DNA from: Octopus sinensis
Lineage: Eukaryota
Length of the DNA stretch: 64,000 nucleotides
Reading direction: 5' to 3'
NCBI RefSeq assembly: GCF_006345805.1
Contig: NC_043023.1
Span: 15,190,001 to 15,254,000, forward strand
A program made the translations under genes and the position numbers. The notes below the pieces were generated by a model, which was not told the DNA's origin, searched no databases, and worked only from the letters and a program-made list of their open reading frames with translations. Of this stretch, positions 1-64,000 are shown one piece after another. The first letter of the stretch is position 1, and every line of letters begins with the position of its first letter.

Positions 1-615
1 AGAAAGACAAGACATAGTCTTTCTGCTAAATACACAATGTTTGAAATTTTAGGAACGGAATAAATCAATCAGATCGATTCCGAAAGGATGGAAGGCAAAA
101 AATCGGCACCGCCGGGATTCGAACTCGGAACTGATATACGCAAGAAATGGAGTCAGGCACGCTAACGATTCCACCAACTTAACCTTAAGAAATATTTTTA
201 AAAGAAAAAATAACGGAATATTGATTACAGGAGAATGTAATGAGAGAGATAAGGTTATGTTTAAAAAGGGGTCGGAAATACCTTGGAGGAATTGATTCTA
301 TAAAGGTAGGAGAGATGATTAAACGAACAGGTCAACAGCGACGGAATGACAGAATGACAGAATGAAAGAATGTAAATAGGTTTATAGGTAGGAAGGAATT
401 ATTAAGAGGAGGATCGCAGTGAATAAAAGCGGGAGAAAAACGGCAGAGGGTTGTAAGGGAGCCAGGGGAGTAAAAGGGTCGCAGTGAATGAGAAAGTATA
501 AGGGTACAGAGAAAGTATAAGGGTATAGGGAAAGACTGCCGTTTGTGCCTTCCACCCGCAAAATTAACAAAAAAAAAATTACATATGATAGAAAATTGAT
601 TATCTACCATATCTT

Positions 616-812
616 GGTACTATTTAAGAAGAGTCGTCCCGGTGCGCGCACTCGCGTACTCACGCATCCGCGCTAGCTAGTCGTGACTAGTCGATCCTTT
701 GTGTTTTTGTGTTTTATTTATTTTGTTTTTAAAAAAATATTTAGGTAGTCGTTGTAGGATCGACTAGCTAGCGCGGATGCGCGCACTGGGACCACTTTTC
801 TTAAATAGTACC
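616..812. mobile_element. MITE with GGTAC termini (Merlin-like, non-autonomous)
   Basis: TIR GGTACTATTTAAGAA...TTCTTAAATAGTACC; flanks ccatatctt (607-615) and ccatgtctt (813-821) form a 9-bp TSD with 1 mismatch. Confidence 0.8.
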
Positions 813-861
813 CCATGTCTTATAGTAGTAATGATGAGAAAGACATAAAAATGAAGAATTC

Positions 862-1263
862 GGATCTTTTCGGTTTGAACGGCAGTTTTTAAAAATAATT
901 TCCACATAACTAACCACTTTTAAACTTCGTATACTGGTAGAATGTGTTTATAAAACATCTTTTTCTCTTAGCTTTATTGAGAAAATTCTATGGTTTGTAA
1001 GATGTTTGTTGTTTTTATTCTGCAATTTCAACCAATCAATGACGTCTATTGAGGTGAAAACATTCTGTGCCGTATGAATATGTCCCTCGTTTAAGAAACA
1101 GATTGGGTTTATTTACATTTCTGAAGAAAAAAAGATACCCTTCCCCCCACCCCTAACCCTAAAACAAATTGAATTGCAATAGATCGATACTAGGGTCATA
1201 ATTATGGGTGACAATTTCATATGACACCGCTAGAAAAAACTGCCGTTCAAACCGAATAGATCC
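862..1263. mobile_element. GGATC-family MITE, short ~400-bp form
   Basis: TIR GGATCTTTTCGGTTTGAACGGCAGTTTTT / AAAAACTGCCGTTCAAACCGAATAGATCC; body shared with copies at 4617, 29522, 30343, 38589, 50388 and 55067; no TSD at this copy. Confidence 0.85.
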
Positions 1264-1350
1264 AAACCCGACGGCTCCAGAACTGAAGGGATTCAAGCCA
1301 CCAACATTTAGGCAGCAAGGAGAGACCGTGAAGACCTGTATGTTTAAGGC
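1264..1350 (-). mobile_element. Small CRE-clade non-LTR retrotransposon fragment (region before the RLE domain)
   Basis: Minus strand encodes ...IPSVLEPSG; DNA matches 14577-14605. Confidence 0.5.
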
Positions 1351-1384
1351 GCCCACCACAGCGGCATCTCGCCATAGAGATTCG

Positions 1385-1525
1385 ATCCAGAGATTTTGTC
1401 GTTAAGTACTTAACGATTTAAAGAATCAGCCCTCTAGAGGCAACATGGGACACAGCAGAAGGCTATTCTAGCTGGATTTGGTCGAAGAGGAAAACAGACG
1501 AAATGTAAAGTTTGAAGGCAATATT
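1385..1525 (+). mobile_element. Hero-like (RLE-type) non-LTR 3' fragment
   Basis: Encodes AIEIRSRDFV and ...AEGYSSWIWSKR; homologous to 24060-24170 and 51600-51720. Confidence 0.5.
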
Positions 1526-1564
1526 TCTGTTCTAAGGGACATAACTCTGAGTCATTATAATACC

Positions 1565-1797
1565 CATTTCTTTATTGCCCACAAGGGGCTAAATACAGAG
1601 GGGACAAACAAGGACAGACATAGGTATTAAGTCGATTACATCGACCCCAGTGCGTAACTGGTACTTAATTTATCGACCCCAAAAGGATGAAATGTAAAGT
1701 CGACCTAGGCGGAATTTGAACTCAGAATGTAGCGGTAGACGAAATACTGCTAAGCATTTCGCCCGGCGTGCTAACGATTCTGCCAGCTCGCCGCCTT
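1565..1797 (-). mobile_element. SINE family B
   Basis: Head ggcggcgagctggcagaa...gttagcacgccgggcgaaatgc, tail ...gcccctTGTGGG...aaagaaat; many copies in the window. Confidence 0.8.
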
Positions 1798-2054
1798 TAT
1801 ATAATTATAATAGCTTTGAAGTTTCACCGTTACCATGACAACGAACGGAGAGAGGTTACAACACGATGAAATTTCCAGACGGTTTAAATGTACATCGGAT
1901 ATTCAAGTGACTGGAATCTGTCAGTAGAATGCAACGCTAGACTGGTGACTTGGATGTGGCCGGGTCCACTTACAATATAACAAGTTAGGGGCTGTAACAC
2001 TTTCCTTCCATTGTCGAATTTTAACATTATATCAGTGACTGATATAGATTGGCA

Positions 2055-2450
2055 TATCTCGGTCGTATTGTGCGGAGAAAATCCCTGGAGAAAGACATCA
2101 TGCTCGGAATGGTCAGTGGCAAAAGAGGAAGAGGCCGACCAATGGAGAAGTTCTTAAGCAGATCAGGCCGAAAATGTCGCTAGAAGCTAGGATCACCAAG
2201 CATAGACAGGCATATTTCGGTTATATTATGCGGAGAAAATCCCTGGAGAAGGACATCATACTCAGAATGGTCAGTGGCAAGAGAGGAAGAGGCCGACCAA
2301 GAACCCACTGGCTTGACACCATCAAGAGTGATACCGGAATGGACATGGCCAATCTGAAGGAAGCGGCCCAGGATAGAACTGACTGGAGGACACTGATCCA
2401 ATGAGTGACCGAGAGTTGACTTCGACTGAGCGGATAGAGAGATAGATCAG
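2055..2450 (+). mobile_element. RTE-clade LINE 3' end
   Basis: ORF 2174-2404 has YFGYIMRR..GKRGRGRPRTHWLD..AAQDRTDWR, the RTE C-terminal signature; near-identical copies at 24380 and 51935. Confidence 0.85.
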
Positions 2451-2582
2451 TGACTGGGAAATATATTTTCTTCACACAACCTTTCACAGGGCCACCATCT
2501 ACCAACTGGCTCCATCACATCTTCACTAGATAACCACCATCATTAGCATTTAAGGAACAATATCAACCATTTGTTTGTCTCT

Positions 2583-2976
2583 TTCTCTTTCTTTACTTGT
2601 TTCAGTCATTTGACTGCGGCCATGCTGGAGCACCGCCTTTAGTCAAGCAAATAGACCCCGGGACTTTTTCTTTGTAAGCCCAGTACTTATTCTATTGGTC
2701 TCTTTTGCCGAACCGCTAAGTGACAGGAACATAAACACACCAGCATCGGTTGTCAAGCAATGCTAGGGGGACAAACACAGACACACAAATATATATATAT
2801 ATACATATATACGACAGGCTTCTTTCAGTTTCCGTCTACCAAATCCACTCACAAGGCATTGGTTGGCCCGGGGCTATAACAGAAGACACTTGCCCAATAT
2901 GCCACGCAGTGGGACTGAATCCGGAACCATGTGGTTGGTTAGCAAGCCACTTACCACACAGCCACTCCTGCGCCTA
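2583..2976 (-). mobile_element. SINE family A (tRNA-like head, internal (TA)n)
   Basis: Head ggcgcaggagtggctgtgtggtaag...ggttccgg-ttcagtccc with A/B-box-like motifs, (TA)n middle, tail gactgaaacaagtaaa. Confidence 0.85.
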
Positions 2977-3019
2977 TGATATTTAATCAAATAATATCAC
3001 CAAATTACGTTTATATATT

Positions 3020-3578
3020 TGTTTTGCAAGATTTTTTATGTGAAGTCGTGTGTTGAAACAGATATTGTTATATTTCGGAATGGTCATTTTGCCAGTTCAG
3101 CCAATAAAAACACACGCACTATATATTTGGTGTTATTTTGCTTCGGTGTTATTTATTTTTTACATTAATCTTAATTTTATTTCGGCCAGAGTTCTTTCTT
3201 CACACTCCTGTGACCTCATCAGTGGTCCTTTGCTTTCTTATTTGTGTGTTATTTATTGGCTAAACTGGCAAAATGACCATTCCTAAATAAAACAATATAT
3301 ATATATTTATGTTTTGCAAGATTTTTGATGTGAAATCGTGTGTTGAAACAGATATTGTTGTATTTCGGAATGGTCATTTTGCCAGTTTAGCCAATAAAAA
3401 TACACACACTATATATTTCGTGTTACTTTGCTTCAGTGTTATTTATTTTTTACATTAATCTTAATCTTATTTTGGCTGAAATATTTCAGCCAAAATAAGA
3501 TTAAGCTTAATGTAAAAAATAATTAACACTGAAGCAAAGTAACACCAAATATATAGTGCGTGTGTTTTTATTGGCTAA
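3020..3578. repeat. ~280-bp tandem duplication ending in a spacerless palindrome
   Basis: 3020-3290 repeated at 3300-3480; gctgaaat|atttcagc centred at 3482/3483 with ~95-bp arms. Confidence 0.75.
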
Positions 3579-4292
3579 CCCTTTCGTTACTGTATTTATT
3601 TTGAGATGCTCTGTGTTTCTTTCAATTACTTTAAATATAACAAAGAATTTAGTAAAATATCTTAGTTATCATTAAGCTAGTGTTAGGAACATAAATTGTG
3701 ACTAAGGTTTGGTGGAAGATTTTTATTAAAAACTTATGAAAACAAGACATTTGTACTCAGAGCCAGAACCGGTTTCAACCGAGTTGGTAATGAAAGGGTT
3801 AAGAATTGTTTCTCTTATATATTTTATCCCTTTCGTTACTGTATTTATTTTGAGATTCTCTTTATTTCTTTCAATTACTTTAAATATAACAAAGAATTTA
3901 GTAAAATAACTTAGTTATCATTCAGCTAGTGTTAGGAACATAAATTGTGACTAAGGTTTGGTGGAAGATTTTAATTAAAAACTTATGAAAACAAGACATT
4001 TGTACTACAGATTCAGAGGCAGTTTCAGCCGGGTTGGTATCAAAAGGGTAAAAATATCATGGTGACTTTAAGCCTTTTGTTACCATATTTCTGTTGAGAT
4101 GCTCTGTGTTCCTTTCACTTAATTTTAAATATAACAAAGAATTTACTCAAATAACTTAGTTATTATTAAGCTAGTGTTAGGGACATAAATTGTAACTAAG
4201 GTTTGGTGGAAGATTTTAATTCAAAACATATGAAAACAAGACATTTGTACTCAGAGCCAGAGCCGGTTTCAGCCGGGCTGGTATCGAAAGGG
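3579..4292. mobile_element. Three adjacent piggyBac-like MITEs (~220 bp each)
   Basis: CCCTTT...AAAGGG ends at TTAA-like sites (3579-3798, 3828-4048, 4072-4292); further copies at 32428-32641 and 47959-48178. Confidence 0.7.
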
Positions 4293-4616
4293 TTAAACTG
4301 GCAAAATGACCATTCCTAAATACAATATCACCAAATTATATAGCTTCAAAATAAACGTTTATTGCAGGTTGGTTTGAAGAATTGTGTAACTTTTATCATA
4401 CATTGATCCACTGTGTGAATTCTATAAATTATGTGTCACCATTACATCTTCTGGTTGAATGTCCCACATATAAAATGGTAAGAGAAAAAGAGTAAGACAA
4501 CTTTATTTTTGTTTCTGTTTATTAAATTAATTCACGGTGATTAAATTAATATCACAGTGATAAGGTTTCTCTCCTGTGTGAATATTTTTGTGAGGGGCAA
4601 GGTAACTTCTTCGAAA

Positions 4617-5027
4617 GGATCTTTTCGGTTTGACCGGCAGTTTTTAAAAATAATTTCCTCGTAACTAAACACTTTTAAACTTCGTATACTGGTAGAATGT
4701 GTTTATAAAACATCTTTTTCTCTTGGCTTTATTGAGAAAATTCTATACTTTGTAAGATATTTGTTGGGTTTTTTTCTTCAATTTCTGCAATTTCAACCAA
4801 TCAATGACATCTATTGAGGTGAAAACATTCTGTGTCGTATGAATATGTCTCTCGTTTAAGAAACAGATTGGATTTATTTACATTTCTGAAGGAAAAAGGA
4901 TACCCTTCCCCTCACCCCTAACCCTAAAACAGATTGAAATGCAATAGATCGATACTAGTGTCATAATTATGGGTGACATTTTCATATGACACCGCTAGAA
5001 AAACTGCCGTTCAAACCAAAAGGATCC
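4617..5027. mobile_element. GGATC-family MITE inserted in a fossil zinc finger
   Basis: GGATC...GATCC termini; 8-bp TSD cttcgaaa (4609-4616) / ctttgaaa (5028-5035). Confidence 0.85.
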
Positions 5028-5071
5028 CTTTGAAATAATGATTTACAACAACTATCACAGTGATATGGTTT

Positions 5072-6367
5072 CTATCCAGAATGAATGTTTTTGTGATATT
5101 TAAGTTTATTGTTTTGAGAGAATAATCGACCACAAATTTCACATTCAAATCGTTTCTCTCCTGTATGAGTGTATTTGTGAGTAGTAAGACCAGTCTTCTG
5201 AGAGAACAACTTTCCACAGACGTCACAGAGATAAGGTTTCTCATTTGTATGAATGTATTTGTGTGTCGTTAAGTTACCTAAGTGAATGAATGCTTTACCG
5301 CATATATCACAGTGATATGGCATCTCTCCTGAATGAATGTATTTATGAGAATTGAGGCTGCTTCTATGAGTGAAGAATTCACCACAAATATGACACTGAT
5401 ATGGTTTATCACCTGTATGTATGGATTTGTGATCTGCAAGGCCACTCTTTTGTGAGAATGATTTACCACAAATATCACATTCATATGGTTTCTCTCCTGT
5501 GTGAATTGACATATGATAAGTGAGGCCTCTCATTTGCGGGAAGGATTTACCACAAAAGTCACAATTGTATGGTTTCACTCCTGCGTGAACGGATTTGTGG
5601 TAAATAAGCCCACTCTTTTGAAAGAATGATTTACCACAGATATCGCAATGATGTGTCTTTTCATGAGTATGAAGAAGTTTGTGCGTAGCTAAAGTACTTG
5701 ATTGTGAAAAGGATTTACCACAGATGTCGCAGTGATGTGGTCTCTCTCCAGTATGAATGTATTCGTGACAAGCAAGGTGGCTTTTTCGAGAGAATGATCT
5801 ACCACAAATATCACATTGATATGGATGTTCTCCTGTATGACTGTATTTGTGAGATGTAAGCTGAATCTTCTGAACAAATGATTTCCCACAGGTATCACAC
5901 TGATACGGTTTCTCTCCTAAATGGATATGTTTGTGAGAGGTAAGGTTACATTTTTGAGAGAACGATTTACCACAGATATCGCAGTCATATGGTTTCTCAC
6001 CTGTATGAGTGCGTTTGTGATTAGCTAAGTTACCTCTGGAAGAGAATGATTTACCACAGACATCACAGCGATATCCTTTCTCTCCTGTATGAATATACTT
6101 GTGAGAAATAAGGCTATCGTTTTCAGAGAATGATTCACCACAGACATCACAGCGATATCCTTTCTCTCCTGTATGAATATACTTGTGAGAAATAAGGCTG
6201 TCGTTTTCAGAGAATGATTCACCACAGACATCACAGTGATATTCCTTTCCATCTGAATGAATACATTCGTGAACAGTAAGAGTTTCCTGATTAGAGAAAG
6301 ACATTTTACAGATATCACATTGGTATGATGAATCTTCACTTTCTTCTGTCATCTCTTGAGGATCCAT
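5072..6367 (-). CDS. C2H2 zinc-finger protein ZNF-a, 15 tandem fingers, 431 aa
   Basis: First ATG at 6367 (the listed ORF starts at a TTG); 14 aa plus 15 x C-x2-C-x12-H-x3-H with TGEKP-type linkers; acceptor ...tgtgtcatttcag at 6608. Confidence 0.9.
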   Translation of the reverse strand: MDPQEMTEESEDSSYQCDICKMSFSNQETLTVHECIHSDGKEYHCDVCGESFSENDSLISHKYIHTGEKGYRCDVCGESFSENDSLISHKYIHTGEKGYRCDVCGKSFSSRGNLANHKRTHTGEKPYDCDICGKSFSQKCNLTSHKHIHLGEKPYQCDTCGKSFVQKIQLTSHKYSHTGEHPYQCDICGRSFSRKSHLACHEYIHTGERPHHCDICGKSFSQSSTLATHKLLHTHEKTHHCDICGKSFFQKSGLIYHKSVHAGVKPYNCDFCGKSFPQMRGLTYHMSIHTGEKPYECDICGKSFSQKSGLADHKSIHTGDKPYQCHICGEFFTHRSSLNSHKYIHSGEMPYHCDICGKAFIHLGNLTTHKYIHTNEKPYLCDVCGKLFSQKTGLTTHKYTHTGEKRFECEICGRLFSQNNKLKYHKNIHSG

Positions 6368-6849
6368 TTTTTGTTCTATATTATACAAGCAGAAAACATA
6401 TATTTGCTTTGTTATTTATATAATTCTCTGTAGATTCAAATACTTCTGCTACATTTCCAGCAGTTCTGGTCTTCAATATCTGAAGATGATGTAAACATCT
6501 TTGCAGATTTTTCCATCTTCAAACAGAATGGGAAATCTTCAAGTGATAATCAATATTGATGATGTATCTGATGTAAAAACTCCTTTATACCACAAACATT
6601 TCACCTCCTGAAATGACACAGAAACAGAAGAAGATATAGGAAAGACTTAAAAAGCAGAGATTCAACAATAGAAAATATAACTACATTTTCATAATGATAA
6701 ACTGTGGATATAATCCTTTAGGTCGTCTTTGAAATATATTTTGATATTAAAATTATATGATACAACCTTGTGTAATGTCTACATATACACGGACTTCAGC
6801 TCCTCTTCTTTCAGATATTATGTAAAACGTTGAACTACAGAATATTGGA

Positions 6850-7810
6850 CAGTGGATGCCAGCACCACCTTGACTGGCTTCCGTGCCAGTGGCACGTAAA
6901 AAGCAACATTTGAGCATGGCTGTTGCCAGTACCGCCTGACTGGCCCTCGTGCCGGTGGAACGTAAAAGCACCAACTACACTCCCGAGTGGTTGGCATTAG
7001 GAAGGGCATCAAGCTGTAGAAACTCTGCCAGATCAGATTGGAGCCTGGTGCAGCCATCTGGTTCGTCAGTCCTCAGTCAAATCGTTCAACCCATGCTAGC
7101 ATGGAAAGCGGACATTAAACGATGATGATGATGATGAATTAGGTACCATCATCATTATAATTAGAGGGAGGAGGAGGAGGAGGAGGCAGAGAGCAGTAAC
7201 AATACTTACAACATGTGGAGGCTTGAGAGTTCGCAGGAATTCACTAGTCTGCTGGTAGTCAGTGTGAGCGGAGAAGGAGATATAGTGGCCGTTGCCAGCT
7301 TCATCTGGCACGTAAAATGCACCCACTACACTCACGGGAGGCTGGTTGGCGTTAGGAAGGGCAGCCAGCTGTAGAAACTAGCTCAGACTCTGCCAGATCA
7401 ACTGGAGCCGGTGCAGCCCGTGGTTTCCTCCCAGATCCTGGTCGAACCGTCCAACCATGCTAGATAAGCGGACATTAAACGATGATGATGATGAACATTC
7501 TACTATCTTCAGTAACTTGTTAAGTCACTGTTGTTTAACCCGAGGTTATCCCTGACTGAGCAGATCTATATTAATGAAATTAGGTAATGTTCATCATCCT
7601 CATCATCATCATCGTTTAATGTCCGCTTTCCATGCTAGCATGGGTTGGACAATTTGACTGAGGTCTGGTGAACCAGATGGCTGCACCAGTCTTCAATCTT
7701 GATTTGGCAGAGTTTCTACAGGATGCCCTTCCTAACGCCAACCACTCTGAGAGTGTAGTGGGTGCCTTTTACATGCCAGTCAGGCAGTACTGGCAACAAC
7801 CTCGCTCGAA
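6850..7810. mobile_element. Three RTE-type LINE 3'-tail fragments (two +, one -)
   Basis: Shared tail ...gttaggaagggcatccagctgtagaaac...catgctagcatggaaagcggacattaaacgatgatgatg ending in (GAT)n. Confidence 0.7.
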
Positions 7811-8164
7811 TCATCAAACATAACTACAATTTAGTGAACCAACCCATCATGACTTTTCCTCTCTTAACTTTATTAATAATAAAAACAAACTGCACTCACA
7901 TATGTTGAAGGTGTGGTCACTAATTTAGAGAAAGTGTTCTGTGAATTGACGTATGAAGAGTAGAGCTGTGACAGAATCTATTTCAATCTGGTTTTAATAA
8001 GCGTTTATAAAGGACGTCAGAAAGCAGCTCATTTATAACAAAACATTGCAAACTTGAAATAAAAGGCTTCCAACTCTTGATGGAAACACTCAAGCATTCC
8101 AATGGATGCCAGATGGGAACTTGAACTACGGATGATTTGAGCACTGATAATCTTAGTAAGATCC

Positions 8165-8825
8165 TACTACCCACAAGGGGCTAAACACAGAGAGGACAAA
8201 CAAGGACAGACAAACGGATTAAATCGATTATATCGACCCCAGTGCGTAACTGGTACTTAATTTATCGACCCCGAAAGGATGAAAGGCAAAGTCGACCTCG
8301 GCAGAATTTGAACTCAGAACGTAGCGGCAGACGAAATACAGCTAAGCATTTCGCCCGGCATGCTAACGTGTCTGCCAGCTCACCGCCTAAATCATCACCA
8401 TCATCATCGTTTATCATCCTCTTTTCCTGGCATGTGTTAAATGGCTTGACAAGAACGAATGCATGGTTTCTACAGCTGGATGCCTTTCCTAAGGCCAACC
8501 ACTTAACAAAGGATACTGGGTGGCACCAGCACTAGTGAGGTCACCAAGTACCCACACGATAAAACTACCCTAAGTGAGGCTTAGACGAAATACCTATTTC
8601 TTTACTACCCACAAGGGGCTAAACACAGGGGGGACAAACATGGACAGACAAACGGATTAAGTCGATTAGATCGACCCCAGTGCGTAACTGGTACTTATTT
8701 AATCGACCCCGAAAGGATGAAAGGCAAAGTCGACCTCGGTGGAATTTGAACTCAGAATGTAACGGCAGACGAAATACAGCTACGCATTTCACCCGGCGTG
8801 CTAACATTTCTGCCAGCTCGCCGCT
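8165..8825 (-). mobile_element. Two SINE family B copies (8165-8388, 8583-8825)
   Basis: Same consensus as 1565-1797. Confidence 0.8.
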
Positions 8826-9087
8826 GGATACCATGTAACATGATATCTAACCTGATACCTGGACTCATGCTACAGAGAAGCAGAAATATCATCTGGAAGA
8901 ATGGCTTGAGGACAACGAGTGAAATGATCAATGCATGTCAAGATGGAAGTATAACATTGCCTGACAGGCCAGGGTCCATCAAGATCAATGTGAATATGGC
9001 AGTAGTGTGCATCTGGGGTGCTGAAAGTGCCATGGGTGCACAAATGTGTTTATGCACCTTCACACTTATTGTTTCAATATATATATA

Positions 9088-9251
9088 GGCGCAGGAGTGG
9101 CTGTGTGGTAAGTAGCTTGTTTACCAACCACATGGTTCCAGGTTAAGTCCACACTGCGTGGCACCTTGGGCAAGTGTCTTCTACTATAGCCTCGGGCCGA
9201 CCAGAGCCTTGTGAGTGGATTTGGTAGACAGAAACTGAAAGAAGCCTGTCG

Positions 9252-9284
<33 letters not shown>

Positions 9285-9518
9285 GTATGTATGTATGTGA
9301 GTGTATATGTTCGTGTGCCTGTGTTTGTCCTCCTAGCATTGCTTGACAACCGATGCTGGTATGTTTACGTCACCGTAACTTAGCGGTTCAGCAAAAAGAG
9401 ACCGACAGAATAAGTACTGGGCTTAACAAAGAATAAGTCCCGGGGTCGATTTGCTCGACTAAAGGCGGTGCTCCAGCATGGCCGCAGTCAAATGACTGAA
9501 ACAAGTAAAAGAGAAAGA
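9088..9518 (+). mobile_element. SINE family A, full length
   Basis: Head, (TA)n and tail all present. Confidence 0.85.
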
Positions 9519-9621
9519 GATAGACAAAGAACAAGTTTCATCAACAATATCGTAGTAGTAACTGATAATTTTTCATAGGAAGACACTGCTTATCATTGAT
9601 TTTATTTCCTTATTAAACTAG

Positions 9622-9743
9622 ACAAAGAGAAAAACGATCGGTATGAAGAGTTGAAGCAGTGGCAGGACAAACACAAGTTTCATATCCAGCGGTTGGAGCG
9701 GATAATGCGAATGGTTGATAACGATGCTTTACCTCTTGACCAG
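9622..9743 (+). CDS. CNOT3: Isolated 122-nt exon of a CNOT3/Not3-like protein (N-terminal domain)
   Basis: Acceptor tttccttattaaactag, open frame (D)KEKNDRYEELKQWQDKHKFHIQRLERIMRMVDNDALPLDQ, donor cag|gtaagt; aligns without gaps to my recollection of the Not3 segment RH(K/R)(F/Y)H..xLExxxRxxDND. Confidence 0.75.
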
Positions 9744-9789
9744 GTAAGTAGTTCTCTGACCCCTCTGGACCCCCCTACTTAGAGATCCT

Positions 9790-10110
9790 TTATTGCACTG
9801 TAATTGATCTATTATTGATTGTCATGTTGCCAGCCTCGCCTGGCCTCCGTGCCGGTGGCATGTAAAAAGCCCCATCCGAGCGTGGCACCTGTGCAGGTGG
9901 CACCTCGTCTGGCACCTGTGCAGGTGGCACGTAAAGAGCACCCATTACACTCACGGAGTGGTTGGCGTTAGGAAGGGCATCCATCTGTAGAAACACTGCC
10001 AGATCAGACTGGAGCCTGGTGCAGCCTTCTGGCTTCCCAGACCCCAGTTAAACCGTCCAACCCATGCTAGCATGGAAAACGGACGTTAAACGATGATGAT
10101 GATGATGATT
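9790..10110 (+). mobile_element. RTE-type LINE 3' tail
   Basis: Same tail as 6850-7135, ending in (GAT)n. Confidence 0.7.
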
Positions 10111-10123
10111 ATTTCGATTTACT

Positions 10124-10430
10124 GGAGGCGCAATGGCCTAGTGGTTAGGGCAGCGGACTCGCGTCGCGCAGGATCGCGGTTTTCGATTACCCAGACGGGC
10201 GTTGTGTGTGGTGTGTTTATTGAGCGAAAACACCTAAAAAAAAGCTCCACGAGGCTCCGGAGGGGGTGGTGGTGATCCCTGCTGTACTCTTCACCATCTT
10301 TTCTTTGTTTGCCTGCTTGCTTAGCCGCGGGGCGGGTGGCGTTCATTCGAAGACTAAAACAATGCGAAGCGCATTGTGACCAGCGCTGTGTAACAACATC
10401 TGATGGCCTGGTCGGTCACGTGATCACGTG
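10124..10430 (+). mobile_element. SINE family C (tRNA-like head)
   Basis: ggaggcgcaatggcctagtggttagggcagcggactcg...ggtttcgatt; copies at 15364 and 51232. Confidence 0.75.
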
Positions 10431-10539
10431 ATTTAGATTTACTACTGGGGAGGGTGTAATCGAAATGTAGTTCCATTGATTCGGAAAGACGGCATTATAG
10501 TACACACACAGAAAGATAACGAAAAATTACCATATTTTC

Positions 10540-11255
10540 TCTCTTTTACTTGTTTCAGTCATTTGACCGCAGCCATGCTGGAGCACCGCCTTTAGTCGAG
10601 CAACTCGACCCCGGGACTTATTTTGTAAGCCCAGTACTTATTCTATCGGTCTATTTTTGCCGAACCGCTAAGTACCAGGGACGTAAACACACCAGCATCA
10701 GTTGTCAAGCAATGCTAGGGGGACATACACAGACACACAAACACACACACATATATATATATATATACATATATACGACGGGCTTCTTTTCAGTTTCCGT
10801 CTACCAAATCCCTTCACAAGGCTTTGGTCGGCCCGAGGCTATAGTAGAAGACACTTGCCCATGGTGCCACGCAGTGGGACTGAACCCAGAACTATGTGGT
10901 TGGTAAGCAAGCTACTTACCACACAGCAACTCGACCCCGGGACTTATTCTTTTGTAAACCCAGTACTTATTCTATCGGTCTCTTTTGCCGAACCGCTAAG
11001 TAACGGGGACGTAAACACACCAGCATCAGTTGTCAAGCAATGATAGGGACAAACACAGACACACACACAACACACGCATATATATACTATACATATATAC
11101 GACGGGCTTCTTTCAGTTCCGTCTACCAAATCCACTCACAAGGCTTTGGTCGGCCCGAGGCTATAGTAGAAGACACTTGCCCAAGGTGCCACGCAGTGGG
11201 ACTGAACCCGGGACCATGTGGTTGGTAGACAAGCTACTTACCACACAGCTACTCC
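10540..11255 (-). mobile_element. Two tandem SINE family A copies
   Basis: 10540-10925 and 10926-11255 share the family A consensus. Confidence 0.8.
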
Positions 11256-11781
11256 ATATGCGTACGTTTTGCTCAACAAAGATGGTGCGGTGTGGCTAGA
11301 GACGTTTGGCTGTTTTTTTCTAATAGGCCGAGTGCTACTGGAAAAATTCCCTCACAAACGAGTGAAAAATTTGCCCAAACCTTTTCACTGAGAAATCGGG
11401 GAGGGAGGTGTGTGAAAATTCCGAGCTTTTCCACCCATCCCAGCCCCGTTTTCTGAACAAAGAAAAGGGTTTTGTGGCATATTAGGAGCTCACCATAATT
11501 CAATTAACGGAAAAAGGGAATTTTCCAACAATTCCGAGGGTTCTCTCCCCTGCCCCCACTTTTCCCAAACCACAAAAATAAGGCATTTGCGGCATCGTAG
11601 GAGGTCAGGGCAGCTGACCCCACTCGAAAACCCCTACGGCTTTTTGTCTTTTTTTTCATTTTGTTTTGTGAGAAGCGTAGGGGTGAATAGGTGAAACGTT
11701 ATCAGCTTTTATCATTATGATACATATATTCGAACATATACATATATACATATATTCGAACATGGATTTATAAAAAAAAAA

Positions 11782-12260
11782 AGCAGTATCGCCCGGCGTT
11801 GCTCGGGTTTGTAAGGGAAATAACTATATAAGCAATTTTAGAGAGTTATAGCCAAAAAATAGCAAAAAAAAATGCATTAAAAATGGGGAAAAATGATGGT
11901 AATTTTTTTTAATCGTTGACTCATCGAAGACATTTTATTTTTAGAGTTGGAGAGTACTTCCCTTATATAATAGCGAAAAAAGCATCATTAAAATGGACAA
12001 AAAATAATGGTAACATTTTTTTTTTAAATCGTAGACTCATTGTAGACGCGCGCTGAAGGGGGTTTGGTTTTCGATCAAAAGGGATCGTAAATGGAAGAAA
12101 GAGGACAAAAAAAAGGGGGGATAGAATAAAATAAAAAAAAAGGGGGGATAGAATAAAATAAAAAAAAGGGGGGAGAGATTAATAGATAGATAGACAGACG
12201 TATGTACGCGTATATGAAGGATAATGGGTTAACTTACTTGAGTGCGTGTGTGAGTGACTA
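11782..12260. mobile_element. Probable Helitron/Helentron-derived non-autonomous element
   Basis: agcagtatcgcccggcgttgctcggg is the inverse of the terminus gagcaacgccgggtatctctgctagt at 28625-28650; GATA/GACA microsatellite near the end. Confidence 0.4.
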
Positions 12261-12781
12261 CAACCACACAGAGCTGAACACAGCGAGAAAAGTAATTAAC
12301 GAAACAATTAATGGAAATTCATGAACAATTATATGGTTCCATCCGATCGAATTTAGACAGGTCTGAGAGGTATACAGACACTTGGGCCGTTTCCTTGCCA
12401 GAATATGACAGATGCCTATTCTGTCTGTAGAAAACTGTGTCTGCTCTATCATAGTATCATAGTATCACGGTATCACTTGCCACATTGATACAGTCTGCTA
12501 TTGGTGCTTTGCGATGTTGCAGATTATTTATTCTGAGGAGCTGAAAGTGGATAGAATTATTAACGTGTATCATTTTGAGAGAATAAACTGCAAATACAGA
12601 TGTTTAGCAAATGATACATCTGTGATAAAACAATAGACAGCTTTGAATGAATACGATTAGCAAAATAAAAGAAATTAAAAATCTGGTGATTTTTCATAGC
12701 GATGACAAGAAAAAAATCCCGATTTCCCTAGGTATAATTTATGAAGCTTACTGAACAATACAATTAATATTAATATCTTAC

Positions 12782-12960
12782 CTCTGATGATATATTAGTC
12801 GCTTTTTAATATGAAATATTTTTAATTGCACAATTAAGCGATCTAGGGAAAAAAATATTATTGAAAGACACAGCAAAAAGCCGACACGGAACGTCAACGA
12901 AACGAACTAAATACAAGATTGTTGTGCGTCCCGTAATTTACTCACGCTTTTGTCTGATGC
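12782..12960 (-). promoter_or_regulatory. Conserved ZNF first-exon/promoter cassette 1 (for ZNF-a)
   Basis: Donor catcagag|gtaaga at 12782/12781; conserved 31-bp motif TTCGTTTCGTTGACGTTCCGTGTCGGCTTTT at 12876-12906; homologous to 29161, 49768 and 56061. Confidence 0.65.
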
Positions 12961-13161
12961 TAAAACTAAGGTGGTTAATTGTTAATGTTCTTAGAGCTAT
13001 AATTAATTTCTGAAAATGTGAACTGGGCGAATGAAAACGGGTGGTGTGCGTATTCTTTACCTTTGCCATAATATTTTTATTGTGCGATTTCGTGTTGAAT
13101 ATTTTAGAAGAAAAATGGTCTTTAAAATATTTGCTTAATGTACATAATGTCATTTTTTTTT

Positions 13162-13585
13162 GGCAATCTTTCGTCTCTAGTAGACCTTTCCGTCGATTTC
13201 CGTAAATTTTTTTTTTTTTTACATATGGGCTTGCGGGAACTTTTGAAGTAATGAGAGCGAAAGAGACTAAGAGAAAGCGATTGTATGACGAGGAAGTTCT
13301 TTGGAAGTTTACCGTCCAGGGGAAGCATTGATGTACATGTGTTGGTGTGTGTGTTTGATGGGGTGTGGAGACAGTATGTTGTGTACGTGAAGTGCTTCTG
13401 TTAGTGTGTGTGAGAGACAGAGTAATGTGTAAAAGAATAACTGAAACTTTTTTACTGAACCTATCGTCCGTTTAATGATGTATGTGATATGTACTATAAT
13501 ACTTCAAAAGTTCCGCGCAACCCATATAAAAAAAAAAAATTTTACGGAAATCGACGGAAAGGTCTACTAGAGACGAAAGATCGCC
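13162..13585. mobile_element. MITE with ~55-bp TIRs (GGC(A/G)ATC termini)
   Basis: GGCAATCTTTCGTCTCTAGTAGACCTTTCCGTCGATTTCCGTAAA and its inverse at 13535-13585; T-rich flanks. Confidence 0.8.
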
Positions 13586-13661
13586 TGTTTTTTTTTTTTT
13601 ACATCACAAAATTTTCTTAATTTCTTTATTTTCATATAAAACATATAAACATGTACAACTT

Positions 13662-13814
13662 GTGGCTGTGTGGTAAGTAGCTTGCTTACCAACCACACGG
13701 TTCCGGGTTCAGTCCCACTGCGTGGCACCTTAGGCAAGTGTCTTCTACTATAGCCTCGGGCCGACCAAGCCATTGTGAGTGGATTTGGTAGACGGAAACT
13801 GAAAGAAGCCCGTC

Positions 13815-13865
<51 letters not shown>

Positions 13866-14067
13866 AGTCTGTGCTGGCCCCCCCCCCCAACATCGCTTGA
13901 CAACCGATGCTGGTGTGTTTACGTCCCTGTAACTTAGCGGTTCGGCAGAAGAGACCGATAGAATAAGTACTAGGCTTACAAAGAATAAGTCCTGAGGTCG
14001 ATTTGCTAGACTAAAAAGGCGGTGCTCCAGCATGGCCGCAGTTAAATGACTGAAACAAGTAAAAGAG
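13662..14067 (+). mobile_element. SINE family A
   Basis: Family consensus with (TA)n. Confidence 0.85.
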
Positions 14068-14194
14068 TATTGGTATTTTATAAGATTTCGATGACAAATT
14101 CATTCATATGAAAGCACAAATTACCGGAGAACTTTCATCTAATTCTTCCAAATCTTTCTGTAAAAACTGTATAGAAACCATTTGAGGGATTTTT

Positions 14195-14730
14195 TTTTTA
14201 TATAACAGCAACTGGTCGCACACCACGATGTTTAACGAAGCCCACTGCACGCTCGCAGCATTATGACGGGCGTTGGGAAAGCCCAGCATCTTCACGGACA
14301 TCACCCAACGTCTCGGTGAGGCCAGATGCCTTCGTTGACAAGATCTTGGCCCTTAGTGACCCAATCGCTCTAAACGTCTCAAACGTAATAGTTTGGAAGA
14401 GATAGTTCAATGTCAGGTATTTCAGGGTTTTCTTCTGTTCAGCAACGGAAGCAGTGACCCTCCCTTAACCGCAGCATCCAGGATGTGGCAGGGAGCAAAG
14501 CAGTCGCAGGCTGTGGTGTCCCAAATGAGGCACACACCTTTAACCCAGGGATGGAGGTAAGATCATCACTTCTAAATAAACCCGACGGCTCCAGAACTGA
14601 AAGGATATAATAATCCAAGGCAGGGCACGCTTAATGACTAGGTTTAGCTCGGTGTAGCGAGTAAAGCCACTTTTGCAAACGACCGTGCGAAGAGAGGTGA
14701 CGAGAATGGCTCCTTTGTCCATCACGTGGT
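14195..14730 (-). mobile_element. CRE-clade non-LTR retrotransposon, decayed restriction-like endonuclease domain
   Basis: Across frameshifts: TRYTELNLVIKRAL, LEPSGLFRSD, LTSIPWVKGVCLIWDTT, FQTITFETF, HNAASV; these match the CRE RLE motifs EP.GL.R.D..RPDG.T..PW..G..L.WD.T...ET.G...GNAA. Confidence 0.75.
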
Positions 14731-14869
14731 CGATACAATAAATACGAAATGAATAAATGCGTATAAGTGCCAGAAGGAAAAGAGAGACACAACCGGGTAG
14801 AATGTTTAAGAGAAGATTTTACTGATAGGATTACATGTGTATCTGTGGTGCGTCATGTACACATAATAA

Positions 14870-15258
14870 TATATTTCTTTATTGCCCACAAGGGGCTAAA
14901 CAAGGACAGACAAAGGGATTAAGTCGATTACATCGACCCCAGTGCGTAACTAGTACTTAATTTATTGACCCCGAAAGGATGAAAGGGAAAGTCGACCTCG
15001 GCAGAATTTGAACTCAGAACGTAACGGCAGACGAAATACCTATTTCTTTATTGCCCACAAGGGGCTAAACGCAGAGGGGACAAACGGATTAAGTCGATTA
15101 TATCGACCCCAGTGCGTAACTGGTACTTATTTATTCGACCCCGAAAGGATGAAAGGCAAAGTCAACCTTGGCGGAATTTGAACTCAGAACGTAACGGCGG
15201 ACGAAATACCACTAGGCATTTCGTCCGACGTGGTAACGTTTCTGCCAGCTCGCCGCCT
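14870..15258 (-). mobile_element. SINE family B, one head plus two tandem bodies
   Basis: Junction gacgaaatac|ctatttc at ~15040. Confidence 0.75.
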
Positions 15259-15363
15259 TACGTATAATAATAGAGAACAAAATGTGTGTCTGCATAGTCA
15301 TGGATGTATTCGTGTTTGTTAAGTACAGAGCATTGAAAGAGTCTATAATATGACGTTAGGCGT

Positions 15364-15747
15364 GGAGACGCAATGGCCCAGTGGTTAGGGCAGCGGATTC
15401 GCGGTCATTGGATCGCGGTTTCGATTCCCAGACCGGGCGTTGTGAGTGTTTATTGAGCGAAAACACCTAAAAAGCTCCACGAGGCTCCAGCAGGGGATGG
15501 TGGTGATCCCTGCTGTACTCTTTCACCACAACTTTCTCTCGCTCTTACTTCCTGTTTCTGTTGTACCTGTATTTCAAAGGGCCAGCCTTGTCACACTTTG
15601 TGTCACGCTGAATATCCCCGAGAACTACGTTAAGGGTACACATGTCTGTGGAGTGCTCAGCCACTTACACGTTAATTTCACGAGCAGGCTGTTCCGTTGA
15701 TTCGGATCAACCGGAACCCTCGTCGTCGTAACCGACGGAGTGCTTCC
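15364..15747 (+). mobile_element. SINE family C
   Basis: tRNA-like head as at 10124. Confidence 0.75.
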
Positions 15748-16154
15748 AAAATAAATATGACGTTAGAAGAATGTTCAGACACAAGGATGATAAATACCAG
15801 TTTGTAGTCAAGGTACACGATAGTTGAAATGCTGTATCAAGAAGTTGTGGTCCAGAGCTCGCATTTGGAGCTGTTAACACTAAGACCTCTACAACCCATC
15901 CTTTACCTCTGACAATATCAGAAGGGCAATTGCCTCTTTTCCAGCGGGTTCTGGTGCAGGGATCAATAGCTTATTACCTCAGCATCTGGTAACTGGTATT
16001 TAATTTATCGACTGGTAACTGGTATTTAATTTATCGACCCCGAAAGGATGAAAGGCAAAGTCGACCTCGGCGGAATTTGAACTCACAACGTAACGGCAGA
16101 CGAATACGGCTACGCATTTCGCCCGCTGTGCTAACGTTTCTGCCAGTTCTCCGC

Positions 16155-16991
16155 CTGTTGGATTCCAGAGGCAGACATGATGAGGTGATCACCAAATGTA
16201 AGATAGGAGGACTCCCAGTAGGATTGCCAAGCAGAGTGATAAAGTGGTGGGGAATTCTCCCTTACTGTGTGTGGAAGATGACATCTCGATTGACGGAGTT
16301 AAAAGTATTCTTAAGGTCAAGTTTGAGGATGACCTTTGGGAACTCAAAGAGCAAATTGGTGAACGACCTGATGGTATGAGCAGCCGCTGCACAACCTAGG
16401 TTCGTACACACTCCTATCTGATATAATCGACTTAATCCGTTTGTCTGTCCTTGTTTGTCCTCTCTGTGTTTAGCCCCTTGTGGGTAGTAAAGAAATAGGA
16501 ATAACTATAAAAATGAATCTTTTGAATTTAACTAAATTCTATATTTTTATGCAGCTGAAGATTGCTCTACATTTTAAAAGTGATGTAATATTTGCATTGT
16601 TCAATTAAATGGAGTCGCATGAAACGATCGTACTGCATTACCTCTGGATATCCTTGTTGCTTATTTTGATTGTAATCACCCCATTTTGAATTATATGGAT
16701 AATACCATACTAAATTCTGGTGCCTTTAACTTAAGTACCACATTCAACTGAATCTAAATTTTCACTGAACTTATACTCTTTTACTTCTTTCAGTCATTTG
16801 ACTGTGGCCATGCTGGAGCACCGCCTTTAGTCGAGCAAATTGACCCTAGGACTTATTCTTTGTAAGCCTAGTACTTATTCTATCGGTTTCTTTTGCCGAA
16901 CCGCTAAGTTACAGAGACGTAAACACACCAGCATCGGTTGTCAGGTGATGATGGTGGGACAAACACAGACACACAAACATACACACACACA

Positions 16992-17048
<57 letters not shown>

Positions 17049-17272
17049 AAAGAGCAAAATGGTGAAAGACCTGATGGTCTGAGGCAGCAGCCGCACAGCC
17101 TAGGTTTGTACACACTCCTAGCTGAATAGGGGAAAATTCATCGGCCAGTGATCCAACACAGAATACAACCAATTTCTATGGGGTGGAGGTCACCATTGGG
17201 CTTGGTGAGATCAAATAGTTTGGCCCAAAGAACAGGGGACGAATGTAGGCGAGGACACTCTCGGATGAGAAC
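16155..17272 (-). mobile_element. CRE-clade reverse transcriptase fragments, interrupted by SINE pieces
   Basis: RPLFFG/AKLFDLTKPNGDLHPIEIG, FSPIQLGVCTNLGCAAAA, ILKLDLKNTFNSVNR, WQSY..SYLTFGDHLIMSASGIQQ; these match the CRE RT motifs FFGA.L..L.K..GG.RPI.VG, QLGVG...G.EA, KLDF.NAFN, S..GVQQGDP. Confidence 0.8.
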
Positions 17273-20200
17273 AAGTTTATAAAATGTGTTAGGGGCTCCA
17301 AGAGTTCGAGTCCAGCATCACCGGCTAACAGGGAGACACCATCCTTGAGATGCTGAGGTAATAAGCCATTGATCCCTGCACCAGAACCCGCTGGAAAAGA
17401 GGCAATTGCCCTTCTGATATTGTCAGAGGTAAAGGATGGGAAGTTTATGAAATGTGTTAGGGGCTCCAAGAGTTCGAGTCCAGCATCACTGGCTAACAGG
17501 GAGACACCATCCTTGAGATGCTGAGGTCATAAGCCATTGATCCCTGCACCAGAACCCGCTGGAAAAGAGGCAATTGCCCTTCTGATATTGTCAGAGGTAA
17601 AGGATGGGAAGTTTATGAAATGTGTTAGGGGCTCCAAGAGTTCGAGTCCAGCATCACTGGCTAACAGGGAGACACCATCCTTGAGATGCTGAGGTCATAA
17701 GCCATTGATCCCTGCACAAGAACTTGCTGGAAAAGAGGCAATTGCCCTTCTGATATTGTCAGAGGTAAAGGATGGGAAGTTTATGAAATGTGTTAGGGGC
17801 TCCAAGAGTTCGAGTCCAGCATCACTGGCTAACAGGGAGACACCATCCTTGAGATGCTGAGGTCATAAGCCATTGATCCCTGCACCAGAACCCGCTGGAA
17901 AAGAGGCAATTGCCCTTCTGATATTGTCAGAGATAAAGGATGGGAAGTTTATGAAATGTGTTAGGGGCTCCAAGAGTTCGAGTCCAGCATCACTGGCTAA
18001 CAGGGAGACACCATCCTTGAGATGCTGAGGTCATAAGCCATTGATCCCTGCACCAGAACTCGCTGGAAAAGAGGCAATTGCCCTTCTGATATTGTCAGAG
18101 GTAAAGGATGGGAAGTTTATGAAATGTGTTAGGGGCTCCAAGAGTTCGAGTCCAGCATCACTGGCTAACAGGGAGACACCATCCTTGAGATGCTGAGGTC
18201 ATAAGCCATTGATCCCTGCACCAGAACCCGCTGGAAAAGAGGCAATTGCCCTTCTGATATTGTCAGAGGTAAAGGATGGGAAGTTTATGAAATGTGTTAG
18301 GGCTCCAAGAGTTCGAGTCCAGCATCACCGGCTAACAGGGAGACACCATCCTTGAGATGCTGAGGTAATAAGCCATTGATCCCTGCACCAGAACCTGCTG
18401 GAAAAGAGGCAGTTGCCCTTCTGATATTGTCAGAGGTAAAGGATGGGAAGTTTATGAAATGTGTTAGGGGCTCCAAGAGTTCAAGTCCAGCATCACCGGC
18501 TAACAGGGAGACACCATCCTTGAGATGCTGAGGTAATAAGCCATTGATCCCTGCACCAGAACCTGCTGGAAAAGAGGCAATTGCCCTTCTGATATTGTCA
18601 GAGGTAAAGGATGGGAAGTTTATGAAATGTGTTAGGGGCTCCAAGAGTTCGAGTCCAGCATCACTGGCTAACAGGGAGACACCATCCTTGAGATGCTGAG
18701 GTCATAAGCCATTGATCCCTGCACCAGAACCCGCTGGAAAAGAGGCAATTGCCCTTCTGATATTGTCAGAGGTAAAGGATGGGAAATTTATGAAATGTGT
18801 TAGGGGCTCCAAGAGTTCGAGTCCAGCATCACTGGCTAACAGGGAGACACCATCCTTGAGATGCTGAGGTCATAAGCCATTGATCCCTGCACCAGAACTC
18901 GCTGGAAAAGAGGCAATTGCCCTTCTGATATTGTCAGAGGTAAAGGATGGGAAGTTTATGAAATGTGTTAGGGGCTCCAAGAGTTCGAGTCCAGCATCAC
19001 TGGCTAACAGGGAGACACCATCCTTGAGATGCTGAGGTCATAAGCCATTGATCCCTGCACCAGAACCCGCTGGAAAAGAGGCAATTGCCCTTCTGATATT
19101 GTCAGAGATAAAGGATGGGAAGTTTATGAAATGTGTTAGGGGCTCCAAGAGTTCGAGTCCAGCATCACTGGCTAACAGGGAGACACCATCCTTGAGATGC
19201 TGAGGTCATAAGCCATTGATCCCTGCACCAGAACTCGCTGGAAAAGAGGCAATTGCCCTTCTGATATTGTCAGAGGTAAAGGATGGGAAGTTTATGAAAT
19301 GTGTTAGGGGCTCCAAGAGTTCGAGTCCAGCATCACTGGCTAACAGGGAGACACCATCCTTGAGATGCTGAGGTCATAAGCCATTGATCCCTGCACCAGA
19401 ACCCGCTGGAAAAGAGGCAATTGCCCTTCTGATATTGTCAGAGGTAAAGGATGGGAAGTTTATGAAATGTGTTAGGGGCTCCAAGAGTTCGAGTCCAGCA
19501 TCACCGGCTAACAGGGAGACACCATCCTTGAGATGCTGAGGTAATAAGCCATTGATCCCTGCACCAGAACCTGCTGGAAAAGAGGCAGTTGCCCTTCTGA
19601 TATTGTCAGAGGTAAAGGATGGGAAGTTTATGAAATGTGTTAGGGGCTCCAAGAGTTCAAGTCCAGCATCACCGGCTAACAGGGAGACACCATCCTTGAG
19701 ATGCTGAGGTAATAAGCCATTGATCCCTGCACCAGAACCTGCTGGAAAAGAGGCAATTGCCCTTCTGATATTGTCAGAGGTAAAGGATGGGAAGTTTATG
19801 AAATGTGTTAGGGGCTCCAAGAGTTCGAGTCCAGCATCACTGGCTAACAGGGAGACACCATCCTTGAGATGCTGAGGTCATAAGCCATTGATCCCTGCAC
19901 CAGAACCCGCTGGAAAAGAGGCAATTGCCCTTCTGATATTGTCAGAGGTAAAGGATGGGAAATTTATGAAATGTGTTAGGGGCTCCAAGAGTTCGAGTCC
20001 AGCATCACTGGCTAACAGGGAGACACCATCCTTGAGATGCTGAGGTCATAAGCCATTGATCCCTGCACCAGAACTCGCTGGAAAAGAGGCAATTGCCCTT
20101 CTGATTTTGTCAGAGGTAAAGGATGGGAAGTTTATGAAATGTGTTAGGGGCTCCAAGAGTTCGAGTCCAGCATCACTGGCTAACAGGGAGACACCATCCT

Positions 20201-20463
20201 TGAGATGCTGAGGTCATAAGCCATTGATCCCTGCACCAGAACCCGCTGGAAAAGAGGCAATTGCCCTTCTGATATTGTCAGAGGTAAAGGATGGGAAGTT
20301 TATGAAATGTGTTAGGGGCTCCAAGAGTTCGAGTCCAGCATCACCGGCTAACAGGGAGACACCATCCTTGAGATGCTGAGGTAATAAGCCATTGATCCCT
20401 GCACCAGAACCCGCTGGAAAAGAGGCAATTGCCCTTCTGATATTGTCAGAGGTAAAGGATGGG
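17273..20463 (-). repeat. Tandem array of 19 x 168-bp units derived from the CRE RT N-terminal region
   Basis: Marker aggggctcc at 17291 and every 168 bp to 20314 (one 167-bp unit); the unit encodes FTSDNIRRAIASFPAGSGAGINGLLPQHLKD...LLEPLTHFIN (56 codons). Confidence 0.97.
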
Positions 20464-20810
20464 TTGTAGAAAAACTTGATGGGTCAGGCAAGTGTGGGTG
20501 GTCATCTGGAGGGGGCCAGAAGATATTTCTCCTTCAGCTGATTGAGGGAGTCTGTGGTACAGGGGACAAGGGAGAACAGAGAAGAAAGAAGGCGAAAAGC
20601 CCCTTTAATGTCAGATTTGTTGAATTTGGCTTTAGCAGCCTCCTTTAAGTTATGTGGTTGACCGTTGTTCAGGGTTAGGTTGATGACCGAATTGAGATGA
20701 ACAATTCTTGGGATAGATTCGAACAGTTCCCCGAAACTGCCGTTTCGGGGAAGAAGTGAAGGATCCACTATTCTCATTCATCACGCGGAAGGGGACAAAA
20801 GTGAACAGGA
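20464..20810 (-). mobile_element. CRE element region immediately upstream of the RT
   Basis: ORF 20502-20777 contains AKFNKSDIKGAFRLLSS...DSLNQLKEKY, resembling the CRE pre-RT motif G.vkGAvR.L.S...L..KHP. Confidence 0.65.
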
Positions 20811-20847
20811 ACAGTTTCTGCCATTCTTAGGTGTTGTTGGATAGGCA

Positions 20848-21034
20848 CCTTCTTTCCTCTCTCTTCTCCCTTGTCCCCTGTATCACAGACTCCCTCAATC
20901 AGCTGAATGAGAAATATCCTCTGGTCCTCTTCAGATGATCACCCACACTCGCCTGACTCATCAAGTTTTTCTACAACTAATCCTTTACCTCTGACAATAT
21001 CAGAAGGGCAATTGCCTCTTTTCCAGCGGGTTCT
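20848..21034 (+). repeat. Inverted, diverged copy of 20407-20592
   Basis: Reverse-complement match with scattered mismatches; a second inverted copy of part of the unit is at 15888-15987. Confidence 0.85.
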
Positions 21035-21295
21035 TCAGCAGTTTCAAGAGAACAAAGGCGAAACAATTCTGCAGACCCTCAGGGATCTGATCAAAGAGTT
21101 TAAGCTTGGACAAACACTGGAGCTGCTAGAATGAGAATATGCTTGAAAAAGTTCAGAGAACTTATACTGTTGTTGGTAGTGAAAGGCAGATTGTATGATG
21201 CCTGCATGTGAAAAGCCATGCTACATGGCAGTGAAACATGGACTGTGACCTCAAAGGACATGTGAAAAACTAGAAAGAAATGAAGCTAGTATGCA

Positions 21296-22270
21296 ATTCT
21301 ACTAAATGGCTCAGAAACCTGGACGTTATCAAAGAAGCTTGAGAGGCGGTTGGATGGAACCTACACTCGCCTCCTTATGAGAGCTCAAAATCTATCGTGG
21401 AAGCGCCATCCAACCAAAATGCAAATATATGGGAAACTACCACCTGTGTCATCTCTTGTGAAAGGTAGGAGAGTTCAGTTTGCTGGACATTGTTGTAGAG
21501 CTGAAAAAGAGGTAATTTCTACTCTTCTCCCCTGGAAGCCATCTACTTGCAATACCAGAGGGTGCACACTCTCCTACCCTGATGTAATCTCCAGGGATAC
21601 AGGCATCCGGCAACAGGACCTCCGTAATGCCATGATGGACCGTGAAGTCTGGCGTAGCATGGTAAATTCCATTGTCTCGACCATGGTCGTGATATCAGAG
21701 GGTGCACACTCTCCTACCCTGATGTAATCTCCAGGGATACAGGCATCCGGCAACAGGACCTCCGTAATGCCATGATGAACCGTGAAGTCTGGCGTAGCAT
21801 TGTAAATTCCATTGTCCCCACCACGGTCACAATACCAGAGGGCGCACACTCTCCTACCCTGATGTAATCTCCAGGGATACAGGCATCCAGCAACAGGACC
21901 TCCATAATGCCATGATGGACCGTGAAGTCTGGCGTAGCATGGTAAATTCCATTGTCTTGACCATGGTCGTGATATCAGAGGGTGCACACTCTCCTACCCT
22001 GATGTAATCTCCAGGGATACAGGCATCCGGCAACAGGACCTCCGTAATGCTATGATGAACCATGAAGTCTGGTGTAGCATGGTAAATTCCATTGTCTCGA
22101 CCATGGTCGTGATATCAGAGGGCGCACACTCTCCTACCCTGATGTAATCTCCAGGGATACAGGCATCCAGCAACAGGACCTCCGTAATGCCATGATGGAC
22201 CGTGAAGTCTGGCGTAGCATTGAAAATTCCATTGTCTCGACCACAGTCGAACAATGATGATGATGATGAT
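21296..22270 (+). mobile_element. 5'-truncated RTEX-like LINE with (TGA)n tail
   Basis: LLNGSETWTL..LDGTYTRLL..NLSWK.HPT..IYG.LP.VS..RRVQFAGHC..W.P..YPDVISRDTG..MMDREVW. Confidence 0.7.
21556..22243 (+). repeat. Five tandem 140-bp copies of the RTEX 3' end
   Basis: cagagggtgcacactctcc starts at 21556, 21696, 21836, 21976 and 22116. Confidence 0.95.
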
Positions 22271-22632
22271 GGATGTGCAGTGTCAGTGTGCATGTGCGAC
22301 AGAGCGTAAACATCTTGAGAGTAAAATCAGGCATAAGAGGCATCATATGTGATGTGCAAGAGAAACAACTGCGCTGGTATGGACATGTGATGCGTATGGA
22401 CAATGAAAGCTGCAAAAAGAGGTGCTGATGTGAAACTGTGGAAAAGGTTGACGCAGGAAGACATAAAAGCAAGATGGTGAGAAAGGATCTTTGAATTTTA
22501 GGTCTCACCATGGTATTGGTAAATGATCGAGACATTTCAAGGTTTCACTCAGCTTGAGAAGACTCGTTGGCGCAAGTGAAATCGTAACTGTTGATGGAAA
22601 AAGCCAACGATGCGAGTAGGATGTGAAAAACA

Positions 22633-23523
22633 CCTATTTCTTTACTGCCCACAAGGGGTTAAACACAGAGAGGACAAACAAAGGGATTAAGTCGATTATA
22701 TCGACCCCCAGTGCGTAACTGGTACTTATTTAATCGACCCCGAAAGGATGAAAGACATAGTCGACTTCGTCCGAATTTGTGCTCAGAACATAGCGACAGG
22801 CGAAATACCTATTTCTTTACTACCCACAAGGGGCTAAACACAGAGGGGACAAACAAGGACAGGCAAAGGGATTAAGTCGATTATATCGACCCCAGTTGCG
22901 TAACTGGTACTTTAGTCGACCTGGGCGGAATTTGAACTCAGAACGTAGCGGCAGACAAAATACCTATTTCTTTACTACCCACAAGGGGTTAAACACAGAG
23001 AGGACAAACAAGGACAGGCAAAGGGATTAAGTCGATTATATCGACCCCAGTGTGTAACTGGTGCTTATTTAGCCGACCTCGGCGGAATTTGAACTCAGAA
23101 CGTAGCGGCAGACAAAATACCTATTTCTTTACTATCCACAAGGGGTTAAACACAGAGAGGACAAACAAGGACAGGCAAAGGGATTAAGTCGATTATATCG
23201 ATCCCAGTGCGTAACTGGTACTTATTTAATCGACTCCGAAAGGATGAAAGGCAAAGTCGACCTCGGCAGAATTTGAACTCAGAACGTAACGACAGACGAA
23301 ATACCTATTTTTTTACTACCCACAAGGGGCTAAACACAGAAAGGACAAAGGGATTAAGTCGATTACATCGACCCCAGTGCGTAACTGGTACTTATTTAAT
23401 CGACCCCGAAAGGATGAAAGTCAAAGTCGACCTCTGTGGAATTTGAACTCAGAACATAGCGACAGACGAAATACCGCTAAGAATTTCGCCCGGCGTGCTA
23501 ACGTTTCTGCCAGCTCGCCGCCT
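22633..23523 (-). mobile_element. SINE family B concatemer: one head, five bodies
   Basis: cctattt 3' ends at 22633, 22808, 22963, 23120 and 23304; head only at ~23470-23523. Confidence 0.8.
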
Positions 23524-23739
23524 AAAACACCTGTACCAGCAAGGTATGTAAGGCACTGGTGTCGACGACACGAGAGGGACACCCACTGCACTCTCGAACT
23601 CGATGGCGTTATGGGGGGCAGCCAGCTGTAGAAACCAAGCCAATATGAATTGGGAGCCTGATACAGCACACCAGTTGCAGCAAAACTGTCAATCATATAG
23701 TAGCATGGAAAACGGACGCTAAATAATTATACGCATATG

Positions 23740-24170
23740 TATGTAGTCTTCCTGTTGGTGCAGATAACGAAGTGCTCAGCAGACGGCCTAGGGTCAACAA
23801 AACTATCAAAATTCATCAGGAAAACTAGCTTGAGCCCAGATATCGTACCCCATCCTAGATCAATAGAGGAACTGATTTCGATTCAATCCACTACGCCGTT
23901 CGATAGGAGAACAACTGAAGCGCTTATATTGAGCACTGAAAGATACGACAGTTTGAAGTGAACTTCCGACTGAAGTTTCTCGCCATGGATGTTCGATCGA
24001 GAGATCTTGTGGGCAAATCACCCTACGATTTAAAGGAACAACCCTCAGTCTCTGGGAAGAACATGAGCAATGCTCTAGAGGCAATATCAGAGACAGCAGA
24101 GAGCTATTCCAGCTGGATCTGGTCGAAGAGGAATAAAGACGAAATATAAAGTTTGAAGGCATTTCTTTCT
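23740..24170 (+). mobile_element. Hero-like non-LTR retrotransposon RLE domain and C-terminus (decayed)
   Basis: LSPDIVPHPRSIEELISIQSTTPFDRRTTEA...RYDSL and AMDVRSRDLVGKS...ISETAESYSSWIWSKR resemble RPDIV...IELTVPWE...KY..L...EVG.RGF...AE.AS.WIW.KR. Confidence 0.6.
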
Positions 24171-24379
24171 GTTTAATGCTAAGGGAAGTAACTCTGAGCC
24201 ATTATAATATCACTGATGTTTCACCCCTACCATGAAATCAAACGTTATTTCTTCTTTCAGCACTAATTTGAAGGCTTAATTAACGGGGAGAAGTTACATC
24301 TAGATGAAATTTCGGGAGGTTTAAATGTAAAAGTCTCCCATTCACTGTATCTTGATATTTGATTAAATAATATCAACAA

Positions 24380-24710
24380 ATTTGCGGATTCCGTGGACAG
24401 CGAGGCTCACCAATGGAGAAGTTCTTAAGCAGAAAAGTCCGAAAATGTCGCTAGAAGCTGGGATCACAAAGCATACATTGGCATATTTCGGTCATATTAT
24501 GCGGAGAAAATCCCTGGAGAAGGACATCATGCTCAGAATGGTCAGTGGCAAGAGAGGAAGAGGCCGACCAAGAACCCGCTGGCTTGACACCATCAAGAGT
24601 GATACCGGACTGGACATGGCCAATCTGAAAGAAGTGGCCCAGGATAGAACTGACTGGAGGACACTGATCCAACGAGTGACCGAGAGTCGATTTCGACTGA
24701 TCGGATAGAG
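24380..24710 (+). mobile_element. RTE LINE 3' end
   Basis: ORF 24382-24708; paralogous to 2160-2450 and 51935-52265. Confidence 0.85.
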
Positions 24711-25114
24711 AGAAAATAAACGCTTATAGTAGGTTAGTTTGGAGATGTGTGTGACTTTTATCATACACTGATCCACTGTGAATTCTATAATTTACGTGTG
24801 TCTCACCATTACAACATTTGGTAGAATGTTCTGCGTATAAAATGAGAGGAGAAAAAAAGAGTAAGACAACTTTAATTTTCTTTCTGTTTATTAAATTAAT
24901 TCACAAAATCTGATGAGATTTAAAGAATTTAGAATAAAAGAAGAATGCTGTATCATCCGTTTCATGAGTTAGACAAGTGACATGTTTGGACCCCTAGCAC
25001 ATTCCTGAGTGAAAGATTTAACACAGATATCACACTGACATATCTAGCATGAGTGGAATTGTGATCTGTTAAATAATACTGAACACACAATTATTTACTG
25101 CAGATATCACAGTG

Positions 25115-26839
25115 CTATGGTTTCTCTCCTGTATGAATGTATTTGTGTCTATTAAAGTTACTTTTATGAGAGAATGATTTACCACAGATATCACAGGAAT
25201 ATGGTTTTTCTCCTGTATGAATGTATTTATGAGAGGTTAACTTGCTTTGATAAAAAAATGATTTACCACAAATGTCACAGGGATATGGCTTGTCTCCTGT
25301 ATGAGTGCGTTTGTGCACAGATAAACTACTTTTTCGGGAGAATGCTGTGCTACAGATATTACATTGATATGGTTGCTCTCCTGTGTGAATGTATTTATGA
25401 GAGGTTAAAGCGCTCAAACAAGGGAATGATTTACCACAAACATCACAGTGATGTGGTTTCTCCCCTGTATGAGTGTATTTGTGATAAGTAAGGCTACTTT
25501 TTTGAGAGAATGATTTACCACAAATGTCACAGGGATATAGTTTCTCTCCAGTATGAGTGTACGTATGATTACTAAGGTTACTTTTATGAGAGAACGTTTT
25601 ACCACAGATATCACACTGATATGGCTTCTCATTAGTATGAATAAGTTTGTGAGTTGTTAAATAACTTTTTAACGAAAAGGATTTACCACAAATATCACAT
25701 TGATATGGTTTCTCTCCAGTATGAATGGATTTATGATAAGCAAGGCCAGTCTTCCGAGAGAATGATTCACCACAAATATCACAGTGATATGGTTTCTCTC
25801 CTGTATGAATGGATCTATGATAAGCAAGGCCAGTCTTCCGAGAGAATGATTCACCACAAATATCACAGTGATATGGTTTCTCGCCAGTATGAATGGATTT
25901 GTGATACATAAGGGTACTGTTTTGGGAGAATGATTTACCACAAATATCACATTCATATGGTTTCTCTCCTGTGTGAGTGTATTTATGAGAAGTAAGACTA
26001 GTCTTCTGAGTGAATGACTTTCCACAGATATCACAGTAATAAGGTTTCTCTCTTGTATGAATGTATTTGTGTCTTGTTAAGCTACCTATCAGGCGGAATG
26101 ATTTATCACAGATATCACAGTGATGTGGTTTCTCTCCTAAGTGAATGTCTTTGTGAGAAAGAAGGCTACTTTTATGAGAGAATGATTTACCACAGACATC
26201 ACAGTGATATGAATTTTCTCCTGTATGAACATTTTTGTGGGAAGTCAGATGTATTTTCTGGGAGAATGACTTTCCACAGATATCACAGTGATAAGGTTTC
26301 TCTCCTGTATGAATGGATTTGTGTTTAGTTAAGTCACCTAACTGGGAGAATGATATACCACATATATCACAGGGATGTGGTTTCTCCCCTGTATGACTGA
26401 ATTTGTGGTAAGTGAGACTATTTGTTTGAGAGAATGATTTACCACAAATATCACAGCGATATGGTTTCTCTCCTGTATGAATGTATTTGTGAGAAGTAAG
26501 GTTAATTTTTTTAGAGAATGATTTACCACAAATACGACATTGATATGGTTTCTCACCTGTATGACTGTATTTGTGAGAAGTCAGGTGAACCTTCTGAAAG
26601 AATGACTTTCCACAAATATCACAGCGATACCGTTTCTCTCCTGTATGAATGTATTTGTGAGAGGTAAGGTTACTTTTCTGAGAGAATGATTTACCACAAA
26701 TATCACAATGATATTGTTTCCCCCCTGCATGAATGAATTTGTGAACAGTGAGATTTCCCTTATTAGAAAAAGTCTTTTTACAGATATCACATTGGTGTGA
26801 TAACTTTTTTCTTTCTTTTGTCATCTCTTGAGGATTCAT
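25115..26839 (-). CDS. C2H2 zinc-finger protein ZNF-b, 20 fingers, 574 aa
   Basis: ATG at 26839 (the listed ORF starts at a GTG); 14 + 20 x 28 aa; acceptor at 27204. Confidence 0.92.
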
Positions 26840-27454
26840 TATTGTTCTATAGTATACAAGCACAAAATATATTTTCCTGTTCTTCTTATATATTCCTTTG
26901 TTAATTCAAATACTTCTCTAGTTATATTTTCCACAAGTCTGGTCTTTGTCAATAGCTAAAGGTAATAGAAACACCTTTGCAGATTTTTCCAAGTTCAGAC
27001 TGAATGGGAAATTCCAGGCAATGATGGCAACAAATGTTGCTATTAATTCAGATGGAATTTTTCACAGTTCTTCACCATAGATAAATTATATAAACGTGGT
27101 TATATGTATTATTTATAACATCTTCCATTAGTCTTCAAGTGATGATCAATATTCATGATGTATCTGATGTAAAAACTCCTTTATACCACTAACATCTCAT
27201 ATTCTGAAATGACACAGAAACAGTAGAAGATATAGGAAAGACTTAAAAAGCAGAGATTCAACAATAGAAAATATAATTACATTTTCATAATCATAAACTG
27301 TGGATATAATCCTTTAAGTTGTCTTTGAAATATATTCTGTTATTAAAATCATATGATACAACCTTGTGTAATGTCTACATATACACAGACTTCAGCTCCT
27401 CTTCCTTCGGATATTATGTAAAACATTAAATTACATATTATTGGACAATATTTC

Positions 27455-28650
27455 CATCTTGCTTCTTAAGACAGAAGCAAGATGGGACTTTCTCAAGATG
27501 AGCAAAGGCAAGCCGCAGCACGTCAGATGGAGTCTCAATACAGAAGGGAGATGAGACTTTTGCAAGATCAGCAAACACATGCTGCAGCATTTAATGCTTA
27601 GCCATTAAAACATTTTAATGATTAGACAGTGGTCCAAGAGAATAGCTCTCACAAACAGACTATGTATAAATGCGTTCTTCACAAATCCTGGAGCTGCTTT
27701 CAGATATAATCCATCCCATTTTTATGAAAATGATAATTTTGCCCAAATTAGTGTGCTAAACTCAAATCGTTGTTTCTGTAAAGCTTTAAAATTTCCAAAT
27801 GAAACTAATGGCATGCAATGCCCAGGCAGTAAGGTAATATTGCCAGCACTACCAGCTCCTTCTCAACCTCTTCTGGAAGGTACTTCCATCCAGTCAAAGG
27901 ACTTCCTGAACAATATCAGACAATCCTGCATCACAAATGACATTGTTTGGTGCATCTAAGGAGATAGTTGAACATGGATTTACACTGACATTCACAGTCG
28001 AAGGGCAAGTCTGTCACCTCAATGGTTCCCTGTTACCCACAAATGAACAACCAACCACATCTTCATCATCATCGTTTAATGTCTGCTTTCCATGCTAGCG
28101 TGGGTTGAATGGTTCAACCAGGATCTGGGAAACCACGAGGCTGCACCAGGCCCCATTCTGATCTGGCAGTGTTTCTACAGCTGGATGCACTTCCTAACGC
28201 CAACCACTCCGTGAGTATAGTGGGTGCTTTTTACGTGCCACCAGCCAGAGGAGGCTGGCAAATGGCCACGGTCGGTTGGTGCTTTTATGTGTCACAGGTC
28301 CTCAAAATTTACTTCATGAGTGATGTAGGACAATAAACCCAAAGGTGTCAAAACCTCAGATGATGGGTCATGTTAGATGCAGCACAAAGGAAAACATATC
28401 CACTGACAGTTTTTCAGTGCATTAAAAAATCACATACCCTCCACCCCCAATTTTCCACGACTGGTTAGGGCAAGGAATACTCAGACAAATGACAAGTCGC
28501 TTAGTCCAATTAGCTAATCTTTTACTCCACAAATGTTTTGTCATCAATGCTGCACTTTCCTATATCACCTTTTTCAACATAACTGTAATATATATATACA
28601 CACAAATTATGACATTTCAATACTGAGCAACGCCGGGTATCTCTGCTAGT
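27455..28650 (+). mobile_element. Helitron relic (Rep/helicase N-terminal part) in the ZNF-b intron
   Basis: AAFRYNPSHFY...CFCKALKFPNETNGMQC..KVILP.LPAP...KDFLNNIR, then QMTLFGA..TFTVEGQVCHLNGSLLP (Helitron motif FQMTSFGA...QGQVYH..GSLLP); terminus gagcaacgccgggtatctctgctagt at ~28625-28650. Confidence 0.7.
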
Positions 28651-29160
28651 CATTCCATAAAATATAATAGGAGAAAAATATTTTTAAAAAACATCAATAA
28701 GCAGGAGTGGCTGTGTGGTAAGTAGCTTGTTTACCAACCACATGGTTCCGGGTTCAGAAAATGGCCAAAATCGGTTTGGGTAGGTATTATTCTAAAGGTT
28801 ATAGCAATCCAGATAACCATAACGAAATCACTTCTTAATTTTATTTGTTACTAAAATTATACCAGTTTATTAATAGAATGAACTGTCAGTTTTCCAAATT
28901 AAAACTTGAAATGAAAACACTGAAATATCTACTAAAATAATGAAGTATTTATTAAAATAATTGTAATTAAAAATCTGGTGCTTTTTCATGGCCACAAGTA
29001 AAATCCAGATTTTCTAGGCATAATTTACGAAGTTTACTGGACAATAGAATTAATATCGATTTCAGACAAGCAGTATTTAAAACTTTCAAAACTGCCTGCT
29101 GTTTCCAATTAGCCAGATACATAGGCTTTTACTAAAAAGAAAATATGTCTTACATCTTAC

Positions 29161-29345
29161 CTCTTATAATATATTAGTCGGTGTTTCATAATATTTTTAA
29201 TTACACAAATAAGCGATCTAGCGAAAAAGACACATCGAAAAGCCGACACGGAACGTCAACGAAACGAATTAAGAATCCGGTTGTTGTGCTTCCCGTATTA
29301 ATAACACTTTTGTCTGATGCTAAAAGTAAAGTGGTAAATTTTTGA
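29161..29345 (-). promoter_or_regulatory. Conserved ZNF first-exon/promoter cassette 2 (for ZNF-b)
   Basis: Donor ataagag|gtaaga at 29161/29160; core motif at 29238-29268. Confidence 0.65.
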
Positions 29346-29521
29346 AAATGTGAATTGTAAGAAAAAATCCAAATAATAACAAATGATACAAAGCTAGAAG
29401 CTGACATTTGTATTGCTACTTTTACGTCCTCCGCGTACCGAACCACAATGTCAAAGAAAGCAACACGACTTGTCAGATAGTGGTGAGTGTGGGGAACAGA
29501 CACGTGTGTCTTACTCCCATC

Positions 29522-30942
29522 GAATGTTTTCCGTTTGAACGGCAGTTTTTTCTAGCGGCATCATATGAAATTGTCACCCATAATTATGACCCTAGTATCG
29601 ATCTATTGCATTTCAATCTGTTTTAGGGTTAGGAGTGGGGAAAGGGTATCTTTTTTTTCTTCAGAAATGTAAATAAATCCAATCTGTTTCTTAAACGAGG
29701 TACATATTCAAACGGCATTGATTAGTTGAAATTGCAGAAATAAAAAACAACAAATATCCTACAAACTATAGAATTTTCTCAATAAAGCCAAGAGAAAAAG
29801 ATGTTTTATAAACACATTCTACCAGTATACGAAGTTTAAAAGTGTTTAGTTAACTAGAAATTGTGTTAAAAAACTGCCGGTCAAACAGAAAAGATCCTTG
29901 TTCTCCAGCAAAAGAGTCGGATGATATAGCTACTAGATTTAAAATGTTTTGGTATAGTCTTTCTTATTTGCAAAATGATCCCTCCCCATCATTAATTTTG
30001 CTTAGATCGTTTTCAATTTTGGTTTATCGATGCAACATTGAATTCTGATTACGATCAACCCATTACTTTCTCTCGTAAATTAAAGAATCTGATGTAATTT
30101 GGCATTAAAGTTAGGAAATTTGGGTAATTTTAGCCAATCAACAGACAGTGTGTCATTAACAGCTTGTTGCCATGACAACATCACGCTGCGTTGTAGTTCA
30201 CCGTTGTCTCTGTTGATTTTTCACACTTGATTCTTCACCTTCGTGTTTTGTTTTAATCTTTCTGTTTGTTAGTATTTTAAATACTAAGTTGGCCTCCGAC
30301 TTGGTTGGCTGTTTATATCGCCTGTCTATATTGAGTGCAAACGGATCTTTTCGGTTTGAACGGCAGTTTCAAACATAATTTCTAGTTAACTAAACACTTT
30401 AAAACTTCGTATACTGGTAGAATGTGTTTATAAAGCATCGTTTTTTCTTGGCTTTATTGAGAAAATTCTGTAGTTTGTAAGATATTTCCACTTTAAAATC
30501 GAGCATTTCGGCAATTTTAACCAATCAAATACGCCCATTTGGAGTCAAATCATTCAGTGCTGTATGAATACGTCCCTTATTTAAGAAACAGAGTGGGTTT
30601 ATTTACATTTGCGAAGAAAAGAAGATACCCTTCCCCCACCCCTAACCGTTTTGTTTTTGTTGAGTTTTTGCTTTCGTTTTTTTTTCTTAATTGTTATCCA
30701 TAAATTAATTTAAGGATAACAATAAAAAAAAAAAGAAAGGCTAAAATTTAGGGTTAGGGTGATGTCTCAGTTTTAGACGCAGCAAATGATTAAACTACGT
30801 TAAACAAACAAATTACAATTTTCTCAAGAAAGCCAAGAGAAAAAAATGTTTTATTTTGATACATTCTACCAGTATACGAAGTTTTAAAGTGTTTAGTTCA
30901 CTAGAAATTTTGTTGAAAACTGCCATTAAAAGGAAAAGATCC
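29522..30942. mobile_element. Two GGATC-family MITEs (29522-29897, 30343-30942)
   Basis: Family body and GGATC/GATCC ends; the second ends 33 bp past the ZNF-c stop codon. Confidence 0.75.
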
Positions 30943-30975
30943 GGCTTAGAGTGATTTACTGCAGATATTACAGTT

Positions 30976-31944
30976 CTATGGTTTCTCTCCTGTATGAATG
31001 TTTTTATGAGAGGTTAAAGAGCGCAAGCAAGACAATGATTTTCCACAAATATCACACTCATACAGTTTCTCTCCAGTATGAATGGATTTGTGTCTAGTTA
31101 AGTCACCTAACTGGGAGAATGATATACCACAAATATCACAGGGATGTGGTTTCTCCCCTGTATGACTGACTTTGTGATAAGTAAGGCTATGCTTATAGGA
31201 GAATGATTTACCACAAATATCACAGTGATATGGTTTCTCACCTGTATGGATGAATTTGTGATTAGTAAGGTGAATTTTTTGAGAGAATGATTTACCACAA
31301 ATATCACACTGATATGGTTTCTCACCTGTATGAATGGATTTGTGAGAATTAAGGTTACTTTTTTGAGAGAATGATTTATCACAAATATCACACTGATATG
31401 GATTCTCACCTGTGTGAATGTATTTGTGATAAGTAAGGCTACTCTTATGGGAGAATGATTTACCACAAATATGACATTGATATAGTTTCTCTCCTGTATG
31501 ACTGTATTTGTGTTTAGTTAAGTCACCTAACTGGAAGAATGATATACCACAAATCTCACACTGATGTGGTTTCTCCCCTGTATGAATGTATTTGTGATAA
31601 GTAAGGCTCTGCTTATGGGAGAATGATTTACCACAAATACGACATTCATATGGTTTCTCACCTGTATGAATGAATTTGTGAGTAGTTAAATTACATTTTA
31701 ATGAAAAAGATTTACCACAGATGTCACAGTGATAAGGTTTCTCTCCTGTATGAGTGGATTTGTGTCTAGTAAGGTGACTTTTATCAGAGAATGATTTACC
31801 ACAGACATCACAGTGATATGGCTTCCTACCTGCATGAATGAATTTGTGAACAGTGAGATTTCCCTTATTACAAAAAGTCTTTTTACAGATATCACATTGG
31901 TGTGATAATTTTTCTCTTTCTTTTGTCATCTCTTGAGGATTCAT
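30976..31944 (-). CDS. C2H2 zinc-finger protein ZNF-c, 11 fingers, 322 aa
   Basis: ATG at 31944; 14 + 11 x 28 aa; acceptor at 32270; no first-exon cassette found before the next gene. Confidence 0.88.
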   Translation of the reverse strand: MNPQEMTKEREKLSHQCDICKKTFCNKGNLTVHKFIHAGRKPYHCDVCGKSFSDKSHLTRHKSTHTGEKPYHCDICGKSFSLKCNLTTHKFIHTGEKPYECRICGKSFSHKQSLTYHKYIHTGEKPHQCEICGISFFQLGDLTKHKYSHTGEKLYQCHICGKSFSHKSSLTYHKYIHTGENPYQCDICDKSFSQKSNLNSHKSIHTGEKPYQCDICGKSFSQKIHLTNHKFIHTGEKPYHCDICGKSFSYKHSLTYHKVSHTGEKPHPCDICGISFSQLGDLTRHKSIHTGEKLYECDICGKSLSCLRSLTSHKNIHTGEKP

Positions 31945-33278
31945 TATTGTTCTATAGTATACAAGCACAAAATATAATTTTGCTTCCTTTCTTATATATT
32001 TCTATTGCTTATATTTCCAGCAGTTCTGATCTTCATCAATATCTGAAGATGATACAAACACCCTTGCAGATATCTCCCGCTCCAAACAGAATGTGAAATA
32101 CTTTAGCAAATATTCCAGGCAATGATGGAAACAAATGTTGCCATTAATTCAGAAGAAATATTTCAGTTTTCCACCATAGACAAATCGTATAAACAGAGTT
32201 ATGTCAAATATTTATAACATCTTCCATTAGATGATCAATATTCATGAAGTATCACTAACATTTCACCTCCTGAAATGACACAGAAACAGAAGAAGATATA
32301 GGAAAGACTTAAAAAGCAGAGATTCAACTATAAAAAAAATATAACTACATCTTCATAATGATAAACTGTGGATATAATCCTTTAATTTGTCTTTGAAATT
32401 TATTTATGGTAATTTATAATATGGTAACCCTTTTGTTACCATATTTCTGCTGAGATTCAGTGTGTTTCTTTCAATTATTTTAAATATAATAAAGAACTTA
32501 GTAAACTAACTTAGTTATTCAACTAGTGTTAGGAACATAAATTGTAACTAAGGTTCCGTGGAAGATTTTAATTCAAAACTTATGGAAAGACATTTTTCCA
32601 CAGAGCCAGAGCCGGTTTTGGCCGGGTTAGTAACAAAAGGGTGTGGTCTTTGAAATTTATTTTGTTATTAAAATTATATGATACAACCTTGTGTAATGTC
32701 TACATATACACGGACTTCAGTTCCTCTTCCTTCAGATATTATGTAAAACATTATCCCTTTAGTGTTCAGATTATTCTGTTAAATGTAATTCTTTTTCACT
32801 CAAATTGCTTTGAATTAATCATGCATTATCTTATAGCTTTCAGGTTTCAATGATGTGATTGTTTATTTCTAGAATGTCAATGTAGGTTAGGTGTGAGAGG
32901 CCAGATACCGCCAGTTTGAATATAAAACATGCAGAATATCTGGGCCTGATATGGCCGGTTTAAACAATAAAGGGTTCAACTATAGGATATTGGACAATAA
33001 TATGATAAGTGACTACTGTTTAACCCTAGGTTATCCCTGACTGAGCAGATCTATTATTAATGAAATTAGGTAATGTTCATGATTGTTACAACTTCTGTAA
33101 CAGATCAAACATAAACATAAACTACAATTTAGTGAACCAACCCATCATGACTTTTCCTCTCGTAACTTTATTAATAATAAAAACAAACTGCACTCACATA
33201 TGTTGAAGGTGTGGTCACTAATTTAGAGAAAGTGTTCTGTGAATTGACGCATGAAGAGGAGAGCCAGAACAGAATGGC

Positions 33279-33610
33279 GATCCTTCGGTATAGGTACACA
33301 CGTGACTTTACAATTCTGAAGATAACAGAAACCCTTTTCTCCCCCCCCCTACATATGAAAAAACACCTTTTTGAAATGTATCCGGTACTTCCGGAAGTAC
33401 ACCGTACTTATACAGTAAGATCGCCTTTCTTTTTAAAACAAATTAAATAAAACACAAAAGCATAGGTACTACTAGCGAAGACTGGACCTGGTACGCGCTA
33501 GCTAGTCGTAAGTAGTCGATCCTACAACGAAAATTTTAGGAAAAAAGTAAATAAGTAAGAAATAACTGCAAACTTTTACCGATGAGTGTGTTAAATTATA
33601 AGGCACAAAA
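33279..33610. mobile_element. GGCGATC mini-MITE (33279-33426) plus GGTAC-family MITE left part (from ~33466)
   Basis: ggcgatc...gatcgcc; ggtactactagcgaag...; 33527-33605 is the reverse complement of 57950-58030, next to the Merlin transposase relic. Confidence 0.6.
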
Positions 33611-34999
33611 AGAAAATGACTTTCCCCAGACACAACAGAATATGCTTCAATACACGAATTCATATAAAGAATCTTGCAAACCAAATAGAATTAATATGTT
33701 TCTTTATTACCCACAAGGGGCGAAACACGGACGGGACAGACAAACGGATTAAGTCGATCACATTGACCCCAGTGCGTAACTGGTACTTAGTTTATCGACC
33801 CCGAAGGATGAAAGGCAAAGTCGACCTTGGTGGAATTTGAACCCAGAACGTAACGGCGGACGAAATTAATATTGATGTCAGACTAGCAACATTGAATACT
33901 TTCATTATTGTCTGGAGGGTACTTGTCTATTGTCGTGGTCCCGGTTTCGCACACGCGAATTCGCGCGCCAGACGTAGGTACTCGATACTCGAGATCCTAC
34001 GAGGTGACTTGCGCATGCGCAGTGCAGAATTCGCGCATGCGCGTTAATCCCCCCCCTAAAAAAAAGGTGTTGGATTTCACTAAAAATATATGTGTGTGTG
34101 TGTGTGTATATATAACATTTTCAATTTTACACAAAAAAATTACATAGTCGCTTTCCTCGCGGATTTACAGATAAATGAATTAATTACTATTTTACAGAAT
34201 AAAATTAATGAATTAATTATATAAATTAAATAATTCTTGAAAATTAATTAATATTAATAATATTTTTTGAACAAAGTAAATAATTTATAAAACTTGGTTA
34301 ATAATTTTTTTTACACAAACGCGAACGTATATAATTTGTGAAACTTTTTTCTTTTTTACAGACGTATATAATTTGGTAAACTTAATGAATTAATTTCTTC
34401 TCATCATCATCATCGTTTAACGTCCGTTCTCCATGCCAGCATGGGTTGGACGGTTCGACCGGGGATCTGGGAAGCCAGAAGGCTGCACCAGACTCCAGTC
34501 TTATCTGGCAATGTTTCTACAGCTGGATGCCCTTCCTAACGCCAACCACTCCGAGAGTGTAGTGGGTGCTTTTTACATGCCACCCGCACAGGTGCCAGGC
34601 GAGGCTGGCAACGGCCACAGTCGGATTGGTGCCAGTCGAGGCGGCTCTGGCATCGGCCACGATTCGGATAGTGCTTTTTACGTACCACCAGTCCAGGGGT
34701 CCTGGCATTTGCCGGGTGTCACACTTGCCCCAACATGTCTTCGCAAGCAAAGGGGGTTGGCATGGGTGCCTGTCGTGGGATGAGGTTCGATATCAACTTC
34801 GCTTGCCTCAACAGGTCTTTGTGTATAAATGTATAAATTTTTCGCACTAAATTCTTTCCGTAGAATTTATCAAAAAACGCGCAAAATTATTCCGTAGAAT
34901 TTATCAAATTAAAAAACGCAAAATTAATATATTTTTTGAGGGAAGTACATTTTTGCCAGACAACGTTTTGGACTCGATGAATCCAGTTATAACCCAGAG

Positions 35000-35550
35000 G
35001 ACGGTATAACTGTTGCATTGTACTACAGCAGCTAATTTTTAAGGATGATTGTAAGACATGGTCAGACACAGAAAAAGTAAGGTTATTATGACATAAATGA
35101 GCCCCATCTGAGTATGAACATTATTTTAATTTCATATTACCCGAAAAAACTCAATGAAATTTGTTTTAAAGAAACAATAGAATTACTGTCTAACATATTC
35201 GGTGATAAAACTTCTCTAACACTTGGATGGTGTTTTGGAATATAATGAAAAGAGAGGATGGTGATTTTATCACATACGCAGGAACAATTAACAGAATGTG
35301 TGAATATTTTTAAACTCAAAGAATTTACACCTAAAATATTCAGGTGTCTTCTTTTGGTACAAGGCCTTACAACACTGAATATACAGAAATTCACACTGCA
35401 GAACTAAATTCTGAAGATTAACCATTAAAGATCCTAGAGGGCTCTGAACAGAAACAAAATTCGTACACGTAAAAATGATTGGAATACATATTAAACTTCA
35501 GTTAGACATTGGAAGTGATATTTCAATAATAAATATGGATACAGTGAACT
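35000..35550 (+). mobile_element. Ty3/gypsy gag-protease relic (K02A2.6-like)
   Basis: LPEK.NEICFKETIELLSNIFG, NIMKREDGDFITYAGTINR, IFRCLLLVQGLT; protease-like IKLQLDIGSDISII. Confidence 0.7.
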
Positions 35551-36934
35551 CTCCCTACTATGCCAGTTTTGCAGATGCCCAGAGAGCATGGGGCACTATC
35601 CGAAAGTTTATGCAGCAGAAGAGCAGCGGAGAACCCAGGGTCATGCAGGCGTATGATAGGCTAGACAATGAAATGAATGAAAACCGCCGAAAGTAGATGA
35701 GTCAGCCGACAATTTTTGAGAGCTTCAGGATTAACTGAAAGCAATTTGAACTTAATAAACATGGATGTCTTCTTTTTACCATTGCATTGAACTTCTTATT
35801 GGCCTTACTTCCTACTCTATGAATTTTTATTTTTGGTTATGTAGTGTTTAGATAACAGACCCTCGGTACTATGCCACTCTGGCTCAGTCCCACAGGGTGG
35901 CAAAGTAGCGAGAGTTGACTGTATATGGAAGAAAATAGGGAAACCTATCTCTTCTACATGTTTCAGTCATTTCACAGTGGCCATGGTGGAGCACCACCTT
36001 TAGTCAAGCAAATAAACACCAGGACTTATTCTTTGTAAGCCCAATACTTATTCTATCAGTCACTTTTGCCGAACCGCTAAGTTACAGAGACATAAACGCA
36101 CCAGCTTCAATTGTCAAGCGATGTTGGGGGGAGAAATATAGACATACAAACTTACACACACACACACACATATATATATATACATATATATGATGGGCTT
36201 CTTTCAGTTTTTGTCTACCAAATCCACTTACAAGGTTTCAGTCGGTCCGAGGCTATAGTAGAAAACATTTGCCCAAGGTGCCAGATAGTGGGACTGAACC
36301 CGGAACCTTATGGTTCAGAAGCAAGAAACTTACCACACAGCCACTCCTATGCCTATACTCTTTTACTTGTTTCAGTCATTTGACTGGAGCACCGCCTTTA
36401 ATCAAGCAAATCGACCCCAGGACTTATTCTTTTGTAAGCCCAGTACTTATGATATCGGTCTCTTTTGCCGAACCACTAAGTGACGGGGACATAAACACAC
36501 CAGCATCGGTTGTCAAGCAATGCTAGGGGGACAAACACAAACACACATATATATATATATATGACGGGCTTCTTTCAGTTTCCGTCTACCAAATCCGCTC
36601 ACAAGGCTTTGGTCAAGCCAAGGCTATAGTAGAAGACACTTGACCAAGATGCCATGCAGTGGGGCTGAACCCGGAACCTTATGGTTCATAAGCAAGCTAC
36701 TTTCCACACAGCCACTCCTGCGCCTATGTTGAGAAAAACAGCAAAATTTCTTTGTAGCATGACGGGTGACAAATTAAATTTCATAGGCGAAATGTGGGGA
36801 TAAGTCACATTTCAAGTGAAAGCATGCAATGTCTTCATTGTTAAATATGTTGATTATCTGTTTGGTACCAATTTTTTTTTTTCTTGTTTCAGCTCAGAGC
36901 TGCGGCCATGCTGATGCACCGCCGTTTTGTACTA

Positions 36935-37290
36935 GAATGTTATTACGAAGAACTTCCTCTAATGTGTGGCACTTGGTGAAGAATGGAGTTTGATATAGCT
37001 ACTCTCATTTGCACCTCTTGCCGTGAGGTAGGTTCATCTGGGACTCTCGACAGGAAGATGTCCAGCTTTGATTTAAAAATCACTACATCTACCTTGTGCA
37101 AGTTCCTCAGACTCTTTGGGAGAATATTAAAAAGCTGTGGGCCCTTGAAACCCAGCCTGTTGCAGAAGCTGGTCCTGAAGCATGATGTCATTGCCGGGAT
37201 CTTTGGCACTATGCAATGTTGTCCCGTTCTAAAATTGCTGTAGCTTACAATGCAATTGGTTAGAATTATTCAACATGGGACTTCCCTATA
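36935..37290 (-). mobile_element. CR1/L2-group LINE 3' end
   Basis: GPQLFNILPKSLRN...FKSKLDIFLSRVPDEP; same family as 42770-43275. Confidence 0.75.
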
Positions 37291-37859
37291 AATATCTATT
37301 GTAAAAATGTAAATGGTTCATCATCATCATTTAACATCCACTTTCCATACTGGCATGGGTTGGACGATTTTGACTGAGGGCTGGTGAGCCAGATGGCTGC
37401 ACCAGGCTCCAATCTGATCTGGCAGAGTTTCTACAGCTGGGTGCCCTTCCTAATGCCAACCACTCCGAGAGTGTAGCGGGGCTGTCCAAGAATTTGGACC
37501 TGGAGATCTCCATTTCCACTGACTTCAAGGGCCACCTCCCAGTGGTGTCGGGCATCAATGGAAAACGCCCTCGACTGCAACAAGACGACCACAGATTTTT
37601 TATTTCCCTTACCTGTCTTGTTGCTTAACAACAAGAGTGTAGTGGGTGTTTTTCAAGTGTGACTTGCACGGAAGGGGGGGGGGGCAGCCAGATGGCACTG
37701 GCATCGATGAGGCTCAAATGGTAGTTCTTTTGTGCCAACTCTTTATCTCACATTCACAGCATCATCATCGTTCAGTGTCCGTTTTCCATGCTAGCATGGG
37801 TTGGATGGTTCGACTGGGGTCTGGGAAGCCAGAAGGCTGCACCAGGCCCAGTCTGATGC

Positions 37860-39500
37860 CCTTTTCTCCATGCCGAGCAGGGCCATCTCCCTGACAGGAT
37901 CTGTCTTTGGTCTTTGCTAAATTTACTGTATGGTTTTTCAATCCAGATTTTGCTTCCATACCTGAAATTTGTTCTCTAATTGTGGTAGGGAACAAGGTCA
38001 TCAGCTTGGAAGAGATCCCAAGGGCAGCCAATCTTAAATTCCTTCCTAATGCCAACCACTCCGTGAGTGTAGTGGGTGCATTTTACATGCCACCAGCACA
38101 GGTGTCAGGCAAGGCTGGCAACGGCTATGATCGGTTGATGCTTTTTACCAGCAAGGAAGCCAGTCAAGGTGGTGCTGGCATCAGTCATGTTCGGATGGTG
38201 CTTTTTACTTGCCACCGGCACAGGTATCACAACTATAATTTCCATTTGATTTTTTGATGTTGATGTACTTGACTCAATAGGTCTCCTCATATATAAATGT
38301 AAGTTCCATGGATCAAGGTGTAGAATTGTATCAAGTAGAAGCACCAGCAATGCTATCTTCCTGGTGAGGCAAAAGCAGAAGTACTTGGTCAAAGATATAT
38401 CTTTGCATTTGGATTTTGTTGACATGGAAAAAGCTTTTGACAGAGTCCCCTACTCCATTATTTGGTGAGAAATAGAGAAGCTAGGGAGAGATGAGTGGTT
38501 GGTAAGATTGGCTGCCCTTGGGATCTCTTCCAAGCTGATGACCTTGTTATTATTGCTGAATCCCTACCAAAATTAGAGAACAAATTTCGGATCTTTTCCT
38601 TTTGAACGGCACTTTGTAACATAATTTCTAGTTAACTAAACACTTTTAAACTTTGTATACTGGAAGAATGTGTTTATAAAACATCATTTTTTCTTGGCTT
38701 TATTGAGAAAATTCTATAGTTTGTAAGATATTTCGTCTGAAAATTCGAGTATTTTGGCAATTTTAACCAATCGCTGGAGTCTATTTAGGTAAATATTCCG
38801 TGCTGTATGAATATGTCCCTCCTTTAAGAAACAGATTGGGTTTATTTACATTCGTGAAGAAAAAAGATACCCTTCCCACTCCCCTAACTCTAACTCTAAA
38901 ATAGATTGAAATGCAATAGATCGATACTAGGGCCGTAATTATGGGTGACATTTTCATTTGACACCGCTAGAAAAAAATCCCACTTTCTGTAGCGGTGTCG
39001 TATGAAATTGTCATCCATAATTATGGCCCTAGTATCGATCTATTGCATTTCAATCTCTTTTAGATTTAGGGTTCGGGGTGGGGGAATGGTATCTTTTTTT
39101 CTTCACAAATGTAAATAAACCCAATCTGTTTCTTAAAGGAGGGACATATTCATTATGCACAGAATGTTATTTACCTAAATGGAGGTCAGCGATCAGTTAA
39201 AATTGCCAAAATACTCGAATTTTCAGACGAAATATCTTACAAACTATAGAATTTTCTCAATAAAGCCAAGAAAAAATGATGTTTTATAAACACATTCTAA
39301 TAGTATACGAAGTTTAAAAGTGTTTAGTTAACTAGAAATTGTGTTGAAAAGCACCGTTCAAAAGGAAAAGATCCCAAATTTTAGGTATGGAAGCAAGATC
39401 TGGATTGAAAAACTATACAGTAAATTTAGCAAAGACCAAAGACAGATCTTGTCAGAGAGATGGCCCTGCTCTGCATGTAGAAAAGATGTCAGGAGAAACT
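37860..39500. mobile_element. RTE reverse transcriptase fragments (37860-38040 minus; 38290-38588 and 39375-39500 plus)
   Basis: AIFLVRQKQ...DFVDMEKAFDRVP; DDLVIIAES..LENKF/RVWKQ. Confidence 0.7.
38589..39374. mobile_element. GGATC-family element, long palindromic form (~385-bp TIRs)
   Basis: Two inverted arms; 8-bp TSD caaatttc / caaatttt; the empty site is visible in the paralogous RTE at 37964-37971. Confidence 0.9.
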
Positions 39501-40588
39501 CCATGTAGTGTACCCAGTACAAGCTATGGACACATATTGTTCATTAGATTATAGGCTGCAGATCGTGGGATAGCCTAAGCATGTCCAGCAGAGAACAACT
39601 GATCATCGTTGGGAACTGGAATGTGATACAATGGTGTCGAAATGATATATCCACAAGAAAACAGCAAATTAATGTAATTAAAATTGTTTGATTGAAAGCC
39701 ACACACATCATAATTAATGAGTTGATGCAAATGAGGAAAATGTAAAAAATTTATTTGTCTCAAAATAAGTAATACAATTGCTGTATTTTATTCCCCATTT
39801 TATCACTGGTATTGTTATTGATCAATATGAATAAATCAGGTTTAGTTAAATTACGTTAAGAGAATGATTTTGCACAGATAACACAGCAATATGTCTTCTC
39901 TCCTGTATGAATGCATTTAAAATTAGTTAAACAACATAATCCTAAGAGAATGATTTACTACAGATATCAAAACCAAAAATCAAAGTCATAATCGATCAAC
40001 ATCAATGGAATTTGTAGCTGTGATACCAAGGCCGGTGGCACATAAGTGAACCATCCGAACGTGGCCGTTTGCCAGTTCCGTCTGGCACCTTTGCCGGTGG
40101 CACGTAAAAAGTACCCACTACAATCACGGAGTGGTTGGCGTTAAGAAGGGCATCCAGCTGTAGAAACACTGCCAGATCAGACTGGAGCCTGGTGCAGCCT
40201 TCTGGCTTCCGACATCCCAGTTGAACCGTCCAACCCATGCTAGCATGGAAAGTGGACGCTAAACGATGATGATGATGATCACAGTGATACAATATCTCCC
40301 CAATCTAAGTGGATTTGTGATAAAAATATTTTCTCACGCAGAATGATTTACTGCAGATATTACAGTGCTTTCTCTCCTGTATGAATGTATTTGTGATGAG
40401 TTAAATATTGTTCCACAGACAATGATTTGCCACACCTCTTACAGTGAAAGGGCTTCTCTCTTGTATGAATACATTTATGAGTATATATAGCACATTCCCA
40501 AGAGAATGATTTACCACAGATATCACAGTGACATAGTTTGTCTCCTTTATGAATAGACTTAGAATGATTTACTGCAGATATCACAGTG

Positions 40589-41807
<1,219 letters not shown>

Positions 41808-42769
41808 TATTCTTCTGCAGTATGCAACACCAAAATATATTTTTCTTTTCTTCTTTATAAATGTCTTTGTTGATTCAAATACTTCTACTGCTATATTTAC
41901 AGCAAATCTGATCTTCTCGAATATCTGAAGATAATACAAAGACCTTCACAGATTTTTCCAAATTCAAACAGAATGTAAAATACTGGCAATGAAGAAAACA
42001 AACGTTCGTATTAATTCCAAAGAAATATTTCACAGTTATTCACCATAGATTTGTAATAGAAACAGGGTTATATATATTATTTATAATATCTTCCATTAGT
42101 CTTCAAAGGATGATCAATATTCATGATGTATCTGATGTAAAAACTCCTTTATACCACTAACATCTCATATTCTGAAATGACACAGAAACAGTAGAAGATA
42201 CAGGAAAGACTTGAAAAGCAGAGATTCAACTATAAAAAATATTACTACATTTTCATAATAATAAACTGTTTATATAAACCTTAACCCGAATAATTAGTCT
42301 CTATACACAGACTTCCGTTCCTTTACCTTCAGATATTATGTAAAATGTTAAACTACAAAATATTGGACAATAACTTCCTACTATCTTCAGAAATGTGATA
42401 AGTCACTGTTGTTTAGCCCGGAATCATCCCTGGCTGAACAGGTCTATTAATGAAATTAGGTTGTGTTCACGACTTTTAAAATAATAATAATGAAATTACT
42501 GTATACAGTGCTCAGGTGCACCACAACTTGTCAAAAGTGTGTATAAAGTATATGCAGTAATGTATAAATGACTGGAAAGTGAACAGTGTATGAGTCAGAT
42601 ACATGTTTGCGTGTGTATGGAGGGGAGAAAATCAGGTGTAGTGTTGGCGAATCTGAGGAAGCATGGAAAGAAGCCCGTCGTATATATGTGTATATGTATG
42701 TTTGTGTGTGTCCTTATGTGTCTGTGTTTGTCACACTAACATCGCTGGACAACCATCCAGTGTCAAATT

Positions 42770-43275
42770 AATCACAGAACTTGAGGCAATCCAACGAAGC
42801 TACACAAAGAAGATAGCCTCTGTGCAGCATATGGGCTATTGGGAAAGACTCAAGAGATTAAGACTCTATTCCTTAGAGCGTAGGCGAGAAAGATATGCCA
42901 TAATATACATCTGGAAGATCCTAGAAGGACTTGTCCCAAACTTTGGCATCGAGTGTTACACAAATACTAGAACTGGGAGCCACTGCATAGTGCCAAGGAC
43001 TACAAATTTGCCATCAAGATATAGGACAAGATACTGTGATAGCCTGGGCTTCAGAGGTTCACAGCTCTTCAATATCCTCTTGAAGGACCTGTGAGACCTG
43101 CATGGGGTGGATGCAGATGTCTTTAAAATAAAACTGGATCTCTTCCTGTCAGGTATCCTAGATGAACCAACTTCACGGCAGGAGGTGCAGATGAGGGCAG
43201 CTTCATCGAACTCTCTCATGCACCAAATGGCAATTGCTAAAAAGCATTCGTGAAGTAAAATCATGTAGCAACACC
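42770..43275 (+). mobile_element. CR1/L2-group LINE 3' end
   Basis: LEAIQRSYTKKI...YWERLKRLRLYSLERRRERYAIIYIWKILEGLVPN. Confidence 0.85.
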
Positions 43276-43654
43276 AAATATACTTTATCTAATTTTGACA
43301 CAGTTTGGCTAACCGAATACGGTTGCTTACAGCTCTAGTTAAGAATGCAAATGTCCAGTTCTATCTCATTATTATTATCATTGTTGTTGTTATTCTTTTG
43401 CACCGGCAGCCAGAGTGTTTGCCCATCCCACCCCCATCACCTATACTGGAAGTCCCTATGTTCTGAGCCCCATTGGATGCCTTTCCCCTGAACACCTCCA
43501 ATGGCTTAGATGCTCCCCCATCCATACTTAGTGTTTATCTCCTGTGGAATGCAGTGATAATTTAGTGCACAAAATAATGGTGTAGTGTATGCAGGTTGAA
43601 GGCTATTGTATGTTTATGAGTTCTGTCAAATTCAAGCTTTCTTTTCAGGTACCT

Positions 43655-44060
43655 GATGCTGCTGTCCCCCACCCCAGGGTCTTGCAGGCCCACACCTTCC
43701 ACAACCTTAGAATTGGCAGATTGAAAGATAGGTCTGGTGAGATTGTTGAGATTCTTGAATGGAGCCATGTAGATTTGTGCTGCTTCCAAGAAGTAAGGTG
43801 GAGAGGAAGTTCTACTAGGTTCCTCACAAGCAAAGAACGTAGGTATAAGATTTTCTGGGTAGGGAATACTGATGGAGTTGAGGGCATGGATATACTTCTT
43901 GCAGAGAGAATGGGTTGATAAGGTAATCAAGGTAGTCAGAGTCTGTGATAGAATACTTAAGCTTAGATTAGTGTTGCAACATGGGTTAGCAACCATAATC
44001 TTGGCTTATGCCCCTCAGCCAGGGTTACCTGATAAACAGAAAGACCGATTTCATGGCACC
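43655..44060 (+). mobile_element. RTE LINE AP-endonuclease fragment
   Basis: VDLCCFQEVRWRG..YKIFWVG..RVCDRILKLRL..AYAPQPG. Confidence 0.8.
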
Positions 44061-44064
44061 CTCT

Positions 44065-44460
44065 TCTACTTACTTGTACTTGTGGCGACATTCACCCCAG
44101 GCGGGTTGAGTCGGCTTCTTCTACCACCCTCGAGGCATCTCAAACCATGGCAGCCCACGCACGACGGTCCTGCGCCAGTTCACTGGAGATAGCAAGCCAG
44201 TCACGGTTCCATCGGCGCAGGCAGACCACCTGTGGACCCGTGAGCACAGAGAGGTCCTCCTTGATCATCGTAACCCAGGTCCTCAGCTGCCCGCCCATGC
44301 GTTTCCGCCAGTTGGGAAGTGGAGTTGGGAGGACATCACGGCTCAGTTCACCCACCGGATGCCTACATGCATGTCCAAACCACCGCAAGCGCCGTTGCAG
44401 AAGGACAGATGGAAGGGGCCCCAGAGATTGGCGGTGGGAGCATACTTTACTCGGACCAGT
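44065..44460 (-). mobile_element. Second RTE-family LINE 3' end
   Basis: RWFGHACR...GGQLRTWVTMIKEDL...LAQDRRAW; short tandem tail. Confidence 0.75.
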
Positions 44461-44911
44461 CTACTCTCATCACAACAGGTGCCATTCTAACCAAGATGCC
44501 CATCATAAATCCCTGCTTGGTGTCTGGTAAGAACAAGACCATGAAAACCGGATCTACAGAATGATTTAGCAAAAAATAAGTAGGCTGTATCATCCACTCT
44601 ACACCAAACACTATGACAAAAGCAGTAGGCCTCCAGTTTGTTCTAGAATATGTGGGTTGCTATCACAAATACTGCAAATCCTGAGACTCAAAACATGTCC
44701 AGGAGGACACAACCGATCGTAATTGGGAACTGGAATGTCAGATATTGGTGTGATAATGACACATCCACAAGAAAATAGAACAAATTAATTTAATCAATAT
44801 TATTTGAATGGAAAACACACATCATAATTAATGAGTTTAAGCAAATGAGGAAAATGGAAACAATTAATTTATTCAATAAAAAGTAATACAATTGCTGTAT
44901 TTTATTTCACC

Positions 44912-45520
44912 AGGCGTAGGAGTGGCTGTATGGTAAGTAGCTTGCTTACCAACCACATGGTCCCGGGTTCAGTCCCACTGTGTGGCACCTTGGGCAAGTG
45001 TCTTCTACTATAGCTTCGGGCCGACCAAAGCCTTGTGAGTGGATTTCGTAGACGGAAACTGAAAAGAAGCCCGTCGTATATATCATCATCATCGTTTAAC
45101 GTCCGCTAGCATGGGTTGGACGGTTCAACCAGAGTCTGGGAAGCCAAGAGGCTGCACCAGGCTACAGTCGGATCTGACAGTGTTTCTACAGCTGGATGCT
45201 CTTCCTAACGCCAACCACTCCATGAGTGTAGTGGGTGCTTTTTACATGCCACCTACACAGGTACCAGACGAGGCTGGCAAACGGCAACGATCAGATGGTG
45301 CTTTTTACGTGCCACGTGTGTGTACGATTGTGTGCCTTTGTTTGTCCCCGCAACATCGCTTGACAACCGATGCTGGTGTGTTTATGTCCCTGTAACTTAG
45401 CAGTTCGGCAAAAGAGAATAAGTACTAGGCTTACAAAGAATAAGTCCTTGGGTCGATATGCTCGACTAAAGGCGATGCTCCAGCATGGCCACAGTCAAAT
45501 GACTGAACCAAGTAAAAGAA
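44912..45520 (+). mobile_element. SINE family A interrupted by an inverted RTE tail (45083-45315)
   Basis: SINE head to gtcgtatata, then catcatcatcgtttaac..., then the SINE tail resumes. Confidence 0.75.
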
Positions 45521-46003
45521 AGATAAGACATCTATTTTATGCCAGTTATTTTTATAGATCAATATGAATAAGAATATGTTTAGTTAAGGTAGATTATTGA
45601 GAGAATGATTTAGCACAGATTACACAGTCATCAGAATCTTACCCTGTATGAATATGTTTGTGTTTAGTCAAGTAATTACGAGAGAATGATTAATCACTGA
45701 TGTCACAGCGTTACGGTTTTTCTCCTGTATGAATGTATTTATGTTGAGTTAACCCACATGGTAAAAGAATGACAGTGCTATGGTTTCTTTCCTGTATGAA
45801 TGAATTTGAGATTAGCTAAATATTGTTCCACAGAGATTGATTTAGCATAGTTATCACAGTGATAGGGCTTCTCTCTTGCATAAATACATTTATGAGTATA
45901 TATAGCACATACCCAAGAGAATGATTTACCACAGATATCACAGTTATATGGTTTGTCTCCTTTATGAATAGACTTTGAATGATTTACTGCAGATATTAAA
46001 GTG

Positions 46004-47476
46004 CTAGGGTTTCTCTTCTGTATGAATGTGTTTGTGAGAATCAAGGTAACGTCTTTGAGAGAATGACATTCCGCAGACATCACATTGATGAGGTTTCTCT
46101 CCTGTATGAATGTATTTGTGTTTAGTAAGGCCTCTCTTCTGAGAGAATGATTTACCACAAATATCACAGTCATGTGGTTTCTCTTCTGTATGAATGGATG
46201 TGTGAGAAGAAAGGTGACTTTTTTGAGAGAATGATTTACCACAAATATCACATTCATATGGTTTCTCACCTGTATGAATGAATTTGTGAGTAGTTAAATT
46301 ACATTTTAATGAAAAAGATTTACCACAGATATCACAGGGATATGGTTTCTCTCCTGTATGAACGGATTTGTGATAAGTAAGGCTACTCATTTGAGAGAAT
46401 GATTTACCACAAATATCACACTGATATGGTTTCTCACCTGTATGAATGAATTTGTGAGTCGTTAAATTACGTTTTAATGAAAAAGATTTAACACAGATAT
46501 CACATTGATATGGTTTCTCTCCTGTATGAACGGATTTGTGATAAGTAAGGCCAGTCTTTTGAGAAAATGATTTACCACAAATATCACATTGATAAGGTTT
46601 CTCCCCTGTATGAATGTATTTGTGAGAAGTCAGGTGAATTTTCTGAGAGAATGATTTTCCACAGATATCACAGTGATAAGGTTTCTCTCCTGTATGAATG
46701 GATAAGTGATAAGTAAGGCTGTGCTTATGGGAGAATGATTTACCACAAATATCACATTGATAAGGTTTCTCTCCTGTATGAATGAATTTGTGAGAAGTCA
46801 GGTGAATTTTCTGAGAGAATGATTTTCCACATATATCACAGGGATGTGGTTTCTCCCCTGTATGACTGACTTTGTGATAAGTAAGGCTATGCTTAAAGGA
46901 GAATGATTTACCACAAATATCACAGTAATATGGTTTCTCACCTGTATGAATGGATTTGTGATTCGTAAGGTTACTTTTACCAGAGAATGATTTACCACAA
47001 ATATCACACTGATATGGTTTCTCTCCTGTATGAGTGGATTTGTGACAAGTAAGGCTAATCTTATGAGAGAATGATTTACCACAAATATCACACTGATAAG
47101 GTTTCTCTCCTGTATGAATGGATTTGTGTTGAGTAAGGCTACTTTTATGAGAGAATGATTTACCACAAATGTCACATTGATATGGTTTCTCACCTGTATG
47201 ACTGTATTTGTGAGAAGTAAGGTGAACCTTCTGAAAGAATGACTTTCCACAAATATCACAGTGATACCGTTTCGCTCTTGTATGAATGTAATTGTGTTTA
47301 GTAAGGTGACTTTTATCAGAGAATGATTTACCACAGACATCACAGTGATATGGCTTCCCCCCTGCATGAATGAATTTGTGAACAGTGAGATTTCTCTTAT
47401 TACAATAAGTCTTTTTACAGATATCACATCGGTATGATAACGTTTTTCTTTCTTTTGTCATCTCTTGAGGATTCAT
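46004..47476 (-). CDS. C2H2 zinc-finger protein ZNF-e, 17 fingers, 490 aa
   Basis: ATG at 47476; 14 + 17 x 28 aa; acceptor at 47804. Confidence 0.92.
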   Translation of the reverse strand: MNPQEMTKERKTLSYRCDICKKTYCNKRNLTVHKFIHAGGKPYHCDVCGKSFSDKSHLTKHNYIHTRAKRYHCDICGKSFFQKVHLTSHKYSHTGEKPYQCDICGKSFSHKSSLTQHKSIHTGEKPYQCDICGKSFSHKISLTCHKSTHTGEKPYQCDICGKSFSGKSNLTNHKSIHTGEKPYYCDICGKSFSFKHSLTYHKVSHTGEKPHPCDICGKSFSQKIHLTSHKFIHTGEKPYQCDICGKSFSHKHSLTYHLSIHTGEKPYHCDICGKSFSQKIHLTSHKYIHTGEKPYQCDICGKSFSQKTGLTYHKSVHTGEKPYQCDICVKSFSLKRNLTTHKFIHTGEKPYQCDICGKSFSQMSSLTYHKSVHTGEKPYPCDICGKSFSLKCNLTTHKFIHTGEKPYECDICGKSFSQKSHLSSHTSIHTEEKPHDCDICGKSFSQKRGLTKHKYIHTGEKPHQCDVCGMSFSQRRYLDSHKHIHTEEKP

Positions 47477-48999
47477 TATTGTTCTATAGTATACAAACAC
47501 AAAATATAATTTTGCTTCCTTTTTTATATATTTCTATTGCTGATATTCCCAGCAGTTATGATCTTCATCAATATCTGAAGATGATACAAACACCTTTGCA
47601 GATATCTCCCGCTCCAAACAGAATGTGAAATACTTTAGCAAATATTCCAGGCAATGATGGAAACAAATGTTGCCATCAATTCAGAAGATATATTTCACAG
47701 TTTTCCACCATAGACAAATCATATAAACAGAGTTATGTCAAATATTTATAACATCTTCCATTAGATGATCAATATTCATGAAGTATCACTAACATTTCAC
47801 CTCCTGAAATGACACAGAAACAGAAGATATAGGAAAAACTTAAAAAGCAGAGATTCAACTATAAAAAAAATATAACTACATCTTCATAAGGATAAACTGT
47901 GGATATAATCCTTTAATTTGTCTTTGAAATTTATTTATGGTAATTTATAATATGGTAACCCTTTTGTTACCATATTTCTGCTGAGATTCAGTGTGTTTCT
48001 TTCAATTATTTTAAATATAATAAAGAACTTAGTAAACTAACTTAGTTATCATTCAACTAGTGTTAGGAACATAAATTGTAACTAAGGTTTGGTGGAAGAC
48101 TTTAATTCAAAACTTATGAAAACAAGACATTTTACCACAGAGCCAGAGCCGGTTTTGGCCGGGTTAGTAACAAAAGGGTGTGGTCTTTGAAATTTATTTT
48201 GTTATTAAAATTATATGATACAACCTTGTGTAATGTCTACATATACACGGACTTCAGTTCCTCTTCCTTCAGATATTATGTAAAACATTATCCCTTTAGT
48301 GTTCAGATTATTCTGTTAAATGTAATTCTTTTTCACTCAAATTGTTTTGAATTAATCATGCATTATCTTATAGCTTTAAGGTTTCAATGATGTGATTGTT
48401 TATTTCTAGAATGTCAATGTAGGTTAGGTGTGAGAGGCCAGATACCGCCAGTTTGAATATAAAACATGCAGAATATCTGGGCCTGATATGGCCGGTTTAA
48501 ACAATAAAGGGTTCAACTATAGGATATTGGACAATAATATGATAAGTGACTACTGTTTAACCCTAGGTTATCCCTGACTGAGCAGATCTATTATTAATGA
48601 AATTAGGTAATGTTCATGATTGTTACAACTTCTGTAACAGATCAAACATAAACATAAACTACAATTTAGTGAACCAACCCATCATGACTTTTCCTCTCCT
48701 AACTTTATTAATAATAAAAACAAACTGCACTCACATATGTTGAAGGTGTGGTCACTAATTTAGAGAAAGTGTTCTGTGAATTGACGTATGAAGAGTAGAG
48801 CCAGGACAGAATGGCGATCCTTCGGTATAGGTACACACGTGACTTTGTTTACATTTCTGAAGATAACAGAAACCCTTTTCTCCCCCCCCCCACCATATAA
48901 AAAAACACTTTTTTGAAATGTATCCGGTACTTACGGAAGTACACCGGTACTTATACCGTAAGATCGCCTTTCTTTTTAAAATAAAGTAAATAAAACACA

Positions 49000-49340
49000 G
49001 GTACTACTAGCGAAGACTGGACCCGGTACGCGCTAGCTAGTCGTAATTAGTCGATCCTACAAAGACTTGCGCGTATGCAAATGAGTTGATTTTACAGAAT
49101 AAAATAAAAGAATTTTTTAAAGAAAGTAAATAAATTATTTCTTAGAACAATGTATATGATTTTTTTACACAAATCAAATAAAATGTGTGTGATATATTCT
49201 TTTAGTTTTCATATTCTTTCGTAAATAATTTCTTTTTCCTTAAACTAAGGAAATAAAACAAAAACACAAAGTAAGGATCCACTAGTCACGACTAACAAGC
49301 GCGAGTGCGCACACCGGGACCACTCTTCTAGAGTAGTACC
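49000..49340. mobile_element. GGTAC-family MITE
   Basis: GGTACTACT...AGTAGTACC termini; related to 616-812. Confidence 0.7.
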
Positions 49341-49767
49341 CATCGCCAGTTTATGACATTTGCCGATTCTGTCTACAAAAGGCTGTATCTGCTTTTTATC
49401 ATAGTGCTATCACTGGCCACATGTTTCAGTTAGCTATTGATGTTTTATGATGTTGCAGATTATTTATTCTGAGAAGCTGAAATGGACAGAATTATTAACG
49501 TGTATCATTTTGACAGAATAAACAGCAAATACAGATGTTTAGCAAATGATACATCTGTGATAAAACAACAAACAGCTTTGAATGGACACAACCAGCAAAT
49601 GGATTATCTACCAAAATAATTGAAATTAAAAACCAGGTGCTTTACTGGACAATAGAATTAATATCGATTTCAGACTAGTATTATTTAAAACTATCAATAC
49701 TGTCTGGATTTTCCAATTAGCCAGATACATAGGCTTTTACTAAAAGAAAATATGTATTACAACTTAC

Positions 49768-50185
49768 CTCTGATGATAATTTAGTCGCTGTTTTATAAGA
49801 AATATTTTTAACACTCGAACGAGGGGAAATATTACTGGAAGACACATAGAAAAGCCGACACGGAAAGTCAACGAAACGAACTAACAATCCGGTTGTTGTG
49901 CGCTTCGTATTTACTCACTTTTGTCTGATGCTGAATTTAAGGTGGTAAACTGTTAATGTTTGTTATAACTATAATAAATTTTTGAAAGTGTGAATACACA
50001 CTCGAACGAGCGGGAAATATTACTGGAAGACACATAGAAAAGCCGACACGGAATGTCAACGAAACGAACTAACAATCCGGTTGTTGTGCGCTTCGTATTG
50101 ACTCACTTTTGTCTGATGCTGAAATTAAGGTGGTAAACTGTTAATGTTTGTTTATAACTATAATAAATTTTTGAAAGTGTGAATT
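49768..50185 (-). promoter_or_regulatory. Conserved ZNF first-exon/promoter cassette 3 (for ZNF-e), core tandemly duplicated
   Basis: Donor catcagag|gtaagt at 49768/49767; ~187-bp duplication (49811-49995, 49998-50185); core motif at 49850-49880 and 50038-50068. Confidence 0.65.
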
Positions 50186-50387
50186 GGGCCAAGGTAACGA
50201 ATAGCCACACTACCCGTTTTTGGCGGTTACGGTTACGCCGGAGTCACATAACATATTTAACTTCTTTATTTTCATATAAAGCATATAAGCTGGTACAACT
50301 TATAGAACATTGCCATTTTATGAGATTTTGCTGGCAAATTTCAAATTAATGTAAACAATAGCGGTGTTGGTGGCAACAACAACATTC

Positions 50388-51166
50388 GGATCCTTTCCTT
50401 TTGAACGGCAGTTTTTTAACATAATTTCTAGGTAACTAAACACTTTTAAAATTCGTATACTGGTAGAATGTGTTTATAAAACATCATTTTCTCTTGGCTT
50501 TATTGAGAAAATTCTATATGTTATAACATATTTCGACTTTAATTTCGAGCATTTCGGAAGTTTTAACAAATCGCTGACGTCCATTTGGGGTGAAAACATT
50601 CTGTGCATAATGAATATGTCCTTCCTTTAAGAAACAGATTGGGTTTATTTACATTTGTGAAGAAAAAAGATACCCTTCCCCCACCCCTAACCCTAACTCT
50701 AAAACAGATTCAAATGCAATAGATCGATACTAGGGTTATAATTATGGGTGACAATTTCATACGACACCGCTACGGAAAATGGGATTTTTTTCTAGCGATG
50801 TCAAATGAAAATGTCACCCATAATTATGGCCCTAGTATCGATCTATTGCATTTCAATCTATTTTAGGGTTAGGGGCGGGGGTTATCTTTTTTTCTTCGCA
50901 AATGTAAATAAACCCAATCTGTTTCTTAAACGAGGGACATATTCATACAGCACGGAATGTTGTTTACGTCAATGGAGGTCAGCGATTGGTTAAAATTGCC
51001 GAAATGCTTGAAATTAAAGACGAAGTATGTTACAATATATGGAATTTTCTCAATAAAGACAAGAAAAAATGATGTTTTATAACACATTCTACCAGTATAC
51101 GAAGTTTAAAAGTGTTTACTTAACTAGAAATTGTGTTGAAAAGTGCCGTTCAAAAGGAAAAGATCC
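50388..51166. mobile_element. GGATC-family element, long palindromic form
   Basis: Same two-arm structure as 38589-39374; no TSD visible. Confidence 0.85.
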
Positions 51167-51557
51167 ACGATAACAACCACATCACCCACAACAATAACAA
51201 TAAGTTCAACACAAACACCTCCAACAACAGTGGAGGCGCAATGGTCAGTGGTTAGAGCAGCGATCTCGCGGTCGGAGGATCACGGTTTCGATTCCCAGAC
51301 CGGGCGTTGTGTGTGTGTTTATTGAGCGAAAACACCCAAGGCTCCGGCAGTGGGTGGCGACCCCAGTTGTACTCTTTTGCTCCAACTTTCTCTCATTCTT
51401 TCTTCCTGTTTCTTGTCCCCGACTTCCTACGCAACCGCTGAGCCTGGATGCGCATTCATCCATCCGTCGATGCTCTCGGTGTCGGGGGTTGACCTGCTTT
51501 CTCTTTTGCGGGTCTTACGAATAGCAAAGGACCACGCTTCTCCCACGACAGAGGCGC

Positions 51558-52456
51558 GATCTTATGGGCAAATCACCCTACGATTTAACGAAACAACCCT
51601 CAGTCTCTGGGAAGAACATGAGCAATGCTCTGGAGGCAATATGAGAGACAGCAGAGAGCTATTCCAGCTGGATCTGGTCGAAGAGGAATAAAGACGAAAT
51701 ATAAAGTTTGAAGGCATTTCTTTCTGTTTAATGCTCAGGGAAGTAACTCTGAGCCATTTTAATATCACTGATGTTTCACCCCTACCATGAAATCAAACGT
51801 TATTTCTTCTTTCAGCACTAATTTGAAGGTTTAATTAACGGGGAGAAGTTACATCTAGATGAAATTTCGGGCGATTTAAATGTAAAAGTCTCCCATTCTC
51901 TGTATCTTGATATTTAATTAAATAATATCAACAAATTTGCGGATTCTGTGGACAGCGAGGCTCACCAATGGAGAAGTTCTTAGGCAGAAAAGACCGAAAA
52001 TGTCGCTAGAAGATGGGATCACCAAGCATAGATTGGCATATTTTGGGCATATTATGCAGAGAAAATCCCTGGAGAAGGACATCGTGCTCGGAATGGTCAG
52101 TGGCAAGAGAGGAAGATGCCGACCAAGAACCCGCTGGCTTGACACCATCAACAGTGATACCGGAATGGACATAGCCAATCTGAAAGAAGCGGCCCAGGAT
52201 AGAACTGACTGGAGGACACTGATCCAACGAGTGACCGAGAGTCGACTTCGAGTGAGCGGATAGAGAGAAAATAAACGCTTATAGTATGTTAGTTTGGAGA
52301 CGTGTGTGACTTTTATCATACACTGATCCACTGTGAATTCTATAATTTACGTGTGTCTCACCATTACATTTGGTAGAATGTTCTGCGTATAAAATGAGAG
52401 GAGAAAAAAAGAGTAAGACAACTTTAATTTTCTTTCTGTTTATTAAATTAATTCAC
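51558..52456. repeat. Duplicated ZNF 3'-flank block (Hero end, RTE end, poly(A) region)
   Basis: Near-identical to ~23995-24905. Confidence 0.9.
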
Positions 52457-52756
52457 AATATCACTGATATTGTTATTGAGTAATATGGATACATATATGT
52501 TAAGTTCAGGTACATTATTGAGAGAATGATTTACCAAAGATAACACAGCCACAAGAATCCAATCTTGTATGAATATGTTTGTATTTCGTTAAGTAATTAC
52601 AAGAGAATGACATCACAGATGCCACAGTGTTGTGCTTTTTGTCACCCTTATGAATGCATTTGGGATTAGTTATATATTGTTCCACACAGAATGATTTACT
52701 ATACATATCACAGTGATAGGTCTTCTCTCCTATAAGAAAATATTTATGAGTATATA

Positions 52757-53092
<336 letters not shown>

Positions 53093-53876
53093 TTAGGCTT
53101 TTGAAAAATATTTCCCACTCTGCACCCAAAACTGTGACAAACAGCAATAAGCCTCCAGCTAGTGCCAGAATATGTGGGCAGTAGCACAAAGGGTGCAGAT
53201 CCTGGGATCCCTGAGAGTGTCCAGCAGAGGATAACTGATCATGGCTGGGAACTGGAGTGTAATACATTTGTGTCAAAATAATATATCCACAAGAAAACAG
53301 AGCAAATTAATATAATCAATATTGTTTGAATAAAAAACACAAATCGTAATTAGTGAGTTGATGCAAATGAGGAAAATGTGAAAAATGAATTTATTTTGTA
53401 AAAAGTAATACATTTGCTGTATTTTATTCAGCAGGACATCTGTTTTATCATTGATATTGTTATTGATCAATATGAATAAGTATATGTTTAGTTAAGGTAG
53501 ATTATTGAGAGAATGATTTAGCACAGATTACACAGTCATCAGAATCTTCTCCTGTATGAATATGTTTGTGTTTAGTTTATTATTTCTCTCTATGAAAGAA
53601 TGACTTGTCACAGATGTCACAGTGATATGATTTCTCTCCTGTATGAATGTATTTGTGATGAGTTCAATATTGTTCCACAGAGAATGATTTACCTCAGATA
53701 TCACACCAATAGAGTTTCTCTCCTGTATGAATACGTTTATAAGTATATACAGCATATTCCTGAGAGAATGATTTGCTGCAGACATCACAGTCACATAGTT
53801 TCTCTCCAGTATGAGCAGACTTGTAATTAATTAAATAGTTTCTTAAACGGAATAATTTACTGCAGATACTACAGTG

Positions 53877-54762
53877 CTATGGTTTGTCCCCTGTATTAAT
53901 GCATTTGTGTCTATTTAAGTACCTCTTCTGAGAGAATGATTTACCACAGATATAGCACCGATATGGTTTCTCACCTGTATGAACTGATTTGTGAGAATCA
54001 AGGTAACTTTTTTGAGAGAATGATTTACCACAAATATTGCAGTGATGTGGTTTCTCTCCTGTGTGAATGTGTTTGTGAGAATCAAGGCTACTCATATAAC
54101 AGAATGATTTACCACAGATATCACAGTGATATGGTTTCTCTCTAGCATCAGTGTATTTGTGATGAGTGAGGCAATATTTCTGAGTGAATGATTTACCACA
54201 AATATCACATCGATATGGTTTCTCTCCTGTATGAATGGATTTGTGAGTAGTTAAATAACTTTTTAATGAAAAGGATTTATCACAGATATCACACTGATAC
54301 GGTTTCTCACCTGTATGAATGTATTTGTGAGAATTAAGGCTACTTTTTTGAGAGAATGATTTACCACAAACATCACACTGATGTGGTTTCTCTCCTGTAT
54401 GAATGTGTTTGTGAGAATCAAGGGAACTTCTATGCGAGAATGATTTACCGCAAATACAACATTGATTTGGTTTCTCTCCAGTATGAACGAATTTTTTGAT
54501 AAGAAAGGGCATTCCTTTGAGAGAATGATTTACCACAGATATCACACTGATATGGTTTCTCTCCAGTATGAGTGTATTTGTGATGAGTAAGGTGACTTTT
54601 TTGAGAGAATGATTTACCACAGATATCACAATGATATTGTTTCCCCCCTGCATGAATGAATTTGTGAACAGTGAGATTTCCCTTACTAGAATAAGTCTTT
54701 TTACAGATATCACATTGGTCTGATAACTTTTCTCTTTCTTTTAACATCTCCAGACTATTCAT
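53877..54762 (-). pseudogene. ZNF-f, inverted duplicate of ZNF-g, 10 fingers, +1 frameshift, splice acceptor lost
   Basis: ATG at 54762; extra A at ~54495; homology to the ZNF-g upstream region stops at 54948, short of the acceptor. Confidence 0.8.
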
Positions 54763-55849
54763 TATTGTTCTGTAGTATACAGACAGAAAATATATTTTCC
54801 CCTTCTTCTTTATATATATCTTCTACAGCAAATCTGATCTTGAATATCTAAAAATGATACAAACACCTTTCCAGATTTTCTCACATTCAAACTTAATGCG
54901 AAATACTTTTGTAAATATTCCTGGCAATGAGGAAAACAAATGTTGCTAAGAAAGCGTGTGATAAAAGGCATTTTTCTTATTCTTTTCCTGCTAAGAGTTT
55001 ACTTGATGAGAAGGACAAGTATTGAATTTCCTAACTAAATTTTCGAACTACTCTAGAAAGAATTTAGGATCTTTTCGGTTTGACCGGCAGTTTTTAACAT
55101 AATTTCTAAGTAACTAAAAAATTTCAAACTTCGTATACTGGTAGAATGTGTTTATAAAACATATTTTTCTCTTGGCTTTATTGAGAAAATCCTATAGTTT
55201 GTAAGATATTTGTTCTTTTTTATTTCTTCAATTTCTGCAATTTCAACCAATCAATGACGTCTATTGAGGTAAACAACATTCTGTATGTATGCATGCATGG
55301 ATATGTGTATGTGCGTATGAATGTATGTACGTACGTACGTATATGCGTATGTGTGGTGTGATGGACGAAGAGGACAACAGAAGGCGAAGCAACGGGAGGA
55401 AGAAATACAAAAGGCCTTACCTCGGCGAAGATCCGAGGTCTCTTACGAATTTGACACGTCCTGTCGCTTCCTCGTCTCTGCTCGAACTGTCCCTTCGTCG
55501 ATGACCACACGTGCGTCCTGCTTGACCTCTTCCGCCTCCTGCGACGCATGGGTTAGGCTTACACCGTAAACGGGTGGTGTGCGTATTCTTTACCCCCGCC
55601 CTCTTCCATTGCACAACTAAGTTACTGGTTTTCGAACACTGATGCCTGCATGTTTCCCCCTATCCTCATCCAACATCACTCTGATAAGCTGGATTCGTTT
55701 CTTTCCGTCCCTGTAACTTACGGGTTCGACAACAGAACAGCGTAAAAGTAGCGATCGACTGGAAAATAAGCTTTAGTTTTGTATCTTTTGCCATCATTTG
55801 GATTTTTTTCTTAAAATTCAAAATTTTAAGTAGTAATTATAGCAATAAT

Positions 55850-56061
55850 AAAACATTAAAAATTTACCAACTCAGTTTTATCATCCGACAAATGTGTAGT
55901 AATACGAGGTATACGTCAGGATTTTAGTTCGTTTCGTTGAGTTTCCATGCCGACTTTTAGAGCGTCTTTAAACTATATTCCCGTTAATTGCTCTTTTGCG
56001 TAATTAACATTAATTCACATTAATCTAATTATCGTAACATATGATCTATTTATCAAAACAG
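55850..56061 (+). promoter_or_regulatory. Conserved ZNF first-exon/promoter cassette 4 (for ZNF-g)
   Basis: Diverged core motif at 55928-55958; donor aacag|gtaaga at 56061/56062; matching acceptor ...tgtgtcatttcag at 58322. Confidence 0.55.
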
Positions 56062-56177
56062 GTAAGATGTAATATATATTTTATTTTTTAGCAGAAGCCG
56101 ATTAACCTGGCTAATTCGAAACTCCAAACAAAAGTAAAAAGTTTTAAAAGTTGCTAGTTTGACATCGATGTTAATTC

Positions 56178-56293
56178 GGTTAAACTAAAGGAAGTTTAGA
56201 AGCCATCCATGGCTAACCACATTGGCTTGTTTTACACCTATTACACACATTTTTTTTTTGTTTCTTTGAATGGTGTAACGCTTTAGTTTAACC
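56178..56293. mobile_element. 116-bp mini-element with GGTTAAACTAAAG TIRs
   Basis: 13-bp perfect TIR; its right 31 bp are the perfect inverse of 56983-57013. Confidence 0.75.
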
Positions 56294-56982
56294 CCTCCAC
56301 CTTCAGATATTATGGAAAATGTTAAACTACAAAACGGTGGACAATAATATTCTACTATCTTCAGAAACGTGGCAAGTCACTGTTGTTTAGCCCATGGTCA
56401 CCCCTGACTGAGCAGACCTCTTAATGAAATTCGCTTGTGTTCCCGACTGTCCTGACTTTTAGAATACATCAAACATAAACACAACTATAATTTAAACACC
56501 AACCCACCACGACTTTTCCTTCTGTAACCTTATTAATAATGTAAATTTTTTAAAGAAATTCTGCATTCACATGTGTTGAAGGTCTGGATCATTGATACGT
56601 TTGTGTATTCGTTTCTTTTCAAGTTTAAGCCATTTGCTGATTCTGTCTACGAAAAGGTGTATCTTGTTTTATCATCGCGGTACCACTGGCCTCATGTTGC
56701 AGTCAGCTATTTATGTTTTATTAGATTGCAGATTATTCACAGGAGCAAAAATCAGACATAATTAACGTGGATTATTTCGACAGGAACAGCAAATATAGAT
56801 GTTTAGCAAATAATACCTCTATGATAATTCAATAGACGGCTTTGAATCGACACAGTCAGCAAATGGAATATCTACTATAATAAAAAAAAAGGTAAAAATT
56901 CGGTGCTTTTTCATGGCCATGCCAAGTAAAATCCAAATTTTCTTGGCTTAATTAAAGACATTTATTGGCGAATAGAATTAAC

Positions 56983-58030
56983 GGTTAAACTAAAGCGTTA
57001 CACCATTCAAAGACACAAGAAAAAAATATGAACGAATATGAAAAAAAATGCGCGCACGCGAAAGGGGAGTGGGGGAGAGGCCTCGGAAAATTCACATCGA
57101 GAATTTCCGAAAGCGTCTGAGGGGCTGACCCGGGCACCAAAACAAAAAAAAAATAGTGTAATATGTGTAAAACAACTTGCTCTCAACGAATATGACAAAA
57201 AAAATGCGCCCTCCCGAAAGAGGGGTGGGGGAGAAGCCTCGGAAAATTTACATCGGGAATTTCCGAAACCGTCTGACCCGGGCCCAAAAACAAAAATAGC
57301 GTAATAGGTGTAAAACAACTTGCTCTAAACGAATATGATTTTAAAATGCGCGCTCGCGAAAGGGGGGTGAGGGAGAGGCTTCGGAAATTTCACATCTTCA
57401 GTCCACGGCCTTTAAACTAAGAAAAAATAGTGTAATTGGTGTAAAACTACGTGTTCTAAACGAGTATCAAGAACACACACTCACACATGAATCATAAACT
57501 CCGTATTTTTGTACATATTTCGCAAAAAAAAAAAAAAGAGAAGAAATTCTGGAAAAAGTGAAGAAATGTTGGATCTCCGCCATATGAATCAAAATACGTG
57601 TCAGAAACATCTTGAAATACTACAGAAATTATGTTACGAAAATGATAATGTATACATACCTCTTTGAGTGGTCCATCGACATTGATGATAAAGAAATGAG
57701 ATGGGTTGGAGGAAAAAATTATCTCGGGCCAGGATAAAGACTTGCTGCTGCCAATAAGACTACGTGTATTCTCTTGGCAGCAGGTTTGATGCTTTCCATA
57801 AATAGGAACTTGGAGAGGTATTGCTTTAAGTAACAGGCACGAATGCCTGGGCGAACAACTGATCTCTTAACTGACCCCCACAATCTCTCTATCGTCTGTG
57901 TGTGCACCGACGCATTTGTCGGATCAACAAAATTTTCACTGTGGTTGATGCCTTATAATTTAGCACACTCATCGGTAAAATTTTGCAGTTATTTCTTACT
58001 TATTTCCTTTTTTCCTAAAATTTTCTTTGC
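56983..58030 (-). mobile_element. Merlin (IS1016-like DDE) transposon relic with terminus and ~145-bp subterminal repeats
   Basis: 57949-57719 encodes INHSENFVDPTNASVHTQTIERLWGSVKR...YLKQYLSKFLF (Merlin motif VNHS..FVDP..G.HTQ.IE..W); three diverged repeats at 57030-57470; GG terminus at 56983. Confidence 0.75.
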
Positions 58031-58658
58031 GTCTTGCAACCTTTTCAATAGTTTTGACTCTGTCCGTTATTTACACTGCTTTTCCTTTTGTTTGTTTGGG
58101 TGCATTGAAACTAAACTAGAGAAAGTATTAGATTTATGACTCAGGTCATTATAGACGAAAGTAATGTCTTGTGTCATGAGTATCATTTTAAAGTGTAATT
58201 TATTCGGGTAAAAGTTTATATCCTCAGTTTATCATTATGAAAATGTAGTTATAATTTTTATTGTTAACCCTTTGCTTTTTAAAGTCTTTCCTATATCTTC
58301 TACTGTTTCTGTGTCATTTCAGATACTCATATAAAGGAGTTTTACGTGAGATACATCATGAATATTGATCATGTTTTGAAAACGAATGTCAGCCGTTATA
58401 AATAATAGATAATAACTCTGTTTATATAATATATCTATGGTGAATAACGGTGAAATATTTCTTCTGAATTGATAGCAACATTTGTTTTCCTCATTGCCAG
58501 GAATATTTACAAAAGTATTTCACATTCAGTTTGAATGTGAGAAAATCTGGAACGGTGTTTGTATCATTTTTAGATATTCAAGATCAGATTTGCTGTAGAA
58601 GATATATATAAAGAAGAAGGGGAAAATATATTTTCTGTCTGTATACTACAGAACAATA

Positions 58659-59879
58659 ATGAATAGTCTGGAGATGTTAAAAGAAAGAGAAAAGTTATCA
58701 GACCAATGTGATATCTGTAAAAAGACTTTTTCTAATAAGGGAAATCTCAATGTTCACAAATTCATTCATGCAGGGGGGAAACAATATCATTGTGATATCT
58801 GTGGTAAATCATTCTCTCAAAAAAGTCACCTTACTCATCACAAATACACTCATACTGGAGAGAAACCATATCAGTGTGATATTTGTGGTAAATCATTCTC
58901 TCAAAGGACTGTCCTTTCTTATCACAAATCTGTTCATAGTGGAGAGAAACCATATCACTGTGATATCTGTGGTAAATCATTCTCTACAAAATATAATATT
59001 ACTAAACACAAATACATTCATACAAGAGAGAAACCAAATCAATGTCGTATTTGCGGTAAATCATTCTCTCATAGAAGTTCCCTTGATTCTCACACACACA
59101 TTCATACAGGAGAGAAACCACATCAGTGTGATGTTTGTGGTAAATCATTCTCTCAAAAAAGTAGCCTTAATTCTCACAAATATATTCACACAGGTGAGAA
59201 ACCATATCAGTGTGATATCTGTGATAAATCCTTTTCATTAAAAAGTTATTTCACTACTCACAAATCCATTCATACAGGAGAGAAACCATATCGATGTGAT
59301 ATTTGTGGTAAATCATTCTCTCAAAAAAGTCACCTTTCTTCTCACAAATCCATTCATACAGGAGAGAAACCATATCGATGTGATATTTGTGGTAAATCAT
59401 TCACTCAGAAATATAGCCTCACTCATCACAAATACACTCATACTGGAGAGAAACCATATCAATGTGATATTTGTGGTAAATCATTCTCTCAAAAGACTGC
59501 CCTTTCTTATCACAAAGTCGTTCATACTGGAGAGAAACCATATCACTGTGATATCTGTGGTAAATCATTCCCTAAAAAATATAACCTTACTAAACACAAA
59601 TCCATTCATACAGGAGAGAAACCATATCACTGTGATATTTGTGGTAAATCATTCTGTTATACGAGTAGCCTTGATTCTCACAAACACATTCATACAGGAG
59701 AGAAACCACATCACTGCGATATTTGTGGTAAATCATTCTCTCAAAAAAGTTACCTTGATTCTCACAAATCAGTTCATACAGGTGAGAAACCATATCGGTG
59801 CTATATCTGTGGTAAATCATTCTCTCAGAAGAGGTACTTAAATAGACACAAATGCATTAATACAGGGGACAAACCATAG
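58659..59879 (+). CDS. C2H2 zinc-finger protein ZNF-g, 14 fingers (last one H>N), 406 aa
   Basis: Intact ATG ORF; 14 + 14 x 28 aa. Confidence 0.92.
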
Positions 59880-60360
59880 CACTGTAGTATCTGCAGTAAA
59901 TTATTCCGTTTAAGAAAATATTTAATTAATTACAAGTCTGCTCATACTGGAGAGAAACTATGTGACTGTGATGTCTGCAGCAAATCATTCTCTCAGGAAT
60001 ATGCTGTATATACTTATAAACGTATTCATACAGGAGAGAAACTCTATTGCTGTGATATCTGAGGTAAATCATTCTCTGTGGAACAATATTGAACTCATCA
60101 CAAATACATTCATACAGGAGAGAAATCATATCACTGTGACATCTGTGACAAGTCATTCTTTCATAGAGAGAAATAATAAACTAAACACAAACATATTCAT
60201 ACAGGAGAAGATTCTTATGACTGTGTAATCTGTGCTAAATCATTCTCTCAATAATCTACCTTAACTAAACATATACTTATTCATATTGATCAATAACAAT
60301 ATCAATGATAAAACAGATGTCCTGCTGAATAAAATACAGCAAATGTATTACTTTTTACAA

Positions 60361-60366
60361 AATAAA
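60361..60366 (+). terminator. Conserved AATAAA poly(A) signal of ZNF-g
   Basis: Retained at the homologous position behind ZNF-d (39750-39755), ZNF-e (44868-44873) and ZNF-f (53390-53395). Confidence 0.5.
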
Positions 60367-60889
60367 TTCATTTTTCACATTTTCCTCATTTGCATCAACT
60401 CACTAATTACGATTTGTGTTTTTTATTCAAACAATATTGATTATATTAATTTGCTCTGTTTTCTTGAGGATATATTATTTTGACACAAATGTATTACACT
60501 CCAGTTCCCAGCCGTGATCAGTTATCCTCTGCTGGACACACTCAGGGATCCCAGGATCTGCACCCTTTGTGCTACTGCCCACATATTCTGGCACTAGCTG
60601 GAGGCTTATTGCTGTTTGTCACAGTTTCGGGTGCAGAGTGGGAAATATTTTTCAAGAGCCTAATGCCCCACTCTACCTATGGTTCAAGCACATCCCCGCT
60701 CAACCCATGCAAGTGATTATCATCATACTTATTTTTTGCTAAATCCTTCTGTAGAGCAGGTTTTCATGGTCTTGTTCTTACCAGACACCAAGCAGGGATT
60801 TATGATGGGCATCTGGTTAGAATGGCACCTGTTGTGATGAGAGTTACCATGTCCCCTTGTGAGAGATAGACTGGTTCGAGTAAAGTATA

Positions 60890-61845
60890 AATAGTAACGA
60901 TCTGAGTGGGTTTGCGGTTCAGAGTCAAGTGAAGTCGGAAGGTGTCGCTTGGTTTACTTCCTAAGGAATATTGAATGTTGGTTCTTAAAAGATTTGTTAG
61001 TTCATTAGATTGTTGTTACAATTTTCTGGTTATCTTATTTATTGTACGGAACAATTATGTTACAACATCTGGCGATGAGGGTTTCGAAGCTCTTGCAGGT
61101 CAGTTAACAAATTTTTGTGATACAAAATTGTTAAATCATGGAAGACTAATTAGCTTCTTTAAAACTGTTGAAAAATCGACAAAGGCAGCAACAACAACAA
61201 TTATTGGAGCTTTATTCAAAGAAATCCAAAAATGAGGGAAGTACATTTTTGCCAGACGACGTTTTGGACTCGATGAATCCAGTTATAACCCAGAGGATGG
61301 TATAACTGTTGCATTGTACTACAGCAGCTAATTTTTAAGGATGATTGTAAGACATGGTCAGACACAGAAAAAGTAAGGTTATTATGACATAAATGAGCCC
61401 CATCTGAGTATGAACATTATTTTAATTTCATATTACCCGAAAAAACTCAATGAAATTTGTTTTAAAGAAACAATAGAATTACTGTCTAACATATTCGGTG
61501 ATAAAACTTCTCTAACACTTGGATGGTGTTTTGGAATATAATGAAAAAAGAGGATGGTGATTTTATCACATACGCAGGAACAATTAACAGAATGTGTGAA
61601 TATTTTTAAACTCAAAGAATTTACACCTAAAATATTCAGGTGTCTTCTTTTGGTACAAGGCCTTACAACACTGAATATACAGAAATTCACACTGCAGAAC
61701 TAAATTCTGAAGATTAACCATTAAAGATCCTAGAGGGCTCTGAACAGAAACAAAATTCGTACACGTAAAAATGATTGGAATACATATTAAACTTCAGTTA
61801 GACATTGGAAGTGATATTTCAATAATAAATATGGATACAGTGAAC
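60890..61845 (+). mobile_element. Ty3/gypsy relic: LTR end, PBS, gag, protease
   Basis: ...gttacaaca|tc TGGCGATGAGG PBS-like sequence at 61070-61080, followed by the same gag/protease relic as 35000-35550. Confidence 0.65.
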
Positions 61846-64000
61846 TCTCCCTACTATGCCAGTTTTGCAGATGCCCAGAGAGCATGGAGCACTATCCGAA
61901 AGTTTATGCAGCAGAAGAGCAGCGGAGAACCCAGGGTCATGCAGGCGTATGATAGGCTAGACAATGAAATGAATGAAAACCGCCGAAAGTAGATGAGTCA
62001 GCCGACAATTTTTGAGAGCTTCAGGATTAACTAAAAGCAATTTGAACTTAATAAACATGGATGTCTTCTTTTTACCATTGCATTGAACTTCTTATTGGCC
62101 TTACTTCCTACCCTATGAATTTTTATTCGTATGTTCAGTAAATTTTTGGTTATGTAGTGTTTAGATAACAGACCCTCGGTACTATGCCACTCTGGCTCAG
62201 TCCCACAGGGTGGCAAAGTAGCGAGAGTTGACTGTATATGGAAGAAAATAGGGAAACCTATCTCTTCTACATGTTTCAGTCATTTGACAGTGGCCATGGT
62301 GGAGCACCACCTTTAGTCAAGCAAATAAACACCAGGACTTATTCTTTGTAAGCCCAATACTTATTCTATCAGTCACTTTTGCCGAACCGCTAAGTTACAG
62401 AGACATAAACGCACCAGCTTCAATTGTCAAGCGATGTTGGGGGGAGAAATATAGACATACAAACTTACACACACACACACACACACATATAGATATACAT
62501 ATATATACATATATATGATGGGCTTCTTTCAGTTTTTGTCTACCAAATCCACTTACAAGGTTTCAGTCGGCCCGAGGCTATAGTAGAAAACACTTGCCCA
62601 AGGTGCCACGTAGTGGGACTGAACCCGGAACCTTATGGTTCAGAAGCAAGAAACTTACCACACAGCCACTCCTATGCCTATACTCTTTTACTTGTTTCAG
62701 TCATTTGACTGGAGCACTGCCTTTAATCGAGCAAATCGACCCCAGGACTTATTCTTTTGTAAGCCCAGTACTTATGATATCGGTCTCTTTTGCCGAACCA
62801 CTAAGTGACGGGGACATAAACACACCAGCATCGGTTGTCAAGCAATGCTAGGGGGACAAACACAAACACACATATATATATATATATATGACGGGCTTCT
62901 TTCAGTTTCCGTCTACCAAATCCGCTCACAAGGCTTTGGTCAAGCCAAGGCTATAGTAGAAGACACTTGACCAAGATGCCATGCAGTGGGGCTGAACCCG
63001 GAACCTTATGGTTCATAAGCAAGCTACTTTCCACACAGCCACTCCTGCGCCTATGTTGAGAAAAACAGCAAAATTTCTTTGTAGCATGACGGGTGACAAA
63101 TTAAATTTCATAGGCGAAATGTGGGGATAAGTCACATTTCAAGTGAAAGCATGCAATGTCTTCATTGTTAAATATGTTGATTATCTGTTTGGTACCAATT
63201 TTTTTTTTCTTGTTTCAGCTCAGAGCTGCGGCCATGCTGATGCACCGCCGTTTTGTACTAGAATGTTATTACGAAGAACTTCCTCTAATGTGTGGCACTT
63301 GGTGAAGAATGGAGTTTGATATAGCTACTCTCATTTGCACCTCTTGCCGTGAGGTAGGTTCATCTGGGACTCTCGACAGGAAGATGTCCAGCTTTGATTT
63401 AAAAATCACTACATCTACCTTGTGCAAGTTCCTCAGACTCTTTGGGAGAATATTAAAAAGCTGTGGGCCCTTGAAACCCAGCCTGTTGCAGAAGCTGGTC
63501 CTGAAGCATGATGTCATTGCCGGGATCTTTGGCACTATGCAATGTTGTCCCGTTCTAAAATTGCTGTAGTTACAATGCAATTGGTTAGAATTATTCAACA
63601 TGGGACTTCCCTATAAATATCTATTGTAAAAATGTAAATGGTTCATCATCATCATTTAACATCCACTTTCCATACTGGCATGGGTTGGACGATTTTGACT
63701 GAGGGCTGGTGAGCCAGATGGCTGCACCAGGCTCCAATCTGATCTGGCAGAGTTTCTACAGCTGGGTGCCCTTCCTAATGCCAACCACTCCGAGAGTGTA
63801 GCGGGGCTGTCCAAGAATTTGGACCTGGAGATCTCCATTTCCAGCGACTTCAAGGGCCACCTCTCAGTGGTGTCGGGCATCAATGGAAAGCGCCCTCGAC
63901 TGCAACAAGACGACCACAGATTTTTTATTTCCCTTACCTGTCTTGTTGCTTAACAACAAGAGTGTAGTGCGTGTTTTTCCAGTGTGACTGGCACGGAAGG
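61233..64000. repeat. Segmental direct duplication, copy 2 (runs off the window end)
   Basis: Matches 34937-37675, including two SINE A copies, the CR1-like end (63265-63615) and an RTE tail. Confidence 0.95.

Follow-up and report, generated by a model that had tools for sequence, protein, structure and literature searches.

The stretch of Octopus sinensis DNA analyzed here (the window, 64 kb) contains a 3.2-kb tandem array embedded in a copy of a retrotransposon, a segment of which it repeats head to tail. Tandem Repeats Finder (TRF) reports a period of 168 bp and 19.0 copies with 98% matches and 0% indels (score 6144), that is, monomers of constant length in head-to-tail order, as the definition of a tandem repeat derived from a transposable element (TE) requires. 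An anchor motif recurs at a spacing of 168 bp throughout, with the sole exception of one 167-bp interval, which reflects a G missing from a GGGG run in unit 7. At both edges the adjoining bases do not match the unit and no partial unit is present, so the array comprises exactly 19.00 units. A preliminary description of the same DNA had claimed exactly 19 units of 168 bp, each in frame over 56 codons. TRF and the unit alignment agree with this count, one unit of 167 bp aside, and the minus-strand translation of the unit likewise gives 56 codons, reading PSFTSDNIRRAIASFPAGSGAGINGL[*/L]PQHLKDGVSLLA[S/G]DAGLELLEPLTHFIN. Alignment of the 19 units shows variation in 12 columns and resolves 11 different sequences, with a mean pairwise identity of 98.2%; the consensus itself is shared by six units. 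Of the eleven substitution sites within the array, three are CpG transitions, and CpG is strongly depleted in the array, with an observed/expected ratio of 0.20 compared with 0.44 for its flanks and 0.61 for the window overall. A blastn search of the 64-kb window found no second array of the 168-bp unit, only two fragments of 100–194 bp. The coordinates of the array and associated features are collected in Table 1.

Table 1. Features of the array and of the element around it (positions in the window)
Feature	Position	Strand	Evidence and remarks
Tandem array, 19 units	17273..20463	-	TRF, unit table, distance matrix, translation
7-unit block, first copy (units 4-10)	17777..18951	-	Unit alignment, lag test; 1175 bp
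7-unit block, second copy (units 11-17)	18952..20127	-	Unit alignment, lag test; 1176 bp
5' element flank (...KGAFRLLSS...LNQLKEKY...)	20464..20838	-	tblastn (P0133 aa 164-336, P0002 aa 1-151); alignment
3' element flank (...LFSSESVLAYIRPLFFG...NGDLHPIEIGCIL...QLGVCTNLGCAAAA)	17049..17272	-	Translation, tblastn, alignment
SINE-like repeat with (ACAT)n(AT)n microsatellite	16422..17048	.	blastn, TRF; interrupts RT
Further RT fragment, same family (...KLDLKNTFNSVNRDV...)	16143..16423	-	tblastn (P0098 aa 353-443); translation
Fragment B, inverted older partial copy	20848..21041	+	92-93% identical; head-to-head with arrayed element
Fragment C, inverted 100-bp copy	15888..15987	+	99% identical to reverse complement of 20371-20470

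This TE-derived tandem repeat falls in the minisatellite size class and lacks coding capacity. It is extremely improbable that the repeat is functional and under selection, whether as a coding repeat or as a structured RNA, even though the unit length is divisible by three and open reading frames (ORFs) of up to 148 aa run through those units that carry TTA in place of a stop codon. An in-frame stop interrupts 13 of the 19 units, which rules out the unit as a coding repeat, and the variable sites show no sign of conservation. The unit belongs to no Pfam family, and no Rfam family was found between positions 14000 and 25000. Nor is there a matching protein on record: no array-like protein occurs among 1.8 billion representative proteins, a word-indexed search with the protein of the collapsed element returned one weak match (P0001) and no array-like proteins, and an exact protein look-up of two array ORFs gave no match.

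The retrotransposon origin of the unit is clear from its relatives. An exhaustive phmmer search of the 1.8 billion representative proteins with unit 1 and its downstream flank gave 596 matches at E <= 0.001, with a single matched stretch in each matched protein; the segment likewise occurs once in the top 150 related proteins. In the long matches (about 930–1010 aa), the matched stretch lies at roughly residues 180–360 and Pfam RVT_1 starts right after it, an arrangement found in P0032, P0034, P0098, P0107, and P0133. Judged by its position in these alignments, the unit is the N-terminal extension that directly precedes the RT fingers. Homology of the monomer to a TE is evident both from the phmmer and tblastn matches to RT-bearing proteins and from collinearity at the DNA level with related copies (L001, L002, and L006). 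The preliminary description had derived the unit from a retrotransposon RT; the retrotransposon part of that claim stands, but the segment precedes the Pfam RT domain and is not part of its catalytic core.

The identity of the parent element can be approached through the same relatives. Two of the five long relatives have an N-terminal PHD finger, and in Pfam none of the five has an APE endonuclease domain (Exo_endo_phos); the combination of an RT with no N-terminal APE endonuclease is thus read from full-length relatives only. Among PDB matches, the closest solved structures are R2 retrotransposon proteins. Moreover, P0098 and P0133 carry a C-terminal C..C...H...C motif followed by RPDG...WD.T, in a region that is absent from the window; read by eye, this would be a restriction-like endonuclease (RLE). 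The lack of an APE domain, the R2 structure matches, and the CCHC/RPDG motif together point to a parent that appears to be an RLE-type non-LTR retrotransposon of the R2/CRE group. The earlier label of CRE is plausible because the element seems to be of the RLE type. In a survey of mollusc transposons, CRE-type LINEs were found almost exclusively in cephalopods (PMC10294476). This distribution agrees with the appearance of the window, with its C2H2 zinc-finger cluster and with SINE-like repeats that look octopus-like.

The array lies where the segment belongs in the element. We collapsed the array to a sequence of upstream flank, one unit, and downstream flank, which aligns to a Logan contig (L001) with 72% identity over 659 bp and is gapless at both junctions. 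Two more distant copies (L002–L005 and L006–L007) are also collinear and contain the segment once each. In tblastn searches with ten related proteins, in each of which the segment is single, the segment maps to the units, the preceding residues map to the 5' flank, and the following residues map to the 3' flank. Because collinearity is gapless across both edges, the array grew where the segment already lay. The native flanks and growth in place that had been claimed earlier are therefore borne out by collinearity with three single-unit DNA copies and ten proteins.

The copy that hosts the array is, to judge from its sequence, dead and truncated, because its flanks contain stops and a frameshift, a SINE-like repeat splits its RT, and 13 of the 19 units contain TGA. 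The 5' flank, which has stop codons, is homologous to the stretch that, in the relatives, separates the N-terminal part from the RT, and the 3' flank, with a frameshift and one stop, is the start of the RT domain. On the 5' side, the element ends at about residue 164. On the other side, RT homology resumes beyond the SINE-like repeat and ends at about residue 443 of roughly 970; tblastn found no RT homology below position 16143. The SINE-like block is bracketed by a 77-bp direct duplication of RT sequence (QLGVCTNLGCAAAA; 16346–16421 and 17049–17125, 88% identical), which is either an unusually long and old target-site duplication or the product of two abutting element copies.

These observations bear on whether the array could instead be one locus of a dispersed satellite, or a member of a retrotransposon subfamily that carries an internal repeat and has been spread by transposition. 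TE-carried satellite-like arrays are reported to be common in molluscs (PMC7492417), and fragment C is a junction sequence that has been copied at least once. However, both flanks are the element's own adjacent sequence, the segment is present once in three related DNA copies and in the top 150 related proteins, and there is no other such array in the 64-kb window. Furthermore, the arrayed copy is truncated, stop-ridden, and interrupted, and so could not transpose in its present state. We therefore regard a dispersed origin as very improbable relative to growth in place.

The units fall into two types that preserve some of the history of the array. At the variable codon in GL?PQHL, TGA is found in 13 of the 19 units and TTA in units 1, 7, 8, 14, 15, and 19, and our unit table agrees with the split of 13 versus six given in the preliminary description. 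A second site, CTGG or CCGG, which that description does not mention, varies in perfect linkage with this codon: the six units with TTA have CCGG (type b), and the other 13, with TGA, have CTGG (type a). Relatives have Gly at the second site (AG[DN]), so type b is ancestral at this Gly codon and type a carries a CpG-to-TpG change. Both edge units are of type b, and fragment C also carries TTA. The relatives have R, Q, or W at the stop position, the codons being AGA in L001, CAG in L006, and TGG in L002; the family consensus GLRPQHL stated earlier is indeed seen in P0002, P0005, and P0024. An ancestral CGR codon is plausible at this position, and the suggestion that TGA arose from a deaminated CGA is possible. 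Conversely, because TTA is present in both edge units and in fragment C, TTA would be the older state in the arrayed copy. The two scenarios are one mutational step apart.

A second layer of structure is a duplication of seven units. Unit by unit, the differences between units 4–10 and units 11–17 number 0, 0, 0, 1, 0, 0, and 1, for a total of two in 1176 bp (0.17%). The mean distance between units is 1.0 at lag 7 versus 2.6–3.6 at all other lags from 1 to 12, and a permutation test with 100,000 shuffles of unit order gave p ~3e-5 for the best of lags 1–9. The claim that units 4–10 recur as units 11–17 thus agrees with a signal far beyond chance. It had been based on short diagnostic motifs, three of which are exactly as described: gagata (A at column 157) in units 4 and 11, gcagtt (G at column 133) in units 7 and 14, and ttcaag (A at column 36) in units 8 and 15. 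The other two need adjustment. The A at column 3 underlying ggaaatt, assigned to units 9 and 16, is present, but the motif straddles unit junctions (9/10 and 16/17), which shifts its phasing by one unit; the T at column 116 underlying actcgc is found in units 10 and 17 but also in units 3, 5, and 12. Owing to the base missing from unit 7, the first block is 1175 bp long rather than 1176 bp. Outside the blocks, units 1–3 and 18–19 follow the seven-unit period loosely, with 0–3 differences. We therefore conclude that a 12-unit array became one of 19 units by a single duplication of a seven-unit block.

Whether this constitutes a higher-order repeat (HOR), as the preliminary description put it, depends on how much structure the term implies. 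The seven-unit period is real, and the copies of the multimer (n = 2) are closer to each other than adjacent monomers are. However, many homogenized copies of the multimer were not found in the array, where the correspondence is limited to units 4–10 and 11–17, and one block present twice is a single segmental duplication rather than a homogenized HOR array. Primate alpha-satellite HORs, which are homogenized over hundreds to thousands of copies, similarly have a multimer period with copies closer than neighboring monomers, generated by unequal exchange, whereas the block described here has two copies.

Both the copy number and the seven-unit duplication are taken from the assembly alone, which raises the question of whether a shorter real repeat of ~12 units or fewer was over-expanded, the second block being a separately polished duplicate. 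Just two of the 1176 positions separate the blocks, one of them an A>T change and the other a homopolymer indel; the indel, a 1-bp change in a G homopolymer, is of a type typical of polishing errors and may be one, and the nearby inverted fragment C, at 99% identity, could reflect a chimeric read. Nevertheless, the eleven distinct unit sequences stand in a definite order, so a sizeable array must be real. In addition, the blocks are not identical, given the substitution in unit 17, and the flanks join cleanly to single-copy sequence of the element. An assembly artefact is thus unlikely to account for the array.

The two isolated fragments of the unit indicate that the locus has also undergone other changes. 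Fragment B consists of the upstream flank and the first ~65 bp of the unit. Together with positions 20399–20592, it forms a 194-nt inverted repeat that is 92% complementary and has a 255-nt spacer, and it ends at 21042, where the tail of a different LINE truncates it. Fragment C consists of 8 bp of upstream flank and the first 92 bp of unit 19, of the TTA type, and it sits beyond the opposite end of the array from its source junction. It stems either from a local rearrangement in the recent past or from a chimera in the assembly; thus, either more than simple unequal exchange occurred at the locus or the assembly is locally imperfect.

Fragments of TEs have often been duplicated in tandem in the window. 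The LINE that truncates fragment B is represented by a 5'-truncated tail at 21042–22270 (+), with a C-terminal ORF (...LNGSETWTL...FAGHCCRAEKE...DREVWRSMV) and a terminal (ATG)n; this tail looks RTE-like. Its last 140 bp have been amplified 4.9 times at 21552–22243, where units two or three apart are 95% identical and neighbors 93%. This is a second, independent array derived from TE coding sequence, 1.1 kb from the 168-bp array. Another LINE C-terminal tail ORF (...GRGRPRTRWLDTIKSDTGL...DRTDWRTLIQRV) lies at 24382–24708 (+) and shows distant similarity to the tail at 21350–21727 (23% identity, E = 1e-6); neither of the two LINE-tail ORFs belongs to a Pfam family. Short arrays of two to three copies are found at 14872–15210 (170 bp), 22758–23234 (157 bp), 10599–11254 (322 bp), and 3576–4297 (249 bp), of which at least the first three consist of SINE-like sequence. 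Long C2H2 zinc-finger ORFs with a periodicity of 84 bp also cluster in the window, on the minus strand at 5072–6388, 25115–26863, 30976–31968, 46004–47500, and 53877–54713 and on the plus strand at 58659–59879. Exact look-ups of the neighboring zinc-finger ORFs gave no match, and the homologs of a 582-aa zinc-finger ORF are mostly vertebrate zinc-finger proteins, none near-identical. We considered whether the 168-bp period could come from a zinc-finger repeat (2 x 84 bp) and rejected this, as the unit has no BLAST match to the zinc-finger arrays in the window.

The periods of 170, 168, 140, and 157 bp at 14872, 17273, 21552, and 22758, respectively, are clustered. One reading of this clustering is that dead TE fragments were amplified in tandem several times independently within 8.4 kb of the zinc-finger cluster, with units of roughly nucleosome size, and that the 168-bp array is the largest product, but we consider this very unlikely. 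If it were true, a local or chromatin-linked process would be turning TE debris into arrays, and the locus would be a founder of a future satellite.

The history that we favor, and consider probable, is that an internal 168-bp segment of a dead RLE-type copy was duplicated and expanded in place, followed by the seven-unit duplication. The founding step would have been a tandem duplication of the segment just N-terminal of the RT domain. The array would then have grown as units repeatedly exchanged out of register or slipped during replication, a mechanism that is established for tandem repeats in general. Two unit types would have arisen, with type b keeping the ancestral Gly codon with its CpG, as well as TTA, and type a losing the CpG and carrying TGA; type a would then have spread through the interior, leaving type b in the two edge units. 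In the latest event, one exchange offset by seven units (1176 bp) would have duplicated units 4–10 and extended the array from 12 to 19 units. The later growth of the array, the type b units at both ends, and the single duplication of 1176 bp are all consistent with out-of-register exchange or slippage. Neither edge of the array has microhomology that would explain the founding event. The order of events, from old to recent, is suggested by the series of divergences: 28% from the nearest related copy, 7–8% from fragment B, 1.8% on average between units, and 0.17% between blocks.

Several features of this locus have precedents. Satellite DNA is known to arise when a TE, or part of one, is amplified in tandem, and short dispersed arrays are the expected intermediates (PMC9659126). 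Satellites derived from LINE ORF2 include PROsat in Phodopus roborovskii and Pvc20 in the harbor seal, both from L1 ORF2, and the chicken HinfI/SCR1 satellite consists of the CR1 3'UTR and part of ORF2 (PMC9659126). As in these cases, the monomer described here is an internal ORF segment of a non-LTR element that was amplified head to tail after loss of coding capacity. However, PROsat, Pvc20, and HinfI/SCR1 are abundant, cytologically visible, and present at many loci, whereas our analysis shows one 3.2-kb locus that is still inside its parent element, and their parents are L1 or CR1 rather than an apparently RLE-type element. In plants, tandem repeats internal to Ogre retrotransposons of Lathyrus seed satellites (PMC7004042), and there too a short array inside a retroelement is the proposed starting stage. 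The Ogre repeats lie in non-coding parts of LTR elements and are carried by active copies, in contrast to a coding segment in a dead non-LTR copy. Short dispersed TE-associated arrays are also known from the Helentron-associated arrays of Crassostrea gigas (PMC7492417) and from Tetris in Drosophila virilis (PMC4079207). Such arrays are likewise short, linked to TEs, located in gene-containing regions, and viewed as intermediates between TEs and satellites, but they are spread by the DNA transposon itself, whereas the 168-bp array shows no evidence of spread. A literature search on cephalopod satellite DNA gave nothing specific.

Thus, the locus fits the definition of a TE-derived tandem repeat, with only a minimal higher-order form. 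The preliminary description went further and called it a satellite, a term that goes beyond what one 3.2-kb locus and two short fragments in 64 kb, with no array-like proteins, can support. In the strict sense, satellite DNA forms long arrays that are highly abundant in the genome and usually occupy several loci. The array could seed a satellite, although there is no sign of its having done so. It is a further, well-preserved case of a known process, with a parent that appears to be RLE-type, rather than a new phenomenon, and it leaves the accepted view of satellite origins unchanged. The locus also matters for annotation: repeat masking would mark the array as 19 separate pieces of a LINE, and gene prediction could yield spurious ORFs within it. 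The value of the locus is as a clean, datable case of how a transposon fragment begins to turn into a tandem array, with the parent sequence remaining on either side. At the Gly codon, where ancestry can be judged, its edge units are of the ancestral type, and the trace of one recent multi-unit duplication can be seen. Loci of this kind help to calibrate how tandem arrays grow.
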